Shown here in pieces: positions 1 to 64,000 of a stretch of DNA of 64,000 nucleotides (position 1 is its first letter; the number at the start of each line of letters is the position of its first letter). Location of the stretch: contig JAGWKL010000005.1 of NCBI GenBank assembly GCA_028865345.1, positions 21,577 through 85,576 on the forward strand, written 5' to 3'. The position numbers and the translations under genes were made by a program. The DNA is from Candidatus Omnitrophota bacterium (lineage in GTDB: Bacteria; Omnitrophota; Gorgyraeia; Zapsychrales; Fredricksoniimonadaceae). The notes under the pieces are model-generated. The model was not told the DNA's origin. It was given only the letters and a program-made list of their open reading frames with translations, and did not search any database.

Positions 1-1
1 A

Positions 2-502
2 ATTGATGAGGACCTGCAGCAAAAATCCCGGCGGCTTTTGGATGCCAATCCTTTGGGAAAAGTCCCGACCTTGATCCTGGATAACGGCACCGCGGTCTTC
101 GACAGCTCGGTCATTTGCCAATATCTCGACGGCCTCCATGATAAGGCCCTTATGATCCCGCGGGAATCCCTTGGGCGCATGGAGGTCTTAAAGTGGGAAG
201 CTTTTGCCGATGACCTGGTTGTGTGCGCGATCAATCTTTATATGGAAAAAGTCCGGCACCCGGATGATTTTCACAAGGACTGGACGGCGGCATTGGAGGC
301 CAATGTCCGCCGGGCTTTTGCCTTTATCGAAAGCAATCTGCACCAATTGCAGACATTCAATTTAGCGTCGGTCGCCGTGGCCTCCAGCCTCGGTTATATT
401 CATTTGCGCCTGCCTCATTTAAAGGAGCAGGGGGACGCGGCGCAATGGTTTGAAATAATTTCAAAACGTCCCAGCATGGCCCAAACCGTCCCGGTGGTCT
501 GA
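2..502 (+). CDS. Glutathione S-transferase family protein (5' truncated by window edge)
   Basis: NPLGKVPTL...FDSSVICQYLD GST N-terminal motif; frame is open back to position 2. Confidence 0.85.
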   Translation: MDEDLQQKSRRLLDANPLGKVPTLILDNGTAVFDSSVICQYLDGLHDKALMIPRESLGRMEVLKWEAFADDLVVCAINLYMEKVRHPDDFHKDWTAALEANVRRAFAFIESNLHQLQTFNLASVAVASSLGYIHLRLPHLKEQGDAAQWFEIISKRPSMAQTVPVV

Positions 503-514
503 AAGAAGGCACGC

Positions 515-1006
515 ATGCCCCGCCGCAAATTTGATGTCAGACGCCATTGCCCCGTTGAATTGCCCAACGGCCGCACCGTCCGCATCACCTTCATCAACCA
601 TCCCGGGGCCGTTCTCATAGTGCCGTTCTTAAATAAGGACTTGATCGTCATGATGCGCCAGTTCAGGCCGGCGCTTAAAAAGTACATTTACGAGCTGCCT
701 GCCGGCACTCTCGAGGCCGATGAGCCGCCGTCCACTTGTGCCCGGCGGGAATTGCTGGAAGAGACCGGATTCAAGGCCGGACGTCTGGTTAAGTTGGGGG
801 CCATTTATCCGGTGCCGGGATATTCGACGGAAGTTATCCATATTTTCAAAGCCGGGCGCCTGACTGCGGCGGGCGCCCAACCCGAGGATTATGAGGTTAT
901 CGAGCTTATTCCTATGAACAAATCCACGGTGCGCCGGCTTCTTGTTAAAGGAAAACTCATGGATGCTAAAAGTATTTGCGCTCTTGTGTTTTGCGGATGG
1001 TTGTAA
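515..1006 (+). CDS. NUDIX hydrolase, ADP-ribose pyrophosphatase-like
   Basis: HPGAV, RQFRP, ELPAG and Nudix box GTLEADEPPSTCARRELLEETG. Confidence 0.9.
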   Translation: MPRRKFDVRRHCPVELPNGRTVRITFINHPGAVLIVPFLNKDLIVMMRQFRPALKKYIYELPAGTLEADEPPSTCARRELLEETGFKAGRLVKLGAIYPVPGYSTEVIHIFKAGRLTAAGAQPEDYEVIELIPMNKSTVRRLLVKGKLMDAKSICALVFCGWL

Positions 1007-2229
1007 TGACGAGGCCTGTTCATTCCATCAAGCAATATGCTTTATCGTTGACCCTTTTGGGCGGCGTTGCGTTGGGCTGCCTGCTGGGGCTGGTCTTTAA
1101 AGAAAAGGCCGTTGTTTTCAAGCCCTTCGGCGATGCCTTTCTTAACCTGCTTTTTACCATTGTTGTCCCCCTGGTTTTTTTCTCCATTGCTTCGGCGGTC
1201 GCTTCGATGAACAATATCCGGCGTCTGGGACGGATCATTTTATGGATGATGCTGGTCTTTACCCTCACCGGTATCATCGCCTCCATCCTCATGCTGATCG
1301 CGGTACGGCTTTATCCGCCGGCCCTGGGCATCCCTATAGTCCTGCACGGTGGCGCCCATGTTCAGCAGCTCAACGTCTCCGACCAGATCGTCAAGGCCTT
1401 CACCGTTTCCGATTTTGCCGATCTTTTTTCCAAGAAGAACATGCTGGCCCTGATCATTTTTGCCTTGCTCATAGGTCTTAGCGCCTGCACTCTTGGAGAA
1501 AAAGCGAAAGCATTCACGTCTTTTCTGGTTTCCGGCAATGAGGTGATGATGAAAGCCATTTCCTATATCATGTGGTATGCGCCCATCGGATTAGGCGCCT
1601 ATTTTGCGTACTTGATCGGTGTCTTGGGCCCGCAACTATTGGGTGCCTATGTGCGTGCCATGACCATTTATTATCCGGTGTCCCTGGCGTATTTTTTTAT
1701 AGGTTTTTCCTGTTACGTGTTATTAGCGGCGGGAGGCAGGGGATTAAGGATTTTCTGGCCCAACATCATGCCCGCCGCCGCGACAGCCCTGGCCACCAGC
1801 AGCAGCATGGCTGTGATCCCCGTAAATTTGGAAGCGGCCGAACGCGTCGGGGTGCCCCGGGACATCCGTGAGATGGTCATCCCTATCGGCTCGACCATCC
1901 ATATGGACGGCTCCTGTCTTTCCGCTGTTCTTAAAATAGCGGTGCTTTTCGGGCTGTTCCACATGAATTTCTCGAGCCCCTGGGCCATGGCCACGGCGGT
2001 CGGTGTCGCCCTTTTAAGCGGCACGGTCATGAGCGGGATTCCAGGAGGCGGCTTCCTGGGAGAGCTGATGATCGTCACCCTTTATGGTTTTCCGGTCATG
2101 GCCATGCCCATCATATCCATGATCGGTACCCTGGTAGATCCTCCAGCCACGATGGTCAACGCTGTTGGAGACAATGTCAGCAGCATGCTGGTCGCGCGCA
2201 TTTTGGGCGGCAAAAACTGGATGTCCTAA
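1006..2229 (+). CDS. Dicarboxylate/amino acid:cation symporter (DAACS)
   Basis: Multiple TM segments, TSSS loop, IHMDGS motif; ATG overlaps upstream stop (TAATG). Confidence 0.9.
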   Translation: MTRPVHSIKQYALSLTLLGGVALGCLLGLVFKEKAVVFKPFGDAFLNLLFTIVVPLVFFSIASAVASMNNIRRLGRIILWMMLVFTLTGIIASILMLIAVRLYPPALGIPIVLHGGAHVQQLNVSDQIVKAFTVSDFADLFSKKNMLALIIFALLIGLSACTLGEKAKAFTSFLVSGNEVMMKAISYIMWYAPIGLGAYFAYLIGVLGPQLLGAYVRAMTIYYPVSLAYFFIGFSCYVLLAAGGRGLRIFWPNIMPAAATALATSSSMAVIPVNLEAAERVGVPRDIREMVIPIGSTIHMDGSCLSAVLKIAVLFGLFHMNFSSPWAMATAVGVALLSGTVMSGIPGGGFLGELMIVTLYGFPVMAMPIISMIGTLVDPPATMVNAVGDNVSSMLVARILGGKNWMS

Positions 2230-2921
2230 TGAGGACCGCCGTCATGTCCCCAAGTCGGTGTCTCACAATGGTATTGTGCCTTTGCCTGCCGGCCCTGCAG
2301 GGCTGCACCGCGCTGACTCCGCCGTCGTTATTCAAGCTGGGCCCTTCAATCTCCCAAGCCGTTATTGTCCATCCCGTCGCCAAAAATTCCATCCACGCCG
2401 GATTAAGCGCCTGGCAGAAAACCCATGCCGGGCAGGGAGCGGGGAATGGAGGCTGGCGCCGCATATTCTTTGTCAGGGCTCTCATCGGTAAAAACGGCTT
2501 GGCTGATCCCGGCCGCAAGAAAGAAGGGGACGGTAAGACCCCTTGGGGGGTTTATCCTTTGGGGCCCGCGTTCGGTTATGCCCCGTCGGCAGTTACAGGA
2601 CTGCCTTACCGCCAGGCCACGGATATTGATTTTTGGGTGGATGATCCGCGTTCAATGCAATATAATCAATGGGTCAGAGGTACGCCCCGTGCCCATTCTT
2701 TTGAACGCCTCAAACGCCCGGATGACCTTTACCGGTATGGGGTCGTTATTGGGTATAATATGCACCCGGTCATTCCCGGCGCAGGGAGCGCCATTTTCAT
2801 GCATATTTGGCGGGGAGGCGACAGCCCCACTGCGGGCTGTGTGGCTTTGAGTCAAAGGAATTTGCGCAGGATCCTGCGCTGGTTAAATCAACGCGATCAA
2901 CCTGTCATTATCCTGGAGTGA
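2229..2921 (+). CDS. L,D-transpeptidase-like (YkuD fold) lipoprotein
   Basis: KKEGDGKTPWG, GSAIFMH...PTAGCVAL His/Cys motif; lipobox-like LQGC; start uncertain. Confidence 0.8.
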   Translation: MRTAVMSPSRCLTMVLCLCLPALQGCTALTPPSLFKLGPSISQAVIVHPVAKNSIHAGLSAWQKTHAGQGAGNGGWRRIFFVRALIGKNGLADPGRKKEGDGKTPWGVYPLGPAFGYAPSAVTGLPYRQATDIDFWVDDPRSMQYNQWVRGTPRAHSFERLKRPDDLYRYGVVIGYNMHPVIPGAGSAIFMHIWRGGDSPTAGCVALSQRNLRRILRWLNQRDQPVIILE

Positions 2922-2925
2922 ATCG

Positions 2926-3201
2926 ATGACCAATGCACAAATGATCAACACAGTCTTAAGCACGTACGGGCTTTCCAATTTTATGGGCCCGGGCGGTTTT
3001 AATTGGTGGAACATTATCTGGGGGTCCATTTTCGGCCTGATCGGCTGGCTGGCTTTCTCACATGGTAAAAAAGAAAGGAGCTTCAGGCCGATGGTGATAG
3101 GCATTGTGATGATGGTTTACACGTTTTTTGTGGCCAATACATGGCTGGTCTTTCTCATCGGCTTAGGACTGACCGCCGCGCTGTATTTTTGGAGAGAATA
3201 A
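2926..3201 (+). CDS. Small membrane protein
   Basis: Three hydrophobic segments, operonic spacing, GGAG RBS. Confidence 0.7.
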   Translation: MTNAQMINTVLSTYGLSNFMGPGGFNWWNIIWGSIFGLIGWLAFSHGKKERSFRPMVIGIVMMVYTFFVANTWLVFLIGLGLTAALYFWRE

Positions 3202-3203
3202 CT

Positions 3204-3863
3204 ATGAGCCCGAAAATTTTACGATTTGCCGTTATATTAGGCGGCTGCGGCAATAAAGATGGCGCTGAAATCCATGAATCCGTCCTGACGCTTCTTAGTA
3301 TCGACCGCCATGGCCATCGGTACCAATGTTTTGCGCCCGACGTGCCGCAGGCCCGTGTCCTGAATTTTTTGACCAACGAACCCATGAATGAAAAACGCAA
3401 TGTGCTTCTTGAGGCGGCCCGCATTGCGCGCAGTAAAATCAAACCCCTGTCCGATTTTGCCCAAAAGGACTTTGACATCCTGGTCCTGCCTGGCGGCAGC
3501 GGGGTGGCGTATAATCTTTGCACTTTTGCCGTTGATGGTGATAAAATGACGGTTTTACCGCAGGTGGAATCGGCCCTGCGGGCCATGCATGCTGCGGCCA
3601 AGCCCATCGGGGCCTGGTGCATTGCGCCGGTCATCATTGCCCATGTCTTGAAAAAGGTCACGGTGACCTTCGGCCGGGACGAGAAGACCGCCGCGGTCTT
3701 TCGGAAATCGGGCGCGACAACCGTCAATACTGATGCCCGGGGGCTTGCGGTCGACCACGACAATAAGGTCGTGACCACCCCGTGTTATATGCTCGATGCC
3801 CGCATCAGCGAGGTGGCGGAAGGCATAGATAAAGGCATTCAACAACTGATCAAAATGGTGTGA
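3204..3863 (+). CDS. elbB: Glyoxalase ElbB (DJ-1/PfpI family)
   Basis: GCGNKDGAEIHES, EAARIAR, PGGSG, WCIAP, VTTPCYM; ATG 3204 chosen after upstream stop. Confidence 0.88.
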   Translation: MSPKILRFAVILGGCGNKDGAEIHESVLTLLSIDRHGHRYQCFAPDVPQARVLNFLTNEPMNEKRNVLLEAARIARSKIKPLSDFAQKDFDILVLPGGSGVAYNLCTFAVDGDKMTVLPQVESALRAMHAAAKPIGAWCIAPVIIAHVLKKVTVTFGRDEKTAAVFRKSGATTVNTDARGLAVDHDNKVVTTPCYMLDARISEVAEGIDKGIQQLIKMV

Positions 3864-3867
3864 ATTT

Positions 3868-4548
3868 ATGCGTATCCTTGTCATCGAAGATGAAGTCAAA
3901 ATCGCCCAGTTCATCAAGCGCGGCCTTAAAGAGGAGGGCTACGCCGTTGATGTGGCCAATGACGGCGAAGAAGGCCATTTCATGCTGGCTTCCAATGAAT
4001 ATGATGCCCTTGTTCTCGACTTGATGTTGCCCAAGATGGACGGCCTGGCGCTGTGCCGCCAGCTGCGCAAAGACGGCAATCAGATCCCTATCATCATGCT
4101 GACCGCCAAGGACACGGTCAAGGACAAGGTCAAGGGCCTGGACACCGGCGCGGACGATTATCTCCCTAAGCCTTTTGCCTTTGAGGAGCTGTTGGCGCGT
4201 GTGCGCGTATTGTTACGCAAAAAGGACAGCCGCGTGCAGACGCAGTTGAGGGTGGACGATCTTTGCCTGGATTTGTTGACCCACAAGGTGACAAGGTCCG
4301 ACCGCGATATCGATCTTACGTCCAAAGAATTCGCCTTGCTGGAATATTTGATGCGCAATGCCGGCAACATCGTCACCCGCACCATGATATCCGAGCACGT
4401 ATGGGATATTAATTTCGATACCTTCACCAATGTCATCGACGTCTATATCAATTATCTGCGTAATAAGATCGACAGCGGTTTTGAGAACAAAATGATCCAT
4501 ACCGTGCGGGGCAAAGGATACCTTCTCAAGAAGGGTGCAACACCTTAA
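3868..4548 (+). CDS. OmpR-family response regulator (CusR/CzcR-like)
   Basis: REC domain (ED, DLMLP, KPF) plus winged helix (TNVIDVYINYLRNKID, IHTVRGKGY). Confidence 0.95.
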   Translation: MRILVIEDEVKIAQFIKRGLKEEGYAVDVANDGEEGHFMLASNEYDALVLDLMLPKMDGLALCRQLRKDGNQIPIIMLTAKDTVKDKVKGLDTGADDYLPKPFAFEELLARVRVLLRKKDSRVQTQLRVDDLCLDLLTHKVTRSDRDIDLTSKEFALLEYLMRNAGNIVTRTMISEHVWDINFDTFTNVIDVYINYLRNKIDSGFENKMIHTVRGKGYLLKKGATP

Positions 4549-4553
4549 AGAAC

Positions 4554-6038
4554 ATGCCTTTCCATTCCATCCGCTTCAAGATCGTCCTGTGGCACATGCT
4601 GATCCTGTCCCTGGCCCTGTTCATTTTCGGGACGGTGCTCTATCACAATTTTTACCTGAAGGCCTCCGATGATACCGATGACATTTTGCGTTCCCGCGCC
4701 AAAGGTTTTGAACAGTCCATCAATACCTATTGGGAAGCCGAGAGCATGGCCATTGCCCAGGGAAACAGGAGGGTTCATTTTACCAAAGAAGATAATATCA
4801 ATTTTATAAGGCTGGCCAGGCGCTGGGTGGAGGAGAAGATCAATGACCCGGATTTAATCAATATAGTCGTGCGCATTTTCGATGCCCACGGAAATCCCAT
4901 TGCCTCTTCCAGGAATATCCCCATCGCGCACCTGAATGAGAGCATTTTTCACAACGTTAAGAAAGGCGCAGACCATTTTGAGAATGTTTTTCTGATGGAA
5001 GATGAGAAACCGTCCTCTTTCAGGACCCTCACCACTCCTGTCATGGAAGGCCGAAGGCTGGCCTACATCGTGCAGGTGGCCAGCCCCTTGTCCCAAATCC
5101 ATACCGTGCTTCGGAGTTTGCGCCTTTCTTTGCTTGTGTTGTTGCCCCTGACGGTCATCCTGACAGGATTGAGCGGCGTTTTTCTCGTCCAGCTGACGCT
5201 CAAGCCCGTTGACCAGATGATCGAGACCATCCACCAGATCAGGGCCGAAAATTTAAAGCTGCGGCTCAAGATCCCGGGCACCCGCGATGAAATAGAGTCC
5301 CTGGCCAGGACCTTTAACGAAATGATCGCCCGCCTGGATGAGGCCTTCACCACCCAGCGGCAATTCATGGAAGACATTTCCCATGAGCTTAAAACGCCTT
5401 TGGCGGTGCTTAAGGGAGAGCTGGAAGTCACGCTGAAAAAGATCCGGTCGACCCAGGAATACGAGACCGCCATGCACAGCATTCTCGAGGAGGTCGACCG
5501 CCTGGCGGGGATCGTGGGCAACCTTTTGACCCTGGCGAGGTTTGACGCGAAAACCACGGAGCTTGACGCGCAGCCGCTCGACCTCAACGCTTTGATCAAA
5601 GACGCGATAGAGGTCATGCAGGTGCTGGCCATCCAGAAAGACATAACGCTTCAATTCAACAGCGCCCATACGGTCGATATCACCGCCGACAAAAACCATC
5701 TCAGGCGGCTTATCTTGAATCTCCTGGACAATGCCATTAAATACACGCCGCCGGGAGGCAAGGTCTCCGTCGATCTCCGCCAACAGAAAGAAACGGTGGA
5801 CCTGGACATCGCGGACACCGGCGTTGGGATCCTTCCCAAAGACCTGCCCCATATTTTTGACCGTTTTTACAGGATCGACAAATCCCGCAGAAGCGCCGGC
5901 TTCGGGCTGGGCTTGAGCATCGCCCAGTCCATTGCCCTGGCGCATGGAGGGAAAATCGAGGCCAGGGCCAATGATCCCCAGGGAACGGTTTTTACCGTTT
6001 CTTTGCCGTTAAAGCCAAAACAGGTTATAGAATTTTAA
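4554..6038 (+). CDS. HAMP sensor histidine kinase
   Basis: Two TM segments, HAMP, SHELKTPL H-box, NLLDNAIKY, DTGVGI, GFGLGL. Confidence 0.95.
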   Translation: MPFHSIRFKIVLWHMLILSLALFIFGTVLYHNFYLKASDDTDDILRSRAKGFEQSINTYWEAESMAIAQGNRRVHFTKEDNINFIRLARRWVEEKINDPDLINIVVRIFDAHGNPIASSRNIPIAHLNESIFHNVKKGADHFENVFLMEDEKPSSFRTLTTPVMEGRRLAYIVQVASPLSQIHTVLRSLRLSLLVLLPLTVILTGLSGVFLVQLTLKPVDQMIETIHQIRAENLKLRLKIPGTRDEIESLARTFNEMIARLDEAFTTQRQFMEDISHELKTPLAVLKGELEVTLKKIRSTQEYETAMHSILEEVDRLAGIVGNLLTLARFDAKTTELDAQPLDLNALIKDAIEVMQVLAIQKDITLQFNSAHTVDITADKNHLRRLILNLLDNAIKYTPPGGKVSVDLRQQKETVDLDIADTGVGILPKDLPHIFDRFYRIDKSRRSAGFGLGLSIAQSIALAHGGKIEARANDPQGTVFTVSLPLKPKQVIEF

Positions 6039-6119
6039 TTTTATTCTAATCGTTATCTAATCTCAGGTTGCCTAAACTAAAACACGCAAAAAATGACAGC
6101 GCATCAAAAGGGTTCTTCA

Positions 6120-6479
6120 ATGAAGTCCGTTATTTTCATAGCTTTATTGATTTTACCGTCAATGCGTATGGCCTGGGCCTGGGGCGATGATCCTGTCATG
6201 GCCGCGACCATTGTCGAAAGTACGCATACGATTTCAGGCGGGATAGTCAAGTCTGTTTCCCGGGCCGATCCGGCCAAGGGGACAAAATCCGAGATTGTGG
6301 TGACGGATTCCCGGAGAAAATCGATCCATGTCGTCATCACGCCCACCACCACTCTTTGGGACTCGGATGACAAGGCCATTATGCCGGATAAAATAACCGC
6401 CCGCGCCCGCGTGAATGTCATTTATGTCTCCACCCCTGAAGGCATCAACATAGGCCAATCCGTCAAAATCCTCAAGTAG
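6120..6479 (+). CDS. Exported hypothetical beta-rich protein
   Basis: Signal peptide [10 protein letters not shown]...AWA; alternative start 6093. Confidence 0.65.
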
Positions 6480-6496
6480 CGCATTTTGGGCATTTA

Positions 6497-6525
6497 TTGA
6501 CATCCCGGATACCTTTCTATATAAT
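6497..6525 (+). promoter_or_regulatory. Sigma70 promoter of leuCD-ilvD-aroC operon
   Basis: Exact TTGACA (6497-6502), 17-bp spacer, TATAAT (6520-6525). Confidence 0.85.
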
Positions 6526-6549
6526 CAAAACTTCAATCGAAGAGGATTT

Positions 6550-7959
6550 ATGGGCCAAACAATGTTCGACAAAATATGGCAGGACCATCTGGTGCGGGAA
6601 TCCCAGGGCGATACTTCTTTAATATATATTGATCTGCATCTGGTGCATGAGGTGACAAGCCCTCAGGCTTTTGCGGCGTTAAGGGAAAATAAAAGGGCCG
6701 TGCGCTGCCCCGGGAAAACCGTGGCGACCATGGACCACAATGTGTCCACGCGCACCAAGGACATTTCCCAAGTAGAAATGACTTCCCGTACTCAAATGGA
6801 GGCCTTGTCCAAGAATGCCAAAGATTTTGGCATTAAATTGTATGATTTTGCAGACAAGGACCAGGGGATCGTGCATGTCATCGGCCCGGAGCAGGGGCTG
6901 ACCTTGCCCGGCATGACCATTGTGTGCGGCGATTCCCATACCGCCACCCACGGGGCCTTCGGAAGCCTGGCTTTCGGTATCGGCACTTCGGAGGTGGAGC
7001 ATGTCCTGGCCACCCAGACCCTGCAACAGAACAAGCCCAAGACCATGCTCATCAATATCGACGGGAAATTAGGTCAAGGGGTGGTGTCCAAGGACATTAT
7101 TTTGTATATCATAGGCCTTATCGGGACAGCCGGAGGCACGGGGTATGTCATCGAGTACGCCGGTTCAGCGATACGGGAGCTGTCCATGGAAGCCCGCATG
7201 ACCATGTGCAACATGTCCATTGAAGCCGGCGCACGCGCGGGCATGATCGCGCCTGATGAGACGACTTTTAATTATATCAATGGCCGCGACTTTGCCCCTA
7301 AAGGCGCTGATTGGCCCAAGGCCGTCTCTTACTGGAAAGCCCTGGCCTCTGACAAAGACGCCGCATTTGATAAGGTCATAAATATTAAAGCCGAGCACAT
7401 CAAGCCCATGGTCACCTGGGGGACGTCCCCGGGACAGGTCACTTCTGTAGATGGAGTTGTTCCTGACCCCGAGTCCATGAAGGACCCTGTGGAGCGTGCC
7501 GCCGCCAGGAATGCCCTGGTTTACATGGATTTGAAACCGGGCACTAAAATGACGGACATCAAAATTGACAAGGTTTTTATAGGCTCCTGCACCAATGGCC
7601 GCATCGAGGACCTGCGCGCCGCCGCCCAGATCGTTTTGGGCAGGAGGGTGGCGCCGGGTGTTGAGGCTATGGTGGTGCCCGGTTCAGGCCGGGTGCGGCT
7701 TCAGGCCCAAAAAGAAGGCTTGGATAAAATATTTACAGATGCCGGACTGGAATGGCGCTTTGCCGGCTGTTCCATGTGTTTGGGTATGAATGACGACCAG
7801 TTAAAAAAAGGCGAACGCTGCGCTTCCTGCAGCAACCGCAATTTCGAGGGACGGCAGGGTCCCGGCGGACGTACGCATTTGATGAGCCCGCAAATGGCGG
7901 CCCTCGCCGCTTTGGAAGGCAAGATCACGGATATCAGAATACCAAGGCCTACGCCTTAA
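6550..7959 (+). CDS. leuC: 3-isopropylmalate dehydratase large subunit
   Basis: [40 protein letters not shown]. Confidence 0.98.
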
Positions 7960-7995
7960 AGTAACCATTGGCCCAAGAAAGGAACAGGGAACCTT
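7960..7995 (-). repeat. Junction element copy 1 (reverse, degenerate)
   Basis: Minus strand AAGGTTCCCTGTTCCTTTC-TTGGGCCAA-TGGTTACT shares TTCCCTGTTCCTT exactly with copies at 11512 and 11570. Confidence 0.65.
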
Positions 7996-8611
7996 GCAAC
8001 CGTTTAAGACCCATACAGGTGTCGCGGCCCCCTTGGACCGCGTCAACGTCGACACCGACGCCATCATCCCTAAGCAATTTTTGAGGAAGATCGAAAAGGC
8101 CGGTTTCGGCAGGCATCTTTTCCATGAATGGCGCTATAGCGACTATGAAGGCACCAAGGAGAACCCGGATTTCGTTTTAAATCAAGGGCCCTTTCGCAAA
8201 GCCACGGTGCTTTTGGCCAGGGACAATTTCGGCTGCGGTTCCAGCCGCGAGCATGCGCCCTGGGCGTTGGCCGATTTCGGGTTTAAAGTGATCATCGCTC
8301 CGTCTTTCGCGGATATTTTTTATAACAATTGCGTCAAGAACGGCATTTTGCTGGCGCGCTTGAAATCCCAGGAAGTTGATGAGATATTTGCCTTTGCCGC
8401 GAAAAACGAGGGGGGCGCGGTCAGCGCGGATCTGCCGTCCCAGACCGTCACGGCAGGAGGCAGGGTTTACAAATTTCCCATGGATGCCTTTAATAAGGAA
8501 TGCCTGCTCAAAGGCCTGGACGCTATCGGCTGGACAATGCAATTCAAGGACAATATCTCGGACTACGAAAATAAAATGAAATCCGAGCGTCCGTGGATCT
8601 CGAGGGTTTAA
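7994..8611 (+). CDS. leuD: 3-isopropylmalate dehydratase small subunit
   Basis: [28 protein letters not shown]; TTG start. Confidence 0.98.
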
Positions 8612-8613
8612 AA

Positions 8614-10290
8614 ATGTCTGATATCAGAAAGTTCTCCCGTTTGGTTGTCGACGGCAATGACCGCGCACCCAACCGGTCCATGCTGCGCGCCACCGGGTTC
8701 AAGGATGAGGATTTTGGCAAAGCCCAAATCGGCGTGGTTTCCACCTGGAGCATGCTCACCCCCTGCAACATGCACATTGATAAATTGGCCGCCAAGGCGG
8801 TGGAGGGGGTTGACGCCGCCGGCGGCAAGGGCATCATTTTCGGCACCATCACCGTGGCCGACGGCATTTCCATGGGCACCGAGGGCATGAAGTATTCCCT
8901 GGTTTCCCGCGAGGTGATCGCGGATTCCGTGGAAACGGTCGCCGGATGCGAAGGCTTCGACGGGCTGGTGGCCGTGGGCGGCTGCGACAAGAACATGCCC
9001 GGTTGTGTGATCGCCATGGCCCGCCTGAACCGTCCGTCGGTGTTTGTTTATGGCGGCACCATTTTGCCCGGCTGCCTGCATGGACAGAACCTGGACATCG
9101 TTTCCGTATTTGAAGCGGTTGGCAAACATGCCGCCCGGAAAATTTCCGACCAGGAATTAAAAGATATCGAAAGCTGCGCCATACCGGGTCCCGGTTCATG
9201 CGGGGGGATGTACACGGCCAATACCATGGCCAGCGCCATCGAGGCTCTGGGCATGAGTCTTCCCAACAGCTCCATGCAAATTGCCGTGTCCCGGGAGAAA
9301 CAATTGGATTGTTTTAATGCCGGCGCCGCCGTCCTGGATTTATTGAAACGGAATCTCAGGCCCCGCGACATCATGACCAAAAAAGCTTTTGAAAATGCCA
9401 TTTGCGTGGTCACCGCCTTGGGCGGATCGACGAATGCCGTTTTGCATCTCATGGCCATTGCCCATGCGGCAGGCGTCAAATTAAACCTCGATGATTTCAC
9501 CCGCGTGAGCAAAAAAGTTCCGGTGTTGGCCGACCTTAAGCCCAGCGGCCGTTTTGTAACGGCGGAATTGGCGGCCATCGGCGGGCTTTTGCCGTTGATG
9601 AAAATGCTTTTGGACAAAGGCCTGTTGCACGGCGAGTGCATGACCGTGACAGGAAAAACCATGCGTGCCAATTTAGCTGATGTCAAACCATACCCCGCGG
9701 GCCAAGAGATCATCAGGCCGTTGGATAACCCCATTAAGAAGGAAGGCCATCTGGTCATTTTATATGGTAATCTTGCTCCTGAGGGTTCGGTAGCCAAGAT
9801 CACCGGCAAGGAAGGGTTGTCTTTCAGCGGGCGGGCCAAGGTTTTTGATTCGGAAGAAAAGGCGCTCAAAGCCATATTAGGCGGCAAAATTGTCAAGGGG
9901 GATGTGGTAGTGGTCCGCTATGAAGGCCCCCGCGGCGGTCCCGGCATGCGCGAGATGCTTTCTCCCACATCGGCCATTGCGGGCCGGGGACTCGGCAAGG
10001 ATGTCGCCTTGATCACCGACGGGCGGTTTTCCGGAGGTTCACACGGTTTTGTGGTAGGGCACATCACGCCCGAGGCTTTTAACGGCGGGCTTTTGGGTAT
10101 CGTCAAAAACGGCGATACCATCACCATTGACGCCGTCAAAAGGCAGATCGATCTTCTCCTCCCTGCGGCGGAAATCAAGAAGCGCCAAAAAGCCTGGGAA
10201 GCGCCAAAACCAAAATATACCCGCGGTGTCTTGGCCAAGTACGCTAAATTGGTCACCAGCGCCTCCAGTGGTGCAGTGACGGACAAATAA
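8614..10290 (+). CDS. ilvD: Dihydroxy-acid dehydratase
   Basis: [50 protein letters not shown]. Confidence 0.98.
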
Positions 10291-10293
10291 CTT

Positions 10294-10371
10294 ATGGCAG
10301 GCAATTCTTTCGGACAGTTTTTTAAGATCACCACCTTCGGCGAAAGCCACGGGCCCGCGATTGGGGGCGTC
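10294..10371 (+). pseudogene. Orphan 5' stub of aroC (26 codons); ORF reads through the element to TAA at 10407
   Basis: [26 protein letters not shown] vs functional [26 protein letters not shown]. Confidence 0.92.
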
Positions 10372-10409
10372 AAAAGGCCCAATTGCTTCGACGTCGAAAG
10401 AGGTTAATT
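10372..10409 (+). repeat. Junction element copy 2
   Basis: AAAAGGCCCAATTGCTTCGACGTCGAAAGAGGTTAATT; perfect palindrome TTCGACGTCGAA at 10387-10398. Confidence 0.8.
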
Positions 10410-11477
10410 ATGGCTGGTAATTCTTTTGGTCAGCTTTTTAAAATTACTACTTTTGGTGAAAGTCACGGACCTGCGATTGGGGTCGTCATTGACGGGGTGC
10501 CGCCCAAACTGCCATTGACCGAAGCAGACATTCAAAAAGATTTGGATCGCCGCCGTCCCGGCCAAAGCAAAATCACCACCCAGCGCCGGGAACCTGATAA
10601 GGCCGAGATCCTTTCCGGTGTCTTTGAAGGCAAAACAACAGGCGCGCCGCTGGCCATCCTCATCCGCAATACGGACGCCCGTTCCAAAGATTATGAGAAT
10701 ATCAAAGACGTGTTCCGTCCGGGCCATGCGGATTTCAGCTATATGGCTAAATACGGGATCCGAGACCACCGTGGCGGCGGGAGATCGTCAGGCCGGGAAA
10801 CCGCCTGTCGGGTCGCCGCCGGTGCGGTGGCCAAAAAGATTTTGGCCGGGCATAAGGTCGGGATCATTGTTTATACATTGTCCGTCGCGGGCGCCTATGC
10901 CCAGGAGATTGATTACAGTGTCATCGAAAAAAACGCGGTGCGTACCGCCGATATGAAAGCCGCCGGGCTCATGATCGCCAAGATTGAAGAGGCGCGCAAG
11001 AACGGCGATTCGCTGGGCAGCACCCTGCAGTGCGTTGTGAAAAATTGCCCTGCGGGCCTGGGCGATCCCTGCTTTGATAAACTCAATGCGCGCCTGGCCC
11101 AGGCATTGATGTCCATAGCGACCGTCAAGGGTATTGAATTCGGCGATGGGTTCGCCGCCAGCCAGCTGACGGGTTCCATCAACAACGACCGGTTTGTCCT
11201 TAAGGGTAAGAAAGTGGGGACCGCCACCAACCATTCCGGCGGCATCATGGGCGGCATATCCACCGGCGAAGACATCACCATCCGTATGGCATTGAAGCCG
11301 CCGTCATCCATTTCCAGGCTGCAGAAGACAATCAACGAGAAACAACAGGAAGTCGAAGTCCGGGTCAAAGGCCGCCATGATCCGTGCCTCGCCCCGAGAG
11401 TTGTCCCTGTGGCTGAAGCCATGATCGCCCTGACGCTGGTGGATTGTTTGATGATCCAGAAAGCCACAAATTTATAA
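10410..11477 (+). CDS. aroC: Chorismate synthase
   Basis: [30 protein letters not shown]; true start ATG 10410 after GAGG. Confidence 0.98.
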   Translation: MAGNSFGQLFKITTFGESHGPAIGVVIDGVPPKLPLTEADIQKDLDRRRPGQSKITTQRREPDKAEILSGVFEGKTTGAPLAILIRNTDARSKDYENIKDVFRPGHADFSYMAKYGIRDHRGGGRSSGRETACRVAAGAVAKKILAGHKVGIIVYTLSVAGAYAQEIDYSVIEKNAVRTADMKAAGLMIAKIEEARKNGDSLGSTLQCVVKNCPAGLGDPCFDKLNARLAQALMSIATVKGIEFGDGFAASQLTGSINNDRFVLKGKKVGTATNHSGGIMGGISTGEDITIRMALKPPSSISRLQKTINEKQQEVEVRVKGRHDPCLAPRVVPVAEAMIALTLVDCLMIQKATNL

Positions 11478-11487
11478 ATCCATTGTC

Positions 11488-11627
11488 ATGCAGGATCAAA
11501 AAGTCATTTTAAATATTCCCTGTTCCTTCGACGGCGCCGGGGTACATGGATAATCGAAAAGTTATTCTCAATATTCCCTGTTCCTTCGAGGTCGGAAGGT
11601 TAAATGGATAATCGGAAAGTTGTCCTG
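11488..11627 (+). repeat. 58-bp-period tandem array: SDR start stub + junction element (copies 3 and 4 at 11512-11545 and 11570-11603) + functional start
   Basis: ATGs at 11488, 11546 and 11604 encode MQDQKVIL / MDNRKVIL / MDNRKVVL; both spacers begin AATATTCCCTGTTCCTTCGA. Confidence 0.92.
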
Positions 11628-12452
11628 ATTACGGGGTGTTCAAGCGGGTTTGGGCTGTCTACGGCTGTACGATTGGCTGCGAGCGGCCATTTTGTTTGGG
11701 CGACGATGAGGGACACGTCCAAAAGGTTCCGCCTGGAAAATGGGCTGGCCAAGCACAGGGCCCAGGCTTTTATCCGCGCGCTGGATGTCACGCAACCTCT
11801 TACCATCCAAAATGTCGTTGATGAAATCGACCAAACCCATGGGCGTATTGATGTGCTGGTCAATAACGCGGGCTATTTGGTCGCGGGGTTCTTTGAGGAT
11901 TTGAAGCCCGAGGAGATCCGCGCGCAGATGGAAACCAATTTTTTCGGGGCACAGAATGTCTGCCGCGGGGTTCTGCCTTTGATGCGCCGGCAAAAGAAGG
12001 GCAGGATCATCAATATTTCCAGTATTGCCGGGCAAATAGGCACTCCGACGCTGGGAGCGTACAATGCCAGCAAGTGGGCGCTGGAGGGATTCAGCGAAAG
12101 CCTTTATTTTGAACTTAAGCCCTTCGGGATTTCCGTTTCCCTGCTGGAACCCGGCCTTTATACAACCGAACTTTTCAGCAAGAATATCCGTTACGCACAG
12201 GATTTTGACAATCCCCAAAGCCCGTATTTCAGCCTGAACCGGAAAATTAAGGCGTTTTCCCATAAGTTCCATAAACTTGGGAAGGACCCCAACCGGATAG
12301 CCGGGCTGATTGAACGGATCATCAATGAGAGGTCCCCGCGTTTGCGCTATGTTTCCGATTTTCCATCGTGGGTAAGGATCAATGCCCAAAAGATCCTGCC
12401 GCCGGCCTGGGTGGCCTATATTCTCAGGAGGGTTTTTCATGCAGACAAATAA
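11604..12452 (+). CDS. Short-chain dehydrogenase/reductase
   Basis: TGCSSGFG, NNAG, YNASK. Confidence 0.95.
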   Translation: MDNRKVVLITGCSSGFGLSTAVRLAASGHFVWATMRDTSKRFRLENGLAKHRAQAFIRALDVTQPLTIQNVVDEIDQTHGRIDVLVNNAGYLVAGFFEDLKPEEIRAQMETNFFGAQNVCRGVLPLMRRQKKGRIINISSIAGQIGTPTLGAYNASKWALEGFSESLYFELKPFGISVSLLEPGLYTTELFSKNIRYAQDFDNPQSPYFSLNRKIKAFSHKFHKLGKDPNRIAGLIERIINERSPRLRYVSDFPSWVRINAQKILPPAWVAYILRRVFHADK

Positions 12453-12738
12453 AACACCTTATCAACGGCAAATCTTCGTATGCACCAATAATGTCAATGG
12501 CGAAAAAGCCTCCTGTGGCGATCATCAGGGAGAGGAAGTTTTCCGTCAACTGCGCGAAATTGCCAAACAGCGTAAACTGCATCCCAATATCCGTGTGGCC
12601 CAGGCCAGATGTTTAGGGCAGTGCAACAGGGGCGTTAACATTATGGTCTATCCTGAAAACGTCTGGCACAGCGATGTACGCCTCGGGGATGTGCCCCAAC
12701 TGGCGGAAAAATATATAACCGCGGCCCAAGGCTTGTGA
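12439..12738 (+). CDS. Thioredoxin-like [2Fe-2S] ferredoxin
   Basis: IFVCTN...SC...RCLGQCNRG...VYPENVW; AGGAGG RBS before ATG 12439. Confidence 0.88.
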   Translation: MQTNKTPYQRQIFVCTNNVNGEKASCGDHQGEEVFRQLREIAKQRKLHPNIRVAQARCLGQCNRGVNIMVYPENVWHSDVRLGDVPQLAEKYITAAQGL

Positions 12739-13772
12739 CATTCATGATGAGGATATTCTTTTTTACCGGATTCATGTTTTTAAGCGCTTTGTCTGCTTAT
12801 GCCCAGACGGCCGGAGAGTATAACAATCAGGGCTTGGCGGCCCTTCGCTGTGGCCATGCCTCTGCTGCCATTGTCGCGTTCACCAAGGCGATCGCTATCG
12901 ACCATCATAACGCACAAAGCTATACGGACCGCGCCCTTGCTTTTGCTGAATCGGGCCGTTGGACCGATGCTGTTTCAGATGCCGACCACGCCATCAAGCT
13001 GGCCCCCCGGCTGGCCGTTGCTTACAATAACCGGGCCACCATCGAGGCGGCCGAGGGCAAGGCGCCTGATGCCCTTGCCGATCTGGCCATGGCCATTGAA
13101 TTGGCCCCCCGGGACACAGGATGTTATAACAATCGGGGGATTATTTATTATAAGCTGGGCAACTTTCCTGCCGCCATTTCCGATTATACCAAGGCCATCG
13201 GGATAGACCCCGGATATGTGCCTGCTTATGCCAACCGCGGCAAAGCTTACGCCAAGGAAGGTGATCTTACCGCCGCCTTGACGGATTACAATAAAGCCAT
13301 TGAAATAAAACCCGGCGATGCGTTCCTTTACAGGAACCGGGGCCTCATTTATATCAAAAGCGGCGATCTTACCGCCGCCAGGACTGATTTCAGCAAGGCC
13401 ATCGGCATGGACCCCAAAAATACGGCTGCCTATTTTATCCGGGGGACCATTTATTACAAGCAGGGGGATTTCACCGCTGCGGTCGCTGATTTCAGCCAAG
13501 CCATCAGCCTTGATCCCGTTGACGCCAAAAGCTATATGAACCGCGGCCTGACCTTCCTGCGGATCAATATGCCCCGGCAGGCCATTGCCGATCTGGTCAA
13601 GGTGACACAATTGGACCAAAGGTTCACAAGGGCCTATTATAACCTGGCTGTGGCCTATTATAAGCTCAAGCAATACGATAAAGCCTGGGAGTATGTGCAC
13701 AAGGCCCAGAGGCTGGGTGTCACCGTCAAACCGGCATTTATGGAGGCGCTCAAAAGCGCTGCCCGCAAATGA
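12735..13772 (+). CDS. Exported tetratricopeptide repeat protein
   Basis: Signal peptide, then about 9 34-aa repeats (AYxNRG...A..DY.KAI.I.P). Confidence 0.92.
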   Translation: MTFMMRIFFFTGFMFLSALSAYAQTAGEYNNQGLAALRCGHASAAIVAFTKAIAIDHHNAQSYTDRALAFAESGRWTDAVSDADHAIKLAPRLAVAYNNRATIEAAEGKAPDALADLAMAIELAPRDTGCYNNRGIIYYKLGNFPAAISDYTKAIGIDPGYVPAYANRGKAYAKEGDLTAALTDYNKAIEIKPGDAFLYRNRGLIYIKSGDLTAARTDFSKAIGMDPKNTAAYFIRGTIYYKQGDFTAAVADFSQAISLDPVDAKSYMNRGLTFLRINMPRQAIADLVKVTQLDQRFTRAYYNLAVAYYKLKQYDKAWEYVHKAQRLGVTVKPAFMEALKSAARK

Positions 13773-14386
13773 TCGTCGATTGTGGTCAATATACCGCGGA
13801 CCAGATGTATTTCCTGCTGATCCAGCTTGTCATTCCAAGGCCCGTCGCGTGGGTGCTTTCCGACAACGGCAACGGCACCCATAATCTGGCGCCGTTCTCC
13901 TTTTTTAATGCTATCACCGCCAACCCGCCCATTCTGATGATCTCCGTCGGGTGGAAGGACGACAAGCTTCACAAGGACACCTGGGTCAATATCGGCGAGC
14001 GTTCTCATTTTGTGGTGCACATTCCCCGCGGCGGACAGGTCCATGACGTGAGCAACAGTTCGTCCGTTTTGCCGCACGGCGTTTCTGAAATCGAAACCTT
14101 CGGCATTGCCACGGAGTCCCCGGAAGGCTGGCCGCTGCCCAGGGTCACGGGGGCCGCTGTCGCCTTTTGTTGCGAAAAGTACGCCATTTATGAAATAGGC
14201 CGTGATCCCCAAGGCCTCATCCTGGGCAAGATCAACCGCATTTGGATCGACGAGGAAGCGGTCAGCCGGTCCAATAACCGCATTGTCATTGATCCCGCGA
14301 AAATCGATCCTCTGGCGCGTTTGGGGGGCAATCACTATGCGCTGTTGGGAGAGATCCTGACCGTCAAGCGACCGGATAAACCGTAG
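13769..14386 (+). CDS. Flavin reductase family protein
   Basis: IPRPVAWV, NLAPFSFFN, KDTWVNI, PLARLGGNHY. Confidence 0.9.
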   Translation: MIVDCGQYTADQMYFLLIQLVIPRPVAWVLSDNGNGTHNLAPFSFFNAITANPPILMISVGWKDDKLHKDTWVNIGERSHFVVHIPRGGQVHDVSNSSSVLPHGVSEIETFGIATESPEGWPLPRVTGAAVAFCCEKYAIYEIGRDPQGLILGKINRIWIDEEAVSRSNNRIVIDPAKIDPLARLGGNHYALLGEILTVKRPDKP

Positions 14387-14420
14387 GTAGCATCAAAGGT
14401 TCTATGAAAACGCATGGTGA

Positions 14421-14547
14421 ATATGGAGGGCATAACTCCTTGCGCCAAGGTATTGGGCTTCCCAACACTTTGTTTGGCCGTACTCGTTGACAATCGGATG
14501 TGGAAGGCTGGGATGAACCTTGGCTTAAGGAGTTATGCCCCCCATAT
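14421..14547. repeat. Long inverted repeat (31-bp arms, 28/31 complementary); MITE-like or structured RNA
   Basis: 14421-14451 vs reverse complement of 14517-14547. Confidence 0.85.
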
Positions 14548-14569
14548 CCTCTTGGAATATTTTATGAAA

Positions 14570-14651
14570 ACCATATCGGCGGGTGGCTCGGAATTGATGT
14601 TGCCGAGCGCACGGCAACATCAATTTCGAGCCAGGACCCGTCGCGAATGGT
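14570..14651. repeat. REP-like palindrome, 22-bp stem with AGCGCA loop
   Basis: TGGCTCGGAATTGATGTTGCCG / CGGCAACATCAATTTCGAGCCA (one G-T pair), plus imperfect outer arms. Confidence 0.85.
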
Positions 14652-14701
14652 AAGTTATCGGGATTTTTGACAGTACTAAACCGTAAACAGGGAGGGTGAG
14701 T

Positions 14702-14857
14702 ATGGCTCAGAAGAAAGTCACTGTTTTCAAAATCAAAAACCGTAGCGGTTTTGCCGCCGTGTGCGATGGGCATTTGACCGAGGGCTCAAGCAAAGAGCAG
14801 GCGTTGGCCCGCATGGCAAAAGCGTTGAAGCGCACGTCCAGGAAAAAAATACGTTAA
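14702..14857 (+). CDS. Small basic protein, 51 aa (not in ORF track), weakly HicB N-terminal-like
   Basis: GGGAGGG RBS; MAQKKVTVFKIKNRSGFAAVCDGHLTEGSSKEQALARMAKALKRTSRKKIR. Confidence 0.75.
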   Translation: MAQKKVTVFKIKNRSGFAAVCDGHLTEGSSKEQALARMAKALKRTSRKKIR

Positions 14858-14941
14858 AAAATCTGGGAACCAGGTTGCTTTTTACTCATAGGGCTCCTAT
14901 ACTTTAAATGATATGTTTTATATCTTAAGGAGGAGAAGCCT

Positions 14942-16795
14942 ATGAGCATGTTCGACAAGAACATCAGCGCAGAGAAGCTCAAGAGCCTCGAGTTTGCAGA
15001 AAGCGCCCGTGAGCAGGAATGGAAGGCTCCCAGTTTTGCCCTCAAGCTTTTTGGCGGTTCCCTCGATTTTAATTTGATCCACCCTTTCCCGCAACAGGAC
15101 CCCGACGATAAAAAAGCCTGCGACGCGTACATGGCCCGGATGGAAAAATTCCTGCGGGAAAATCTGAATCCGGATGAAGTGGACAAGACCGGTGAGATCC
15201 CTTCCAAGGTTTATAAAGGTCTGGCCGATCTTGGTGCTTTTGCCTTGAAAATACCCAAAGAATACGGCGGCTGCGGTTTCAGCCAGTACAGTTATAACCG
15301 CATCATGCATTTGATTTCCAGCTATTGCGGCTCGACCGCGGTCCTGCTTTCCGCGCATCAATCGATCGGCGTCCCCCAGCCTCTGAAACTTTTCGGGACG
15401 CCTGAACAAAAGAAAAAGTATCTGCCCATGTTTGCCAAGGGCGCCGTCTCGGCCTTTGCCCTGACTGAGCCCGAGGCCGGTTCCGACCCGCGCAACATGA
15501 GCACCACCGCAACTCCGACGGAAGACGGGAAGTTTTTTTTGCTCAACGGCACCAAGCTCTGGTGCACCAACGGCCTTATTGCGGATGTGATGGTGGTCAT
15601 GGCCGTGACCCCGCCCAAGATCGTCAAGGGCAAAGAGATCAAGCAGATCACCGCTTTTATCGTCGAAGGCGCGTATCCCGGCATTGAAAAGGTCCACCGT
15701 TGCAGTTTCATGGGGCTGCATGGCATCCAAAACGGCCTTATGCGTTTCAACAATGTCAGGGTGCCCCGTGAAAATATTATTTTAGGCGAAGGCGAAGGCC
15801 TGAAGCTGGCCCTGATGACGCTCAATACCGGCCGCCTGACCCTGCCGGCCGCATCGACGGGCATCGGCAAATGGTGTTTGAACGTGGCCCGCCAATGGGC
15901 CGCCAAGAGGCATCAGTGGGGTTCTGCCATCGGAGAACATGAGGCCGTGGCCTTAAAATTGAATTATATCGCTTCTCATACCTTCGCCATGGACGCCGTA
16001 ACATGGTTGACCTCGGCGATGGCGGATGATAAGCGCCGTGATATCCGTCTGGAAGCGGCCATCGCCAAACTTTTCTGCACAGAGGTTTCCTGGCAGATCG
16101 TTGACGCCACTTTGCAGATCCGCGGAGGGCAGGGTTATGAGACATCGGAGTCCCTCGCCAAACGCGGCATGGACTACTGGCCCGTGGAAAGGGCCATGCG
16201 CGACGTGCGCATCAACCGCATCATCGAAGGCACGTCGGACATCATGCACCTGTTCATCGCCCGCGAGGCCCTGGACCCGCATTTGTCCAGGATCAAGCCC
16301 TTACTGAGCGGCAAGGTGGCGCTTAATGCCAAAATGACCGCCGCCCTTAAAATGGTCGGGTTTTACGCAGGATGGTATCCGGGATTATGTCTTCCGTCGC
16401 TGACCGCTGGCCCGGAGGGCGGCCTGCCGCGGCCCCTTAATGAGCATATGGCCTTTGTCCGCAAGGCAAGCAAGAAGCTTGCCCGCCTGACATTTCATGC
16501 CATGATGAAACACCAGCAGAAACTGGAAAGCAAGCAAAGCATCTTAAACCGCATCGTGGATATCGGCATGGAATTATTTGTGATGTCGGCGGTATGTTCC
16601 TATGCCCAAATGCTGGCCCGGGAGACTCAAGCCAATGCCGTGGAGCTGGCGGACAGTTTTTGTGCCGATGCCGCAAACCGCGTCAATGCTTCATTTCAGG
16701 AGAGCGCTGAAAACGTCGACGGCAAGAAATTAGAAATAGCCAGGAGGATTCTGGCCCGTGAATTTGAGTGGATGGAGAACCAGATCATCAAGTGA
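14942..16795 (+). CDS. Acyl-CoA dehydrogenase (ACAD9/VLCAD-like, long C-terminus)
   Basis: AFALTEPEAGSD, LNGTKLWCTNG, QIRGGQGY, RINRIIEGT. Confidence 0.95.
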   Translation: MSMFDKNISAEKLKSLEFAESAREQEWKAPSFALKLFGGSLDFNLIHPFPQQDPDDKKACDAYMARMEKFLRENLNPDEVDKTGEIPSKVYKGLADLGAFALKIPKEYGGCGFSQYSYNRIMHLISSYCGSTAVLLSAHQSIGVPQPLKLFGTPEQKKKYLPMFAKGAVSAFALTEPEAGSDPRNMSTTATPTEDGKFFLLNGTKLWCTNGLIADVMVVMAVTPPKIVKGKEIKQITAFIVEGAYPGIEKVHRCSFMGLHGIQNGLMRFNNVRVPRENIILGEGEGLKLALMTLNTGRLTLPAASTGIGKWCLNVARQWAAKRHQWGSAIGEHEAVALKLNYIASHTFAMDAVTWLTSAMADDKRRDIRLEAAIAKLFCTEVSWQIVDATLQIRGGQGYETSESLAKRGMDYWPVERAMRDVRINRIIEGTSDIMHLFIAREALDPHLSRIKPLLSGKVALNAKMTAALKMVGFYAGWYPGLCLPSLTAGPEGGLPRPLNEHMAFVRKASKKLARLTFHAMMKHQQKLESKQSILNRIVDIGMELFVMSAVCSYAQMLARETQANAVELADSFCADAANRVNASFQESAENVDGKKLEIARRILAREFEWMENQIIK

Positions 16796-16798
16796 CCC

Positions 16799-18835
16799 AT
16801 GTCAGCCCTGCCTTCATTTTTTAACAATAAGCTGCCCATCTTAAAGCAGATCCCCATTTTCCATGGGCTTAACTGGTTTGAATTAAACCGTGTCAGCCGC
16901 CATGTCGAGATCGTTGATTTCAACAAGGGGGACATCATTTGCCTGCAGGGTGCGCCCGCGGACGCTTTTTATGCTTTGGTCTCAGGGAGGGTCTATTCTT
17001 ACGTGTCCGGCCAGGCGGGAGAGAAGCAGGATGTGGATTTCATCCTGCGCGGGATGTCCTTCGGCATCATCTCGGCGCTGACAGGAGAAAACCATTCCCA
17101 TACGTACGAAGCGATCAATGATTCCGTCGTCATCAGGATCAACAAGGATAATTTTTCCAAGCTTCTTCAATCCATTCCCAAACTGGCGGTGGCCCTGAGC
17201 CAGAGCTTGTCCCTTCGTATGCGCAGCCAGGTCACGCACACAAGGTCAGCCCAGGAATGTACCATTATTGCCGTTTATGCGCCCGTTGCCGGCTCAGGGG
17301 CTTCCACCTACGCCGCGAATTTGGCGCTCAACCTTAAGGAACAGACGGGAAAGAAAATTTTATTGTTGAGCCTCTCGTCGGACAAGGATGAAGAACGCAG
17401 GGACTTAAGCGAGATCATCGAGGACGACCATCTGATCCTGGGTGCCATCACCAGAGGGGTCCTGCCGGTGGACCTTTTAAGTGTCAGGTTCGACGCGCAA
17501 AATCCGATGCCGGCGGGAAAGATCAGCCGGTTTGTGGCCGCACCCGTCAATGATTATCATTATATTGTCCTGGATTTGCCCAACGAGATGGATGATGTGG
17601 TCATGAAAACTCTTACCCAATCGGACGTCATCCACCTGGTCAGCCTCGACAATGAAAAAAATTTGGAGGCCACCCGCCATGTGATCGACAAGCTGGCGGG
17701 CCGCCTGAAGGAGAGGTTCCGTGCCGACCGCGTGCAGGTCATCATCGGCGGGGTCAATACCGAAAACCGGCTCGTTCCCCAAGAGATCAAGAAAATCCTC
17801 AACTATGATGTCTTTTTGGTTTTACCGCATTTGCAGAGCGCGGAATTTGCTTATAAAAAAGTCGCCCCTGGTTTTGCCTTTGTAGAAGTCGACGCCAAAA
17901 GCGAATATGCCAAAACCATACGGCGGCTTTCGCGCCAGATCAGCCGGGTCATGGTGGGGTTGGTCCTGGGAGGCGGTGCTGCCCTCGGCATGGCGCATAT
18001 CGGCGTTATTCGGGTCCTGGAGCGGGAAGGAATACCTGTTGATGTGGTGGTGGGAAGCAGCATGGGCGCCCTGATAGCCAGCCTGTGGGCCGTAGGGAAT
18101 AACGCTGCTTCCCTGGAAGAGTTCGGCCGCGAGTTTGAAAATAAATCGGCCCTTTTGCATGTGTGCGATCCCATCTTCCCCGTTGCCGGTCTCATCGGCG
18201 GAGAGGGGATCGTCCACTGGCTTAAAGGCAAATTGGGCGGCAAGACCTTCCATGACGGTAAAATCCCTTTGAGGGTTGTGACCTATGATCTTTTCCACCG
18301 CAAGGAGGTGGTTGTCAGCGACGGCCTTCTGGTCGACGCGGTGCGTAAAAGTGTCGCCATTCCGGGCGTCATCACGCCGGTCATGGAAGGCAGGCAGATG
18401 ATCATCGACGGAGGCGTTTTAAACCCTTTGCCCACCAATGTGCTGGCGGACATGGGTGTCAAAAAGATCATCGCGGTCAATGTGCTGCAATCGCCCGAAG
18501 AAGTGGACTGGTCGCAAAAGAAAGCGGACGAAGATATTGCCAAAAGTTTTGATGTCTCTTTTTCCAGGCACCCTTTCAAATTCCTTGGGTTCAGGATGGG
18601 CTGGCTTTTGTCCAGGATGCTCACGCCCAATATCGCCGACATCGTCGTCCGTACACTGCAGGCCTCGGAATACGTGATTGCAGAAACCAGCGCCAAGCAG
18701 GCGGATGTTTTGATCCATCCGGATTTGAGAGGGATCAATTGGTTTGAATTGTACAAAGTCAATGAATTGATCCAACGCGGTGAAGAAGCTGCTCAAAAAG
18801 CCCTGCCTGCCATCAAGGCTCTGGTCAATAAATAG
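16799..18835 (+). CDS. cNMP-binding / degenerate MinD-like / patatin phospholipase fusion
   Basis: CAP-type domain (FNKGDIICLQG), P-loop-like APVAGSGAST, patatin GGGAALG, GSSMG, DGG. Confidence 0.88.
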   Translation: MSALPSFFNNKLPILKQIPIFHGLNWFELNRVSRHVEIVDFNKGDIICLQGAPADAFYALVSGRVYSYVSGQAGEKQDVDFILRGMSFGIISALTGENHSHTYEAINDSVVIRINKDNFSKLLQSIPKLAVALSQSLSLRMRSQVTHTRSAQECTIIAVYAPVAGSGASTYAANLALNLKEQTGKKILLLSLSSDKDEERRDLSEIIEDDHLILGAITRGVLPVDLLSVRFDAQNPMPAGKISRFVAAPVNDYHYIVLDLPNEMDDVVMKTLTQSDVIHLVSLDNEKNLEATRHVIDKLAGRLKERFRADRVQVIIGGVNTENRLVPQEIKKILNYDVFLVLPHLQSAEFAYKKVAPGFAFVEVDAKSEYAKTIRRLSRQISRVMVGLVLGGGAALGMAHIGVIRVLEREGIPVDVVVGSSMGALIASLWAVGNNAASLEEFGREFENKSALLHVCDPIFPVAGLIGGEGIVHWLKGKLGGKTFHDGKIPLRVVTYDLFHRKEVVVSDGLLVDAVRKSVAIPGVITPVMEGRQMIIDGGVLNPLPTNVLADMGVKKIIAVNVLQSPEEVDWSQKKADEDIAKSFDVSFSRHPFKFLGFRMGWLLSRMLTPNIADIVVRTLQASEYVIAETSAKQADVLIHPDLRGINWFELYKVNELIQRGEEAAQKALPAIKALVNK

Positions 18836-18975
18836 CCCTCTCGCACGCCCCCAACTCTTTTAGCTCTTATCGCACCTTAAGGTGCTGATTTATACAAAAA
18901 GTATACGCGGATTTACAAATTATCATAACTACATATATTCCAATGTATTATATTCTTCTTGTAAATTGTTAAGAT

Positions 18976-19003
18976 TTGACAAACATTAAATATATGTTAT
19001 CCT
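18976..19003 (+). promoter_or_regulatory. Putative sigma70 promoter for the large protein
   Basis: TTGACA, 16-bp spacer, extended -10 TGtTATCCT in an AT-rich intergenic region. Confidence 0.55.
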
Positions 19004-19059
19004 TTCAGCATTAACCATTTCTTAACGTGCCAGTGACTATAAATTCATTTAGGGGATAA

Positions 19060-22000
19060 TTGACCATGCTTAGAAAAATTTTGAGCCTGACCGTTATTTT
19101 CTGTTTTTTTCTCACAACTTTAACCCCCTATCCCAAAGCCCACGCAGATATAATGGCCGCCCTGCCGGCGCCCGGGACCATGGTCAATTTAAGCCCGGCT
19201 TACCAGCCTGTATTGATCAAGGGTTTGACCGTTCATAAAGACAATCCGTTCCTTTTTGATTTCATGGTGGATACCGGCAACAGCGGCATGACCGGCGCCC
19301 GGCTGAAGAAAGAAAGCGACCGCCTGGTCAAATACTTTTTCGCCTGCTTGACCATCCCCGAAAAAGATCTGTGGGTCAACCTTTCCCCATATGAAAAGAA
19401 CCGCATGATCCCCAGAGCCCTTGGTCAGACCGCGTTGGGACGCGATCTGTTGGCCGAAGATTATATCCTTAAACAGTTGACTGCTTCCCTAATATATCCC
19501 GAAAAAGACCTTGGCAGGACCTTCTGGAACAGGGTTTATGCAAAAGCCCGGCAGATGTACGGCACCACCCAGATCCCGGTGAATACCTTCAATAAGGTAT
19601 GGATCGTTGCTGATAAAGCTACTGTATATGAGCATGGCCAGACGGCGTTCGTGGTCAGGGGACACCTGAAGGTGATGCTTGAAAAAGATTATTTGGCCTT
19701 GAAGAAACATATGGCGGGTGCTGTTGAAGGCCGGGCGGGGTCTTCCCGGACCAATGACCTTGGCTCCCAGATTGTGCGCGAGATCGTCCTGCCCGAGATC
19801 GATAAAGAAGTGAACACGGGCAGGAATTTCGTTGCCCTGCGTCAGATATTTAATTCTCTTATCCTGGCCGCGTGGTACAAGAAGGAGCTCAAGCAGGCCT
19901 TGTTGAACCGGGTTTATGCCGATAAGAGCACCGTCAAAGGCATGAACCTGGCCGACCCTTCCGTCAAGGAAATGATCTATCAACGCTATCTGGAAGCGTA
20001 CAAGAAGGGTGTGTTCAATTATGTCAAGGAGTATACCCGGGCCGACGGCCAGGTGGTCCCCAGAAAATATTTTTCCGGCGGGTTTGTTTCAGATTTGAAA
20101 ATGACCGTAGACAAAGACCCTGCGGATGCGGCCCAGGCCGCCGAGCCGACGGGGAATATGGTGGACGTGTCCGTCGGGCTGAAGGTCAAAACCGGCGACC
20201 AGGCCATGACGCCCCAGACCAATGATTTCGATAATGCGTATGTCCTCTGGGACGAGCAGACCTCCCAGTTGGATGAACATACGGGCAAGGGCCTGGTCGG
20301 TGGAAAATCTTATCAGGCGGCCAGGTATTGGAAAGACGAACCGGCCAATAATCTGCGCAGTTTTTCCGCCACCGCCAAGGCTTCCATCGATTTTTTGAAT
20401 TCCAACCAGGATCTGCTTCCCGAGATATACCGTATCACCCGCGACCTTGATGCTTCCGATGAAACGGCCAGGGAAGAGGCCGGCGCCAGGATCCGAGCCT
20501 TGATCACGGGTACGCCCGTTCCTGCTGCCATTGAACAGGCCGTCCGCCAGGGCTACCGCAGATTGGTCAGCATCACGGACCAGCCGTTGGTGGCGGTGCG
20601 CAGCTCCGGGAAGGCGGAGGATATTTCCCTGAATGTCCCGGAACTGGCCGGGATCAATATGGGCGCCAATGCCGGGCAGCATGACACCTTCCTTGGGGAA
20701 ATGGGCGCAGATGCGGTCATTAAACGCTGGAGGGACTGTATCGCTTCGCTGTATACGGCCCGGGTCCTTGGCTACCGCGACAGCATGATGGTCTTCAGCG
20801 CCTTCGGCAAGATTCTGCCCAACAAACAATTGACCGCGGAGATCATTGCCAAGCTAAAGACAGGCAACGATGAGGACAGGCTTGTGGCCCGCGCCATTGA
20901 GGAAAAGAACATAGGGATCATCTCTTCTTTAAGATTATTGCATGCCTTGCAGCGCAACGGTTTTCAGGAAGCGGCGAAGCTGGTCAGTGAAGCGCGCGAG
21001 GATTTCATCAAGATCGCAAACATAGCCATGGGGGTCACGATCATGCCCATGGCCGGCGTTGACATTTCCTTCGTGGCCTTCGGGCATGACATGACCTCCT
21101 ACTGGACGGCGAAGGATTTCCAGGACGTTTCTCCCGAGGAATATCTTAATAAAGGCCGGGTGGTGACTGTCACCACCAATTACGGCCTGGGGGAATCTAT
21201 CGTGCAGGGGGCTGCCATGCCCGATACGTTTCTGGTGCACATTTTTAAAGATTCAAGCGGGGAACATGTCAATATCCTTTCCCGGACCCTGGGCACGAAA
21301 AGCGTGCAGACCGTATATGTCGCCCCTGTCATGGAGGCTCTCGGTCTCAACCATGCTTCGGTGAAACTGTTCCTGGAATTATTGGGGGCCGGGGATGTCA
21401 CGGCCTTCAGCGGCTTGGGCAACGCAAAGGATTATAACGAGATGCATCTTAAGAAGGGGGCCGATCTGGTCGTCATCAAAGACGTCCTGGAACGGTTGAT
21501 CAAAGAAAAGGTCGATGGGACATCCTCTGTGAAGATCACGGCCGATGAGCTGTCCCAATTCACGTATACCAGGGAAGAATTGGATAAACTGGCGCACCTT
21601 TTAAAGGCGTTCCAGAAGGACCCGGAGATCAAGACCATGTTCACGGACGTCCCGGAGGAGTTGCGCAACCAGTTTTCGGCCAGCGATGAGCAGGTCCGCA
21701 AGATCGCCCTGGAGTTCATGAAAAAGGCCAAAGATTTTCACGATCTCGTGGATATGGAAGGCGCCGTGGGCAAGAATTTCAGCCGGCTCAACGTCGCGGT
21801 GACGACCCAGCGCCGCCCCTCCAATGTGGACAAAGGCGACGTCAAGGAACCACGGATGATCAATATCCATTACACCTATGTGAAGGCCGGCGACGTCGAT
21901 AAGATCCGTGCCGGGAAGGAACGCATCACCAAGGCCGACGGACAGTTGACGAACATTGTGGTCGGTGAACAACTGGTCCAGGGCATCCCCACCCGCAACA

Positions 22001-25000
22001 GTTTTTCGGGGACGATTTACAAGATCGATGACTCCAAGGACCTGACGCCCCAATTTGAGGAGATCAAACGTCTGGCCGATGAAGGCCATAAGATCATTAT
22101 CCGTACCAATGAGACGACTCCGGACTATATCGATGTGTTGAAATATAAAAATGTGGTGGGGGTCATCGCCAATTCAGGCGGGGCGACCTCGCACGCGGCG
22201 GTCGTTTCCAGGGAGCTTGGTATCGCCACGGTGGTGGGCATTCAGAGCTGGCTGGACAGGCTGGCCGATACCCTGGGCCCGCAGAAGGCTATGGAGATCA
22301 AGGAATATCTCGATACGACCGGGAGCATTGTGACCGTGGACGCCAATGCCGGCGAAGAAACGGGTTTGGGTACCGTTTATGCAGGCCAGTTGCCCATCAG
22401 TACGCGCAACATCGAGATAGACATATCACGCCTTCCTTATATTTACACCAAGATCGGCTATATCATGGGCATGCCCCATCCGATGCTGGCCATGTCTAAA
22501 ATGTCTCAATATAAGGGATATTACGGGGTGGCGCTGATGCGCGGGGAGTTCGCTTACGCGGAGGAAGGCATCAATCCGCGGGCGGGGCGCGCCTATGATC
22601 TGATGCTGGTGGATGATTATTTGAAGACGTACAGGGACAACAATGCAGCCAAAGCTTATTATGAAAAATTGGGGCGGGCGGAAAGAGAAGCCCTCGACAC
22701 CTTCAGGACCCTTCTTGAACGAAGGGCGGATCTGCGCGCCCGGGGGCAGGACATTCCTTTGGATGAAACACAACGGTACATCGAGCAGTTCAAGAATAAG
22801 CGTCCGGGGGCTTTTTTAAAGAGCCTCTCCACCTACCAGCAGACGGACATTGAGCTGCTGAGGGAGCACAGCGAAGATGTGGGGAAATTGACCAAACAGA
22901 TCGTCGGGTATTTGTCGTACAATGAGTTTTTTGAAGCGGTGCACGGCGGGGCGGTGGCGACCATGGCCGCAGCCAACAGCCAGGAAAACGATACCGTCGT
23001 TTATCGCAGCATCGACTTCAAGAAAAACGAAGCGGCCGAACTGATCGGCTCCAAGATCTTTGACCCTATCCCCGAGCCCGCCACCATGATCGGTGAGCGC
23101 GGCGCCCGCTGGCTTTTAAAGCCGGAGAACAGGGTCATCCTTGTCGAAGAGATCCACATGCTCCTGCGGCAGGTCGACCGGGGTTATAAAAATATCGGTT
23201 TCATGTTCCCCTTTGTGTCTACTCCCCACGAGTTGGACCAGCTTTTGACCATATTGGATAATGAAGAAAGGAGTTTCAGTCTCCAGGAGAACAAACCTTT
23301 ATATTTAAGGGAAGTCGGACAAATGGTGGAACTGCCCAGCAACATCGTGGAGGCAGAACAGTTCATCCAGGTTCTCAAGAGGCACGAAGCCAGGACCAAA
23401 GCGTGGTTCAAGGAGAAGTTTTCCGTGGACATCAAGCGCAGCAGCTTTCTGTCCTTCGGGACCAATGACCTGACTCAGTTGACCCTCGGTGCGGACAGGG
23501 ACAATCCCAAAATGAGGCAATTGTTCAATGAGGCCAACCCCTTTGTCATCGAATCCATCCGCCACGTGGTCAATATGGCCAATAAATACGGGATCAAATG
23601 CGGGCTTTGCGGCCAGGCGCTGGTGAACCTGGTCAATGTGGACCCTGATGCGGCGGAGGAGATCCTCATGCTCCTCGGTTCCACGGGAGGGTATGCCGGG
23701 ACGGACTATCTGGGCACCCTGGCGGCCATCACCCGTTCCGCGAGCGCGACCCTGAAACACGGGGTGGTGGCGGATGAAGTGGCTGCCTCGGCGCAACCGA
23801 TCGCCCTGCACATTGAGTCCACCTTGGAGCACGGGGCGGCCGCCCGTCCTTTGTATCAGGTGACAACCCACGAGGATCTGGACAAAACCTATTTGGGTGA
23901 TTTTATCTTCGTCCATAACGGTATTTTGTCGGGTTTTGAAAAGGACGAGAAGTTAAAGCAGCAGCTTTCCCGTTTGGGGGCCATTATCTACAGCGATGAT
24001 AAACTGGCCGACGTGATCAAGACCGTCAGCAAGACCTTACGCGTGCCGGCCGTTAAGGTGGATGCAGGCGCCGACCGCCTCGCCGCTGTATCTAACGGAG
24101 ATAAAGTCACCATTGATTTCAACCGCCATGCCATTTACAGAGGCGCCCTGGAGGTTTCCATCGATGTGCCTGAAATAGCCAGCAAGATCGACGTCAACGC
24201 CAAACACCATCCGGAATTAAAGCGCATCGACTTTAACGAGACCTTCCGCGCTTCGGACTTGTACAAAAGCCTGGGCATCTATCCGACGGCTTTCCTGGCC
24301 TTTGATGACCCGAAAAAGCAAGGTGAGCTCGACCCTGAGACCATCGCCGAGATCAGGCATTTGATGCGCGAAACGCAGAGTTCTTCGGCCGTAGGAGTCC
24401 TGCGCCATGAGATCCAAAAGAGGATCACCTCTCAAATGGTCCAGCCTGATGCCAGAATGGTTTATGAGACCATGGACCTGCAGAGTGATGATCAGATCAA
24501 GCTGCTGGGCCATAAAGCCATGGGCGCCGTGGAAGAGGTCAACCCGCCCTTAGGGTTCAACGGCCTGGAAGCTTTGATGGACGACCCTCAATTGAGGGAA
24601 CTCTTCAAGGTCGAGATGTCCACCGTCAAGGGGCTGATCGACAAGGGGTATAATATTTCTATTCAATTCAACGGCATCAAGACCCCCAAGAGCCTGCAGG
24701 AGGCCATGGCGATCCTAAAGGAGATCGGCATTGATCCCTCCAAGGTCAAGGTGGGCATGAATACAGCCTGGCCCGGCAATTATCTTTTCCTGCAGGAATA
24801 CCTGGCCCAGGGGCTTTCCTTTGTGACCGTGGATGAAAGGAAGTTGGCCCAAGCGTATCTGGCGGCCGATCTTTATAAGAACGAAAGGGTCCGCGATACT
24901 TATGCATGGAACAATATCAAGGCGGACATGAATTATCCCGAAAGGATGATCGAACAGGCCGTTGCTGATTATTCCGCCAGAAAGCACGATGTCTTCATCC

Positions 25001-25317
25001 GGACCATCCCCTTTGATTCTGCCATGACAGCGCCCCCTGAAATGCCTGTTGCCGCCGTGAGGACGCAAGCGGCCGTCCCGCCGGGCGGTATCGACTTAAA
25101 TACCGCCAACATGGCCATGACGGTGACCAAAGACGCCGACGGCGGAGTAAAGGTGCTTACGCAGTCGAAACAATTGGGCCTTTTGATCGCGCGCATCAAG
25201 ACCAGGGGGGTATTCTCGGCGGACCCTGTCATTATCCGTATCACGCCCATAAGCCGCGCGCAGATATCGCCTTTGTTGGGCTTGCGGGTGTCACCGGCCC
25301 GGTCGGCCCAGGTTTAA
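19060..25317 (+). CDS. 2085-aa exported multidomain protein containing a phosphoenolpyruvate synthase / pyruvate,water dikinase core
   Basis: Signal peptide (...PKAHA); LVGGKS, VAVRSSGKAED, AGQHDTFL, YGLGESIVQG; phospho-His GGATSHAAVVSRELG; barrel MIGERGAR, MVELPS, SFGTNDLTQ, GLCGQ. Confidence 0.9.
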   Translation: MTMLRKILSLTVIFCFFLTTLTPYPKAHADIMAALPAPGTMVNLSPAYQPVLIKGLTVHKDNPFLFDFMVDTGNSGMTGARLKKESDRLVKYFFACLTIPEKDLWVNLSPYEKNRMIPRALGQTALGRDLLAEDYILKQLTASLIYPEKDLGRTFWNRVYAKARQMYGTTQIPVNTFNKVWIVADKATVYEHGQTAFVVRGHLKVMLEKDYLALKKHMAGAVEGRAGSSRTNDLGSQIVREIVLPEIDKEVNTGRNFVALRQIFNSLILAAWYKKELKQALLNRVYADKSTVKGMNLADPSVKEMIYQRYLEAYKKGVFNYVKEYTRADGQVVPRKYFSGGFVSDLKMTVDKDPADAAQAAEPTGNMVDVSVGLKVKTGDQAMTPQTNDFDNAYVLWDEQTSQLDEHTGKGLVGGKSYQAARYWKDEPANNLRSFSATAKASIDFLNSNQDLLPEIYRITRDLDASDETAREEAGARIRALITGTPVPAAIEQAVRQGYRRLVSITDQPLVAVRSSGKAEDISLNVPELAGINMGANAGQHDTFLGEMGADAVIKRWRDCIASLYTARVLGYRDSMMVFSAFGKILPNKQLTAEIIAKLKTGNDEDRLVARAIEEKNIGIISSLRLLHALQRNGFQEAAKLVSEAREDFIKIANIAMGVTIMPMAGVDISFVAFGHDMTSYWTAKDFQDVSPEEYLNKGRVVTVTTNYGLGESIVQGAAMPDTFLVHIFKDSSGEHVNILSRTLGTKSVQTVYVAPVMEALGLNHASVKLFLELLGAGDVTAFSGLGNAKDYNEMHLKKGADLVVIKDVLERLIKEKVDGTSSVKITADELSQFTYTREELDKLAHLLKAFQKDPEIKTMFTDVPEELRNQFSASDEQVRKIALEFMKKAKDFHDLVDMEGAVGKNFSRLNVAVTTQRRPSNVDKGDVKEPRMINIHYTYVKAGDVDKIRAGKERITKADGQLTNIVVGEQLVQGIPTRNSFSGTIYKIDDSKDLTPQFEEIKRLADEGHKIIIRTNETTPDYIDVLKYKNVVGVIANSGGATSHAAVVSRELGIATVVGIQSWLDRLADTLGPQKAMEIKEYLDTTGSIVTVDANAGEETGLGTVYAGQLPISTRNIEIDISRLPYIYTKIGYIMGMPHPMLAMSKMSQYKGYYGVALMRGEFAYAEEGINPRAGRAYDLMLVDDYLKTYRDNNAAKAYYEKLGRAEREALDTFRTLLERRADLRARGQDIPLDETQRYIEQFKNKRPGAFLKSLSTYQQTDIELLREHSEDVGKLTKQIVGYLSYNEFFEAVHGGAVATMAAANSQENDTVVYRSIDFKKNEAAELIGSKIFDPIPEPATMIGERGARWLLKPENRVILVEEIHMLLRQVDRGYKNIGFMFPFVSTPHELDQLLTILDNEERSFSLQENKPLYLREVGQMVELPSNIVEAEQFIQVLKRHEARTKAWFKEKFSVDIKRSSFLSFGTNDLTQLTLGADRDNPKMRQLFNEANPFVIESIRHVVNMANKYGIKCGLCGQALVNLVNVDPDAAEEILMLLGSTGGYAGTDYLGTLAAITRSASATLKHGVVADEVAASAQPIALHIESTLEHGAAARPLYQVTTHEDLDKTYLGDFIFVHNGILSGFEKDEKLKQQLSRLGAIIYSDDKLADVIKTVSKTLRVPAVKVDAGADRLAAVSNGDKVTIDFNRHAIYRGALEVSIDVPEIASKIDVNAKHHPELKRIDFNETFRASDLYKSLGIYPTAFLAFDDPKKQGELDPETIAEIRHLMRETQSSSAVGVLRHEIQKRITSQMVQPDARMVYETMDLQSDDQIKLLGHKAMGAVEEVNPPLGFNGLEALMDDPQLRELFKVEMSTVKGLIDKGYNISIQFNGIKTPKSLQEAMAILKEIGIDPSKVKVGMNTAWPGNYLFLQEYLAQGLSFVTVDERKLAQAYLAADLYKNERVRDTYAWNNIKADMNYPERMIEQAVADYSARKHDVFIRTIPFDSAMTAPPEMPVAAVRTQAAVPPGGIDLNTANMAMTVTKDADGGVKVLTQSKQLGLLIARIKTRGVFSADPVIIRITPISRAQISPLLGLRVSPARSAQV

Positions 25318-25442
25318 TTTTCTCTCCAGGCGATATTCAGCAATGTTAGCTCTTGCCAAAATGCCCCAATCGTGCTATTCTAAATACGTCAAAAAGTGAA
25401 GTATATAAGCCTTAAAAAGGTTACTGTCAAGGAGTGTTTTAA

Positions 25443-26036
25443 ATGGAAATTAAAACCATGATCCAGAGCACACCCAACCCCAACGCGCTCAAATTCGTAT
25501 TGAATGTACCTGTTAAAACCACCGGCAAGGTCACCTATAAAAATGCCGCCCAATGCGCGCATAATCCGATGGCGGCGGGCTTGTTTACCATCCCCAATAT
25601 CACGGAAGTTTATTTTTTTGACAATTATGTCACCGTGACCCAGGACGGCAGGGTTGATTGGGAAGAAATTGAAGAGCAGATCAAGAAGATCATCCTGGAA
25701 TACGCGCCGGACCACAACCCGGATTTTGAGGTCCAAGAGGAGAAAAAACCTTCGGCGCCTGTTTCCGACAATCCTGAGATCGCCAAGATCAACGCGATTT
25801 TGGACAATACCATCCGCCCCGGGCTTCAAATGGACGGCGGGGACCTTCAGATCGTGAGCTTCGAGGGGACCAATTTGATCGTGAATTACCAGGGGGCGTG
25901 CGGTTCGTGTCCCAGTTCCACCATGGGAACGCTTAAAGTGATCGAGAGCATTTTGCGCGATCAATATAATCCTGAGATCACGGTGCAAACCGAAGGTGGA
26001 ATGATAGGAGGGGACGCCCATGGAGAGCCTTATTAA
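25443..26036 (+). CDS. NifU/Nfu-type Fe-S carrier
   Basis: TPNPNALKF Nfu_N domain plus IRPGLQMDGGD...GACGSCPSS. Confidence 0.93.
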   Translation: MEIKTMIQSTPNPNALKFVLNVPVKTTGKVTYKNAAQCAHNPMAAGLFTIPNITEVYFFDNYVTVTQDGRVDWEEIEEQIKKIILEYAPDHNPDFEVQEEKKPSAPVSDNPEIAKINAILDNTIRPGLQMDGGDLQIVSFEGTNLIVNYQGACGSCPSSTMGTLKVIESILRDQYNPEITVQTEGGMIGGDAHGEPY

Positions 26037-26367
26037 TAAAAAATGCACGCCTTGCGAAGGCGCCGGCAGGGCCTTTACCGCGGATGAGGTCAAGGATCGT
26101 TTGCCGGAAATTCCCGGCTGGAGCATGGGATTTGACGGCAAAACCATCGAACGCGCAATGACGCTCAAGAATTTCATTGCCTGTGTCAATTTTATCAATA
26201 AAATCAAAGACATCGCCGAAGATGAAATGCACCATCCGGATTTGCATTTGACGGGGTATAAGAATTTGAAAGTGGTTTTATATACGCATGCGCTTGGCGG
26301 AGTTACCGAGAATGACTTGATCGTGGCCGCCAAGATCAACCAACAATTGATGGGGAGTCATGTTTAA
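26020..26367 (+). CDS. Pterin-4a-carbinolamine dehydratase
   Basis: CTPCEG, EMHHPDLHL, YTHALGGVTENDLIVAAKI. Confidence 0.92.
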   Translation: MESLINKKCTPCEGAGRAFTADEVKDRLPEIPGWSMGFDGKTIERAMTLKNFIACVNFINKIKDIAEDEMHHPDLHLTGYKNLKVVLYTHALGGVTENDLIVAAKINQQLMGSHV

Positions 26368-26818
26368 GATCAACCGTAAACTGGAATATGCGTTGATTTC
26401 CCTTAAGGCAATGAGCGCCAAATCACCGGGCCAGCTCACCTCAGCCAAGGAAATTTGCGATATTTACCGTACCCCCTTTGACCCCACGTCGCGCGTGCTG
26501 CAGATCATGGCCCAGCATGAGATCGTGCGTGCCGAACAGGGCGCGCACGGAGGGTACCAGATTATGAAAGATTTGGGCAAAATCACCCTTTATGACCTGA
26601 CCCAGATCATCGAAGGGCCGATCCAGATCGTTAATTGTTTTCACGGCAACTATTCGCATTGCGACATGACGTCCCAATGCAATGTCATCTCGCCCATGCT
26701 GAATTTGAATGAACGGATCGCGGAAATGTTCAAGACCATCAATGTGTACCAGCTCATCTCTTCGCGCAACCAGGGCGAGAAAATGATACGTTCCAAACCT
26801 TTTATGCAGGAGGCTTGA
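26360..26818 (+). CDS. Rrf2-family regulator (IscR-like, three Cys)
   Basis: [14 protein letters not shown]-x7-C-x5-C. Confidence 0.9.
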
Positions 26819-26835
26819 GCGCCCGAGGAATACAT

Positions 26836-28293
26836 ATGTCGGAAACCATCAAACAAAAAGAACTTCAAGATAATAAGCTGGCCGGAGACTACCGGTACGG
26901 GTTCCATACGGTCATCGAAGAGGACAAGGCACCCAAAGGCCTGAATGAGGACATCGTATGCTTGATTTCCGCCAAAAAAAAGGAGCCTGAGTGGATGCTG
27001 GAATGGCGTCTGAAAGCCTTCCGCCATTGGCGACAGATGCAGGAGCCTGCCTGGCCCAATTTTGAGTACGGCCCCATTGATTATCAGGACATTTATTATT
27101 ATTCCGCGCCCAAGCAGAAGAAGGAAAATCCTAAAAATTTGGCCGAGGTGGATGAGGAACTGCTGAAGACCTTTGACCGCCTGGGCATACCTTTGACGGA
27201 GCAGAAACGCCTGACAGGGGTGGCGGTGGACGCAGTTTTCGACAGCATTTCCGTGGGGACGACCCACCAAGGCGAGTTGGCCAAGCACGGTATTATTTTC
27301 TGTTCCATGTCCGAAGCGGTGGCGCACCATCCACAGCTTGTCAGAAAATATTTGGGTTCGGTCGTGCCTTATACCGACAATTTCTTTGCTTCCCTGAACT
27401 CTGCGGTTTTCTCCGATGGTTCTTTTTGTTATATCCCCAGGGGCGTGCGCTGCCCATTGGAGTTGTCCACGTACTTTCGCATCAATGCCGAAGATACCGG
27501 CCAGTTTGAGCGCACGCTGATCGTCGCTGAAGACAGCAGTTATGTCAGCTACCTGGAGGGCTGCACCGCACCGATGCGCGACACCAACCAGTTGCACGCG
27601 GCAGTCGTGGAGTTGGTGGCGCTGGACAATGCCGAGATCAAATATTCGACCGTGCAGAACTGGTATTCCGGGGACAAGGAAGGCCGCGGCGGCATCTATA
27701 ACTTTGTCACCAAGCGCGGGGCCTGCAGGGGAGTCAATTCCAAAATTTCCTGGACGCAGGTGGAGGCCGGCAGCGCCATCACCTGGAAATATCCCAGCGT
27801 CATTTTACAGGGGAACAATTCCGTGGGAAAATTTTATTCCGTGGCCCTGACCAATAATCATATGTCCGCGGACACGGGCACCAAGATGGTTCATATCGGA
27901 AAGAACACCAAAAGCACCATTGTCTCTAAAGGCATCTCTTCGGATTTTGCGCATAACAGTTACCGCGGCTTGGTCAAGATCATGCCGACGGCCGATGGGG
28001 CCCGTAATTTCTCCCAATGCGATTCCATGCTGGTGGGGAACCATTGTTCAGCCAATACTTTTCCTTATATTGAGGTCAAAAATAATACCGCTGTCCTGGA
28101 GCACGAAGCCTCCACCTCCAAGATCAACGCCGAACAGATGTTCTATCTGCGTTCGCGCGGCCTGGACCTGGAAGAGTCGGTGTCTCTGATTATCAACGGA
28201 TTCTGCAAGGACGTATTTAAAGAACTGCCCCTGGAATTCTCCGTCGAGGCAGTCAAACTGCTGGAAATGAAGCTGGAAGGGAGTGTCGGGTAA
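26836..28293 (+). CDS. sufB: Fe-S cluster assembly protein SufB
   Basis: [35 protein letters not shown]. Confidence 0.98.
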
Positions 28294-29048
28294 TGCTGGA
28301 AATCAAGGATCTGCACGCCGGTATCGAAGGCAAAGAAATTTTGAAAGGAATATCCCTCACCGTCAATGCCGGCGAGGTGCACGCGATCATGGGGCCTAAC
28401 GGCTCGGGCAAGAGCACCTTGTCCAAGGTGCTGGCCGGGCATCCGCAGTATGAGGTCACGGGCGGTTCCATCGCCTATGAGGCCAATTTCAAAAAGCTCG
28501 AGCTGACGGGCATGGAACCCGACCAGCGCGCCCGGGAAGGCATCTTTCTGGCATTTCAATACCCGGTCGAAATTCCCGGCGTTTCCAGTTCCGTGTTTTT
28601 ACGCGCGGCGTTCAATGCCATTTGCCGCCACCAGGGCGCCGAAGAAATGGACCCCATAGATTTCGACAAATATGTCCGTGAAAAAATGAAATTGCTTCAG
28701 ATGGATGATAAGTTTCTCGACCGTCCGGTCAATGTGGATTTCTCCGGAGGAGAAAAGAAACGCAACGAAATCCTGCAGATGGCCGTCTTGAACCCGCGCT
28801 TGGCCGTCCTGGATGAGACCGACTCCGGCCTGGACATCGATTCCATGAAAATCGTGGCCGAAGGCGTCAATAAACTGCGTCGCAAGGACAATGCCGTTAT
28901 TGTGATCACCCATTATCAACGCCTGCTTAATTATATCCAGCCTGATTTTGTCCATATCCTTTATGACGGTAAGATCGTCAGGTCCGAGGGCAGGGAATTG
29001 GCCCTGGAAGTCGAGAACCGCGGTTATGACTGGCTGATTAAAAGGTGA
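28293..29048 (+). CDS. sufC: Fe-S assembly ATPase SufC
   Basis: GPNGSGKST, FSGGEKKRNE, LDETDSGLDID. Confidence 0.98.
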   Translation: MLEIKDLHAGIEGKEILKGISLTVNAGEVHAIMGPNGSGKSTLSKVLAGHPQYEVTGGSIAYEANFKKLELTGMEPDQRAREGIFLAFQYPVEIPGVSSSVFLRAAFNAICRHQGAEEMDPIDFDKYVREKMKLLQMDDKFLDRPVNVDFSGGEKKRNEILQMAVLNPRLAVLDETDSGLDIDSMKIVAEGVNKLRRKDNAVIVITHYQRLLNYIQPDFVHILYDGKIVRSEGRELALEVENRGYDWLIKR

Positions 29049-29049
29049 T

Positions 29050-30366
29050 ATGATGACCCAGCAGCAGATGCCTTTGAATATCGAAGGGCTACAGGAGTAT
29101 CAGTCTAAATTATCCGGCAACTCAAATGGTTGGCTCAAGACTTTCCGCCAGAAAAGTTTTGATCAATGGTCTGCTGAGCCGATGCCCACGCCCAAAGATG
29201 AGGAATGGAAATACACGTCTTTGGCAGACGTGATCAACCGCCGTTTTCAACTGGCCAGGCGGCATCAATTGGTCGAAGACAGGCAATTTGAGAACTACCG
29301 AAGCCGAGCGGACATCAACGTTGTTTTGGTCAACGGTGTTTTGTGGGGGGAATTGTCGAATTTGAAGGACCTGCCGCCGGGCCTTAAGATATCCTCCTTC
29401 AACGAAGCCCTGGGCCACGGGTCTGACGAGATCCGGGACACGGTCTCCAAATTGACCCCCAATGATTCAAAACCGTTTTTATGGATGAACCAGGCGCTGT
29501 TTTTGGACGGGGCCTTTATCCGGGTCATGCCTGAGGCCGAGATAGGGCCCTTGGTGCATATTATCCACGTGACAAGCGGCATCCTGCCGGACACGGTTGT
29601 CTTTCCCAGGACGTTTATTTCAGTGGGTGAATCTGCGAGTGTTGATATTCTGGAAAGCCATATCAGCTTCGAGCCGGTGTCCTACCTGTCCAACGCGGTG
29701 ACCGATATACGTATCGCGGCCAATGCCATGGTGGGTTTCTGCAAGACCCAGGCCGAAGCCCATCAGGCCGTGCATGTGGGCACCACCCGCATCTGGCAGG
29801 AGGCGGCCAGTTATCTTGATTCTTTTTCTTTCAATTTCGGCGGCCGGCTTGTCCGTAATAACCTTTCGGTCCTCATCAAAGGCGAGGCCACCCGTACGGT
29901 CATGAACGGGCTGTATGGCATCGACGGCAACCAGCATGTGGACAACCACACCTTACTCGATATTCAGCATCCCAACTGCACGAGCTATCAGCTTTATAAA
30001 GGGCTCTTGAATGGCAAGTCCAGGGCTGTTTTCAACGGTAAGATCTATGTGCATGCGCAAGCCCAGAAAACCGACGCGTACCAGTTGAATAAACATTTAT
30101 TGTTGGGCAAGGAAGCTCGGGTGGATACCAAACCGCAGCTGGAAATTTTTGCGGATGACGTGAAATGCACGCACGGGGCCACCATCGGCCAGCTCAATGA
30201 GGAGGAGATTTTTTATTTGCAGAGCCGCTGTATCCCCAGGCCGACGGCCATTCAATTAATGTCCAAGGGGTTCATTGACGATATCATCAATACCATCAAG
30301 AGCGATTCCATCCGCGCCAAACTGGGCCGCCTGCTGCTTAAAAAATTCCCGGAAATAAAGCTTTAA
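29050..30366 (+). CDS. sufD: Fe-S assembly protein SufD
   Basis: EEWKYT, KPQLEIFADDVKCTHGAT. Confidence 0.96.
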   Translation: MMTQQQMPLNIEGLQEYQSKLSGNSNGWLKTFRQKSFDQWSAEPMPTPKDEEWKYTSLADVINRRFQLARRHQLVEDRQFENYRSRADINVVLVNGVLWGELSNLKDLPPGLKISSFNEALGHGSDEIRDTVSKLTPNDSKPFLWMNQALFLDGAFIRVMPEAEIGPLVHIIHVTSGILPDTVVFPRTFISVGESASVDILESHISFEPVSYLSNAVTDIRIAANAMVGFCKTQAEAHQAVHVGTTRIWQEAASYLDSFSFNFGGRLVRNNLSVLIKGEATRTVMNGLYGIDGNQHVDNHTLLDIQHPNCTSYQLYKGLLNGKSRAVFNGKIYVHAQAQKTDAYQLNKHLLLGKEARVDTKPQLEIFADDVKCTHGATIGQLNEEEIFYLQSRCIPRPTAIQLMSKGFIDDIINTIKSDSIRAKLGRLLLKKFPEIKL

Positions 30367-31602
30367 ATGGTTCCTATGTCTTCCTTTGATGCCCATCGCT
30401 ATAGAGCGGAGTTCCCCAATCTCAGGATCAATGTCCACGGCAAGCCGTTGGTTTACCTGGACAATGCCGCCACGACCCTTAAGCCCCGCTGTGTGGTTGA
30501 CGCGGTCAATGCCTATTATGTGACCGGCGTGTCCAACGTGCACCGGGGGGTCCACTTTTTAAGTGAACAGGCAACGGCGGCCTTTGAGTATTCCCGTCAG
30601 GTGGTACGGCAATTCCTTCATGCCCCTAAAGCGCATGAAATTATCTTTACCAAGGGGGCCACCGAATCGCTCAACCTCGTGGCCCAATCTTTCGGCAGAC
30701 AATTCCTTAAAAAAGGCGATGAGATCATCATTTCCTACATGGAGCACCATTCCAATATCGTGCCCTGGCAAATGCTTTGCGAACAGGCAGGCTGCGTGCT
30801 TAAGGTCATTCCCATCAATGAGCGCGGTGAAATAATTTTTGAGGAGTATCTTAAGCTTTTATCCCGGAAAACCAGGCTGGTTGCCGTTGTCTGGGTCTCA
30901 AACTCTTTGGGCACCGTCAACCCCATCAAGGCTGTCATTGATCAGGCTCACCGGCGGGGCGCGGTTGTGGTCATTGATGCGGCCCAGGGGGTCACCCATG
31001 CGCCGACCAACGTCCAGGAACTGGACTGCGATTTTCTGGCCTTTTCGGGGCACAAGGTCCTGGGACCGACGGGCGTGGGAGTGCTTTATGGCAAAGAAAA
31101 ATGGCTGGAGGCCATGCCCCCTTATCAGGGTGGGGGGGACATGATCAAAAGCGTCACCTTCAGTAAAACTTTGTACAATGCCCTGCCTTATAAATTTGAA
31201 GCGGGGACACCTCCGATCGCCGAGGTCATCGGCCTGCGTTCAGCCCTGGAATTCCTGCAGACCATCAACTGGGAGGGCATGAAGGCCTACAAGCAGGAAT
31301 TGCTGGATTACGGCACTCAAAAGCTTTTGTCCATTGATGGTGTGCGCCTTATCGGAACGGCCCGTGACAAAACATCCATTTTGTCCTTTGTGGTGGATGG
31401 CATCCATCCCCATGATCTTGGCACTATTGTGGACCAGGACGGGGTGGCCATCCGCACCGGCCATCACTGCACCCAGCCGGTGATGGAATTCTTCAAGGTG
31501 CCTGCCACGGCCCGCGCGTCGCTGGCTTTTTACAACACTAAAGAAGAGATCGATGTCCTTGCCGGGGCTGTCGTCCGGGCCAAGGAGGTTTTTCATGCGT
31601 GA
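30367..31602 (+). CDS. sufS: Cysteine desulfurase SufS
   Basis: YLDNAAT, EHHSNIVPW, FSGHK, RTGHHC. Confidence 0.97.
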   Translation: MVPMSSFDAHRYRAEFPNLRINVHGKPLVYLDNAATTLKPRCVVDAVNAYYVTGVSNVHRGVHFLSEQATAAFEYSRQVVRQFLHAPKAHEIIFTKGATESLNLVAQSFGRQFLKKGDEIIISYMEHHSNIVPWQMLCEQAGCVLKVIPINERGEIIFEEYLKLLSRKTRLVAVVWVSNSLGTVNPIKAVIDQAHRRGAVVVIDAAQGVTHAPTNVQELDCDFLAFSGHKVLGPTGVGVLYGKEKWLEAMPPYQGGGDMIKSVTFSKTLYNALPYKFEAGTPPIAEVIGLRSALEFLQTINWEGMKAYKQELLDYGTQKLLSIDGVRLIGTARDKTSILSFVVDGIHPHDLGTIVDQDGVAIRTGHHCTQPVMEFFKVPATARASLAFYNTKEEIDVLAGAVVRAKEVFHA

Positions 31603-32038
31603 GGAACTTTACCAGCAGACCATTTTGGAACACAACCGCAACCCCCGGAATTTTAAGAAGCTCGAAGGGGCGACCCATGTGGCCGAAGGGTATAATCCTT
31701 TATGCGGGGACCATCTGTGGGTTTATATGAAGATCAACGGCGGCGTTATTGAAGAGGCTTCTTTCGAAGGTTCGGGGTGCGCCATTTCCAAGGCCTCGGC
31801 TTCCATGATGACCGCTTCCCTTAAAGGCAGGACAATGGCTGAAGCGCAGGTGTTGTTTGACGAATTCCATCAACTGGTCATCGGTGAGCTCAAACCCGAT
31901 GAAAGGCCGCACCACTTGGGCAAGTTGGCGGTCTTTTCCGGCATCTGGCAATATCCGGCGCGGGTCAAATGCGCATCGCTGGGCTGGCACACCATGCACG
32001 GCGCTCTGGAAAAGACAAAATCAGTATCCACGGAATAG
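31595..32038 (+). CDS. sufU: SUF-system NifU-family scaffold SufU
   Basis: NPLCGD, GCAISKAS, RVKCA; AGGAGG before ATG 31595. Confidence 0.95.
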   Translation: MREELYQQTILEHNRNPRNFKKLEGATHVAEGYNPLCGDHLWVYMKINGGVIEEASFEGSGCAISKASASMMTASLKGRTMAEAQVLFDEFHQLVIGELKPDERPHHLGKLAVFSGIWQYPARVKCASLGWHTMHGALEKTKSVSTE

Positions 32039-32063
32039 AGGGATAAATTTATCCTTTACGATC

Positions 32064-33080
32064 ATGGCCATTATAGATTCATTAAACAGACCTTTGCACG
32101 ATTTACGTATATCGTTGATCGACCGCTGTAATTTCCGCTGTCCGTATTGCATGCCGTCGGAGAAGTTCCATCATGCGTATCAGTTCCTCGATAAGGACCG
32201 ATGGCTGAGTTTTGATGAGATCGTGCGCCTGGCCAAAATTTTTGTGGGGCTGGGGGGCCGCAAGCTGCGATTGACCGGAGGGGAACCTTTGTTGAGACCG
32301 GAAATTGACAGGCTTGTCCGTCAATTGGCGGCTGTTGAGGGGATTGAAGATCTGGCCCTGACGACCAACGGCTCCATGCTGAGCTTATGGGCTGCACGCC
32401 TGAAAGCCGCAGGCCTGCACCGGTTGACCGTCAGCTTAGACACGCTGGATGAGTCCGTTTTTTACCGGATGAACGGTGAGAAAGCGGCCCTCAAAGAAGT
32501 GCTGGATGGCCTGCGTGCCGCCGAACAGGCGGGATTCAAAGCCATCAACATCAATGCCGTTATCCAGCGCGGGGTCAACGACCATACCATTTTGGATCTG
32601 GTCAGGTACTTTCGCGGCACTCCCCATACGTTGCGTTTTATCGAATATATGGATGTCGGCAATCAGAACCATTGGGACGACACGCAAGTCGTGCCTTCAA
32701 GCGAAATCATCTCCATGATCAATGCCGAATTCCCTTTGCGCAAGATCGGCGGTACGCAGGACGGGGGGACTTCGGAGATTTTTTGTTTTAAGGACGGAGA
32801 GGGCGAGGTGGCTTTTATTTCGTCGGTGACCAAGGCCTTTTGCGGTACCTGCAGGCGTCTGCGTTTGTCCGCCGACGGGAAATTATACACCTGTCTTTTT
32901 GCCACCCGCGGCACAGATCTAGGCGGGCCTTTGAGAAAAGGGGCTTCCGATGAGATTTTGGGCGGCATCATTCGCCAGGTTTGGACCGGGCGGGATGACC
33001 GCTATTCCGAGACCCGCTATAAACTCCGCCACGGGCCCCAAGCGCTGCCGAAGGTTGAAATGTACCAGATCGGCGGGTAA
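32064..33080 (+). CDS. moaA: GTP 3',8-cyclase MoaA
   Basis: LRISLIDRCNFRCPYCMP, TGGEPL, FCGTCRRLR...TCLF, C-terminal MYQIGG. Confidence 0.96.
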   Translation: MAIIDSLNRPLHDLRISLIDRCNFRCPYCMPSEKFHHAYQFLDKDRWLSFDEIVRLAKIFVGLGGRKLRLTGGEPLLRPEIDRLVRQLAAVEGIEDLALTTNGSMLSLWAARLKAAGLHRLTVSLDTLDESVFYRMNGEKAALKEVLDGLRAAEQAGFKAININAVIQRGVNDHTILDLVRYFRGTPHTLRFIEYMDVGNQNHWDDTQVVPSSEIISMINAEFPLRKIGGTQDGGTSEIFCFKDGEGEVAFISSVTKAFCGTCRRLRLSADGKLYTCLFATRGTDLGGPLRKGASDEILGGIIRQVWTGRDDRYSETRYKLRHGPQALPKVEMYQIGG

Positions 33081-33108
33081 TATATGAAGATCCGCCTTGG
33101 AGCATGCA

Positions 33109-34671
33109 ATGGGTAATCTTATTGTTCTGATTTGGGTGGTTTTTATATTCGCGGCCTCTGTTTTTTTCGGCGGAGCCTCCTTTATAGAACTCATTCAAAA
33201 TGGGAAATTAAGGATTGATAAAGGGTTTTGGCTCTCTTTATCTGCATGTGCGGCGGCGCTCCTGCTTTGTCTTTCGATAGGACCCGCATTCTATCGCGTA
33301 TACCACGATGAACTTGTCTTTATTTCGCAATCCTGGAACATCCTTTTTTCCGGAAGCGCCGGCGTCATCTTAAAAGGAAGCCGGCTGCATCCGGAAATTT
33401 TGGCCCCGTGGACGGCCAATCCGAAACTCCCGGGATTTGCCTGCCTGGAAGCCGTTGTGCTTTTCTTGACAAAAGATTTTACGCACAGTTTTTTTATCAT
33501 GAATATTGCTTTAGGGGTCCTGTCGGTGGCGCTGGTTTACAGGATCGTTTGGCTTTTGACGGCAAGCCATGCGCTGTCCTGGTGGTCGGCCGTTTTTCTG
33601 GCATGCCTGCCTGTGCGCATCACCTATTCCATGTCTGCGGCTTCCGACATCGCCGGGCTTTTTTTCTTTTTGCTCTTTCTTCTTTTTATCGTCGAATACA
33701 GGGGAATGCCGGGCAGGCGCTTTTTGTATGCCGCCATTTTTTGCGGCATATTTAGTGTTTGCATCAAGCCTTTCTACGGAATTCTGACTTTGGCGGGACT
33801 GGCGGTGGCTCTGTCCATGTACCGGCGGGAAAGATTGTTGGACCGGAAAGCCTTTACGCAGGCGTGGGTGGATATCTTTTGTTTGTTCCTTCCGGTCTTG
33901 TGCGCGGTGCCGGTCATGTTCTTGACCGACGAGCAGAAACCTTTTTCCTTGTTGTTTGTGGGACGAAATCTCCAAACAGATATTTTCTATTTATTTTCCA
34001 ATCAACAAAACACCTTTTTAACGGCCGTGGCCGCCGCGGCAGCGGTCGGGACAGGCATTTACTACAGAAAAGGAGGCTTGACAGCCCTATGGGCAGGATG
34101 GCTGGTGGGTGGATTGCTGATCATTTCGGTTTTCTACGCGGGAGGGATTTCCTATCCCGGGCATGCCTATTCGGACCGATACTTCCTTCCCTTGGCATTC
34201 CCGTTCGTATTTTTAGCGGCCCAAGGGATGGTCGGCGTCTTAACGAGGCCAGGCCCCAAGTTTTTAGGGACTGCTTTCTTTTTAATTCTGATCATCAGCG
34301 CTTTTTATGCATCAAAACATTTGACCAGGGAGGCCAAGGAGGGATTTCATTATCAAAAGACACTGATACTCAAACAGGTATTGCCTTTGGTTCCCGATGA
34401 AGCTTATATGCTGGATGCCTGCTCTGCGCTGATCGCAACGATCAGTTCCAAGAAATCGATCCAGACAGAGCTTTTTATACATGGAGATCATCCCAAAGAA
34501 ATTGTTTTCCTTAAAGGGATCGCCGATGATCTGTACAATTCCGACGAACCTAAAAACATGGCGCTGGTCAAGAAGATCCTGAAGGCGGAATACCGCTGTG
34601 AGCCTCTGACAGCTTCACCGGTCGCCGAGCCCGATCTGTCGGCCACACCGTTCCTTTGCGTACGCAAATAA
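33109..34671 (+). CDS. Polytopic membrane protein, probable GT-C (PMT/ArnT-like) glycosyltransferase
   Basis: About 12 TM segments, YHDE acidic motif in first loop, DRYFLP late motif. Confidence 0.6.
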   Translation: MGNLIVLIWVVFIFAASVFFGGASFIELIQNGKLRIDKGFWLSLSACAAALLLCLSIGPAFYRVYHDELVFISQSWNILFSGSAGVILKGSRLHPEILAPWTANPKLPGFACLEAVVLFLTKDFTHSFFIMNIALGVLSVALVYRIVWLLTASHALSWWSAVFLACLPVRITYSMSAASDIAGLFFFLLFLLFIVEYRGMPGRRFLYAAIFCGIFSVCIKPFYGILTLAGLAVALSMYRRERLLDRKAFTQAWVDIFCLFLPVLCAVPVMFLTDEQKPFSLLFVGRNLQTDIFYLFSNQQNTFLTAVAAAAAVGTGIYYRKGGLTALWAGWLVGGLLIISVFYAGGISYPGHAYSDRYFLPLAFPFVFLAAQGMVGVLTRPGPKFLGTAFFLILIISAFYASKHLTREAKEGFHYQKTLILKQVLPLVPDEAYMLDACSALIATISSKKSIQTELFIHGDHPKEIVFLKGIADDLYNSDEPKNMALVKKILKAEYRCEPLTASPVAEPDLSATPFLCVRK

Positions 34672-35601
34672 TTACCAGAAACCTTGGGAATCGGCTTGCA
34701 GGGCGTGTTCAAATTTCCCCACAAAACGGACTTCGCGGACCAGCTGCAGGCCGAATTTTCTCTTGACGGCTTCCATCATCTTCAGGTGCAGGTCATGCAC
34801 ATCCTGTGAGCAGGCGCCCCGGCCTTTGATGATGATATTGGCATGCTTTTCAAAAATATAGGCGCCGCCGGCCTTCAGATTTTTGGCGCCCGATTCTTCC
34901 AAGAACCATCCGGCGGCCTGGCGGCGTTGGGCCTGTGATGAGGGCTCGATGTTGCGGAAAAATGAACCGGCGCAAGGTTCCCGGGTAAGGTCCGGGTGTT
35001 TTTCGGCGCGTTTTTTAAGTATTTCGGCGCGTTCCCGGGCCAGGAGCGCCCGATCAGCGGGCGTTAAAGCAAATTCCACGTCGATGATGATCTCGTTGCT
35101 TTCTTTGAGAAGCGAGTGGCGGTAGGAGAAACCGAAATATTCGGGGCCCACGGTTTTGACGCGGCCCTCGGCGTCGATGATCCGCGCGGATTTTAACGCG
35201 TCGCCGACCTGCCTGCCCCAGGCGCCGGCATTGCCCACGACTGCGCCTCCGACGGTGCCCGGAATTCCTGTGGCATAATTGAGGCCTCCCAGGCCTTCAT
35301 CGGCGCAAAAAAGGGCCAGATCATCCAGAAGGGTGCTTGCCGCAACCAGGACCGCTTGGTCCCGGCGTTCTATGAGGGGGGTTTCGGACAAATAGCGTAT
35401 CACGGTCGGTACAAGCCCGTGATCGGAAATCACCAAATTAGACCCGCCGCCGATCAGCAAAAACGGCTCATGGACTTTTTTTAACTTTTGGACGGTGGCG
35501 ATCAGTTCATCGGGGCCCAAGCATTCAATCAGGCAGGGGCAGGGGCCGCCCAACTGAAAGGTGGTGTATTGGGATAAAGGCACGTCTTTAAGGGTTTTCA
35601 T
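34672..35601 (-). CDS. murB: UDP-N-acetylmuramate dehydrogenase
   Basis: YTTFQLGG, GGGSN, GIPGTVGGAVVGNAGA, AGSFFRN, KHANII. Confidence 0.95.
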   Translation of the reverse strand: MKTLKDVPLSQYTTFQLGGPCPCLIECLGPDELIATVQKLKKVHEPFLLIGGGSNLVISDHGLVPTVIRYLSETPLIERRDQAVLVAASTLLDDLALFCADEGLGGLNYATGIPGTVGGAVVGNAGAWGRQVGDALKSARIIDAEGRVKTVGPEYFGFSYRHSLLKESNEIIIDVEFALTPADRALLARERAEILKKRAEKHPDLTREPCAGSFFRNIEPSSQAQRRQAAGWFLEESGAKNLKAGGAYIFEKHANIIIKGRGACSQDVHDLHLKMMEAVKRKFGLQLVREVRFVGKFEHALQADSQGFW

Positions 35602-35681
35602 CCGAATAATTCCACTATGTTTCTCCGCTGATTCGAAGTGCCGCTTTCCTTAAATTTTATTGTCGGGAAGCGGCCATGGCG

Positions 35682-36104
35682 TCAGGCGGCAGGTTTTCCG
35701 TGGATCCAGGATTTACTTCCGTCGGTATAAAATTCTTTTTTCCAGATCAGCAGTCTTTTTTTGACCTCTTCAATGATGTAGCGGCAGGCCTTGAAGGCCT
35801 CATCGCGGTGAGGGGCCCATACGCCGATCCATACCGCGGTCTCCGTGGTTTTTAATTGGCCGGTCCTCTGAATGCACACAGCATCATGGATGAGAAAACC
35901 GGTGGTGGCTTCCTTGATTATTTTTTCGCCCTCGGCAAGGACGGCGGGCGCCTCGGCGATATACAAAAGCCCGCTGACAGCGCGGTCGTGTGTTTGGTCG
36001 GCCCTGACCGTGCCTTCAAAAATCACCAGGGCGCCGTCGGCCGGATCGCGGTACATGTTCCTTGCTTGCGCAACGTCGATGGGGCTTTCTTGGAGGATAA
36101 ACAT
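35682..36104 (-). CDS. moaE: Molybdopterin synthase catalytic subunit
   Basis: GALVIFEGTVR, APHRDEAF, IWKKEFY. Confidence 0.93.
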   Translation of the reverse strand: MFILQESPIDVAQARNMYRDPADGALVIFEGTVRADQTHDRAVSGLLYIAEAPAVLAEGEKIIKEATTGFLIHDAVCIQRTGQLKTTETAVWIGVWAPHRDEAFKACRYIIEEVKKRLLIWKKEFYTDGSKSWIHGKPAA

Positions 36105-36105
36105 A

Positions 36106-36154
36106 TCAATACGTTGCTTATATTCCCTGTTTCTTCGGCGCCGTTAGGTTTTAT
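36106..36154 (+). repeat. Junction element copy 5 (36120-36154) plus orphan 3' stub of the ferredoxin (36106-36119)
   Basis: ATATTCCCTGTTTCTTCGGCGCCGTTAGGTTTTAT lies between TCAATACGTTGCTT and TTAATAAGTTACTT (11/14 identical; A-T-Y-stop vs V-T-Y-stop on minus strand). Confidence 0.8.
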
Positions 36155-36409
36155 TTAATAAGTTACTTTTACCGTTCCCTGTAAAATCCTGCATTGGCAT
36201 CCCAAACGGTGGGTACGGTCCATGGCCAGGTCCGTTTCTTCCTTGTTCAATGTATTGATATTTTCTGCGCCTTCGAGGACCTCGATCTGGCAGGTGCCGC
36301 AGACGCCGGAATTGCAGGAAAACGGGATGCCTGCCGCCTCGCAAGCCTCGGCGATCTGTTGGCCGTCGGGTACTTCATAGGTGACATTATCTATAATCAG
36401 TTTTGCCAT
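36155..36409 (-). CDS. Plant-type [2Fe-2S] ferredoxin
   Basis: IPFSCNSGVCGTC...RLGCQC. Confidence 0.93.
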   Translation of the reverse strand: MAKLIIDNVTYEVPDGQQIAEACEAAGIPFSCNSGVCGTCQIEVLEGAENINTLNKEETDLAMDRTHRLGCQCRILQGTVKVTY

Positions 36410-36410
36410 T

Positions 36411-37337
36411 TTATTTTTTAAATTGGAGAACCGGAAAAACAATGTTCTTTTCCGGATTACTGAATTCGTGGACGACAGCCCCGGGGTAAAAACCTTTGAT
36501 CTTGCCGATGATTTCGTCCACCAGGTAGCGGGGAACGGAAGCGCCGGAGCTCAAACCTACCCGTTGCTTGGTCCTCAGAATGGAGCAGTCCAATTCCGCA
36601 GCTGTGTCGACGATATAGCTTTCCACGCCGAGCTGCTCTCCGGTTTCCCGCAGGCGGTTGCTGTTGGAAGAGTGGGGCGAACCGCAAATGATGATGATAT
36701 CGCAAAAGCCCGCCAAATCCTTGACGGCATCCTGCCGGTTTTGGGTGGCGTAGCAGATGTCCGAACGCAAGGGGCCTGTGAGTTTGGGGAATTTGGCTTT
36801 CAACTTTTCGATGATGACTTTGGTCTCATCTACGGAGAGGGTGGTCTGCGTCAGGTAAGCGACGGTTTTCTGAGGGTCGATGTCCAGGAGGTCGACATCC
36901 TCTTCCTTTTCGATGATGTGCAGCAGGCCCGGATGCACATAACCGGAAGTGCCGATCAATTCCTGGTGCCCCACGTGGCCGATGAGAACTGTGTCCACTT
37001 TTTGATCGGAAAATTTGACGGCTTCCTTATGCACCTTGGTCACGAGAGGGCAGGTGGCGTCTACGAATTTCAGATGGCGCTGGCGGGCTTCCCCGATGAC
37101 GTCCGGAGGGATGCCATGGGCGCTGAAAATGATGCGGGAGCCGGGCGGAACGCTTTTAAGGTCCTCGACAAACTTGATCCCCCGGGCTTTCATGTCATTG
37201 ACCACGGAGGTGTTATGCACAATGTCGTGGTAGACAAAAAGCGGGGAGCCGTAGGTTTTAAGGGCCAATTCCACGATATCGATGGCGCTGGCGACCCCGG
37301 CGCAAAAACCCTGGGTTTTGGCTAGAAATATTTCCAA
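36411..37337 (-). CDS. ispH: 4-hydroxy-3-methylbut-2-enyl diphosphate reductase
   Basis: GFCAGV, IVHN, SAHG, DATCPLV, QTTLS, ICYATQNRQ, SSNS. Confidence 0.97.
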   Translation of the reverse strand: MEIFLAKTQGFCAGVASAIDIVELALKTYGSPLFVYHDIVHNTSVVNDMKARGIKFVEDLKSVPPGSRIIFSAHGIPPDVIGEARQRHLKFVDATCPLVTKVHKEAVKFSDQKVDTVLIGHVGHQELIGTSGYVHPGLLHIIEKEEDVDLLDIDPQKTVAYLTQTTLSVDETKVIIEKLKAKFPKLTGPLRSDICYATQNRQDAVKDLAGFCDIIIICGSPHSSNSNRLRETGEQLGVESYIVDTAAELDCSILRTKQRVGLSSGASVPRYLVDEIIGKIKGFYPGAVVHEFSNPEKNIVFPVLQFKK

Positions 37338-37468
37338 AAGACCCCATTTCTTATGTTTTAAAGAAAGGTTGCGAGAAGGCGAACCCTTTGAGCTTGCTTT
37401 TTTTATTTATGTTTCCTATAATACGCGTCAATTATAACATTTTTGCTTGAGGTGTAAATTTTAATTTC

Positions 37469-38683
37469 ATGAGTGTCATTCATCGTCGAAAAACACCAGT
37501 TGTCCACATCGGCCATTTAAGTTTGGGGCACGGTGATCCGGTGCGTATCCAGTCCATGACGGACACGCCGACGGCTGACGTCCAGGCAACCCTGGCCCAA
37601 ACCAGGGAATTGATTGCTGCCGGCTGTGAACTCGTACGTTGGACGATCAATGATGACGGTGCGGCCAAAGGCGCCGTCGAGGCCATCCGAAGCCTCCGCG
37701 CGGAAGGCATCACCACTCCCATCATCGGAGACTTTCATTTTAACGGGCATGTCCTTTTAAAGAACAATCCGAAAACCGCCGGGTTGCTGGATAAGTACCG
37801 CATCAATCCCGGCAACGTGGGCCGTGGCCGCCTGCACGATGATAATTTTTCCCAAATTATCAAAATTGCGATCGACAACGGAAAAGCCGTGCGCATCGGC
37901 GTCAATTGGGGGTCTTTGGACCAGGAGTTGTTGACGGAACTGATGGACATCAATGCCCGTTCATCCGCGCCTAAAGATTTCAGTGAGGTGACTCGTGAAG
38001 CCATGGTGCAAAGCGCTTTGCGGTCCGCGGAATATGCTTTAAAGCTGGGGCTTTCCCGCCAAAAGCTTGTTTTGAGCGTTAAGATGTCCGGATTGCAGGA
38101 CATGGTTGCGGTTTACGAGCGTCTTGCCAGGCAATGTGATCTGGCTTTGCATCTGGGTTTGACGGAGGCGGGGGGCGACCTGAAAGGCGCCGTGTCATCG
38201 AGCGCGGCGCTTTCCATCCTGTTGCAGCAGGGCATCGGTGACACCATCCGCGTTTCGTTGACGCCCCAGCCCAATGTCCCCCGCTCAAGGGAAGTGGAGG
38301 TTTGCAAAGAGCTTTTGCAGTCCTTGGGGTTGCGTTATTTTTCTCCGTCCGTGACAAGCTGCCCCGGCTGCGGCCGCACGAGTTCGGACTATTTCCAATA
38401 CCTGGCCCGGGACATCAATGCCTACATCAAATTAAAAATGCCCTTATGGCAAAAACAATATCCCGGCATTGAAGAAATGAAAATTGCGGTCATGGGCTGT
38501 GTGGTCAACGGTCCCGGGGAGAGCCGCCATGCCCATATCGGCATCAGCCTGCCGGGCGCATCTGAAGTGCCCATTGCGCCGGTCTACATGGACGGCAAGG
38601 AATACAAGACCCTGAAAGGCGGCCATATCAAGGAAGAGTTTATCGAAATACTGGAGACATATATTAAAAACCGGTATTCATAG
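37469..38683 (+). CDS. ispG: (E)-4-hydroxy-3-methylbut-2-enyl-diphosphate synthase
   Basis: RIQSMT, RINPGN, RIGVNWGSL, HLGLTEAG, SCPGCGRT, MGCVVNGPGE. Confidence 0.97.
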   Translation: MSVIHRRKTPVVHIGHLSLGHGDPVRIQSMTDTPTADVQATLAQTRELIAAGCELVRWTINDDGAAKGAVEAIRSLRAEGITTPIIGDFHFNGHVLLKNNPKTAGLLDKYRINPGNVGRGRLHDDNFSQIIKIAIDNGKAVRIGVNWGSLDQELLTELMDINARSSAPKDFSEVTREAMVQSALRSAEYALKLGLSRQKLVLSVKMSGLQDMVAVYERLARQCDLALHLGLTEAGGDLKGAVSSSAALSILLQQGIGDTIRVSLTPQPNVPRSREVEVCKELLQSLGLRYFSPSVTSCPGCGRTSSDYFQYLARDINAYIKLKMPLWQKQYPGIEEMKIAVMGCVVNGPGESRHAHIGISLPGASEVPIAPVYMDGKEYKTLKGGHIKEEFIEILETYIKNRYS

Positions 38684-38687
38684 CAAT

Positions 38688-38771
38688 CCTCGGGTGGCCG
38701 AGGGAGGGGCATCCCCGCCGAGCGCAGGCTTTTGCGAGCACGGCGGGGAAACCCGAGGCCAGGCCCCGAGG
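38688..38771. repeat. GC-rich nested palindrome (REP-like)
   Basis: TCCCCGCCG...CGGCGGGGA inner stem; CCTCGGG...CCCGAGG outer stem; GCCGAGCGCA...GCACGGC core shared with the 14584-14633 hairpin. Confidence 0.7.
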
Positions 38772-38784
38772 CTTAGGAGACCTT

Positions 38785-39852
38785 ATGAACAGCGAATCTA
38801 AGAAGTTTTTACGTGAATTCTTAAGCCAGTGCGGGCCCTCGGGCTTCGAGGAAGCCAGCCAGAAAGTCTGGGCCAGGAGAACCCAACAATATGCCAAAGA
38901 GCTCCGGCGTGATGTGCACGGCAATGCCATTGCCGTATTGAACCCGAAAGCGGATTATAAGATCATGCTGGCCGGGCATTGCGATGAAATCGGCTTCATC
39001 ATAAGCCACATCACCGGCGAAGGTTTTTTGTGCGTGGTGCCGGTGGGCGGCATCGACAGCGGTGTTTTGCCCGGCAGCCAGGTGAAGGTGCAGACGGCAA
39101 AAGGCCTGGTCGATGGAATTATCGGTAAAAAACCCATCCATCTTATGGAAGAGGCGGACCGTAATAAGAATGTTCCAATCAAAGAATTGTGGGTGGATAT
39201 CGGCGCCAAGGACAGGAACGACGCGCTTAAAGCCGTGGCCTTGGGGGACGCGGTTTCTTTCGCGCCGAATTATATGGAACTGCGCAACAATGTTTTTTCT
39301 TCCAAGGGTTGCGACGATAAGACCGGCGCCTTTGTGGTTTCGGAGGTGATCAAGATCTTAAGCGGCAGGAAACTGCGTAAAGATATCGGGGTTTACGGCG
39401 TATCGACGGTCCAGGAAGAGGTGGGTTTGCGCGGGGCGCGCACCAGCGCCTATGGCATCAATCCCAAAGTCGGCATCGCCGTGGACGTCGGTTTTGCCTC
39501 GGATGTGCCGGGCATCGACAAGCGCATCGTGGGGGAGGTGTCTTTGGGCAAGGGGCCCATCCTGCATGCCGGGCCTGCGATCAACCGGACCCTGGGCAAG
39601 CTGTTCATCGAAGTGGCCGGTGCCAAGAAAATCCCTTACCAATTTTCATCCGTCGGCCGCCCTGACGGCACGGACACCGGTGCCATGCAATTGAGCCGTG
39701 ATGGCGTGGCAACGGCCTTAATCAGCGTCCCCAACCGCTACATGCATACCATGGTGGAAGCCTGTTGTCTGGATGACTTGGAATCCTGCGCCAACCTGAT
39801 CGCGGAAGTCGTTCTGGAGATCACTCCCAAAATGGATTTTATCCCCCGGTAG
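38785..39852 (+). CDS. M42 family metallo-aminopeptidase
   Basis: GHCDEIG, CDDKTG, VQEEVGLRGA, GTD, RYMH. Confidence 0.94.
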   Translation: MNSESKKFLREFLSQCGPSGFEEASQKVWARRTQQYAKELRRDVHGNAIAVLNPKADYKIMLAGHCDEIGFIISHITGEGFLCVVPVGGIDSGVLPGSQVKVQTAKGLVDGIIGKKPIHLMEEADRNKNVPIKELWVDIGAKDRNDALKAVALGDAVSFAPNYMELRNNVFSSKGCDDKTGAFVVSEVIKILSGRKLRKDIGVYGVSTVQEEVGLRGARTSAYGINPKVGIAVDVGFASDVPGIDKRIVGEVSLGKGPILHAGPAINRTLGKLFIEVAGAKKIPYQFSSVGRPDGTDTGAMQLSRDGVATALISVPNRYMHTMVEACCLDDLESCANLIAEVVLEITPKMDFIPR

Positions 39853-40321
39853 GACTCAGGGATTTTAAAGCGACCAGAATTTCCTGATCGTGGCCTTCGG
39901 GTCTGACCTTCTCAAATACCCTGGCAATCCGGCCGGCTGAGTCAATGATGAAGGTGGTACGGGCCACGCCCATGTATTTTCTGCCGTACATGGATTTTTC
40001 CACCCAGACGCCGTAATCCCGGCACATTTTCTTATCTTCATCGGCCAGCAGGATAAAAGGCAGTTTGAATTTGCTGATGAATTTTTCATGGGAGTTGATG
40101 GGGTCCGGGCTTACTCCTAAGACCACGGTGTTATGTTTTTCGATCTCTTTAAAACTATTACGCAAACCGCAGGCTTCCACGGTGCATCCCGGCGTATCGT
40201 CCTTGGGATAAAAGTAAACAACCGCATTTTTGCCTTTCAAGTCTTTTAGGGCAATGGCACCGCCGCTTGTGGAAGGCAAATTAAATTCAGGGGCCTTGCT
40301 TCCTTCTGAAGGGATCGGCAT
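39839..40321 (-). CDS. bcp: Peroxiredoxin Bcp
   Basis: YFYPKDDTPGCTVEAC, RTTFIID. Confidence 0.95.
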   Translation of the reverse strand: MPIPSEGSKAPEFNLPSTSGGAIALKDLKGKNAVVYFYPKDDTPGCTVEACGLRNSFKEIEKHNTVVLGVSPDPINSHEKFISKFKLPFILLADEDKKMCRDYGVWVEKSMYGRKYMGVARTTFIIDSAGRIARVFEKVRPEGHDQEILVALKSLSPTGG

Positions 40322-40428
40322 ATTTTCACCTTTCTATGTTTTTTGGAGAAAAGAAGTTCCCCTATTATATAGTAAAAAGGGATAAACTAATAATATTGCC
40401 GGTTTATTTATGTTAAAATTAACAATTA

Positions 40429-42312
40429 ATGGGGCCCCACCTATACTTTTTTATAGGCACACCTTTGATCGGCATCGCTTTTTTAGATGCCATCTTATTT
40501 TATCTTCTTTTAAAAAATAACCCCCAAAACAGGAACATTAACAAGTCCATTGCCTTCGGCTGCTTTTTTACGGCCTTATATGCTTTTTTTGCAGGTATTG
40601 TGTATATCCGGGCAGGCTTGGGTCTCAACTATACATTTTTTTATAAATGCTGCTGGGCAGGGTGGCTTGCCATGGCACCCATCTATCAATTTGCTTTTTA
40701 TATTAAAGATGACAACAGTAAGAAGGCGATATCTGTCGGCCTTGGGTTATATTTTTTCTGGTTTCTTGCCTTTGCCCTTTGCTTTACGTCCGACTGGATG
40801 GAGCCCGGCGTAAAAAGCCTCATTCCCTATTTTCCCCACTATGGCATTTTAGAAAGGCCTGTACGTTCCATCGGCGGATTCATGTTGCTTTACGCCATTT
40901 ACAAGTTATTCAAGGCCAAGAACGAAGTCAGCGGCATCAAGAAAATACAAACCAGCTATCTTATTTTAGGCTTGATTATTTATGCCCTGGGGGCCATTGT
41001 CACATCTTGTTTTTTGTCCTTGGTCGGCGGCCTTGGATTTGACCCGGCCCTGACATCTTATTTCAGCCTTCCCTGGACCCTTCTTGTTTTTTATGCCATC
41101 ACCCGCTACAGGCTGTTCGATATCCAGATTATCATTTCCAGCGCCTTATCCATTGTCATTTTGACCATTATCCTGGGCGTATTGAACGTCGCCCTGTTCA
41201 GGTTGTTGGAACCGTTGATAGGTTCCACCTGGGCCATTTTTATATCAGTGTTTGTGATCATCATTATTTTCCTGCGGACACCCCTGCGGCGCATGGTGCA
41301 GGGAGGGTTCAGCGACACCCTGCTGGGAGGCAAGTACAATTACCAGGCGATATTAAGGGAATCCACCCGGGCCATTGTCACCATCCTTGACCAGGAGGAA
41401 TTGCTCAATTACCTGGTCCATATTTTGCAGCAAAGTTTTAAAGTCCGCAAGGTCTGCTTGTTTTTAAAGCACGCGGAAGGCCCTTATTATGTCCGTTATC
41501 AATGGGGGATGGGCAAGATTCCTCCGGATTTGCAGTTTTCCGATGAAAAGATCATTGAATGGTTGAAGAAGAACCGGCAGATTTTTATCAAGGAGGAGCA
41601 GCAGGGAATGCTGACCAGAGAAAAGTTCGATCAGCTCTATGATAAGCTCCATTTCATAGAGGCCAACCTGGTCCTGCCCCTGTTTTTTAAAGACAATCTG
41701 ATAGGCTTTCTGACCCTCGGCCCCAGCGACGATGACCGTCCTTATGTCCAAAGCGATATTGATATCCTGATGACCCTGACCGGCCAGACCGCCATCGCCA
41801 TTGAGAACGCCCGCCTCTACACGGAGGCCATCACTGACGGGTTGACCGGTTTATACCATCATAAATATTTCGTCATGCGCCTGACCGAAGAGGTCCAGCG
41901 CGCCCAACGCTACGGCCGGCCTTTAAGTTTATTGTTGCTCGATGTGGACCATTTTAAGAACATCAATGACGTGTGCGGCCACCTGGCGGGAGACAAGGTG
42001 CTGGTGGGAGTGTCAGAATTTATCAAGAAGTCCCACCGCACCACCGATGTGGTGGCGAGGTACGGAGGTGAAGAATTTGCCGTCATCCTTCCGGACACCG
42101 ACAGGGAAGCGGCCTTGATCCCGGCCAGGAGGTTAAGGGAAGCCATTGAAGCCACTGCCTTCGAAGGCAATCTTCTTGTCACGGTCAGCATAGGCCTGGC
42201 CTGTCTGGACCTTAACCGCAAAGAATTGAAGACCGAAGATCTGATAGAGGCTGCGGACAAGGCCCTTTACCGGGCCAAAGAAAACGGCAGGAACCGCATT
42301 GAAATCGCTTGA
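40429..42312 (+). CDS. Membrane sensor GAF-GGDEF diguanylate cyclase
   Basis: Multi-TM N-terminus, GAF (AIAIENARLY), DGLTGL, RxxD I-site, GGEEF. Confidence 0.93.
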   Translation: MGPHLYFFIGTPLIGIAFLDAILFYLLLKNNPQNRNINKSIAFGCFFTALYAFFAGIVYIRAGLGLNYTFFYKCCWAGWLAMAPIYQFAFYIKDDNSKKAISVGLGLYFFWFLAFALCFTSDWMEPGVKSLIPYFPHYGILERPVRSIGGFMLLYAIYKLFKAKNEVSGIKKIQTSYLILGLIIYALGAIVTSCFLSLVGGLGFDPALTSYFSLPWTLLVFYAITRYRLFDIQIIISSALSIVILTIILGVLNVALFRLLEPLIGSTWAIFISVFVIIIIFLRTPLRRMVQGGFSDTLLGGKYNYQAILRESTRAIVTILDQEELLNYLVHILQQSFKVRKVCLFLKHAEGPYYVRYQWGMGKIPPDLQFSDEKIIEWLKKNRQIFIKEEQQGMLTREKFDQLYDKLHFIEANLVLPLFFKDNLIGFLTLGPSDDDRPYVQSDIDILMTLTGQTAIAIENARLYTEAITDGLTGLYHHKYFVMRLTEEVQRAQRYGRPLSLLLLDVDHFKNINDVCGHLAGDKVLVGVSEFIKKSHRTTDVVARYGGEEFAVILPDTDREAALIPARRLREAIEATAFEGNLLVTVSIGLACLDLNRKELKTEDLIEAADKALYRAKENGRNRIEIA

Positions 42313-42774
42313 TCAATAGGCTTTCCATGATTTGGACTTGCCGTCGTAAATTGCTTTGACCCTTTGGTTTTCTGCAACGCCGTCCTCCACGGGCCAGGCA
42401 GTGGCTTCCAGCTTATTGCCGTCGGGATCGTAAAAATAAAGGGACCAGGACTTAGGGCGCTTCTTGGCAAATTCGATTTTGACGTCATGGGCTTCCAGAT
42501 GGGCGATCATGGCCTCAAAATCCCGGGCATTCACACGGAAGGAAAAATGGTTGGCCCCCAGGCCTTCATTGGCAAAAAGATGGCTGCTTTTTAAATCTTG
42601 GGCCTGGATGATCCCCAGGAGGCTGCTGCCGCAGTCCAGAAAATATTCAATGCCGGGTTTGGAAGGCTCACGTTCGGTGACCTTGAGGCCGATGGTCTTG
42701 GTATAAAACTCCAGGGATTTATTCAAGTCCCGCACGTTAAAAGCCACGTGATCGATCCCTTGTATTTTAATCAT
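42313..42774 (-). CDS. VOC/glyoxalase family protein
   Basis: IDHVAFNVRDL, NHFSF, YFYDPDGNKLE. Confidence 0.9.
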   Translation of the reverse strand: MIKIQGIDHVAFNVRDLNKSLEFYTKTIGLKVTEREPSKPGIEYFLDCGSSLLGIIQAQDLKSSHLFANEGLGANHFSFRVNARDFEAMIAHLEAHDVKIEFAKKRPKSWSLYFYDPDGNKLEATAWPVEDGVAENQRVKAIYDGKSKSWKAY

Positions 42775-43574
42775 ATCTTTATTCTCTTCTCTATTTTTTT
42801 TTGTTTAAAAACCAGATATTCTTTATAGCCGACGGATTGGGCCAGGTCAAGGGCCTTATCAAAGTCCCTGCCGACATCCCGAGGGTCGTGCGCGTCAGAG
42901 CCGAAAGTCAAAGGTACGCCCGCCTCCCGGTATATTTTCAGGCAGCCGGGCGCCGGGTACATTTCAGCAACAGGCTTGCGCAACCCTGCGGTATTGATTT
43001 CCACGGCGACGCCGGTTTCTTTAAAGACCTTGGCTGTGGCATTGATCTCGTCGGTGAGATCAATAGTCGGCCGGGCGCCGAATTTTTTAGGCAGATCACA
43101 ATGGCCGATGATCTGGAAGAACCCGGTTTGGGCCGATTTTCTCAACAGGGCATAATATTTCCGGTAGACTTCATTGACATCATGCACCTTCCAATATTCA
43201 CGGGTAGACGGGTCATCAAAGGCCCAGTCATCGATAAAATGCACGGAGCCGATGATGTAATCGTATGGGTAGCTGTTGATGATGGCCTTTGTTTTGGCCT
43301 CATATCCCGGCAGGAAATCCGATTCCAGCGCGATCTTGATGTTGATGGAGCCGGATAAACGTTTGCGGACATCCTCGATCATGGCGTTGTATTTAGGGAG
43401 CTCATCCATGGTCATCGTAATGCCGGGCATGGGTTTATGCACCATGGGCGCATGGTCTGAGAATCCAATTTCCTTCAGCCCCATCTTGACGGCTTGCTTG
43501 ACGTATTCTTCGGGCTCGCCAATCGCATGGCCGCACAGAGGGGTGTGCATATGATAGTCGGCAAAGACAAGCAT
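42771..43574 (-). CDS. Histidinol-phosphatase, PHP (HisJ) family
   Basis: DYHMHTPLCGHA, SDHAP, IGSVH, EINTAG, GSDAH. Confidence 0.9.
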   Translation of the reverse strand: MLVFADYHMHTPLCGHAIGEPEEYVKQAVKMGLKEIGFSDHAPMVHKPMPGITMTMDELPKYNAMIEDVRKRLSGSINIKIALESDFLPGYEAKTKAIINSYPYDYIIGSVHFIDDWAFDDPSTREYWKVHDVNEVYRKYYALLRKSAQTGFFQIIGHCDLPKKFGARPTIDLTDEINATAKVFKETGVAVEINTAGLRKPVAEMYPAPGCLKIYREAGVPLTFGSDAHDPRDVGRDFDKALDLAQSVGYKEYLVFKQKKIEKRIKI

Positions 43575-43631
43575 AGGAGCACAGAATATAACATGGACAG
43601 GGATAAGTCAATATGGTAATATTCCCATCTT

Positions 43632-44171
43632 ATGGATCAATATTTCCGTAAAATGCTCGAACATATCGGCGAAGACCCCGGCCGCGAAGGGCTTTTAAAG
43701 ACCCCGGTGCGGGCGGCCAGGGCCTTTGAATTCCTGACCCAGGGCTATAAGAAGGATGTCAAGGAGATCGTCAACGGGGCGATCTTCACTTCCGATAATG
43801 ATGAGATGGTCATTATCAAGGACATCGAATTGTATTCCCTGTGTGAACACCATCTTCTGCCGTTTTTCGGCAAGGCCCATGTGGGCTATATCCCCAGAGG
43901 GAAGATCATCGGCCTTTCCAAAATAGCCCGTATCGTGGACATGTATGCCAGGCGCCTGCAGGTCCAGGAAAATTTGACCAAACAGATCGCCCAGACCCTG
44001 ATGGAGGTCACCGGCGCTTTGGGGGTGGGTGTGGTGATCGAGGCCCGGCATTTATGCATGATGATGCGGGGCGTGGAAAAGCAAAATTCACTGATGAAAA
44101 CATCCTGCCTGCTGGGAGCCTTTAGAAAGGATGATTCGACCCGAAAGGAATTTTTGGCCTTAATTTCATAG
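43632..44171 (+). CDS. folE: GTP cyclohydrolase I
   Basis: [33 protein letters not shown]. Confidence 0.97.
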
Positions 44172-44172
44172 T

Positions 44173-44898
44173 ATGCCTTCCAAAATCAAAGGGACAGCCT
44201 TGGTGACAGGCGCGGCCAAACGCCTTGGCAATATGGTTGCCATGCATTTGGCCAAGCAAGGGTACCAAATCGCCCTGCATTATCACCGCTCCAAGTCTGG
44301 GGCCATGTCGACGCAGAAAGCCATTTGTAAAATGGGAAGGCGTTGTGAGCTTTTCTGCGCAGACCTGAGCATAGAAGCCCAGGCCCTCACGCTGTTTGCG
44401 GAGGTATTTAAAGCCTTCCCCAATGTGAATGTTCTGGTCAACAGCGCTTCTATTTTTATTCCCAATCAGTTCGGTGCCCTTGATTTGGGGCTTTTTAAGG
44501 CCCATTGGAACATTAATTTTAAAGCTCCGTACATTTTAACCTGTGAGTTTGCGCGGTTGGTCCAAAAAGGACATGTGATCAATTTTGTCGATGCCAACGC
44601 CGTCAAATACAAGACCGGCTACGCGGATTATCTGATGACCAAAAAGGCCTTGCTGGAGTTTACCCGGATGGCCGCAGTGCAGTGGGGGCCGGCCATCAGG
44701 GTCAACGGCGTTTCTCCTGGAATGATCCTGGCGCCGGTCAACGGCCAGCCGGATGACCGCGCCAGGCGCGCCAGGCAAATACCATTGTGCAGGACCGGGA
44801 ACCCGCGCAACATCCTGCAGAGCGTCCAATTTTTGCTGGAGAATGATTATTTGACCGGGCAAGTCATTGTAAACGACGGAGGGGAGAGTTTAATATAA
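44173..44898 (+). CDS. Pteridine reductase-like SDR (FolM/PTR1-like)
   Basis: TGAAKRLG, NSAS, YLMTK; lies between folE and folB. Confidence 0.85.
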   Translation: MPSKIKGTALVTGAAKRLGNMVAMHLAKQGYQIALHYHRSKSGAMSTQKAICKMGRRCELFCADLSIEAQALTLFAEVFKAFPNVNVLVNSASIFIPNQFGALDLGLFKAHWNINFKAPYILTCEFARLVQKGHVINFVDANAVKYKTGYADYLMTKKALLEFTRMAAVQWGPAIRVNGVSPGMILAPVNGQPDDRARRARQIPLCRTGNPRNILQSVQFLLENDYLTGQVIVNDGGESLI

Positions 44899-44899
44899 T

Positions 44900-45277
44900 A
44901 TGGCCGTTATCAGGATCAATGATTTGAAAGTACGGGCCTTGATCGGGGCGTATTCCTGGGAAAGGGTCAATAAACAGGAATTGATACTCAATATAACCAT
45001 CGAATACGATGCCTCCCGGGCCTGCCGTACCGATAAGCTTAAAGACGCGCTGAATTATGAAACCGTGGCCGCCCGTGCGGTTAAGACCGCCCGGGGTTCA
45101 CGCCACGTATTATTAGAGAAGCTGGCCTCCAGGCTTTTAGCCGGCATCATGTCCGACAAAAGGGTGGATGCGGCCTGGGTGCGGGTCGACAAGACTCATG
45201 CCCTGCCTGATGCCCGTTGCGTGTCTTTTGAGCTTTCCGCTGCCTGTCCCCGCACTCGGGGAGGCGCTAAAAGATAA
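44900..45277 (+). CDS. folB: Dihydroneopterin aldolase/epimerase
   Basis: IGAYSWER...Q, ALNY, LLEKLA, VDK. Confidence 0.85.
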   Translation: MAVIRINDLKVRALIGAYSWERVNKQELILNITIEYDASRACRTDKLKDALNYETVAARAVKTARGSRHVLLEKLASRLLAGIMSDKRVDAAWVRVDKTHALPDARCVSFELSAACPRTRGGAKR

Positions 45278-45328
45278 AATTTTGCTTGCAGTCGGATTTA
45301 TCATGGTTAATATACTACTCACACAACC

Positions 45329-46102
45329 TTGAACCTTACGGAGAGCAAGCCATTGGGCCTTTGGTCCTTCAAAGATGAAGTCGTTTTGGTTACAGGCTCC
45401 ACACGCGGCATAGGTTTAGGTGTGGCCCACGCTTTTGCCCAGGAAGGGGCCATGGTCCTTATTGTGGGGACCAATGAGTCGATGGCCAGGCAGGTCGCCG
45501 CCGATTTTAAGTCCAAAGGCCGCTTGGCGGACGGATTCGGTTGTGATGTGACCGATTTTCATCAGGTACAAGAAACTGTTAATAAAATTCTTGACATTCA
45601 TAAGCGCATTGATATATTAGTCAACAACGCCGGCATTACGCGTGACAATCTCCTCTTGAGGCTTGATGAAAACGATTGGGACCAGGTTATTAAGGTCAAC
45701 CTCAAGGGAACCTTTAATGTCACCAAGGCCGTTGGCAGGGCGATGATAAGGGCCAAAAAGGGCAGGATCATCAATATCGCCTCCGTGATCGGGCTGACCG
45801 GTAATATCGGCCAGGCCAATTACGCAGCCAGCAAGGCAGGGATTATTGCTTTTTCTAAGTCGGCGGCCAAAGAATTCGCTCATCGAAATATTACGGTCAA
45901 TTGTGTTGCTCCGGGGTACATCCGTACGGACATGACCGCCAAAATATCCGAGGCCGTGCAGCAAAAAGTGCTTGAACGCATTCCTTTGTCCAGGTTCGGA
46001 GAAGTTCATGATGTGGCCGGCCTTTGCATGTTCCTGGCCTCTCCGGCGGCCGATTATATCACCGGACAGACGATCGTTGTGGACGGCGGATTGACGATAT
46101 AA
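45329..46102 (+). CDS. fabG: 3-oxoacyl-ACP reductase (start codon uncertain)
   Basis: TGSTRGIG, NNAGITRDNLL, GQANYAASKAG; adjacent to acpP and fabF. Confidence 0.95.
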   Translation: MNLTESKPLGLWSFKDEVVLVTGSTRGIGLGVAHAFAQEGAMVLIVGTNESMARQVAADFKSKGRLADGFGCDVTDFHQVQETVNKILDIHKRIDILVNNAGITRDNLLLRLDENDWDQVIKVNLKGTFNVTKAVGRAMIRAKKGRIINIASVIGLTGNIGQANYAASKAGIIAFSKSAAKEFAHRNITVNCVAPGYIRTDMTAKISEAVQQKVLERIPLSRFGEVHDVAGLCMFLASPAADYITGQTIVVDGGLTI

Positions 46103-46192
46103 AAAATAATTTATAGGTTAGGTCCCCGAGTCTGGGGACAGGAAAGTTTCAAGCCCGCTAAAAACTTAAACGGGCAACTCCAGGAGGAAGAC

Positions 46193-46432
46193 ATGGCAGT
46201 GGACAGCAAGATCAAGTCAATAATTGCGGAACAATTGGGCGTCAAGCCGGAAGAAGTGACGCCGAACGCCTCTTTCGTGGATGATCTGGGCGCGGATTCC
46301 TTGGATACCGTCGAGCTTATCATGGCGCTGGAAGAGGAATTCAACATCGAAATTCCGGACGAAGATGCCGAAAAGATGAAGACCGTGGGCGACGCGATCA
46401 AATACATTGAAGAAAAAGCCAACGCTTCTTGA
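46193..46432 (+). CDS. acpP: Acyl carrier protein
   Basis: [12 protein letters not shown]. Confidence 0.98.
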
Positions 46433-46478
46433 TGACGTCGACGTTTGAATCGCCGTTGATAGTTTATATGGATGAGAC

Positions 46479-46507
46479 TTGCCCCGCCATCGGCGGGGCA
46501 AACTTTT
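46479..46507 (+). terminator. GC hairpin between acpP and fabF (terminator or REP-like)
   Basis: TTGCCCCGCC-ATC-GGCGGGGCAA followed by a short T run. Confidence 0.5.
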
Positions 46508-46527
46508 AATGGGGAGTTATCGATATC

Positions 46528-47772
46528 ATGCAGAAAAACAAGGTGGTCATCACAGGGATGGGGGTCCTTTCGCCCGTGGGATGCGGGGTGGATAGATTCT
46601 GGCAGGCCTTGAGTCAGGGCCAAAGCGGGATCCGTGCCATCACCCAATTCGATGCTTCCGGTTTTGATTCACAGGTGAGCGGTGATGTGACCGGCTACGA
46701 TCCTTTAGAGCATTTTAATTCCAAAGACGCCCGTAATCTGTCCCGGTTCATCCAGTTCGGCGTCGTGGCGGCCCAAGAGGCGCTGACCGGCGCCCGGCTT
46801 GACATCCGTCAAATGGACGCGTCCCGCGCCGCCGTTGTCGTCGGGTCAGGCATCGGCAGCATTTATTCCGCGGAAGAAGAATACGACAAATTGCTGCACA
46901 AGGGGCCTTCGCGCATTTCGCCGTTTTTCATCACGCGCATGATCATCAATGAAGCGGCGGGACAGATAGCCATCCATACCGGTGCCACAGGACCTTGTTT
47001 CGCGATTGCCACGGCTTGCGCCACTGCCAATAACTGCATCGGGGAAGGCATGCGCATGATCCAGCATGGTGAGGCGGACGTAGTGATCGCCGGCGGTACG
47101 GAAAGTGCAACCTCCAAATTAGGGGTGGGCGGTTTCTGTGCCCTGAAAGCTCTTTCGAGGCGCAATGACCAGCCTGCCAAGGCCAGCCGCCCTTTTGATC
47201 TTAACCGGGACGGTTTTGTGATGGGCGAAGGGGCAGGCATCGTGGTTTTGGAAGCTCTTTCGTTTGCCCAAAAGCGCGGGGCGACCATTTTAGCGGAATT
47301 GGCCGGTTATGGCCGCACGTGCGATGCCTATCATATTACAGCGCCGCATGCCGAGGGATTGGGAGCGTTGAAGGCCATGGAGATGGCCATCAAAGACGCC
47401 GGCCTGAAGGTGACGGACATCAACTATATCAACGCGCACGGGACCTCCACGAAACTCAACGATGCCGTTGAAACCATGGCCATCAAGAAATTATTCGGCG
47501 ATCATGCCGGGAAGATTCCGGTTTCTTCCACTAAATCCATGACCGGGCATCTGCTGGGGGCCGCGGGCGGTATAGAGCTCATTGCCTGTGTCATGTCCAT
47601 CAAAGACAATACCATACATCCGACCATCAATTATGAGACCCCCGACCCGGACTGCGATTTGGACTACGTGCCCAATGTGGCCCGAAAGGCAGAGGTGAAT
47701 GTGGCCCTGTCGAATTCCCTGGGTTTCGGCGGCCACAATGCTACGCTGGTCGTCAAACGATTCAAAGAATAG
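46528..47772 (+). CDS. fabF: Beta-ketoacyl-ACP synthase II
   Basis: TACAT, NAHGTST, KSMTGHLLGA, GFGGHN. Confidence 0.96.
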   Translation: MQKNKVVITGMGVLSPVGCGVDRFWQALSQGQSGIRAITQFDASGFDSQVSGDVTGYDPLEHFNSKDARNLSRFIQFGVVAAQEALTGARLDIRQMDASRAAVVVGSGIGSIYSAEEEYDKLLHKGPSRISPFFITRMIINEAAGQIAIHTGATGPCFAIATACATANNCIGEGMRMIQHGEADVVIAGGTESATSKLGVGGFCALKALSRRNDQPAKASRPFDLNRDGFVMGEGAGIVVLEALSFAQKRGATILAELAGYGRTCDAYHITAPHAEGLGALKAMEMAIKDAGLKVTDINYINAHGTSTKLNDAVETMAIKKLFGDHAGKIPVSSTKSMTGHLLGAAGGIELIACVMSIKDNTIHPTINYETPDPDCDLDYVPNVARKAEVNVALSNSLGFGGHNATLVVKRFKE

Positions 47773-47774
47773 AT

Positions 47775-48878
47775 ATGAAAACCTACCGATTAGCCATCAT
47801 TCCCGGTGACGGGATCGGTCCTGAAGTCGTGGCCCAAGGCCTCAAAGTTCTGGACGCGGCCGGCCGGAAATTCGCCTTTACCACCCGGCGCGAGAATTTT
47901 GATTTCGGCGGGGCGCGGTATCTGAAAAAGGCCCAAGTATTGTCAGATGAGGAAATGAATGCCTTGCGCGCCTTTGACGCCATCTATCTGGGCGCGGTCG
48001 GCCATCCGGACGTCAAACCCGGCATCCTGGAAAGAGGTGTTTTATTGAAGCTGCGTTTTGGCCTGGATCAATACATCAATTTGCGTCCGGTGCGTTTGTA
48101 CCAAAATGTCGCGACACCGATCAAAAATAAAGGCCCTGAGCATATTGATTATGTGGTGGTGCGCGAGAACTCCGGGGATGTTTACACCGGTGAAGGTGAG
48201 ATCCGCAATCAAGGCACCGGTCAGGAAGTGGCGACGCAAATCATGGTGTATTCCCATGCTCAGGTGGAGCGTTGCTTAAAGTATGCTTTTGAATATGTGA
48301 TGAAACGCCATGCCGACAAGCCCTGGAAAGGTTTGAGCGAAGAAGATAGAAAAGCGGGATTTATCGGCAAGCTGACCTTGTGCGGCAAAAGCAACGTGTT
48401 GACCAATGTCTTTGGGCTTTGGGACAGGGTCATGAACGATATGGCCCAACAATACCCCAAGGTCAAATTGGACTATGCGCATGTGGACGCGATGTGTATT
48501 TTCTTGATCGAGGCGCCGGAGCGTTTTGACGTGATTGTGACAACCAATATGTTTGGAGATATCATCACCGATCTGGCCGCCGTGACCCAGGGCGGCATGG
48601 GTGTCGCCCCGTCGGGAAACATCAATCCTAACGGTGTCAGTATGTTTGAGCCGGTGCACGGCAGTGCCCCGCAATTTACCGGTAAAGGGGTGGCCAATCC
48701 CTTGGCCGCGATCCTGACCGTCAAACTGATGCTCGAACATTTAAAGGAAGAAAAAGCGGCTCAGGCCATTGATGCCGCCGTGCAGTCGGTGATGTTAAAA
48801 ATGAAATCTATGTTGATCGGGCAAATGGGATATTCCACCGATCAAATCGGTGATATGGTGGCGGGGGTTTTAAAATGA
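47775..48878 (+). CDS. leuB: 3-isopropylmalate dehydrogenase
   Basis: PGDGIGPEV, NLRP, VREN, NMFGDIITD, FEPVHGSAP. Confidence 0.92.
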   Translation: MKTYRLAIIPGDGIGPEVVAQGLKVLDAAGRKFAFTTRRENFDFGGARYLKKAQVLSDEEMNALRAFDAIYLGAVGHPDVKPGILERGVLLKLRFGLDQYINLRPVRLYQNVATPIKNKGPEHIDYVVVRENSGDVYTGEGEIRNQGTGQEVATQIMVYSHAQVERCLKYAFEYVMKRHADKPWKGLSEEDRKAGFIGKLTLCGKSNVLTNVFGLWDRVMNDMAQQYPKVKLDYAHVDAMCIFLIEAPERFDVIVTTNMFGDIITDLAAVTQGGMGVAPSGNINPNGVSMFEPVHGSAPQFTGKGVANPLAAILTVKLMLEHLKEEKAAQAIDAAVQSVMLKMKSMLIGQMGYSTDQIGDMVAGVLK

Positions 48879-49852
48879 AAAAGTACAATGTAGCGATCTT
48901 AGGCATTCGCGGGGCCGTGGGCCAATGCATGTATTCCATTGTCAAGGAACGTAAATTCCCTGTCAATAAACTGGTGTTGATCTCACCCAGCGGCGCCGGC
49001 GGAGAATTGGAAGGCCATAGGTACGTGCCGCTGACCAAGGATGTTTTCAACGGGATCGACATTGTTTTGTCCTCACCGGGCGCTGAAATTTCCAAAGAAT
49101 GGGCGCCCCTCGCGGCCAGGGCTGGGGCGGTTGTCATCGATAACACCTCGCAATTCCGCATGGACGAGGACGTGCCTTTGGTCGTGCCGGAAGTCAACCC
49201 CGAAGACATCCAGAAGCACAAGGGCATTATCGCCAATCCTAATTGTTCGACGATACAGATGCTGGTTGCCTTAAAGCCTTTGCATGATTTTGCCCGTATC
49301 AAGCGCATTGTGGTTTCCACCTACCAGGCCGTTTCCGGCGCCGGGGCCGAGGCCGTGGCTGAACTGGAAGACCAGTTGCAGGGCAAAAAGACCGCCAAAA
49401 AGTTTCCCCATCAGATCGCGCATAACCTGATCCCGCAGATCGACGTGTTTTGCGACAATTTTTATACCAAGGAAGAAATGAAGATGGTCAACGAGACCCG
49501 TAAAATCTTCCATGACCCCGCGATCCAGATTTGTCCCACCTGTGTGCGGGTCCCGGTCAAAAACGGGCATTCGGAATCCGTCAATATCGAGACTGAGAAA
49601 AAGATCACCCGCGGCCGGGCGATCGAAATTCTGAGCAGGGCGCCGGGTGTCAAGGTCGTCGATGATGTCGCGTCATCCGTGTACCCGCTGCCTATCCTCG
49701 CCGACGGGCAAGATGAGACCTTTGTGGGCCGCATCCGCGAAGACATTTCAATTGCCAACGGGCTGAACCTGTGGGTGGTTTCCGATAATCTGCGCAAAGG
49801 CGCCGCCCTCAATGCCGTCCAGATCGCGGAAATCCTCATCAAGAACAAATGA
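48875..49852 (+). CDS. asd: Aspartate-semialdehyde dehydrogenase
   Basis: IANPNCSTIQ, YQAVSGAG, CVRVPV, DNLRKGAA. Confidence 0.97.
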   Translation: MKKYNVAILGIRGAVGQCMYSIVKERKFPVNKLVLISPSGAGGELEGHRYVPLTKDVFNGIDIVLSSPGAEISKEWAPLAARAGAVVIDNTSQFRMDEDVPLVVPEVNPEDIQKHKGIIANPNCSTIQMLVALKPLHDFARIKRIVVSTYQAVSGAGAEAVAELEDQLQGKKTAKKFPHQIAHNLIPQIDVFCDNFYTKEEMKMVNETRKIFHDPAIQICPTCVRVPVKNGHSESVNIETEKKITRGRAIEILSRAPGVKVVDDVASSVYPLPILADGQDETFVGRIREDISIANGLNLWVVSDNLRKGAALNAVQIAEILIKNK

Positions 49853-50514
49853 AAACGTTTTGTATAGGCGATATCCATGGGGCCTATCACGCCTTGCTCC
49901 AATGTTTGGAGCGCTCCCGATTCGACAGGAAAAATGACCGGCTGATCTGTTTAGGGGATGTCTGCGACCGGGGAGTACAGGTCAGGGAATGCATGGATGT
50001 GCTTCTGGGCATCCCCCATTGCATTTATATCTTGGGCAACCATGATGTCTGGGCCCTGGAATGGGCTCGGGAAGGCAAGAAGCCCCGGGAATGGTGGGAC
50101 CAGGGCGGCGCCCGGACGTATGCCTCTTATGGCGGGGCGGGAATGCCCGAGGACCATGTCCGTTTCTTGAGCAAAGGCTTGTTTTACTATGTGGACCGAA
50201 ACAGGCTGTTCGTCCATGGCGGTTTTGATCCCCAATCGCCTTTGGAAGAAACCTCCCGGGAGATTTTTATTTGGGACAGGAGCTTGTTGGAAAAAGCGCG
50301 GCTGACCCACTCTGTTTCACCCGGCTATAAATTCGGGGAATTTGACGAGATCTTTGTCGGGCATACCCCGACGCTGAATTTCGGCAGGACAACCCCAAGC
50401 CAATTTTGTAATATCTGGGCCCTGGACACCGGCGCCGGATGGGGCGGCAGGCTATCCATCATGGACGCGGACACCAAGGAATACTGGCAGTCAGACCCCG
50501 TTGAGGCCTTTTGA
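49849..50514 (+). CDS. Metallophosphoesterase (Ser/Thr phosphatase-like)
   Basis: GDIHG, GDVCDRG, GNHD, VHGG, GHT, DTG. Confidence 0.92.
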   Translation: MKTFCIGDIHGAYHALLQCLERSRFDRKNDRLICLGDVCDRGVQVRECMDVLLGIPHCIYILGNHDVWALEWAREGKKPREWWDQGGARTYASYGGAGMPEDHVRFLSKGLFYYVDRNRLFVHGGFDPQSPLEETSREIFIWDRSLLEKARLTHSVSPGYKFGEFDEIFVGHTPTLNFGRTTPSQFCNIWALDTGAGWGGRLSIMDADTKEYWQSDPVEAF

Positions 50515-50520
50515 CCTTTT

Positions 50521-51264
50521 ATGCGCAATTTCAAAATCACTCTTGAATACGACGGTGCTTCTTTTTGCGGATGGCAGTCCCAGGGCCAGGGGGAACGCAC
50601 AGTCCAGGATGAATTGGAGGGCGTTTTTCTAAAGATTTTTAAAAAGCCCGTCAAGGCTGTGGCGTCGGGGCGCACGGACAGCGGGGTGCATGCCCGGGGG
50701 CAGGTCGTCTCCTTCAAGGCCTCCACCCGCATGAAGGCTTTGGAGATCAAGCGCGCCTTAAACGGGCACCTGCCGCCGGACATTGCCGTGCATGAGGCCC
50801 TGGAAGTCGAAGAGGGTTTCCATGCGCAATATAGCGTCAAAGAAAAAACCTACCGCTATACGATTCTCAACCGCCCATGGCGTTCGGCGTTTTTAAGGGA
50901 CCGTGCTCTTTTTTATCCGTACCCCTTGAACATGTCCCGCATGCGCAAGGCGGCAGGGTATTTGATCGGGCGGCATGATTTTAAAACGTTCCAAGCGCAT
51001 GACCCTGAGAGATCGGAACGCCGGACCGTGCGCACCATTAAGAACATCGTGATTAAGAGGGACGGGGAGCTCATCCACGTCGATATGACCGCCGACGGTT
51101 TTCTTTATAAAATGGTGCGCAACATCGCAGGGACGCTTTTGGCTGTAGGTTCCGGACACCTTGCGCCAAAGGAGATGCCCGGAATATTGAAGGCCAGGGA
51201 CCGCAAGAAGGCCCGGGACACGGCGCCTGCCCACGGCCTTTGCCTGATGAGAGTCCAATATTGA
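50521..51264 (+). CDS. truA: tRNA pseudouridine(38-40) synthase
   Basis: YDG, GRTDSGVHARGQ, FLYKMVR, TAPAHGL. Confidence 0.97.
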   Translation: MRNFKITLEYDGASFCGWQSQGQGERTVQDELEGVFLKIFKKPVKAVASGRTDSGVHARGQVVSFKASTRMKALEIKRALNGHLPPDIAVHEALEVEEGFHAQYSVKEKTYRYTILNRPWRSAFLRDRALFYPYPLNMSRMRKAAGYLIGRHDFKTFQAHDPERSERRTVRTIKNIVIKRDGELIHVDMTADGFLYKMVRNIAGTLLAVGSGHLAPKEMPGILKARDRKKARDTAPAHGLCLMRVQY

Positions 51265-51368
51265 TTTTTTGCCCCTGCCGCGAGGGACTGGCAAAAAGGA
51301 CATAAAACATGGTATTCTTAGGATAGTTGCATGTGGACTAATGGGGGCCTTCCTAAGGAGGTGTAATA

Positions 51369-51512
51369 ATGATTTCCAAGTTGATTAAGGGAACCAAAAA
51401 AAACACATTGGTGCGCATAAGGACATTCAGGGTTTTTGGGAAAAGAAACACATTAAAGGTTTTGCAGCGGATGAAGTTTTTTGTTGTGCGGGCAGCCGGG
51501 TTGGTTTGCTAG
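51369..51512 (+). CDS. Small basic ORF, 47 aa (not in ORF track)
   Basis: Perfect SD TAAGGAGGTG 5 nt upstream; MISKLIKGTKKNTLVRIRTFRVFGKRNTLKVLQRMKFFVVRAAGLVC. Confidence 0.55.
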   Translation: MISKLIKGTKKNTLVRIRTFRVFGKRNTLKVLQRMKFFVVRAAGLVC

Positions 51513-51568
51513 GGTTGCCTTTTTCTGGAAACATCCATCCTTTTTTCGCCTTAAAATATTAAAAATAT

Positions 51569-51596
51569 TTGACTTTTGGCGCAAAGATGTTATATT
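51569..51596 (+). promoter_or_regulatory. Putative rplM-rpsI promoter
   Basis: TTGACT, 16-bp spacer, extended TGtTATATT. Confidence 0.6.
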
Positions 51597-51652
51597 TCTA
51601 ATTCTATTTCTCACGTGACAGAGCTTAGTGGAATTATTGGGAAGAGGATTTT

Positions 51653-52081
51653 ATGAAAACGTATTTACCGAAGGCCGATGAACTCGAACATAAGTGCTAT
51701 GTGATCGACGCCAAAGACAAGATCTTAGGAAAGGTCGCGGCCAAGGCAGCTTCCGTGCTGCGCGGCAAACACAAGAGGATCTATACGCCGTTTTTGGATA
51801 CCGGGGACACGGTGGTCATCATCAATGCCGACAAGATCAAGGTGACCGGTAAGAAATTGACGGACAAGGTCTACAGCCGTTATACCGGTTATCCCAGCGG
51901 TTTCAGGGAAATGACCTTAGGGGTCATGCTGGCCAAGCGCCCTGCGAAGGTCCTGGAGCTGGCGGTTTCCCGTATGTTTCCCAGCGGCGCCCTGGCTTAC
52001 AAGCAAACATCCCGCTTAAAAGTTTATGCGGGGGACAAACATCCGCATGCGGCCCAGAAGCCCATTGCCTTGGAAGTTTAA
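51653..52081 (+). CDS. rplM: 50S ribosomal protein L13
   Basis: LRGKHK..YTP..DTGD.VVIINA, LKVYAG..HPH.AQKP. Confidence 0.98.
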   Translation: MKTYLPKADELEHKCYVIDAKDKILGKVAAKAASVLRGKHKRIYTPFLDTGDTVVIINADKIKVTGKKLTDKVYSRYTGYPSGFREMTLGVMLAKRPAKVLELAVSRMFPSGALAYKQTSRLKVYAGDKHPHAAQKPIALEV

Positions 52082-52095
52082 TTGAGGAGAGTTTC

Positions 52096-52491
52096 ATGGT
52101 CGAAGTTGTCAAATATGCAGGTACAGGACGCCGTAAAAGCTCGGTGGCCCGGGTGGTTTTGACCCCAGGGTCCGGCAAGATCACGGTCAATAAGCGTGAG
52201 TTCATGAACTATTTCCCGCGTGAAACGGACCGCATTTCCATCATGCATCCTTTAAAGCTGGTGAATTTGGAAAACAAATTTGATGTTTCCGTGCGTGTCA
52301 CCGGCGGCGGTTCCACCGGCCAGGCGGGCGCCTTTAAATTAGGCCTGTCCCGTGCCATCATTTCCTGCGATCCCAACACCCGCAGTGTCTTAAAGAAGGC
52401 CAGCTGCCTGACCCGTGACGACAGAATGAAAGAAAGAAAGAAACCCGGTCAAAAGGGAGCGCGCCGTAAATTCCAGTGGGTCAAACGTTAA
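52096..52491 (+). CDS. rpsI: 30S ribosomal protein S9
   Basis: GTGRRKSSVARV, GGGSTGQAGA, ERKKPG...QWVKR. Confidence 0.98.
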   Translation: MVEVVKYAGTGRRKSSVARVVLTPGSGKITVNKREFMNYFPRETDRISIMHPLKLVNLENKFDVSVRVTGGGSTGQAGAFKLGLSRAIISCDPNTRSVLKKASCLTRDDRMKERKKPGQKGARRKFQWVKR

Positions 52492-52514
52492 CGACGATCA
52501 AAATATAAAGAAAT

Positions 52515-52563
52515 AAAGCCCATCTCCCTTTGAATATCATTGACGAGATGGGCTTTTTTATTT
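52515..52563 (+). terminator. Rho-independent terminator after rpsI
   Basis: AAAGCCCATCTC...GAGATGGGCTTT followed by a T-rich run. Confidence 0.8.
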
Positions 52564-52609
52564 ATTATAAACGGATTCATCAAAAGGCTTGTTTGCCGAC
52601 GAGGACCAT

Positions 52610-53659
52610 ATGTACGAAAAAGAGCTGGAATATCCGGTTAAGACCGTTCGTGCCGGTGTTTGGGGTGTCAGCGGATATACCGGCCGCGAAGTTTTTTCGC
52701 TGCTTTTGAAACACCGGGGCGTGAGGGTGACCTATGTGGCCGCCAACAACACCCAAGGGCCTTTGCCTGAAATTTTTCAGGAATTCCTGAACCGTACGAC
52801 CCTGGTTTGCCGCCCATTCAGCGTCAAGAAAACCGCGAAAAGGTGTGACGTGGTTTTCTTGGCCTTGCCGCACACTCAGTCCATGGCGGTGGTGCCGAAG
52901 TTATTAAAAGCGGGCTTAAAGGTCATTGACTTAAGCGCAGACTACAGGCTTAAAAGCCCCGAGGTTTATGAACAGTGGTATGGGCACAAACATGACGATA
53001 TAAGGAATCTAAGCAAGGCCGTTTACGGTCTGCCGGAGTTGTTTCGTCAGAAAATAAAAGGGGCCGTCTTTGTGGCCAATCCGGGCTGCTACCCTACGGC
53101 GGCCGTTTTGGGGCTGGCGCCGTTGATCGCCACTGCCAAGGACATTTTGTCCATCGTCGTGGACGCCAAATCAGGGGTTTCCGGCGCCGGACGTAAGGCC
53201 GCGGTGGAAAAGCTTTTCGGCGAGGTCAGTGAAAACTTCAAGGCGTATAAAGTGTTGAGCCATCAGCACGCGCCGGAAATCGAGCAATATTGTTCTCAAT
53301 TGGCCGGCAGGGAAACACCCATTCATTTTGTGGCGCACCTGCTTCCCATCACGCGGGGCATTTTAAATACGATGTATGTGCATTTAAAAGAGGGCATTGC
53401 TTTAAATCAACTGTACAATCTTTATAAGAAATTTTATAAGATCGAGCCTTTTGTGCGCGTCCATCCGTTGGGAAGCCAGCCGGAGGTCAAGAGTGTGGCC
53501 AATACCAATTTCTGCGATATCGGTTTGGCGGTAAGCCCAGACAAGAAGATGGTGGTCATTACGTCGGCCATTGATAATTTGGTCAAAGGCGCCGCCGGAC
53601 AGGCGGTACAAAACATGAATTTGATGCTGGGATTTAATGAAACTGAAGGATTGTTATGA
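52610..53659 (+). CDS. argC: N-acetyl-gamma-glutamyl-phosphate reductase
   Basis: GVSGYTG, DLSADYRL, ANPGCYPT, SGVSGAG, DNLVKGAAGQA. Confidence 0.97.
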   Translation: MYEKELEYPVKTVRAGVWGVSGYTGREVFSLLLKHRGVRVTYVAANNTQGPLPEIFQEFLNRTTLVCRPFSVKKTAKRCDVVFLALPHTQSMAVVPKLLKAGLKVIDLSADYRLKSPEVYEQWYGHKHDDIRNLSKAVYGLPELFRQKIKGAVFVANPGCYPTAAVLGLAPLIATAKDILSIVVDAKSGVSGAGRKAAVEKLFGEVSENFKAYKVLSHQHAPEIEQYCSQLAGRETPIHFVAHLLPITRGILNTMYVHLKEGIALNQLYNLYKKFYKIEPFVRVHPLGSQPEVKSVANTNFCDIGLAVSPDKKMVVITSAIDNLVKGAAGQAVQNMNLMLGFNETEGLL

Positions 53660-53721
53660 AGATGACTCGAGGCGGGGTAACGGCAGCTAAAGGGTTTTTG
53701 GCCAACGGGGTATCGGCAGGC
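53656..53721 (+). pseudogene. Orphan 5' stub of argJ (22 codons); ORF reads through the element to TAA at 53775
   Basis: MKMTRGGVTAAKGFLANGVSAG vs functional MKIIKGGVCTPKGFLANGVSSG (15/22 aa); ATGA overlap with argC stop. Confidence 0.9.
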
Positions 53722-53761
53722 AATATTCCCTATTGCTTCGAATTCGTAAGGGGTTCTGCAT
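53722..53761 (+). repeat. Junction element copy 6
   Basis: AATATTCCCTATTGCTTCGAATTCGTAAGGGGTTCTGCAT; palindrome CGAATTCG. Confidence 0.85.
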
Positions 53762-54904
53762 ATGAAAATTATTAAGGGCGGAGTTTGTACTCCTAAAGGT
53801 TTCTTGGCCAATGGTGTGTCATCAGGTATCAAACGGTCAGGGAAGCTGGATTTAGGCGTCATTGTTTCCGAAGTGCCCGCTGTTGTGGCCGGGGTGTTTA
53901 CCAAAAGTTCCATCAAGGCAGCGCCTCTCATCGTCAGCATGAAGCATATCAAAAAAGGCTCTGGAAGGGCGGTGGTGGCCAATTCCGGCAACGCCAATTG
54001 TTTTACCGGTCCCGCCGGGTTAAGGTATGCGCAGGGAACGGCGGAAGCGGTGGCCGGGTTTCTTGGCGTCGGACCCGCGGATGTTTTGGTGACATCCACA
54101 GGGATCATTGGTAAGACCCTGCCTTACAATAAGATCATCGACGCGCTGCCGGCTTTGCTCAAGGGTGTCGGCTCCAAAGGCGGCGGTAATTTCGCCAGGG
54201 CCATCATGACGACGGATTTGAAGGTCAAGGAATGCGCTGTTTCGCTTGTGATCGGAGGCAAAAAAGTCTCCGTCGGCGGCTGCGCCAAAGGTTCCGGGAT
54301 GATCGAACCCAATATGGCCACCATGCTCGGGTTTATCACTACGGACGCATCGATCTCTTTAAAGATGTTGAAGCTGGCTTTAAAGCGCGCCACGGAGCGT
54401 TCGTTCAACAGCATTACCGTCGATGGGTGCATGAGCACCAATGATATGGTCACCGTGCAGGCCAATGGGCTGGCCGCCAACACAAAAATCACGGCACAAG
54501 GGGCTGATTTCAAGAAGTTTTACGGGGCGCTCGAATTTGTCTGCGTCGATTTGGCCAAGCAGATCGTACTCGACGGGGAAGGCGCCACCAAATTTATAGC
54601 GGTCCATGTCAAGGGCGCGGCGGATGGTCCCCAAGCCCGTACAATAGCCAAAACCATCGCCAATTCACCCTTAGTCAAGACTGCGGCTTTCGGCAGCAAC
54701 CCTAATTGGGGGCGGGTGGCTGCGGCCGTGGGTTCCTTGGGGATCGCCCGGATCAACGAGAACAGCGTGAAGATCACTTTTTCCCCCTTTGACAAAAAGG
54801 AAATCAGCATTGGCGTCGAACTTTCGTTGGGACGTGCCGAAGCCACGGTTTACACCTGCGATCTTTCGCTCGAGTATGTGCGGATCAACGGGGAGTACAA
54901 TTGA
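53762..54904 (+). CDS. argJ: Bifunctional ornithine acetyltransferase ArgJ
   Basis: NSGNANC, STGIIG, KGSGMIEPNMATML, STND, DGEGATK, NWGR. Confidence 0.97.
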   Translation: MKIIKGGVCTPKGFLANGVSSGIKRSGKLDLGVIVSEVPAVVAGVFTKSSIKAAPLIVSMKHIKKGSGRAVVANSGNANCFTGPAGLRYAQGTAEAVAGFLGVGPADVLVTSTGIIGKTLPYNKIIDALPALLKGVGSKGGGNFARAIMTTDLKVKECAVSLVIGGKKVSVGGCAKGSGMIEPNMATMLGFITTDASISLKMLKLALKRATERSFNSITVDGCMSTNDMVTVQANGLAANTKITAQGADFKKFYGALEFVCVDLAKQIVLDGEGATKFIAVHVKGAADGPQARTIAKTIANSPLVKTAAFGSNPNWGRVAAAVGSLGIARINENSVKITFSPFDKKEISIGVELSLGRAEATVYTCDLSLEYVRINGEYN

Positions 54905-55761
54905 TGGAACAGATCGTTAAAAAAGCTTCAATTTTGATCGAAGCTATTCCCTATATCAATGCGTTTCGCCGCAAGATTTTTGTCATTAAATACGGCGGCA
55001 GCATTTTGGACGATCCCAAGATCCGGCATAACGTTTTGCAGGACATTGTGTTTTTAAGCTATGTTGGCATCCGCATCATCATTGTGCACGGCGGGGGACC
55101 GCACATTTCGGCAAGGATGAAGGAAAAGGGCCTGAAGAACGAATTTGTCGACGGTATCCGGGTCACCGACAAAGAGACCTTGGGAATCGTGGGTGAAGAA
55201 CTGGAGAAGCTCAACCATCAGATCGTTGCCCAGATCAAGACCCTCAAAGGGGATGTCACCGGGCTTCAGGGCCAGGAGAACATTATTTTCGTCAAAAAGA
55301 AGAAAGCAGCCAAGGACCTGGGGTTCGTGGGGACGATCACGTCCGTCAATCGCGAGCACCTGGAGTCCCATTTAGCCCAAGGCCAGATCACCGTGGTCTC
55401 GCCGATGGGCATGACGACGGACAAGGTGCCGCACAACGTCAATGCCGATGAAGTGGCTTCCGCCATTGCCAATTCCATGAAGGCGGAAAAACTGGTTCTG
55501 CTGACAGATGTGCCGGGTGTGATGCGCGACCTGAAGGACATGGGCACCTTGATGTCCACCCTGACCCTGGCCCAGGTCGATGATCTGATCAAAAGCGGAG
55601 TTATCGTGGGAGGGATGATCCCCAAGGTCACTTCCTGTGTGGAGGCGCTCAAAGGCGGCGGGGTCAACAAGACCCACATCATCGATGCCCGCATGCCGCA
55701 TGCATTGTTATTGGAGTTCTTTACCGACCAAGGGGTGGGTACACAGATCATTAAATCATGA
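54904..55761 (+). CDS. argB: Acetylglutamate kinase
   Basis: IKYGGS, VHGGGP, NVNAD, GGMIPKV. Confidence 0.97.
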   Translation: MEQIVKKASILIEAIPYINAFRRKIFVIKYGGSILDDPKIRHNVLQDIVFLSYVGIRIIIVHGGGPHISARMKEKGLKNEFVDGIRVTDKETLGIVGEELEKLNHQIVAQIKTLKGDVTGLQGQENIIFVKKKKAAKDLGFVGTITSVNREHLESHLAQGQITVVSPMGMTTDKVPHNVNADEVASAIANSMKAEKLVLLTDVPGVMRDLKDMGTLMSTLTLAQVDDLIKSGVIVGGMIPKVTSCVEALKGGGVNKTHIIDARMPHALLLEFFTDQGVGTQIIKS

Positions 55762-56963
55762 AAACCGACGAAATTTTTCAAGAGTATAACGAGCACATCC
55801 TTGCGACATACACCCGCATGCCGGCGGTCTTTGTCAAGGGCAAGGGCTCTGTGCTCACGGACATCCACGGCAAGAAATATTTGGATTTCTTCCCGGGCTG
55901 GGGGGTCAGCAATTTGGGTCATTGCCATCCCAAGGTCATGGGCGCGGTGCGCGAGCAAATAGGGAAATTGATCCATGTTCCGAACAACCTGTACAATCCG
56001 CACCAGGCTAAATTGGCCAGGGAGCTTGTTCGTATTGCTTTTGAAGGCAAGATCTTTTTTTGCAACAGCGGCACGGAAGCCATGGAAGCGGCCCTTAAAT
56101 TCGCCAGGATGTACGGCCGGGGGCAAAAATATGAGATCATCACGACGCTGAATGCTTTTCACGGCCGCACCATGGGGGCCTTGACGGCCACGGGCCAGGA
56201 AAAACACCAAAAAGGTTTCGGGCCTTTGGTGCCGGGGTTCAAGCATGTGCCTTTCAATGACCTGGACGCCATGAAATCAGCGGTCAATGACCGTACTGCG
56301 GCCATTGTCCTGGAGCTGGTACAGGGCGAGGGCGGCATCAACGTTGCGGACAAGGACTACGTGGCGGCGATACGGCGGATCTGCGATGAGAAGGGGATTT
56401 TGTTGATACTGGATGAAGTGCAGACCGGCATGGCGCGCACGGGAGAGATTTTTGCTTTCAAACATTTTTGTATTACGCCGGACGTGATGTGTATCGCCAA
56501 GGCGTTGGGCGGCGGCCTGCCCATCGGCGCCATGATCGTCAGGAAAGAATTGGCAGATATTTTTAAACCAGGCATGCACGGCTCCACCTTTGCCGGCAGT
56601 CCTCTGGTATGCAAGGCCGCTTTAGGAGTGATCAAGGCGATTTATGCCGAAAAGATCATGAAGAATGTCAAGGCCCAGGGGCCGTATCTCTTGAGTAAGT
56701 TGAATGAGTTGAAATCCAAATACGGCATCATTAAAGAAGTGCGCGGTTTGGGGCTGATGATCGGGATGGAATTGACCGTTGAAGGCACGCCTATCTTTAA
56801 GGAATGTTTCAACCGCGCCTTGATCATCAACTGCACGCAGGGCAATGTGCTGCGCATTATGCCGGCACTGAACGTGACCCGGCGTCAGATCAACAGGGCC
56901 ATCCATATTTTGGATGGAGCCTTGGCCACGGTCGCCGGACAACCGCAAAAGGCTGTTTTATGA
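55758..56963 (+). CDS. argD: Acetylornithine aminotransferase
   Basis: FCNSGTEA, FHGRT, QGEGG, DEVQTG, AKALGGG. Confidence 0.95.
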   Translation: MKTDEIFQEYNEHILATYTRMPAVFVKGKGSVLTDIHGKKYLDFFPGWGVSNLGHCHPKVMGAVREQIGKLIHVPNNLYNPHQAKLARELVRIAFEGKIFFCNSGTEAMEAALKFARMYGRGQKYEIITTLNAFHGRTMGALTATGQEKHQKGFGPLVPGFKHVPFNDLDAMKSAVNDRTAAIVLELVQGEGGINVADKDYVAAIRRICDEKGILLILDEVQTGMARTGEIFAFKHFCITPDVMCIAKALGGGLPIGAMIVRKELADIFKPGMHGSTFAGSPLVCKAALGVIKAIYAEKIMKNVKAQGPYLLSKLNELKSKYGIIKEVRGLGLMIGMELTVEGTPIFKECFNRALIINCTQGNVLRIMPALNVTRRQINRAIHILDGALATVAGQPQKAVL

Positions 56964-57883
56964 AACGGGACTTTATCAAATTATCGGATTATTCCGGGGT
57001 TGAAATTCTGGGCCTGGTGGGTTGTGCGGACCGGCTCAAAAGGCAAAAGGGAAAACTACGCGCGGATTTAAAGGGAAAATCTGTGGCCCTGGTGTTCCAG
57101 AAGCCGTCCAACCGCACGAGGGTCTCTTTTGAAGTCGGCGTTTATGAACTGGGAGGTCACTGCCTTTATTTGGGGCCGGAAGAGATCAATTTAGGCAAAC
57201 GCGAATCCACGCCTGACGTGGCCAAGACTTTGTCGCGTTATGTGCATTGTATCGTGGCGCGGGTCTATGACAATAAAGACATTGTCGAACTGGCCCGGTA
57301 TGCGGATGTCCCGGTCATTAACGCTTTGTGCGATCTCTATCATCCCTGTCAGGCGCTGGCGGACATCCAAACCATCCGTGAGCGGTTCGGAAAATTTAAA
57401 GGCCTGACCCTGGCCTATGTGGGCGACGGAAACAACGTGTTCCATTCCTTGATGGTGGCCTGCGCCTTGGTGGGGATCAATGTGCGTTTTGCCGGGCCTA
57501 AAGGTTATGATCCCGATCCCGAAATCGTGCGTCACGCGGCAGGTCTGGCCCGGCGGAACAAATGCACCATTGAGTTGGGCAGGAGGCCCCAGGAAGCTGT
57601 CAAAGCTGCGGATGTGATTTATTCGGACGTCTGGGTCAGCATGGGACAGGAAAAAGAGACGGCCCGCCGCGTCAGGGAATTCAGGGGTTACCAGATCAAC
57701 GCCGGCCTTTTGCAGGCGGCCCATAAAGATTATATTTTTATGCACTGCCTGCCCGCGCACCGTGGCCTGGAAGTGACGGCCGACATCATCGACGGCAAAC
57801 ACTCGGTGATCTTCGACCAGGCCGAGAACCGCCTGCATGCGCAGAAAGCAGTTCTTTTAAAATTGTTAGAAAGGTCATTATGA
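56960..57883 (+). CDS. argF: Ornithine carbamoyltransferase
   Basis: SNRTR, HPCQ, SMGQE, HCLP, QAENR. Confidence 0.96.
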   Translation: MKRDFIKLSDYSGVEILGLVGCADRLKRQKGKLRADLKGKSVALVFQKPSNRTRVSFEVGVYELGGHCLYLGPEEINLGKRESTPDVAKTLSRYVHCIVARVYDNKDIVELARYADVPVINALCDLYHPCQALADIQTIRERFGKFKGLTLAYVGDGNNVFHSLMVACALVGINVRFAGPKGYDPDPEIVRHAAGLARRNKCTIELGRRPQEAVKAADVIYSDVWVSMGQEKETARRVREFRGYQINAGLLQAAHKDYIFMHCLPAHRGLEVTADIIDGKHSVIFDQAENRLHAQKAVLLKLLERSL

Positions 57884-59043
57884 AGAAAGTCGTTTTGGCA
57901 TACTCCGGCGGCCTTGATACCAGCTGCCTGATCCGTTGGCTGAAGGACAAGGGTTACGAGGTCATTGCTTTCATGGCGGATGTGGGGCAGGGGAGCGATT
58001 TTAAGAAAATCGAAAAACGCGCCCTTGCCACCGGCGCTTCCAAGGTGTATATCCTTGATCTCAAGAAAGAGTTCGTCAAAGATTACGTTTTTCCTGCGAT
58101 CAAGGCCAATGCGGTTTATGAGGGTAAATACTTCTTGGCCACTGCCTTGTCAAGGCCGCTTATTGCCAAACACCAGGTGCTGGTGGCTAAAAAAGAAAAA
58201 GCGACGGCCATTGCCCATGGTTCTACCGGTAAAGGCAATGATCAGGTGCGTTTTGAAGTGACCGCCAAAATTTTAGCGCCGCATTTGGAGATCCTGGCGC
58301 CTCTGCGCACATGGGAATTCAAGACCCGCGAGCAGGAAATCGAGTACGCGCACAAATATAAAATTCCGATTGATGTCACTAAAAAGAGTCCCTATTCGGT
58401 CGATATCAATCTTTACGGGCGTTCCATCGAGTGCGGCGTTCTGGAAGATCCGTGGGTTGAGCCGCCGGAAGAAATTTATGCGCTGACCAAAAACCCGCTT
58501 CAATGCCCCAACCGCCCGGAATATGTGGAGATTCAATTTTCCAAAGGCGCGGCCGTAGCGGTCAACGGTAAAATCTGCCCCCCTGTGGAGTTGGTCCTGA
58601 AGCTCAACACGATCGGCGGACGCAACGGCGTGGGGCGCGTGGACATGGTGGAGAACCGTTTGGTGGGCATCAAGTCCCGCGAGATCTACGAAAATCCCGC
58701 AGGCACCCTTTTGATCACCGCCCATAAAGAGCTTGAAGCCATGGTGCTTGACCGCGAGACCTTGCATTATAAAGAGTTGATTTCTCCCCGCTATGCCGAA
58801 CTGGCCTATTACGGGTTGTGGGAAACTCCGTTAAAGGCACAGATGGATGCGTTTATTGATAAGACCCAGGAACGTGTCAGCGGTACCGTAAGGCTGAAAT
58901 TGTTTAAAGGGAGTTGTAATGTCGTAGGGCGTAAATCGCCGTTTTCACGCTATAAGGAAGAACTGGCCACCTACGGCGACAAAGACATTTTTGACCCCAA
59001 ACTTTCCGAAGGCTTTATCCGGATCTGGGGCATGCCATATTAA
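57880..59043 (+). CDS. argG: Argininosuccinate synthase
   Basis: AYSGGLDTS, TGKGNDQVRFE, ENRLVGIKSREIYE. Confidence 0.98.
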   Translation: MKKVVLAYSGGLDTSCLIRWLKDKGYEVIAFMADVGQGSDFKKIEKRALATGASKVYILDLKKEFVKDYVFPAIKANAVYEGKYFLATALSRPLIAKHQVLVAKKEKATAIAHGSTGKGNDQVRFEVTAKILAPHLEILAPLRTWEFKTREQEIEYAHKYKIPIDVTKKSPYSVDINLYGRSIECGVLEDPWVEPPEEIYALTKNPLQCPNRPEYVEIQFSKGAAVAVNGKICPPVELVLKLNTIGGRNGVGRVDMVENRLVGIKSREIYENPAGTLLITAHKELEAMVLDRETLHYKELISPRYAELAYYGLWETPLKAQMDAFIDKTQERVSGTVRLKLFKGSCNVVGRKSPFSRYKEELATYGDKDIFDPKLSEGFIRIWGMPY

Positions 59044-59056
59044 GGGGTACGACCAA

Positions 59057-59398
59057 TTGAGTATTAAGGTTTTCAAAACAAAGATATCCAAACTTGATCT
59101 CGAAGAACTTGCCAAAACCTATGGTGATATGATTAAAGGGGTTGTTGATATCGGCCAAAAGATGGCGGCTTTAGGCGGTGAGCTTCACGCCGATTGCGAA
59201 GAGGTCCTTCTTGAGCAAGGTTGTAAGCAGGCTGATTTATGGGGATTTAATATTTATCCTAATAAGAAAACGGAAGAACGGCTTGAATACACGTCGTTTA
59301 TTAATATCCGTCCTAAACAGGGTAATTTTCAGATGGAAGTTAAGGACGAAAAAATCCGGCGACAGATAAAAGCAGTGGTTGATCATTTGATTGATTAG
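59057..59398 (+). CDS. DUF5674-like hypothetical protein
   Basis: IKGVVDI...GGELHADCE..LL..G..Q.DLWG.NIYP...EY.S.INIRP.QGN pattern recalled for this family; TTG start after AAGGGG. Confidence 0.75.
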   Translation: MSIKVFKTKISKLDLEELAKTYGDMIKGVVDIGQKMAALGGELHADCEEVLLEQGCKQADLWGFNIYPNKKTEERLEYTSFINIRPKQGNFQMEVKDEKIRRQIKAVVDHLID

Positions 59399-59399
59399 C

Positions 59400-59720
59400 A
59401 TGATCACTAACGAGCGTTGGTCGAAACTATCTTTGTTTGAACAAATGGGGCATATCGGTTCCGAGGTGTCCCGTGCGCGTCTTTGGCAGGAGCGCAACGA
59501 TACAACCTCTTGCAATCGGTGTATAGAGAGGGCCTTTGAATTGGTCGATTTGACCATCGCCGATCATCGTTGGCGAGAACGTTTAAAAGAAATTTGCCGG
59601 TTTCGTGAAGTTTTGGCTGACCAGTATGCCGCCGGCCATGTGTATCAAGTGTCATTGAATGAGTTGGAGCGTTACTGTATGGATTTTGCGCTGGCTGCAA
59701 AGAAACCTAAAGGGGATTAA
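59400..59720 (+). CDS. Hypothetical helical protein (partner of the DUF5674-like gene)
   Basis: RW..LSL.EQM.HIGSEV.RA...RAFEL.DLT...LKEICR.RE; translationally coupled. Confidence 0.75.
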   Translation: MITNERWSKLSLFEQMGHIGSEVSRARLWQERNDTTSCNRCIERAFELVDLTIADHRWRERLKEICRFREVLADQYAAGHVYQVSLNELERYCMDFALAAKKPKGD

Positions 59721-59722
59721 AT

Positions 59723-61099
59723 ATGAGCAAGCTCTGGGGGGCGCGGTTTGACAAGAAATCCGATCCGCTGGCTGATCTCTTCACCTTCAGCATCAGCTAT
59801 GACCATCGTTTGGCCCGATACGACGTGATCGGCTCCATCGCCCATGCCCGGATGCTGGCCAAGCAAAGGATCATTCCTCAATCTGACGCCGCCAGGATCA
59901 TCGCCGGACTTAAGAAAATCCTTAAGCAGATCAAGGATGGCCGGTTCAAATTCGATCCCCAGGCTGAAGACATCCATACGGACATCCAAAACCGCCTGAA
60001 GGGCCTCGCCGGTGCTGCTGCGGAAAAATTGCATACGGCCCGCTCCCGCAATGACCAGGTGGTTTTGGATATGAAGCTTTATTGCCGCCATGAGGCCGCA
60101 CAATTAATGGCGTCGGTAAAATTTTTGCAAAAGGAGATTTTGGGTTTTGCCGGCAGGAATAAAGATGTCATTATCCCGGCCTATACGCATCTGCAGGCGG
60201 CCCAGGTGGTGTTGTTGGCGCACCATATGTTGGCCTACATCGAAATGCTTGAACGCGATCGCACCAGGCTTGTGGATGCCGCCCAACGCTGCGACACCAT
60301 GCCTCTGGGGTCTTGCGCTTTGTCAGGCACGTCGTTAAAAACGGATCGCGCCTATCTTGCGAAATTGTTAGGATTCAGCCGGGTCGCGGCCAACAGCATG
60401 GATGTTGTCTCCGACAGAGATTTCATCGTTGAGATGATCGGCGCCTGCGCCATGATTGCGACGCACCTTTCCCGCATCGCCGAGGATTTGATCTTATGGG
60501 CTTCCAGGGAGTTCGATCTCGTTGATATTGACGGCGGTTTCTGCACCGGTTCGTCGATCATGCCGCACAAGAAAAATCCGGATGTGCTGGAGTTGATCAG
60601 GGGCAGTTCTTCCAAGGTCATCGGGCGCTTGGCCGAGATCCATGTGCTGTTAAAAGGCCTGCCGTTGACCTACAACCGTGACCTGCAGTTGGATAAACCG
60701 GCCCTGTTCGAAAGCGTCGACACTGCTCAATTTATGCTGTTGGTTTTGAGCCGGGTTTTTGCCACGTTGAAATTAAAGAAGGAGAATGCCGCTCAACGAG
60801 TTTTGGACGAGAGTTTTTTCACGGTGGATGCGATGGATTATTTGGTTAAAAAGGGGGTTTCTTATCGCCAGGCGCATGACATCTTAGGCCGTATGGTCAG
60901 GGATTGCCTGGATCACGGCAAGCCTATCTCTTCGCTGAGCACAGACGAGCTGATCCGGTATTCACCGCTGCTGGAAGGGGACGTGAAAAAACTTTTCAAT
61001 CCCCGGATGTCTGTTAAAATTAAATCTTCTTCGGGCTCGACAAATCCCGGGTTTGTCGGCCGACAACTTAAAACATGGGGCAAGAAGCTGCATGCATGA
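59723..61099 (+). CDS. argH: Argininosuccinate lyase
   Basis: EDIH, HTARSRNDQV, YTHLQ, GSSIMPHKKNPD. Confidence 0.98.
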   Translation: MSKLWGARFDKKSDPLADLFTFSISYDHRLARYDVIGSIAHARMLAKQRIIPQSDAARIIAGLKKILKQIKDGRFKFDPQAEDIHTDIQNRLKGLAGAAAEKLHTARSRNDQVVLDMKLYCRHEAAQLMASVKFLQKEILGFAGRNKDVIIPAYTHLQAAQVVLLAHHMLAYIEMLERDRTRLVDAAQRCDTMPLGSCALSGTSLKTDRAYLAKLLGFSRVAANSMDVVSDRDFIVEMIGACAMIATHLSRIAEDLILWASREFDLVDIDGGFCTGSSIMPHKKNPDVLELIRGSSSKVIGRLAEIHVLLKGLPLTYNRDLQLDKPALFESVDTAQFMLLVLSRVFATLKLKKENAAQRVLDESFFTVDAMDYLVKKGVSYRQAHDILGRMVRDCLDHGKPISSLSTDELIRYSPLLEGDVKKLFNPRMSVKIKSSSGSTNPGFVGRQLKTWGKKLHA

Positions 61100-62342
61100 T
61101 TTTCATTTTAAAAACGGCGAACTTTGCTGCGAGAACGCGAAGGTCTCGGCCATCGCCCAACGCGTGGGGACCCCGTTTTATCTTTACAGCTATAAGACGC
61201 TGACCGACCATTTTTTAAAGATCCAGAGGGCCTTTGCCCCGCTTGATCCGCTCATCTGCTTTGCCATGAAATCCAACGGTAACTTGAGCGTGGTCAAAAG
61301 TCTGGTGGAGTTGGGCGCCGGCATCGATATTGTTTCCATCGGCGAATTGGGCAAGGCGCTCCTGGCCGGGGCAGACCCTCAAAAGATCGTGTTTGCCTCT
61401 GTCGGCAAGACCGAAGAAGAGATTGCCTTTGCCATTGAGACAGGCATTTTATTGTTTAATGTGGAGTCCGAGCCTGAATTGGCACAGATCAACCTCATTG
61501 CTGCCAAAATGAAGAGGCGGGTGCAGGCGGCCTTGAGGATCAACCCTGATGTCCCGGCGCCGACGCACGAGTACACCAACACCGGTTCGTTAAAAAAGAA
61601 ATTCGGCATCGATCTCGGTACCGCCCGCCGGATCTTCAGGACACAGGCTCAATATAGTCATGTGAAGATCAACGGTGTGCATATCCATATCGGGTCGCAG
61701 ATCATTGGACCCAGGCCTTTTGTGGGCGCCATCAAAAAAGTGGCCGATTTTATCGATGGTCTGCGTGCTGAAGGGATCACCATCGAATATTTGGACATCG
61801 GCGGAGGGTTGGGTATTATTTATAAAGATGAGAACCCCCAGACCGCTCAGCAGTACGCGGACAAGGTGGTCCCTATTTTAGAGAAAACGGGGTTAAAAAT
61901 CATCATGGAGCCCGGCCGTTTTATCGTCGGCAACGCAGGCATCTTTGTCACCAAGGTTTTGTATGTTAAGGACAACGGTCTCAAGAAATTCGTGATTGTC
62001 GATGGGGGCATGAATGACTTGATCAGGCCGATGCTTTATGATGCCTATCATGAGATCGTGCCCGTGGCGCAAACGCGGGGAGTTCCACAAAAATGCGATG
62101 TGGTGGGCCCGATTTGCGAAAGCGGCGATTTTTTTGCCCATGACCGTCTATTGCCCAGGGTCAAGAAAAATGACCTCCTGGCCGTGATGAGCGCGGGGGC
62201 CTACGGGTATGTCATGTCCAGCAATTATAATGTGCGTCCGCGGGTGGCGGAGGTCATGGTAAGGTCAAGCAAGTTCAAGATCGTCAAGGAGCGCGAAACT
62301 TTTAAAGATTTGGTGCGCGGGGAGAAGATCATTTCATGGTAA
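61092..62342 (+). CDS. lysA: Diaminopimelate decarboxylase
   Basis: FAMKSN, HIHIGSQI, DIGGG, EPGR, GPICESGD, GAYG. Confidence 0.97.
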   Translation: MHDFHFKNGELCCENAKVSAIAQRVGTPFYLYSYKTLTDHFLKIQRAFAPLDPLICFAMKSNGNLSVVKSLVELGAGIDIVSIGELGKALLAGADPQKIVFASVGKTEEEIAFAIETGILLFNVESEPELAQINLIAAKMKRRVQAALRINPDVPAPTHEYTNTGSLKKKFGIDLGTARRIFRTQAQYSHVKINGVHIHIGSQIIGPRPFVGAIKKVADFIDGLRAEGITIEYLDIGGGLGIIYKDENPQTAQQYADKVVPILEKTGLKIIMEPGRFIVGNAGIFVTKVLYVKDNGLKKFVIVDGGMNDLIRPMLYDAYHEIVPVAQTRGVPQKCDVVGPICESGDFFAHDRLLPRVKKNDLLAVMSAGAYGYVMSSNYNVRPRVAEVMVRSSKFKIVKERETFKDLVRGEKIISW

Positions 62343-63166
62343 ACGTCCCATTCGTCAAAATGGTCGGCGCGGGCAATGATTTTATCATTATTGATGCGCA
62401 CAAGAATTTTGATTACGCCGCTTTTGCCAAGTCTGTGTGCGCACGACAGAACGGCATCGGCGCCGACGGGGTCCTGATATTGGATAAATCCGCGCGATCC
62501 GATTACCGGATGCGCATCATCAATGCCGACGGCTCGGAAGCGGAGATGTGCGGCAACGGGGCGCGCTGCATGGCCGTCTATATTGCCGGCCATAAAAATC
62601 CGGTCAAGGCCCTATTCGGCATGGAAACCCTGGCCGGCGAGATTCTGGCTGAAGTTCAGGGCGAAACGGCCCGGGTGCGCCTGTCCAACCCCAAAGATTA
62701 CATGCCGGATTTGAACATCACCGTGGCCAAACAGAAATTGCAGGTGCACTACATCGATACCGGCGTGCCGCACACGGTGCTTTTTGTCGACGGTCTGCAG
62801 GAAGTGAACGCCGGCAGCATAGGGGCCTTGATCCGCAACCACCCGCGCTTTGCGCCGCGGGGCGCCAATGTTAATTTTGTCGAACGTGCGCGGGAGGGGA
62901 TGGTGGCGGTGCGCACCTACGAACGTGGGGTCGAGGCGGAAACCCTGGCCTGCGGTACCGGCGCCGTCGCCTCCGCGCTTGTCGCTTATCTTCACGCCCA
63001 TCCCAAGGTCAAGAAATTCAAAGGCGCCTCCATGAGGGTAGTGACGGCAAGCAAGGAAATCCTGGAAATCACCTTTGATCTGGACGAGGGGTATAAAATA
63101 GATAACGTATGGCTTAAAGGTTCGGCGAAACTGATCGCCAAAGGAGAGTATTTTTATAATGGATAG
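62336..63166 (+). CDS. dapF: Diaminopimelate epimerase
   Basis: GAGNDF, NADGSEAEMCGNG, GVPH, ERGVEAETLACGTG. Confidence 0.97.
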   Translation: MVNVPFVKMVGAGNDFIIIDAHKNFDYAAFAKSVCARQNGIGADGVLILDKSARSDYRMRIINADGSEAEMCGNGARCMAVYIAGHKNPVKALFGMETLAGEILAEVQGETARVRLSNPKDYMPDLNITVAKQKLQVHYIDTGVPHTVLFVDGLQEVNAGSIGALIRNHPRFAPRGANVNFVERAREGMVAVRTYERGVEAETLACGTGAVASALVAYLHAHPKVKKFKGASMRVVTASKEILEITFDLDEGYKIDNVWLKGSAKLIAKGEYFYNG

Positions 63167-64000
63167 AAAAAGGTTCCACGGCGCTTTTACAGCGTTGATC
63201 ACTCCATTTACGCCCGATGGTATTGATGAGACCGCCTATAAAAAATTGATCGAATGGCAGATTGCGCGGGGCATTCACGGCCTCGTGCCTTGCGGCACCA
63301 CCGGAGAGACCCCTACCATGACCGAAGAGGAACATTTAAGGGCCATGGAGATCTGCGTCCAAACGGCAGCCAAAAGGGTGCCGGTCATAGCGGGCACCGG
63401 TTCCAATTGCACCCGTGAAGCGGTCAACATGACCAGGCACGCTGCCACCATCGGAGCGGACGCGGCCCTGGTCGTCACACCTTATTATAATAAACCTACG
63501 GCCAAAGGCATTTATTTGCATTATAAGGCGATCACTGAAAGCGCGGATATCCCCATTATCCTTTACAACATTGCCGGCCGCACCGGCCGCAACATTGAAC
63601 CGGATCTAATGGCCGAACTGGCGGGGATCAAAAACATTATCGGCGTCAAGGAAGCTTCCGGTAATCCGGAGCAGATGAAAAAGATCCGTGAAGTCTGCCC
63701 CAAGGATTTCTTGTTGATTTCCGGGGACGATGCCATGACCCTGCCGATTTTAAAAATGGGCGGGGTGGGCATTATTTCGGTGGCTTCCAATATTGTGCCC
63801 GGGGATGTGGTGGAGCTGGTCAATGCTTTTAATGCCGGCAACAGGGACAGGGCGGCGGCCGTCAATGCCAAATTATTGCCCTTGATAGAGGCGCTGTTTA
63901 TAGAAACGAATCCCGTCCCGGTCAAAACAGCGGCTGCCCTGATGGGGTTGTGTTCGGACACCATGCGCCTGCCGATGTGCGCCATGGAAGGGACGAATCT
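63159..64000 (+). CDS. dapA: 4-hydroxy-tetrahydrodipicolinate synthase (3' truncated by window edge)
   Basis: Read manually from ATG 63159: TALITPF, CGTTGE, GTGSN, PYYNKP, YNIAGRTG, GVKEASG, SGDD, ETNPVPVK. Confidence 0.96.
   Translation, partial: MDRKRFHGAFTALITPFTPDGIDETAYKKLIEWQIARGIHGLVPCGTTGETPTMTEEEHLRAMEICVQTAAKRVPVIAGTGSNCTREAVNMTRHAATIGADAALVVTPYYNKPTAKGIYLHYKAITESADIPIILYNIAGRTGRNIEPDLMAELAGIKNIIGVKEASGNPEQMKKIREVCPKDFLLISGDDAMTLPILKMGGVGIISVASNIVPGDVVELVNAFNAGNRDRAAAVNAKLLPLIEALFIETNPVPVKTAAALMGLCSDTMRLPMCAMEGTN

Follow-up and report, generated by a model that had tools for sequence, protein, structure and literature searches.

Integrating elements at icd-type sites replace the ends of genes, and in Rhs/T6SS loci the incoming terminus of a gene displaces the resident one. 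Other described systems combine repeats, single-stranded DNA and duplicated gene ends in different ways. In the main text of PMC3333891, TnpA(REP) cuts single-stranded DNA at C^T, and the circles proposed there would capture flanking genes or gene fragments. Ssn nucleases, of the GIY-YIG type, are described as cutting transforming single-stranded DNA on one strand, just 5' of an oriented NTS/SRM repeat (PMC11893778). IS1549 and IS1634 are reported to make direct repeats that vary from 8 to 514 bp (PMC2266710), single crossover in E. coli gives partial gene-end duplications (PMC3240628), and free-standing fungal homing endonucleases adjoin partial gene duplications (PMC7487136).

The window analyzed here is the whole 64,000-nucleotide stretch of a Candidatus Omnitrophota genome (GenBank assembly GCA_028865345.1, contig JAGWKL010000005.1, forward-strand positions 21,577 to 85,576), and its features are collected in Table 1. 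On the minus strand, the working end of fdx (AA GTA ACT TAT TAA, 36168-36155) is followed directly by a 35-nt element in reverse orientation (36154-36120) and then by a second fdx end, the stub (AA GCA ACG TAT TGA, 36119-36106), after which a single T (36105) precedes the moaE ATG (36104). The original prediction of an antisense element accompanied by a second fdx 3' end is upheld by the identity of stub and working end at 11 of 14 nt, by the contact of the stub with a dispersed 35-nt element, and by the presence of a second filled genome, the metagenome locus L218. No promoter- or terminator-like site was found at the fdx-moaE junction, and Rfam covariance models gave no match in the window at gathering score, which gives no indication of a known structured RNA. 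The insert is probably one event of a genus-wide, protein-less, one-ended element. Sequence comparisons make it likely that this 35-nt element travels from strain to strain and from species to species and takes the gene end on its right with it, so that this end replaces the host's own, which is left behind as the stub.

Table 1. Features of the fdx-moaE junction and further element sites, in positions of the window.
Feature	Position	Strand	Basis
fdx, 2Fe-2S ferredoxin gene, 84 aa	36155..36409	-	PF00111, E 6e-14; ORF
Working fdx 3' end, right of element, presumed incoming copy	36155..36168	-	12/13 nt identical to working end of L218
Element core, conserved, one-ended, left boundary fixed	36120..36137	+	Logo of 246 copies; 68 vs 4 matches
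Element tail, variable; closes 2-4 bp stem-loop in most copies	36138..36154	+	Fold z-scores near zero
Strain-variable patch, 4 of 5 differences of a 1,348-nt conspecific contig	36141..36161	+	Run X3
Stranded fdx 3' stub, (K)ATY*, adjoining core, without in-frame start	36106..36119	-	
moaE; start coupled to fdx stop at empty sites	35682..36104	-	PF02391
aroC 5' case	stub 10292-10372, element 10373-10407, working start 10408-10488	+	
SDR start, two stacked 5' events	11488..11628	+	Stubs 11488-11512, 11546-11570; elements from 11513, 11571
argJ 5' case	stub 53655-53722, element 53723-53760, working start 53761-53828	+	
Element copy without visible duplicate; reverse strand gives TTG start of left gene	7960..7994	-	

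The insert is absent from all 29 relatives compared, and these empty sites give it a length of 50 nt. There, fdx and moaE are adjacent in 10 relatives, overlap by one base in 10, are separated by 1 base in 2 and by 2-10 bases in 6, and the last carries another insert. The stub had been proposed to be the ancestral coupled end, so that empty sites should read TAT TGA T ATG. None of the 29 does, so the literal prediction fails and the idea of a coupled junction stands: by position the stub fits an ancestral end, with gaps of -1 to +1 nt at 22 of 29 empty sites. The empty fdx end of the closest relative, G009 (GTA ACA TAT TAA ATG), is nearer to the working copy than to the stub. Nine of the ten genus relatives read TAT TAA ATG; the Ala codon of the stub is native in 3 of these 10, and a TGA stop occurs in 6 of the 29 relatives. 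At L218 the element lies at the same fdx-moaE junction, with a 13-nt stub (12/13 match) that ends in a TAATG stop/start overlap, and the cassettes of the window and L218 are alike at 42 of 48 positions and at 65 of 90 beyond the join. Because the stub lacks an in-frame start in both genomes, its coupling to moaE is lost. The 14 nt of the fdx end are too short to name a donor.

The element belongs to a dispersed family, with 68 PWM matches in genome G000 versus 4 in a reversed control. Relatives that carry it number 15 of 16 in the genus and 20 of 36 in the family; of 24 more distant genomes, 2 have it, as single matches. The core is present in at least two named Omnitrophota records, the matches listed being mostly chance ones in unrelated taxa. 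The 5' boundary of the core is fixed and its right end is not conserved; the fold is weak (z -0.5 to +1.9), and the 2-4 bp stem covaries between element subtypes. An inverted 8/10 match within 60 nt is found in only 11 of 382 copies, and these are doublets. Across all copies the left flanks lean to TCA, and many copies supply a TTG and a Shine-Dalgarno sequence to the left gene; in G000, there are many sites at which the reversed element supplies or adjoins the left gene's start. Regarding carriage by phages, three element patterns had no match in viral contigs.

Several other arrangements accompany the family. A subfamily with a conserved ~70-nt tail (G000 C41:102333, C45:119455 and C15:2484; L204, L376 and L057) has on its reverse strand a TGnTATAAT-like box, a leader, a Shine-Dalgarno sequence and TTG, and may provide a portable promoter plus start for different genes. 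At a compound site (G000 C41:58821-58950), two elements and two stranded starts precede a small gene that is presumably BolA-like, and the longer stub has only about half its residues in common with the working start. Tandem arrays have a period of 38 (52 in L235) at L193, L198, L235 and G000 C5:19207-19245 and C57:187019-187057, and several of the arrays precede GTCATT-type repeats. Inverted doublets of 60-80 nt lie inside larger intergenic palindromic repeats at L184, L202, L213, L214, L233, L050, L195, L223 and L181. The element is also found directly upstream of a tRNA gene, which we take to be Trp, at the same base and with different tails in G000 C57:82360, L043 and L228. A separate 200-300 bp repeat with ~22-bp terminal inverted repeats (G000 C53:13450-13750, C57:50-400, C45:169850-170200, C54:12900-13144 and C18:22750-22950) contains the element nested at two different positions. 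The window itself has two strong inverted repeats at 14421-14633 (arms of 31 and 25 nt), and 14450-14578 is skipped by contigs in all four runs, whose loose ends suggest another repeat family.

Among 382 distinct copies, 34 coding events were picked by eye, each with a second version of the left flank on the element's right-hand side; non-coding tandem arrays, repeat protein L570, compound site C41:58821, weak or unclear pairs (L179, L199, L211, L226, L239, L542, L581 and C45:24121) and L523, where a G follows the join, were left out. Nineteen of these events are gene starts with a sense element and 15 are gene ends with an antisense element, and in 34 of 34 the stub adjoins the core and the gene body is on the right of the element. 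When 241 copies were searched freely, 37 strong repeat pairs came up, 31 of which join exactly at the first base of the element; the other six are three array artefacts, one diverged pair, one tRNA repeat and one likely chance match. Therefore, the earlier proposal that the orientation of the element, rather than the direction of the gene, sets which side is duplicated holds, with the caveat that a right-side stub could have decayed beyond detection. Mirror cases stronger than fdx include an SDR end (28 nt in G000, and 86 nt at the same end in G006 and G022), nusG, aroC and a 97-nt case. Repeat length varies from 11 to 97 nt; an in-frame start is present in the stub in 8 of the 15 mirror events. 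The base after the join is T in 32 of 33 events and the base before it is A in 29 of 33; with shared sites collapsed and L523 added, T is found at 24 of 26 distinct sites (p ~5e-11). The same gene ends have been struck repeatedly: join points differ, events are stacked, and each has its own allele.

Neutral decay of a stub beside a conserved gene is expected to place about half of the differences at codon position 3. In the 34 coding events, positions 3, 1 and 2 carry 178, 42 and 15 differences between stub and working copy, so the copies differ as orthologs do, unlike a neutrally decaying copy. For example, the two copies of the SDR end in G006 differ at 21 of 86 nt yet encode the same peptide. 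The mirror cases exclude selection on translation starts as the cause of these synonymous differences and so point to the mechanism. All types of change occur between the copies, without strand bias, and C>T and G>A rates in the element frame are similar (40/67 vs 19/37, p 0.42). These counts reject a deaminase-like strand bias and carry no DGR-like signature; G000 has no PF00078 match either, so neither the changes nor the profile search point to a diversity-generating retroelement. The notion that the working end is the AT-richer one is correct for the window assembly and fails as a rule: GC3 of the working copy is lower in 17 of 34 events, higher in 11 and equal in 6, which rejects a general AT shift, and in L218 the GC-richer copy of the fdx end is the working one. 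In G000, GC3 is 0.35 in the working segments, 0.56 in the next 20 codons and 0.50-0.65 in the background, and the AT-rich tract mostly ends near the join. The codons of the working copies at the aroC 5' and SDR 3' cases are more unusual than those of all 13 and all 9 relatives sampled, respectively. Stub and working copy often have the same host-specific residues (K/K in G006, Q/Q in G022 and G000), a pattern compatible with in-place change or with patchy conversion. The stub and working copy of L323 are identical at 96 of 97 positions, change being confined to the codons closest to the element, and under import this near-exact pair needs a conspecific donor.

The origin of the working copy is best resolved at the SDR end, where the join point is the same and the tail identical in G006 and G022, members of different genera. 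Between these two, the working ends agree at 79 of 87 positions, the stubs at 71 of 87 and the gene bodies at 77%. In trees built on 87 columns, the two working ends group together (support 98/94) and with the native end of G001 (support 94/98). In addition, G022 and G001 are identical at 113 of the last 120 nt of the gene versus 73% of the body, so the foreign tract extends ~30 nt past the join. At this site, the working copy is an imported ortholog, and the 'duplication' of the original prediction is probably the wrong picture. At lepA, G000 and G010 agree at 46 of 48 positions of element plus tail, 27 of 28 of the working start and 78 of 90 beyond the join, and the upstream flank is unalignable. 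These comparisons show that, besides fdx, two further loci (the SDR end and lepA) have cassettes that have evidently been shared horizontally; the remaining shared sites (atp-like, pdh-like and SDR start) have no excess of cassette similarity.

Variation within the population was seen in sequencing runs. The 1,348-nt contig of run X3 has at least five differences from the window, four of them at 36141, 36147, 36148 and 36161, and the change at 36161 turns the working ACT into the ACG of the stub, so that the working fdx copy of this conspecific strain has the stub's codon. None of the 36141-36161 changes is among the matches listed for X5 and for X1, from which the window itself may derive, and X8 does not span the site. 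In the aroC region, X3 again has the base of the stub, at 10469, and X5 has a divergent tract of at least 28 differences and 4 gaps, the listed changes ending at the aroC stub start. In X5, window positions 10165-10291 carry a divergent allele of the 3' end of the upstream gene, presumably ilvD, that halts at the same stub start. Clusters of strain SNPs also lie away from any element copy, at window positions 16105-16111 and 16323-16381. The population differences fit short imports, and local hypermutation less well.

Profile searches of G000 for a mobilizing enzyme gave no match to Y1, RT (PF00078), IS110, DDE_Tnp_1 or IS1634, and at 30 Y1 loci from 14 genus genomes the element was not found at gene ends. 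A full IS1634 transposase scores over the cut-off in 1 of 17 genus genomes, which are incomplete; this genome, G014, is the one genus genome with no element match, and IS1634 is disfavoured as the mobilizer. The flanks of 24 small GIY-YIG loci, where printed, are GTCATT-type hairpins or none, and at one such locus, L298, the element is found just beyond a GTCATT-type hairpin. Within 1.5-kb flanks of tyrosine recombinase loci, an element copy occurs only at L457, without a pattern, and the ORFs beside element doublets are housekeeping or unassigned, no mobilase being found among them. At G000 C57:294043-294261 (L243), a small Ssn-like GIY-YIG gene lies between GTCATCCTGAG-type inverted repeats; a short stretch upstream is duplicated, and similar cassettes are present in many genus genomes.

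Movement of the element together with a gene end could proceed as follows. Donor DNA that starts at the first base of the element would enter as a single strand, ComEC and DprA being present, and would pair, on the far side of the join, with the homologous sequence of the recipient gene. Either as a flap or via a small circle, the element end would be attached to an A^T step that lies 10-100 nt within the gene. The product would have the order host stub, element, donor terminus, and an event would persist only where a full start or stop came with it. The joining enzyme may, as a guess, be a putative HUH (Y1) or Ssn-type single-strand nuclease that acts in trans. The orientation of the element would set the side because it has one end and carries what is 3' of it. 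A tentative extension, which we hold to be possible rather than probable, is that this is a new homing unit: a one-ended 35-base signal could make any neighbouring housekeeping gene start or end a mobile cassette that is swapped across species and genera at A^T steps, via a putative single-strand enzyme and with no cargo gene.

Other explanations have to be weighed against the import of gene ends. That the fdx pair is a coincidence is suggested by the shortness of the match and by a loose, unanchored score (p ~0.13), yet in anchored tests a match to the stub of at least 11/14 is found at none of 1,927 other called gene ends (at least 300 nt), and mismatched flank pairs reach that level in 54 of 20,000 cases (0.0027); the empty sites lack these 15 nt, and the second filled genome, L218, refutes chance, which is scarcely credible. 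It is unlikely that a miniature transposon of the IS1549/IS1634 type makes long, variable target duplications, after which the right copy mutates fast by a local error-prone process while selection keeps the protein. The L323 pair resembles an exact target duplication altered only nearest the element, four of five strain differences fall within 21 nt to the right of the core, the codons of working copies are unusual, and gene ends that have an unduplicated copy on their left are slightly low in GC3 (0.50 vs 0.56, p 0.024). However, single copies have no terminal inverted repeats, the inverted matches being confined to 11 of 382 copies, and the sole full IS1634 transposase is in the genus genome that has no element match. 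A hypermutable zone would also erase the non-coding tails, which are identical or nearly so between species and genera; moreover, the working SDR end groups with the native end of another species, the AT-rich tract mostly ends near the join, and SNP clusters occur away from elements as well.

Ordinary homology-facilitated illegitimate recombination, or a single crossover of circularized transforming DNA, in which the repeat at gene junctions is carried along passively, would produce partial gene-end duplications like those of E. coli (PMC3240628), and both the competence genes and short divergent imports, one of which ends at the aroC stub, are observed; it predicts neither a join at the first base of the element (31/37) nor a T after it (32/33), and we regard it as decidedly improbable. 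It is harder still to believe that the whole is a module kept for expression, in which the element gives a Shine-Dalgarno sequence and TTG and the stub keeps translational coupling. Although the reversed element serves left gene starts at many G000 sites and 8 of 15 mirror stubs have an in-frame start, the fdx stub has none in either genome, its coupling to moaE is lost, and 29 of 29 relatives do without the insert. An effect on expression is better understood as filtering which events survive than as what the module is for.

If gene ends do travel with the element, the ends of essential genes would be exchanged between species directionally and at specific sites, driven by a tiny repeat, and stranded ends would be a record of donor and recipient. 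The fixed boundary and the A^T join would offer a direct substrate for finding a new single-strand cutting and joining enzyme, and the spread of small non-coding repeats in compact operons without gene breakage would become testable.

A description of the element was not found in the literature searched, which consisted of main texts; the repeat lists of the Ssn paper could bear on its novelty. Like REP/BIME repeats as described in the main text of PMC3333891, it is small, dispersed and non-coding, has a conserved 5' part that gives it a direction, and occurs in tandem and as inverted doublets; the T that follows the join, seen in sequence alone, recalls cleavage 5' of T (C^T there) by TnpA(REP). 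Unlike REP, which has GTAG and a long palindrome, the element has neither a conserved tetranucleotide nor a stable palindrome but only the 2-4 bp stem, there is no Y1 gene beside it, and the captured flank would replace an orthologous gene end; it is thus not placed among REP/TnpA(REP) repeats. As for Ssn/SRM systems, the genus has Ssn genes, and SRM-like repeats sometimes contain an inserted copy of the element, but GTCATT-type hairpins, not the element, flank the Ssn genes, and the element does not flank single-domain GIY-YIG genes (24 loci, flanks where printed); stranded gene ends, a feature here, are absent from the text of PMC11893778 compared. The variable repeat length is shared with IS1549/IS1634 (PMC2266710, main text), whereas terminal inverted repeats are lacking here, carriers (incomplete genomes) have no cognate transposase, and the copies are ortholog-like rather than exact, all of which sets the element apart from MITEs of this type; copies exact at birth are approached by L323, yet the working SDR end is foreign. 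Homology-facilitated illegitimate recombination, as far as the text of PMC3240628 describes it, also combines homology on one side with a non-homologous join on the other and a partial gene duplication, but here the join is fixed at the first base of the element and at an A^T step.

In gene-end replacement and terminal displacement, as far as the available descriptions go, an incoming terminus takes over, the old one is stranded and old ends stack in arrays, as would be the case here; unlike those systems, a 35-nt element without a cargo gene would act here on many housekeeping starts and ends, in both orientations. The mirror series, the A^T join and the evidence for import are new here. The element falls outside every family compared and, by analogy, would work like a hybrid of REP spread and terminal displacement.
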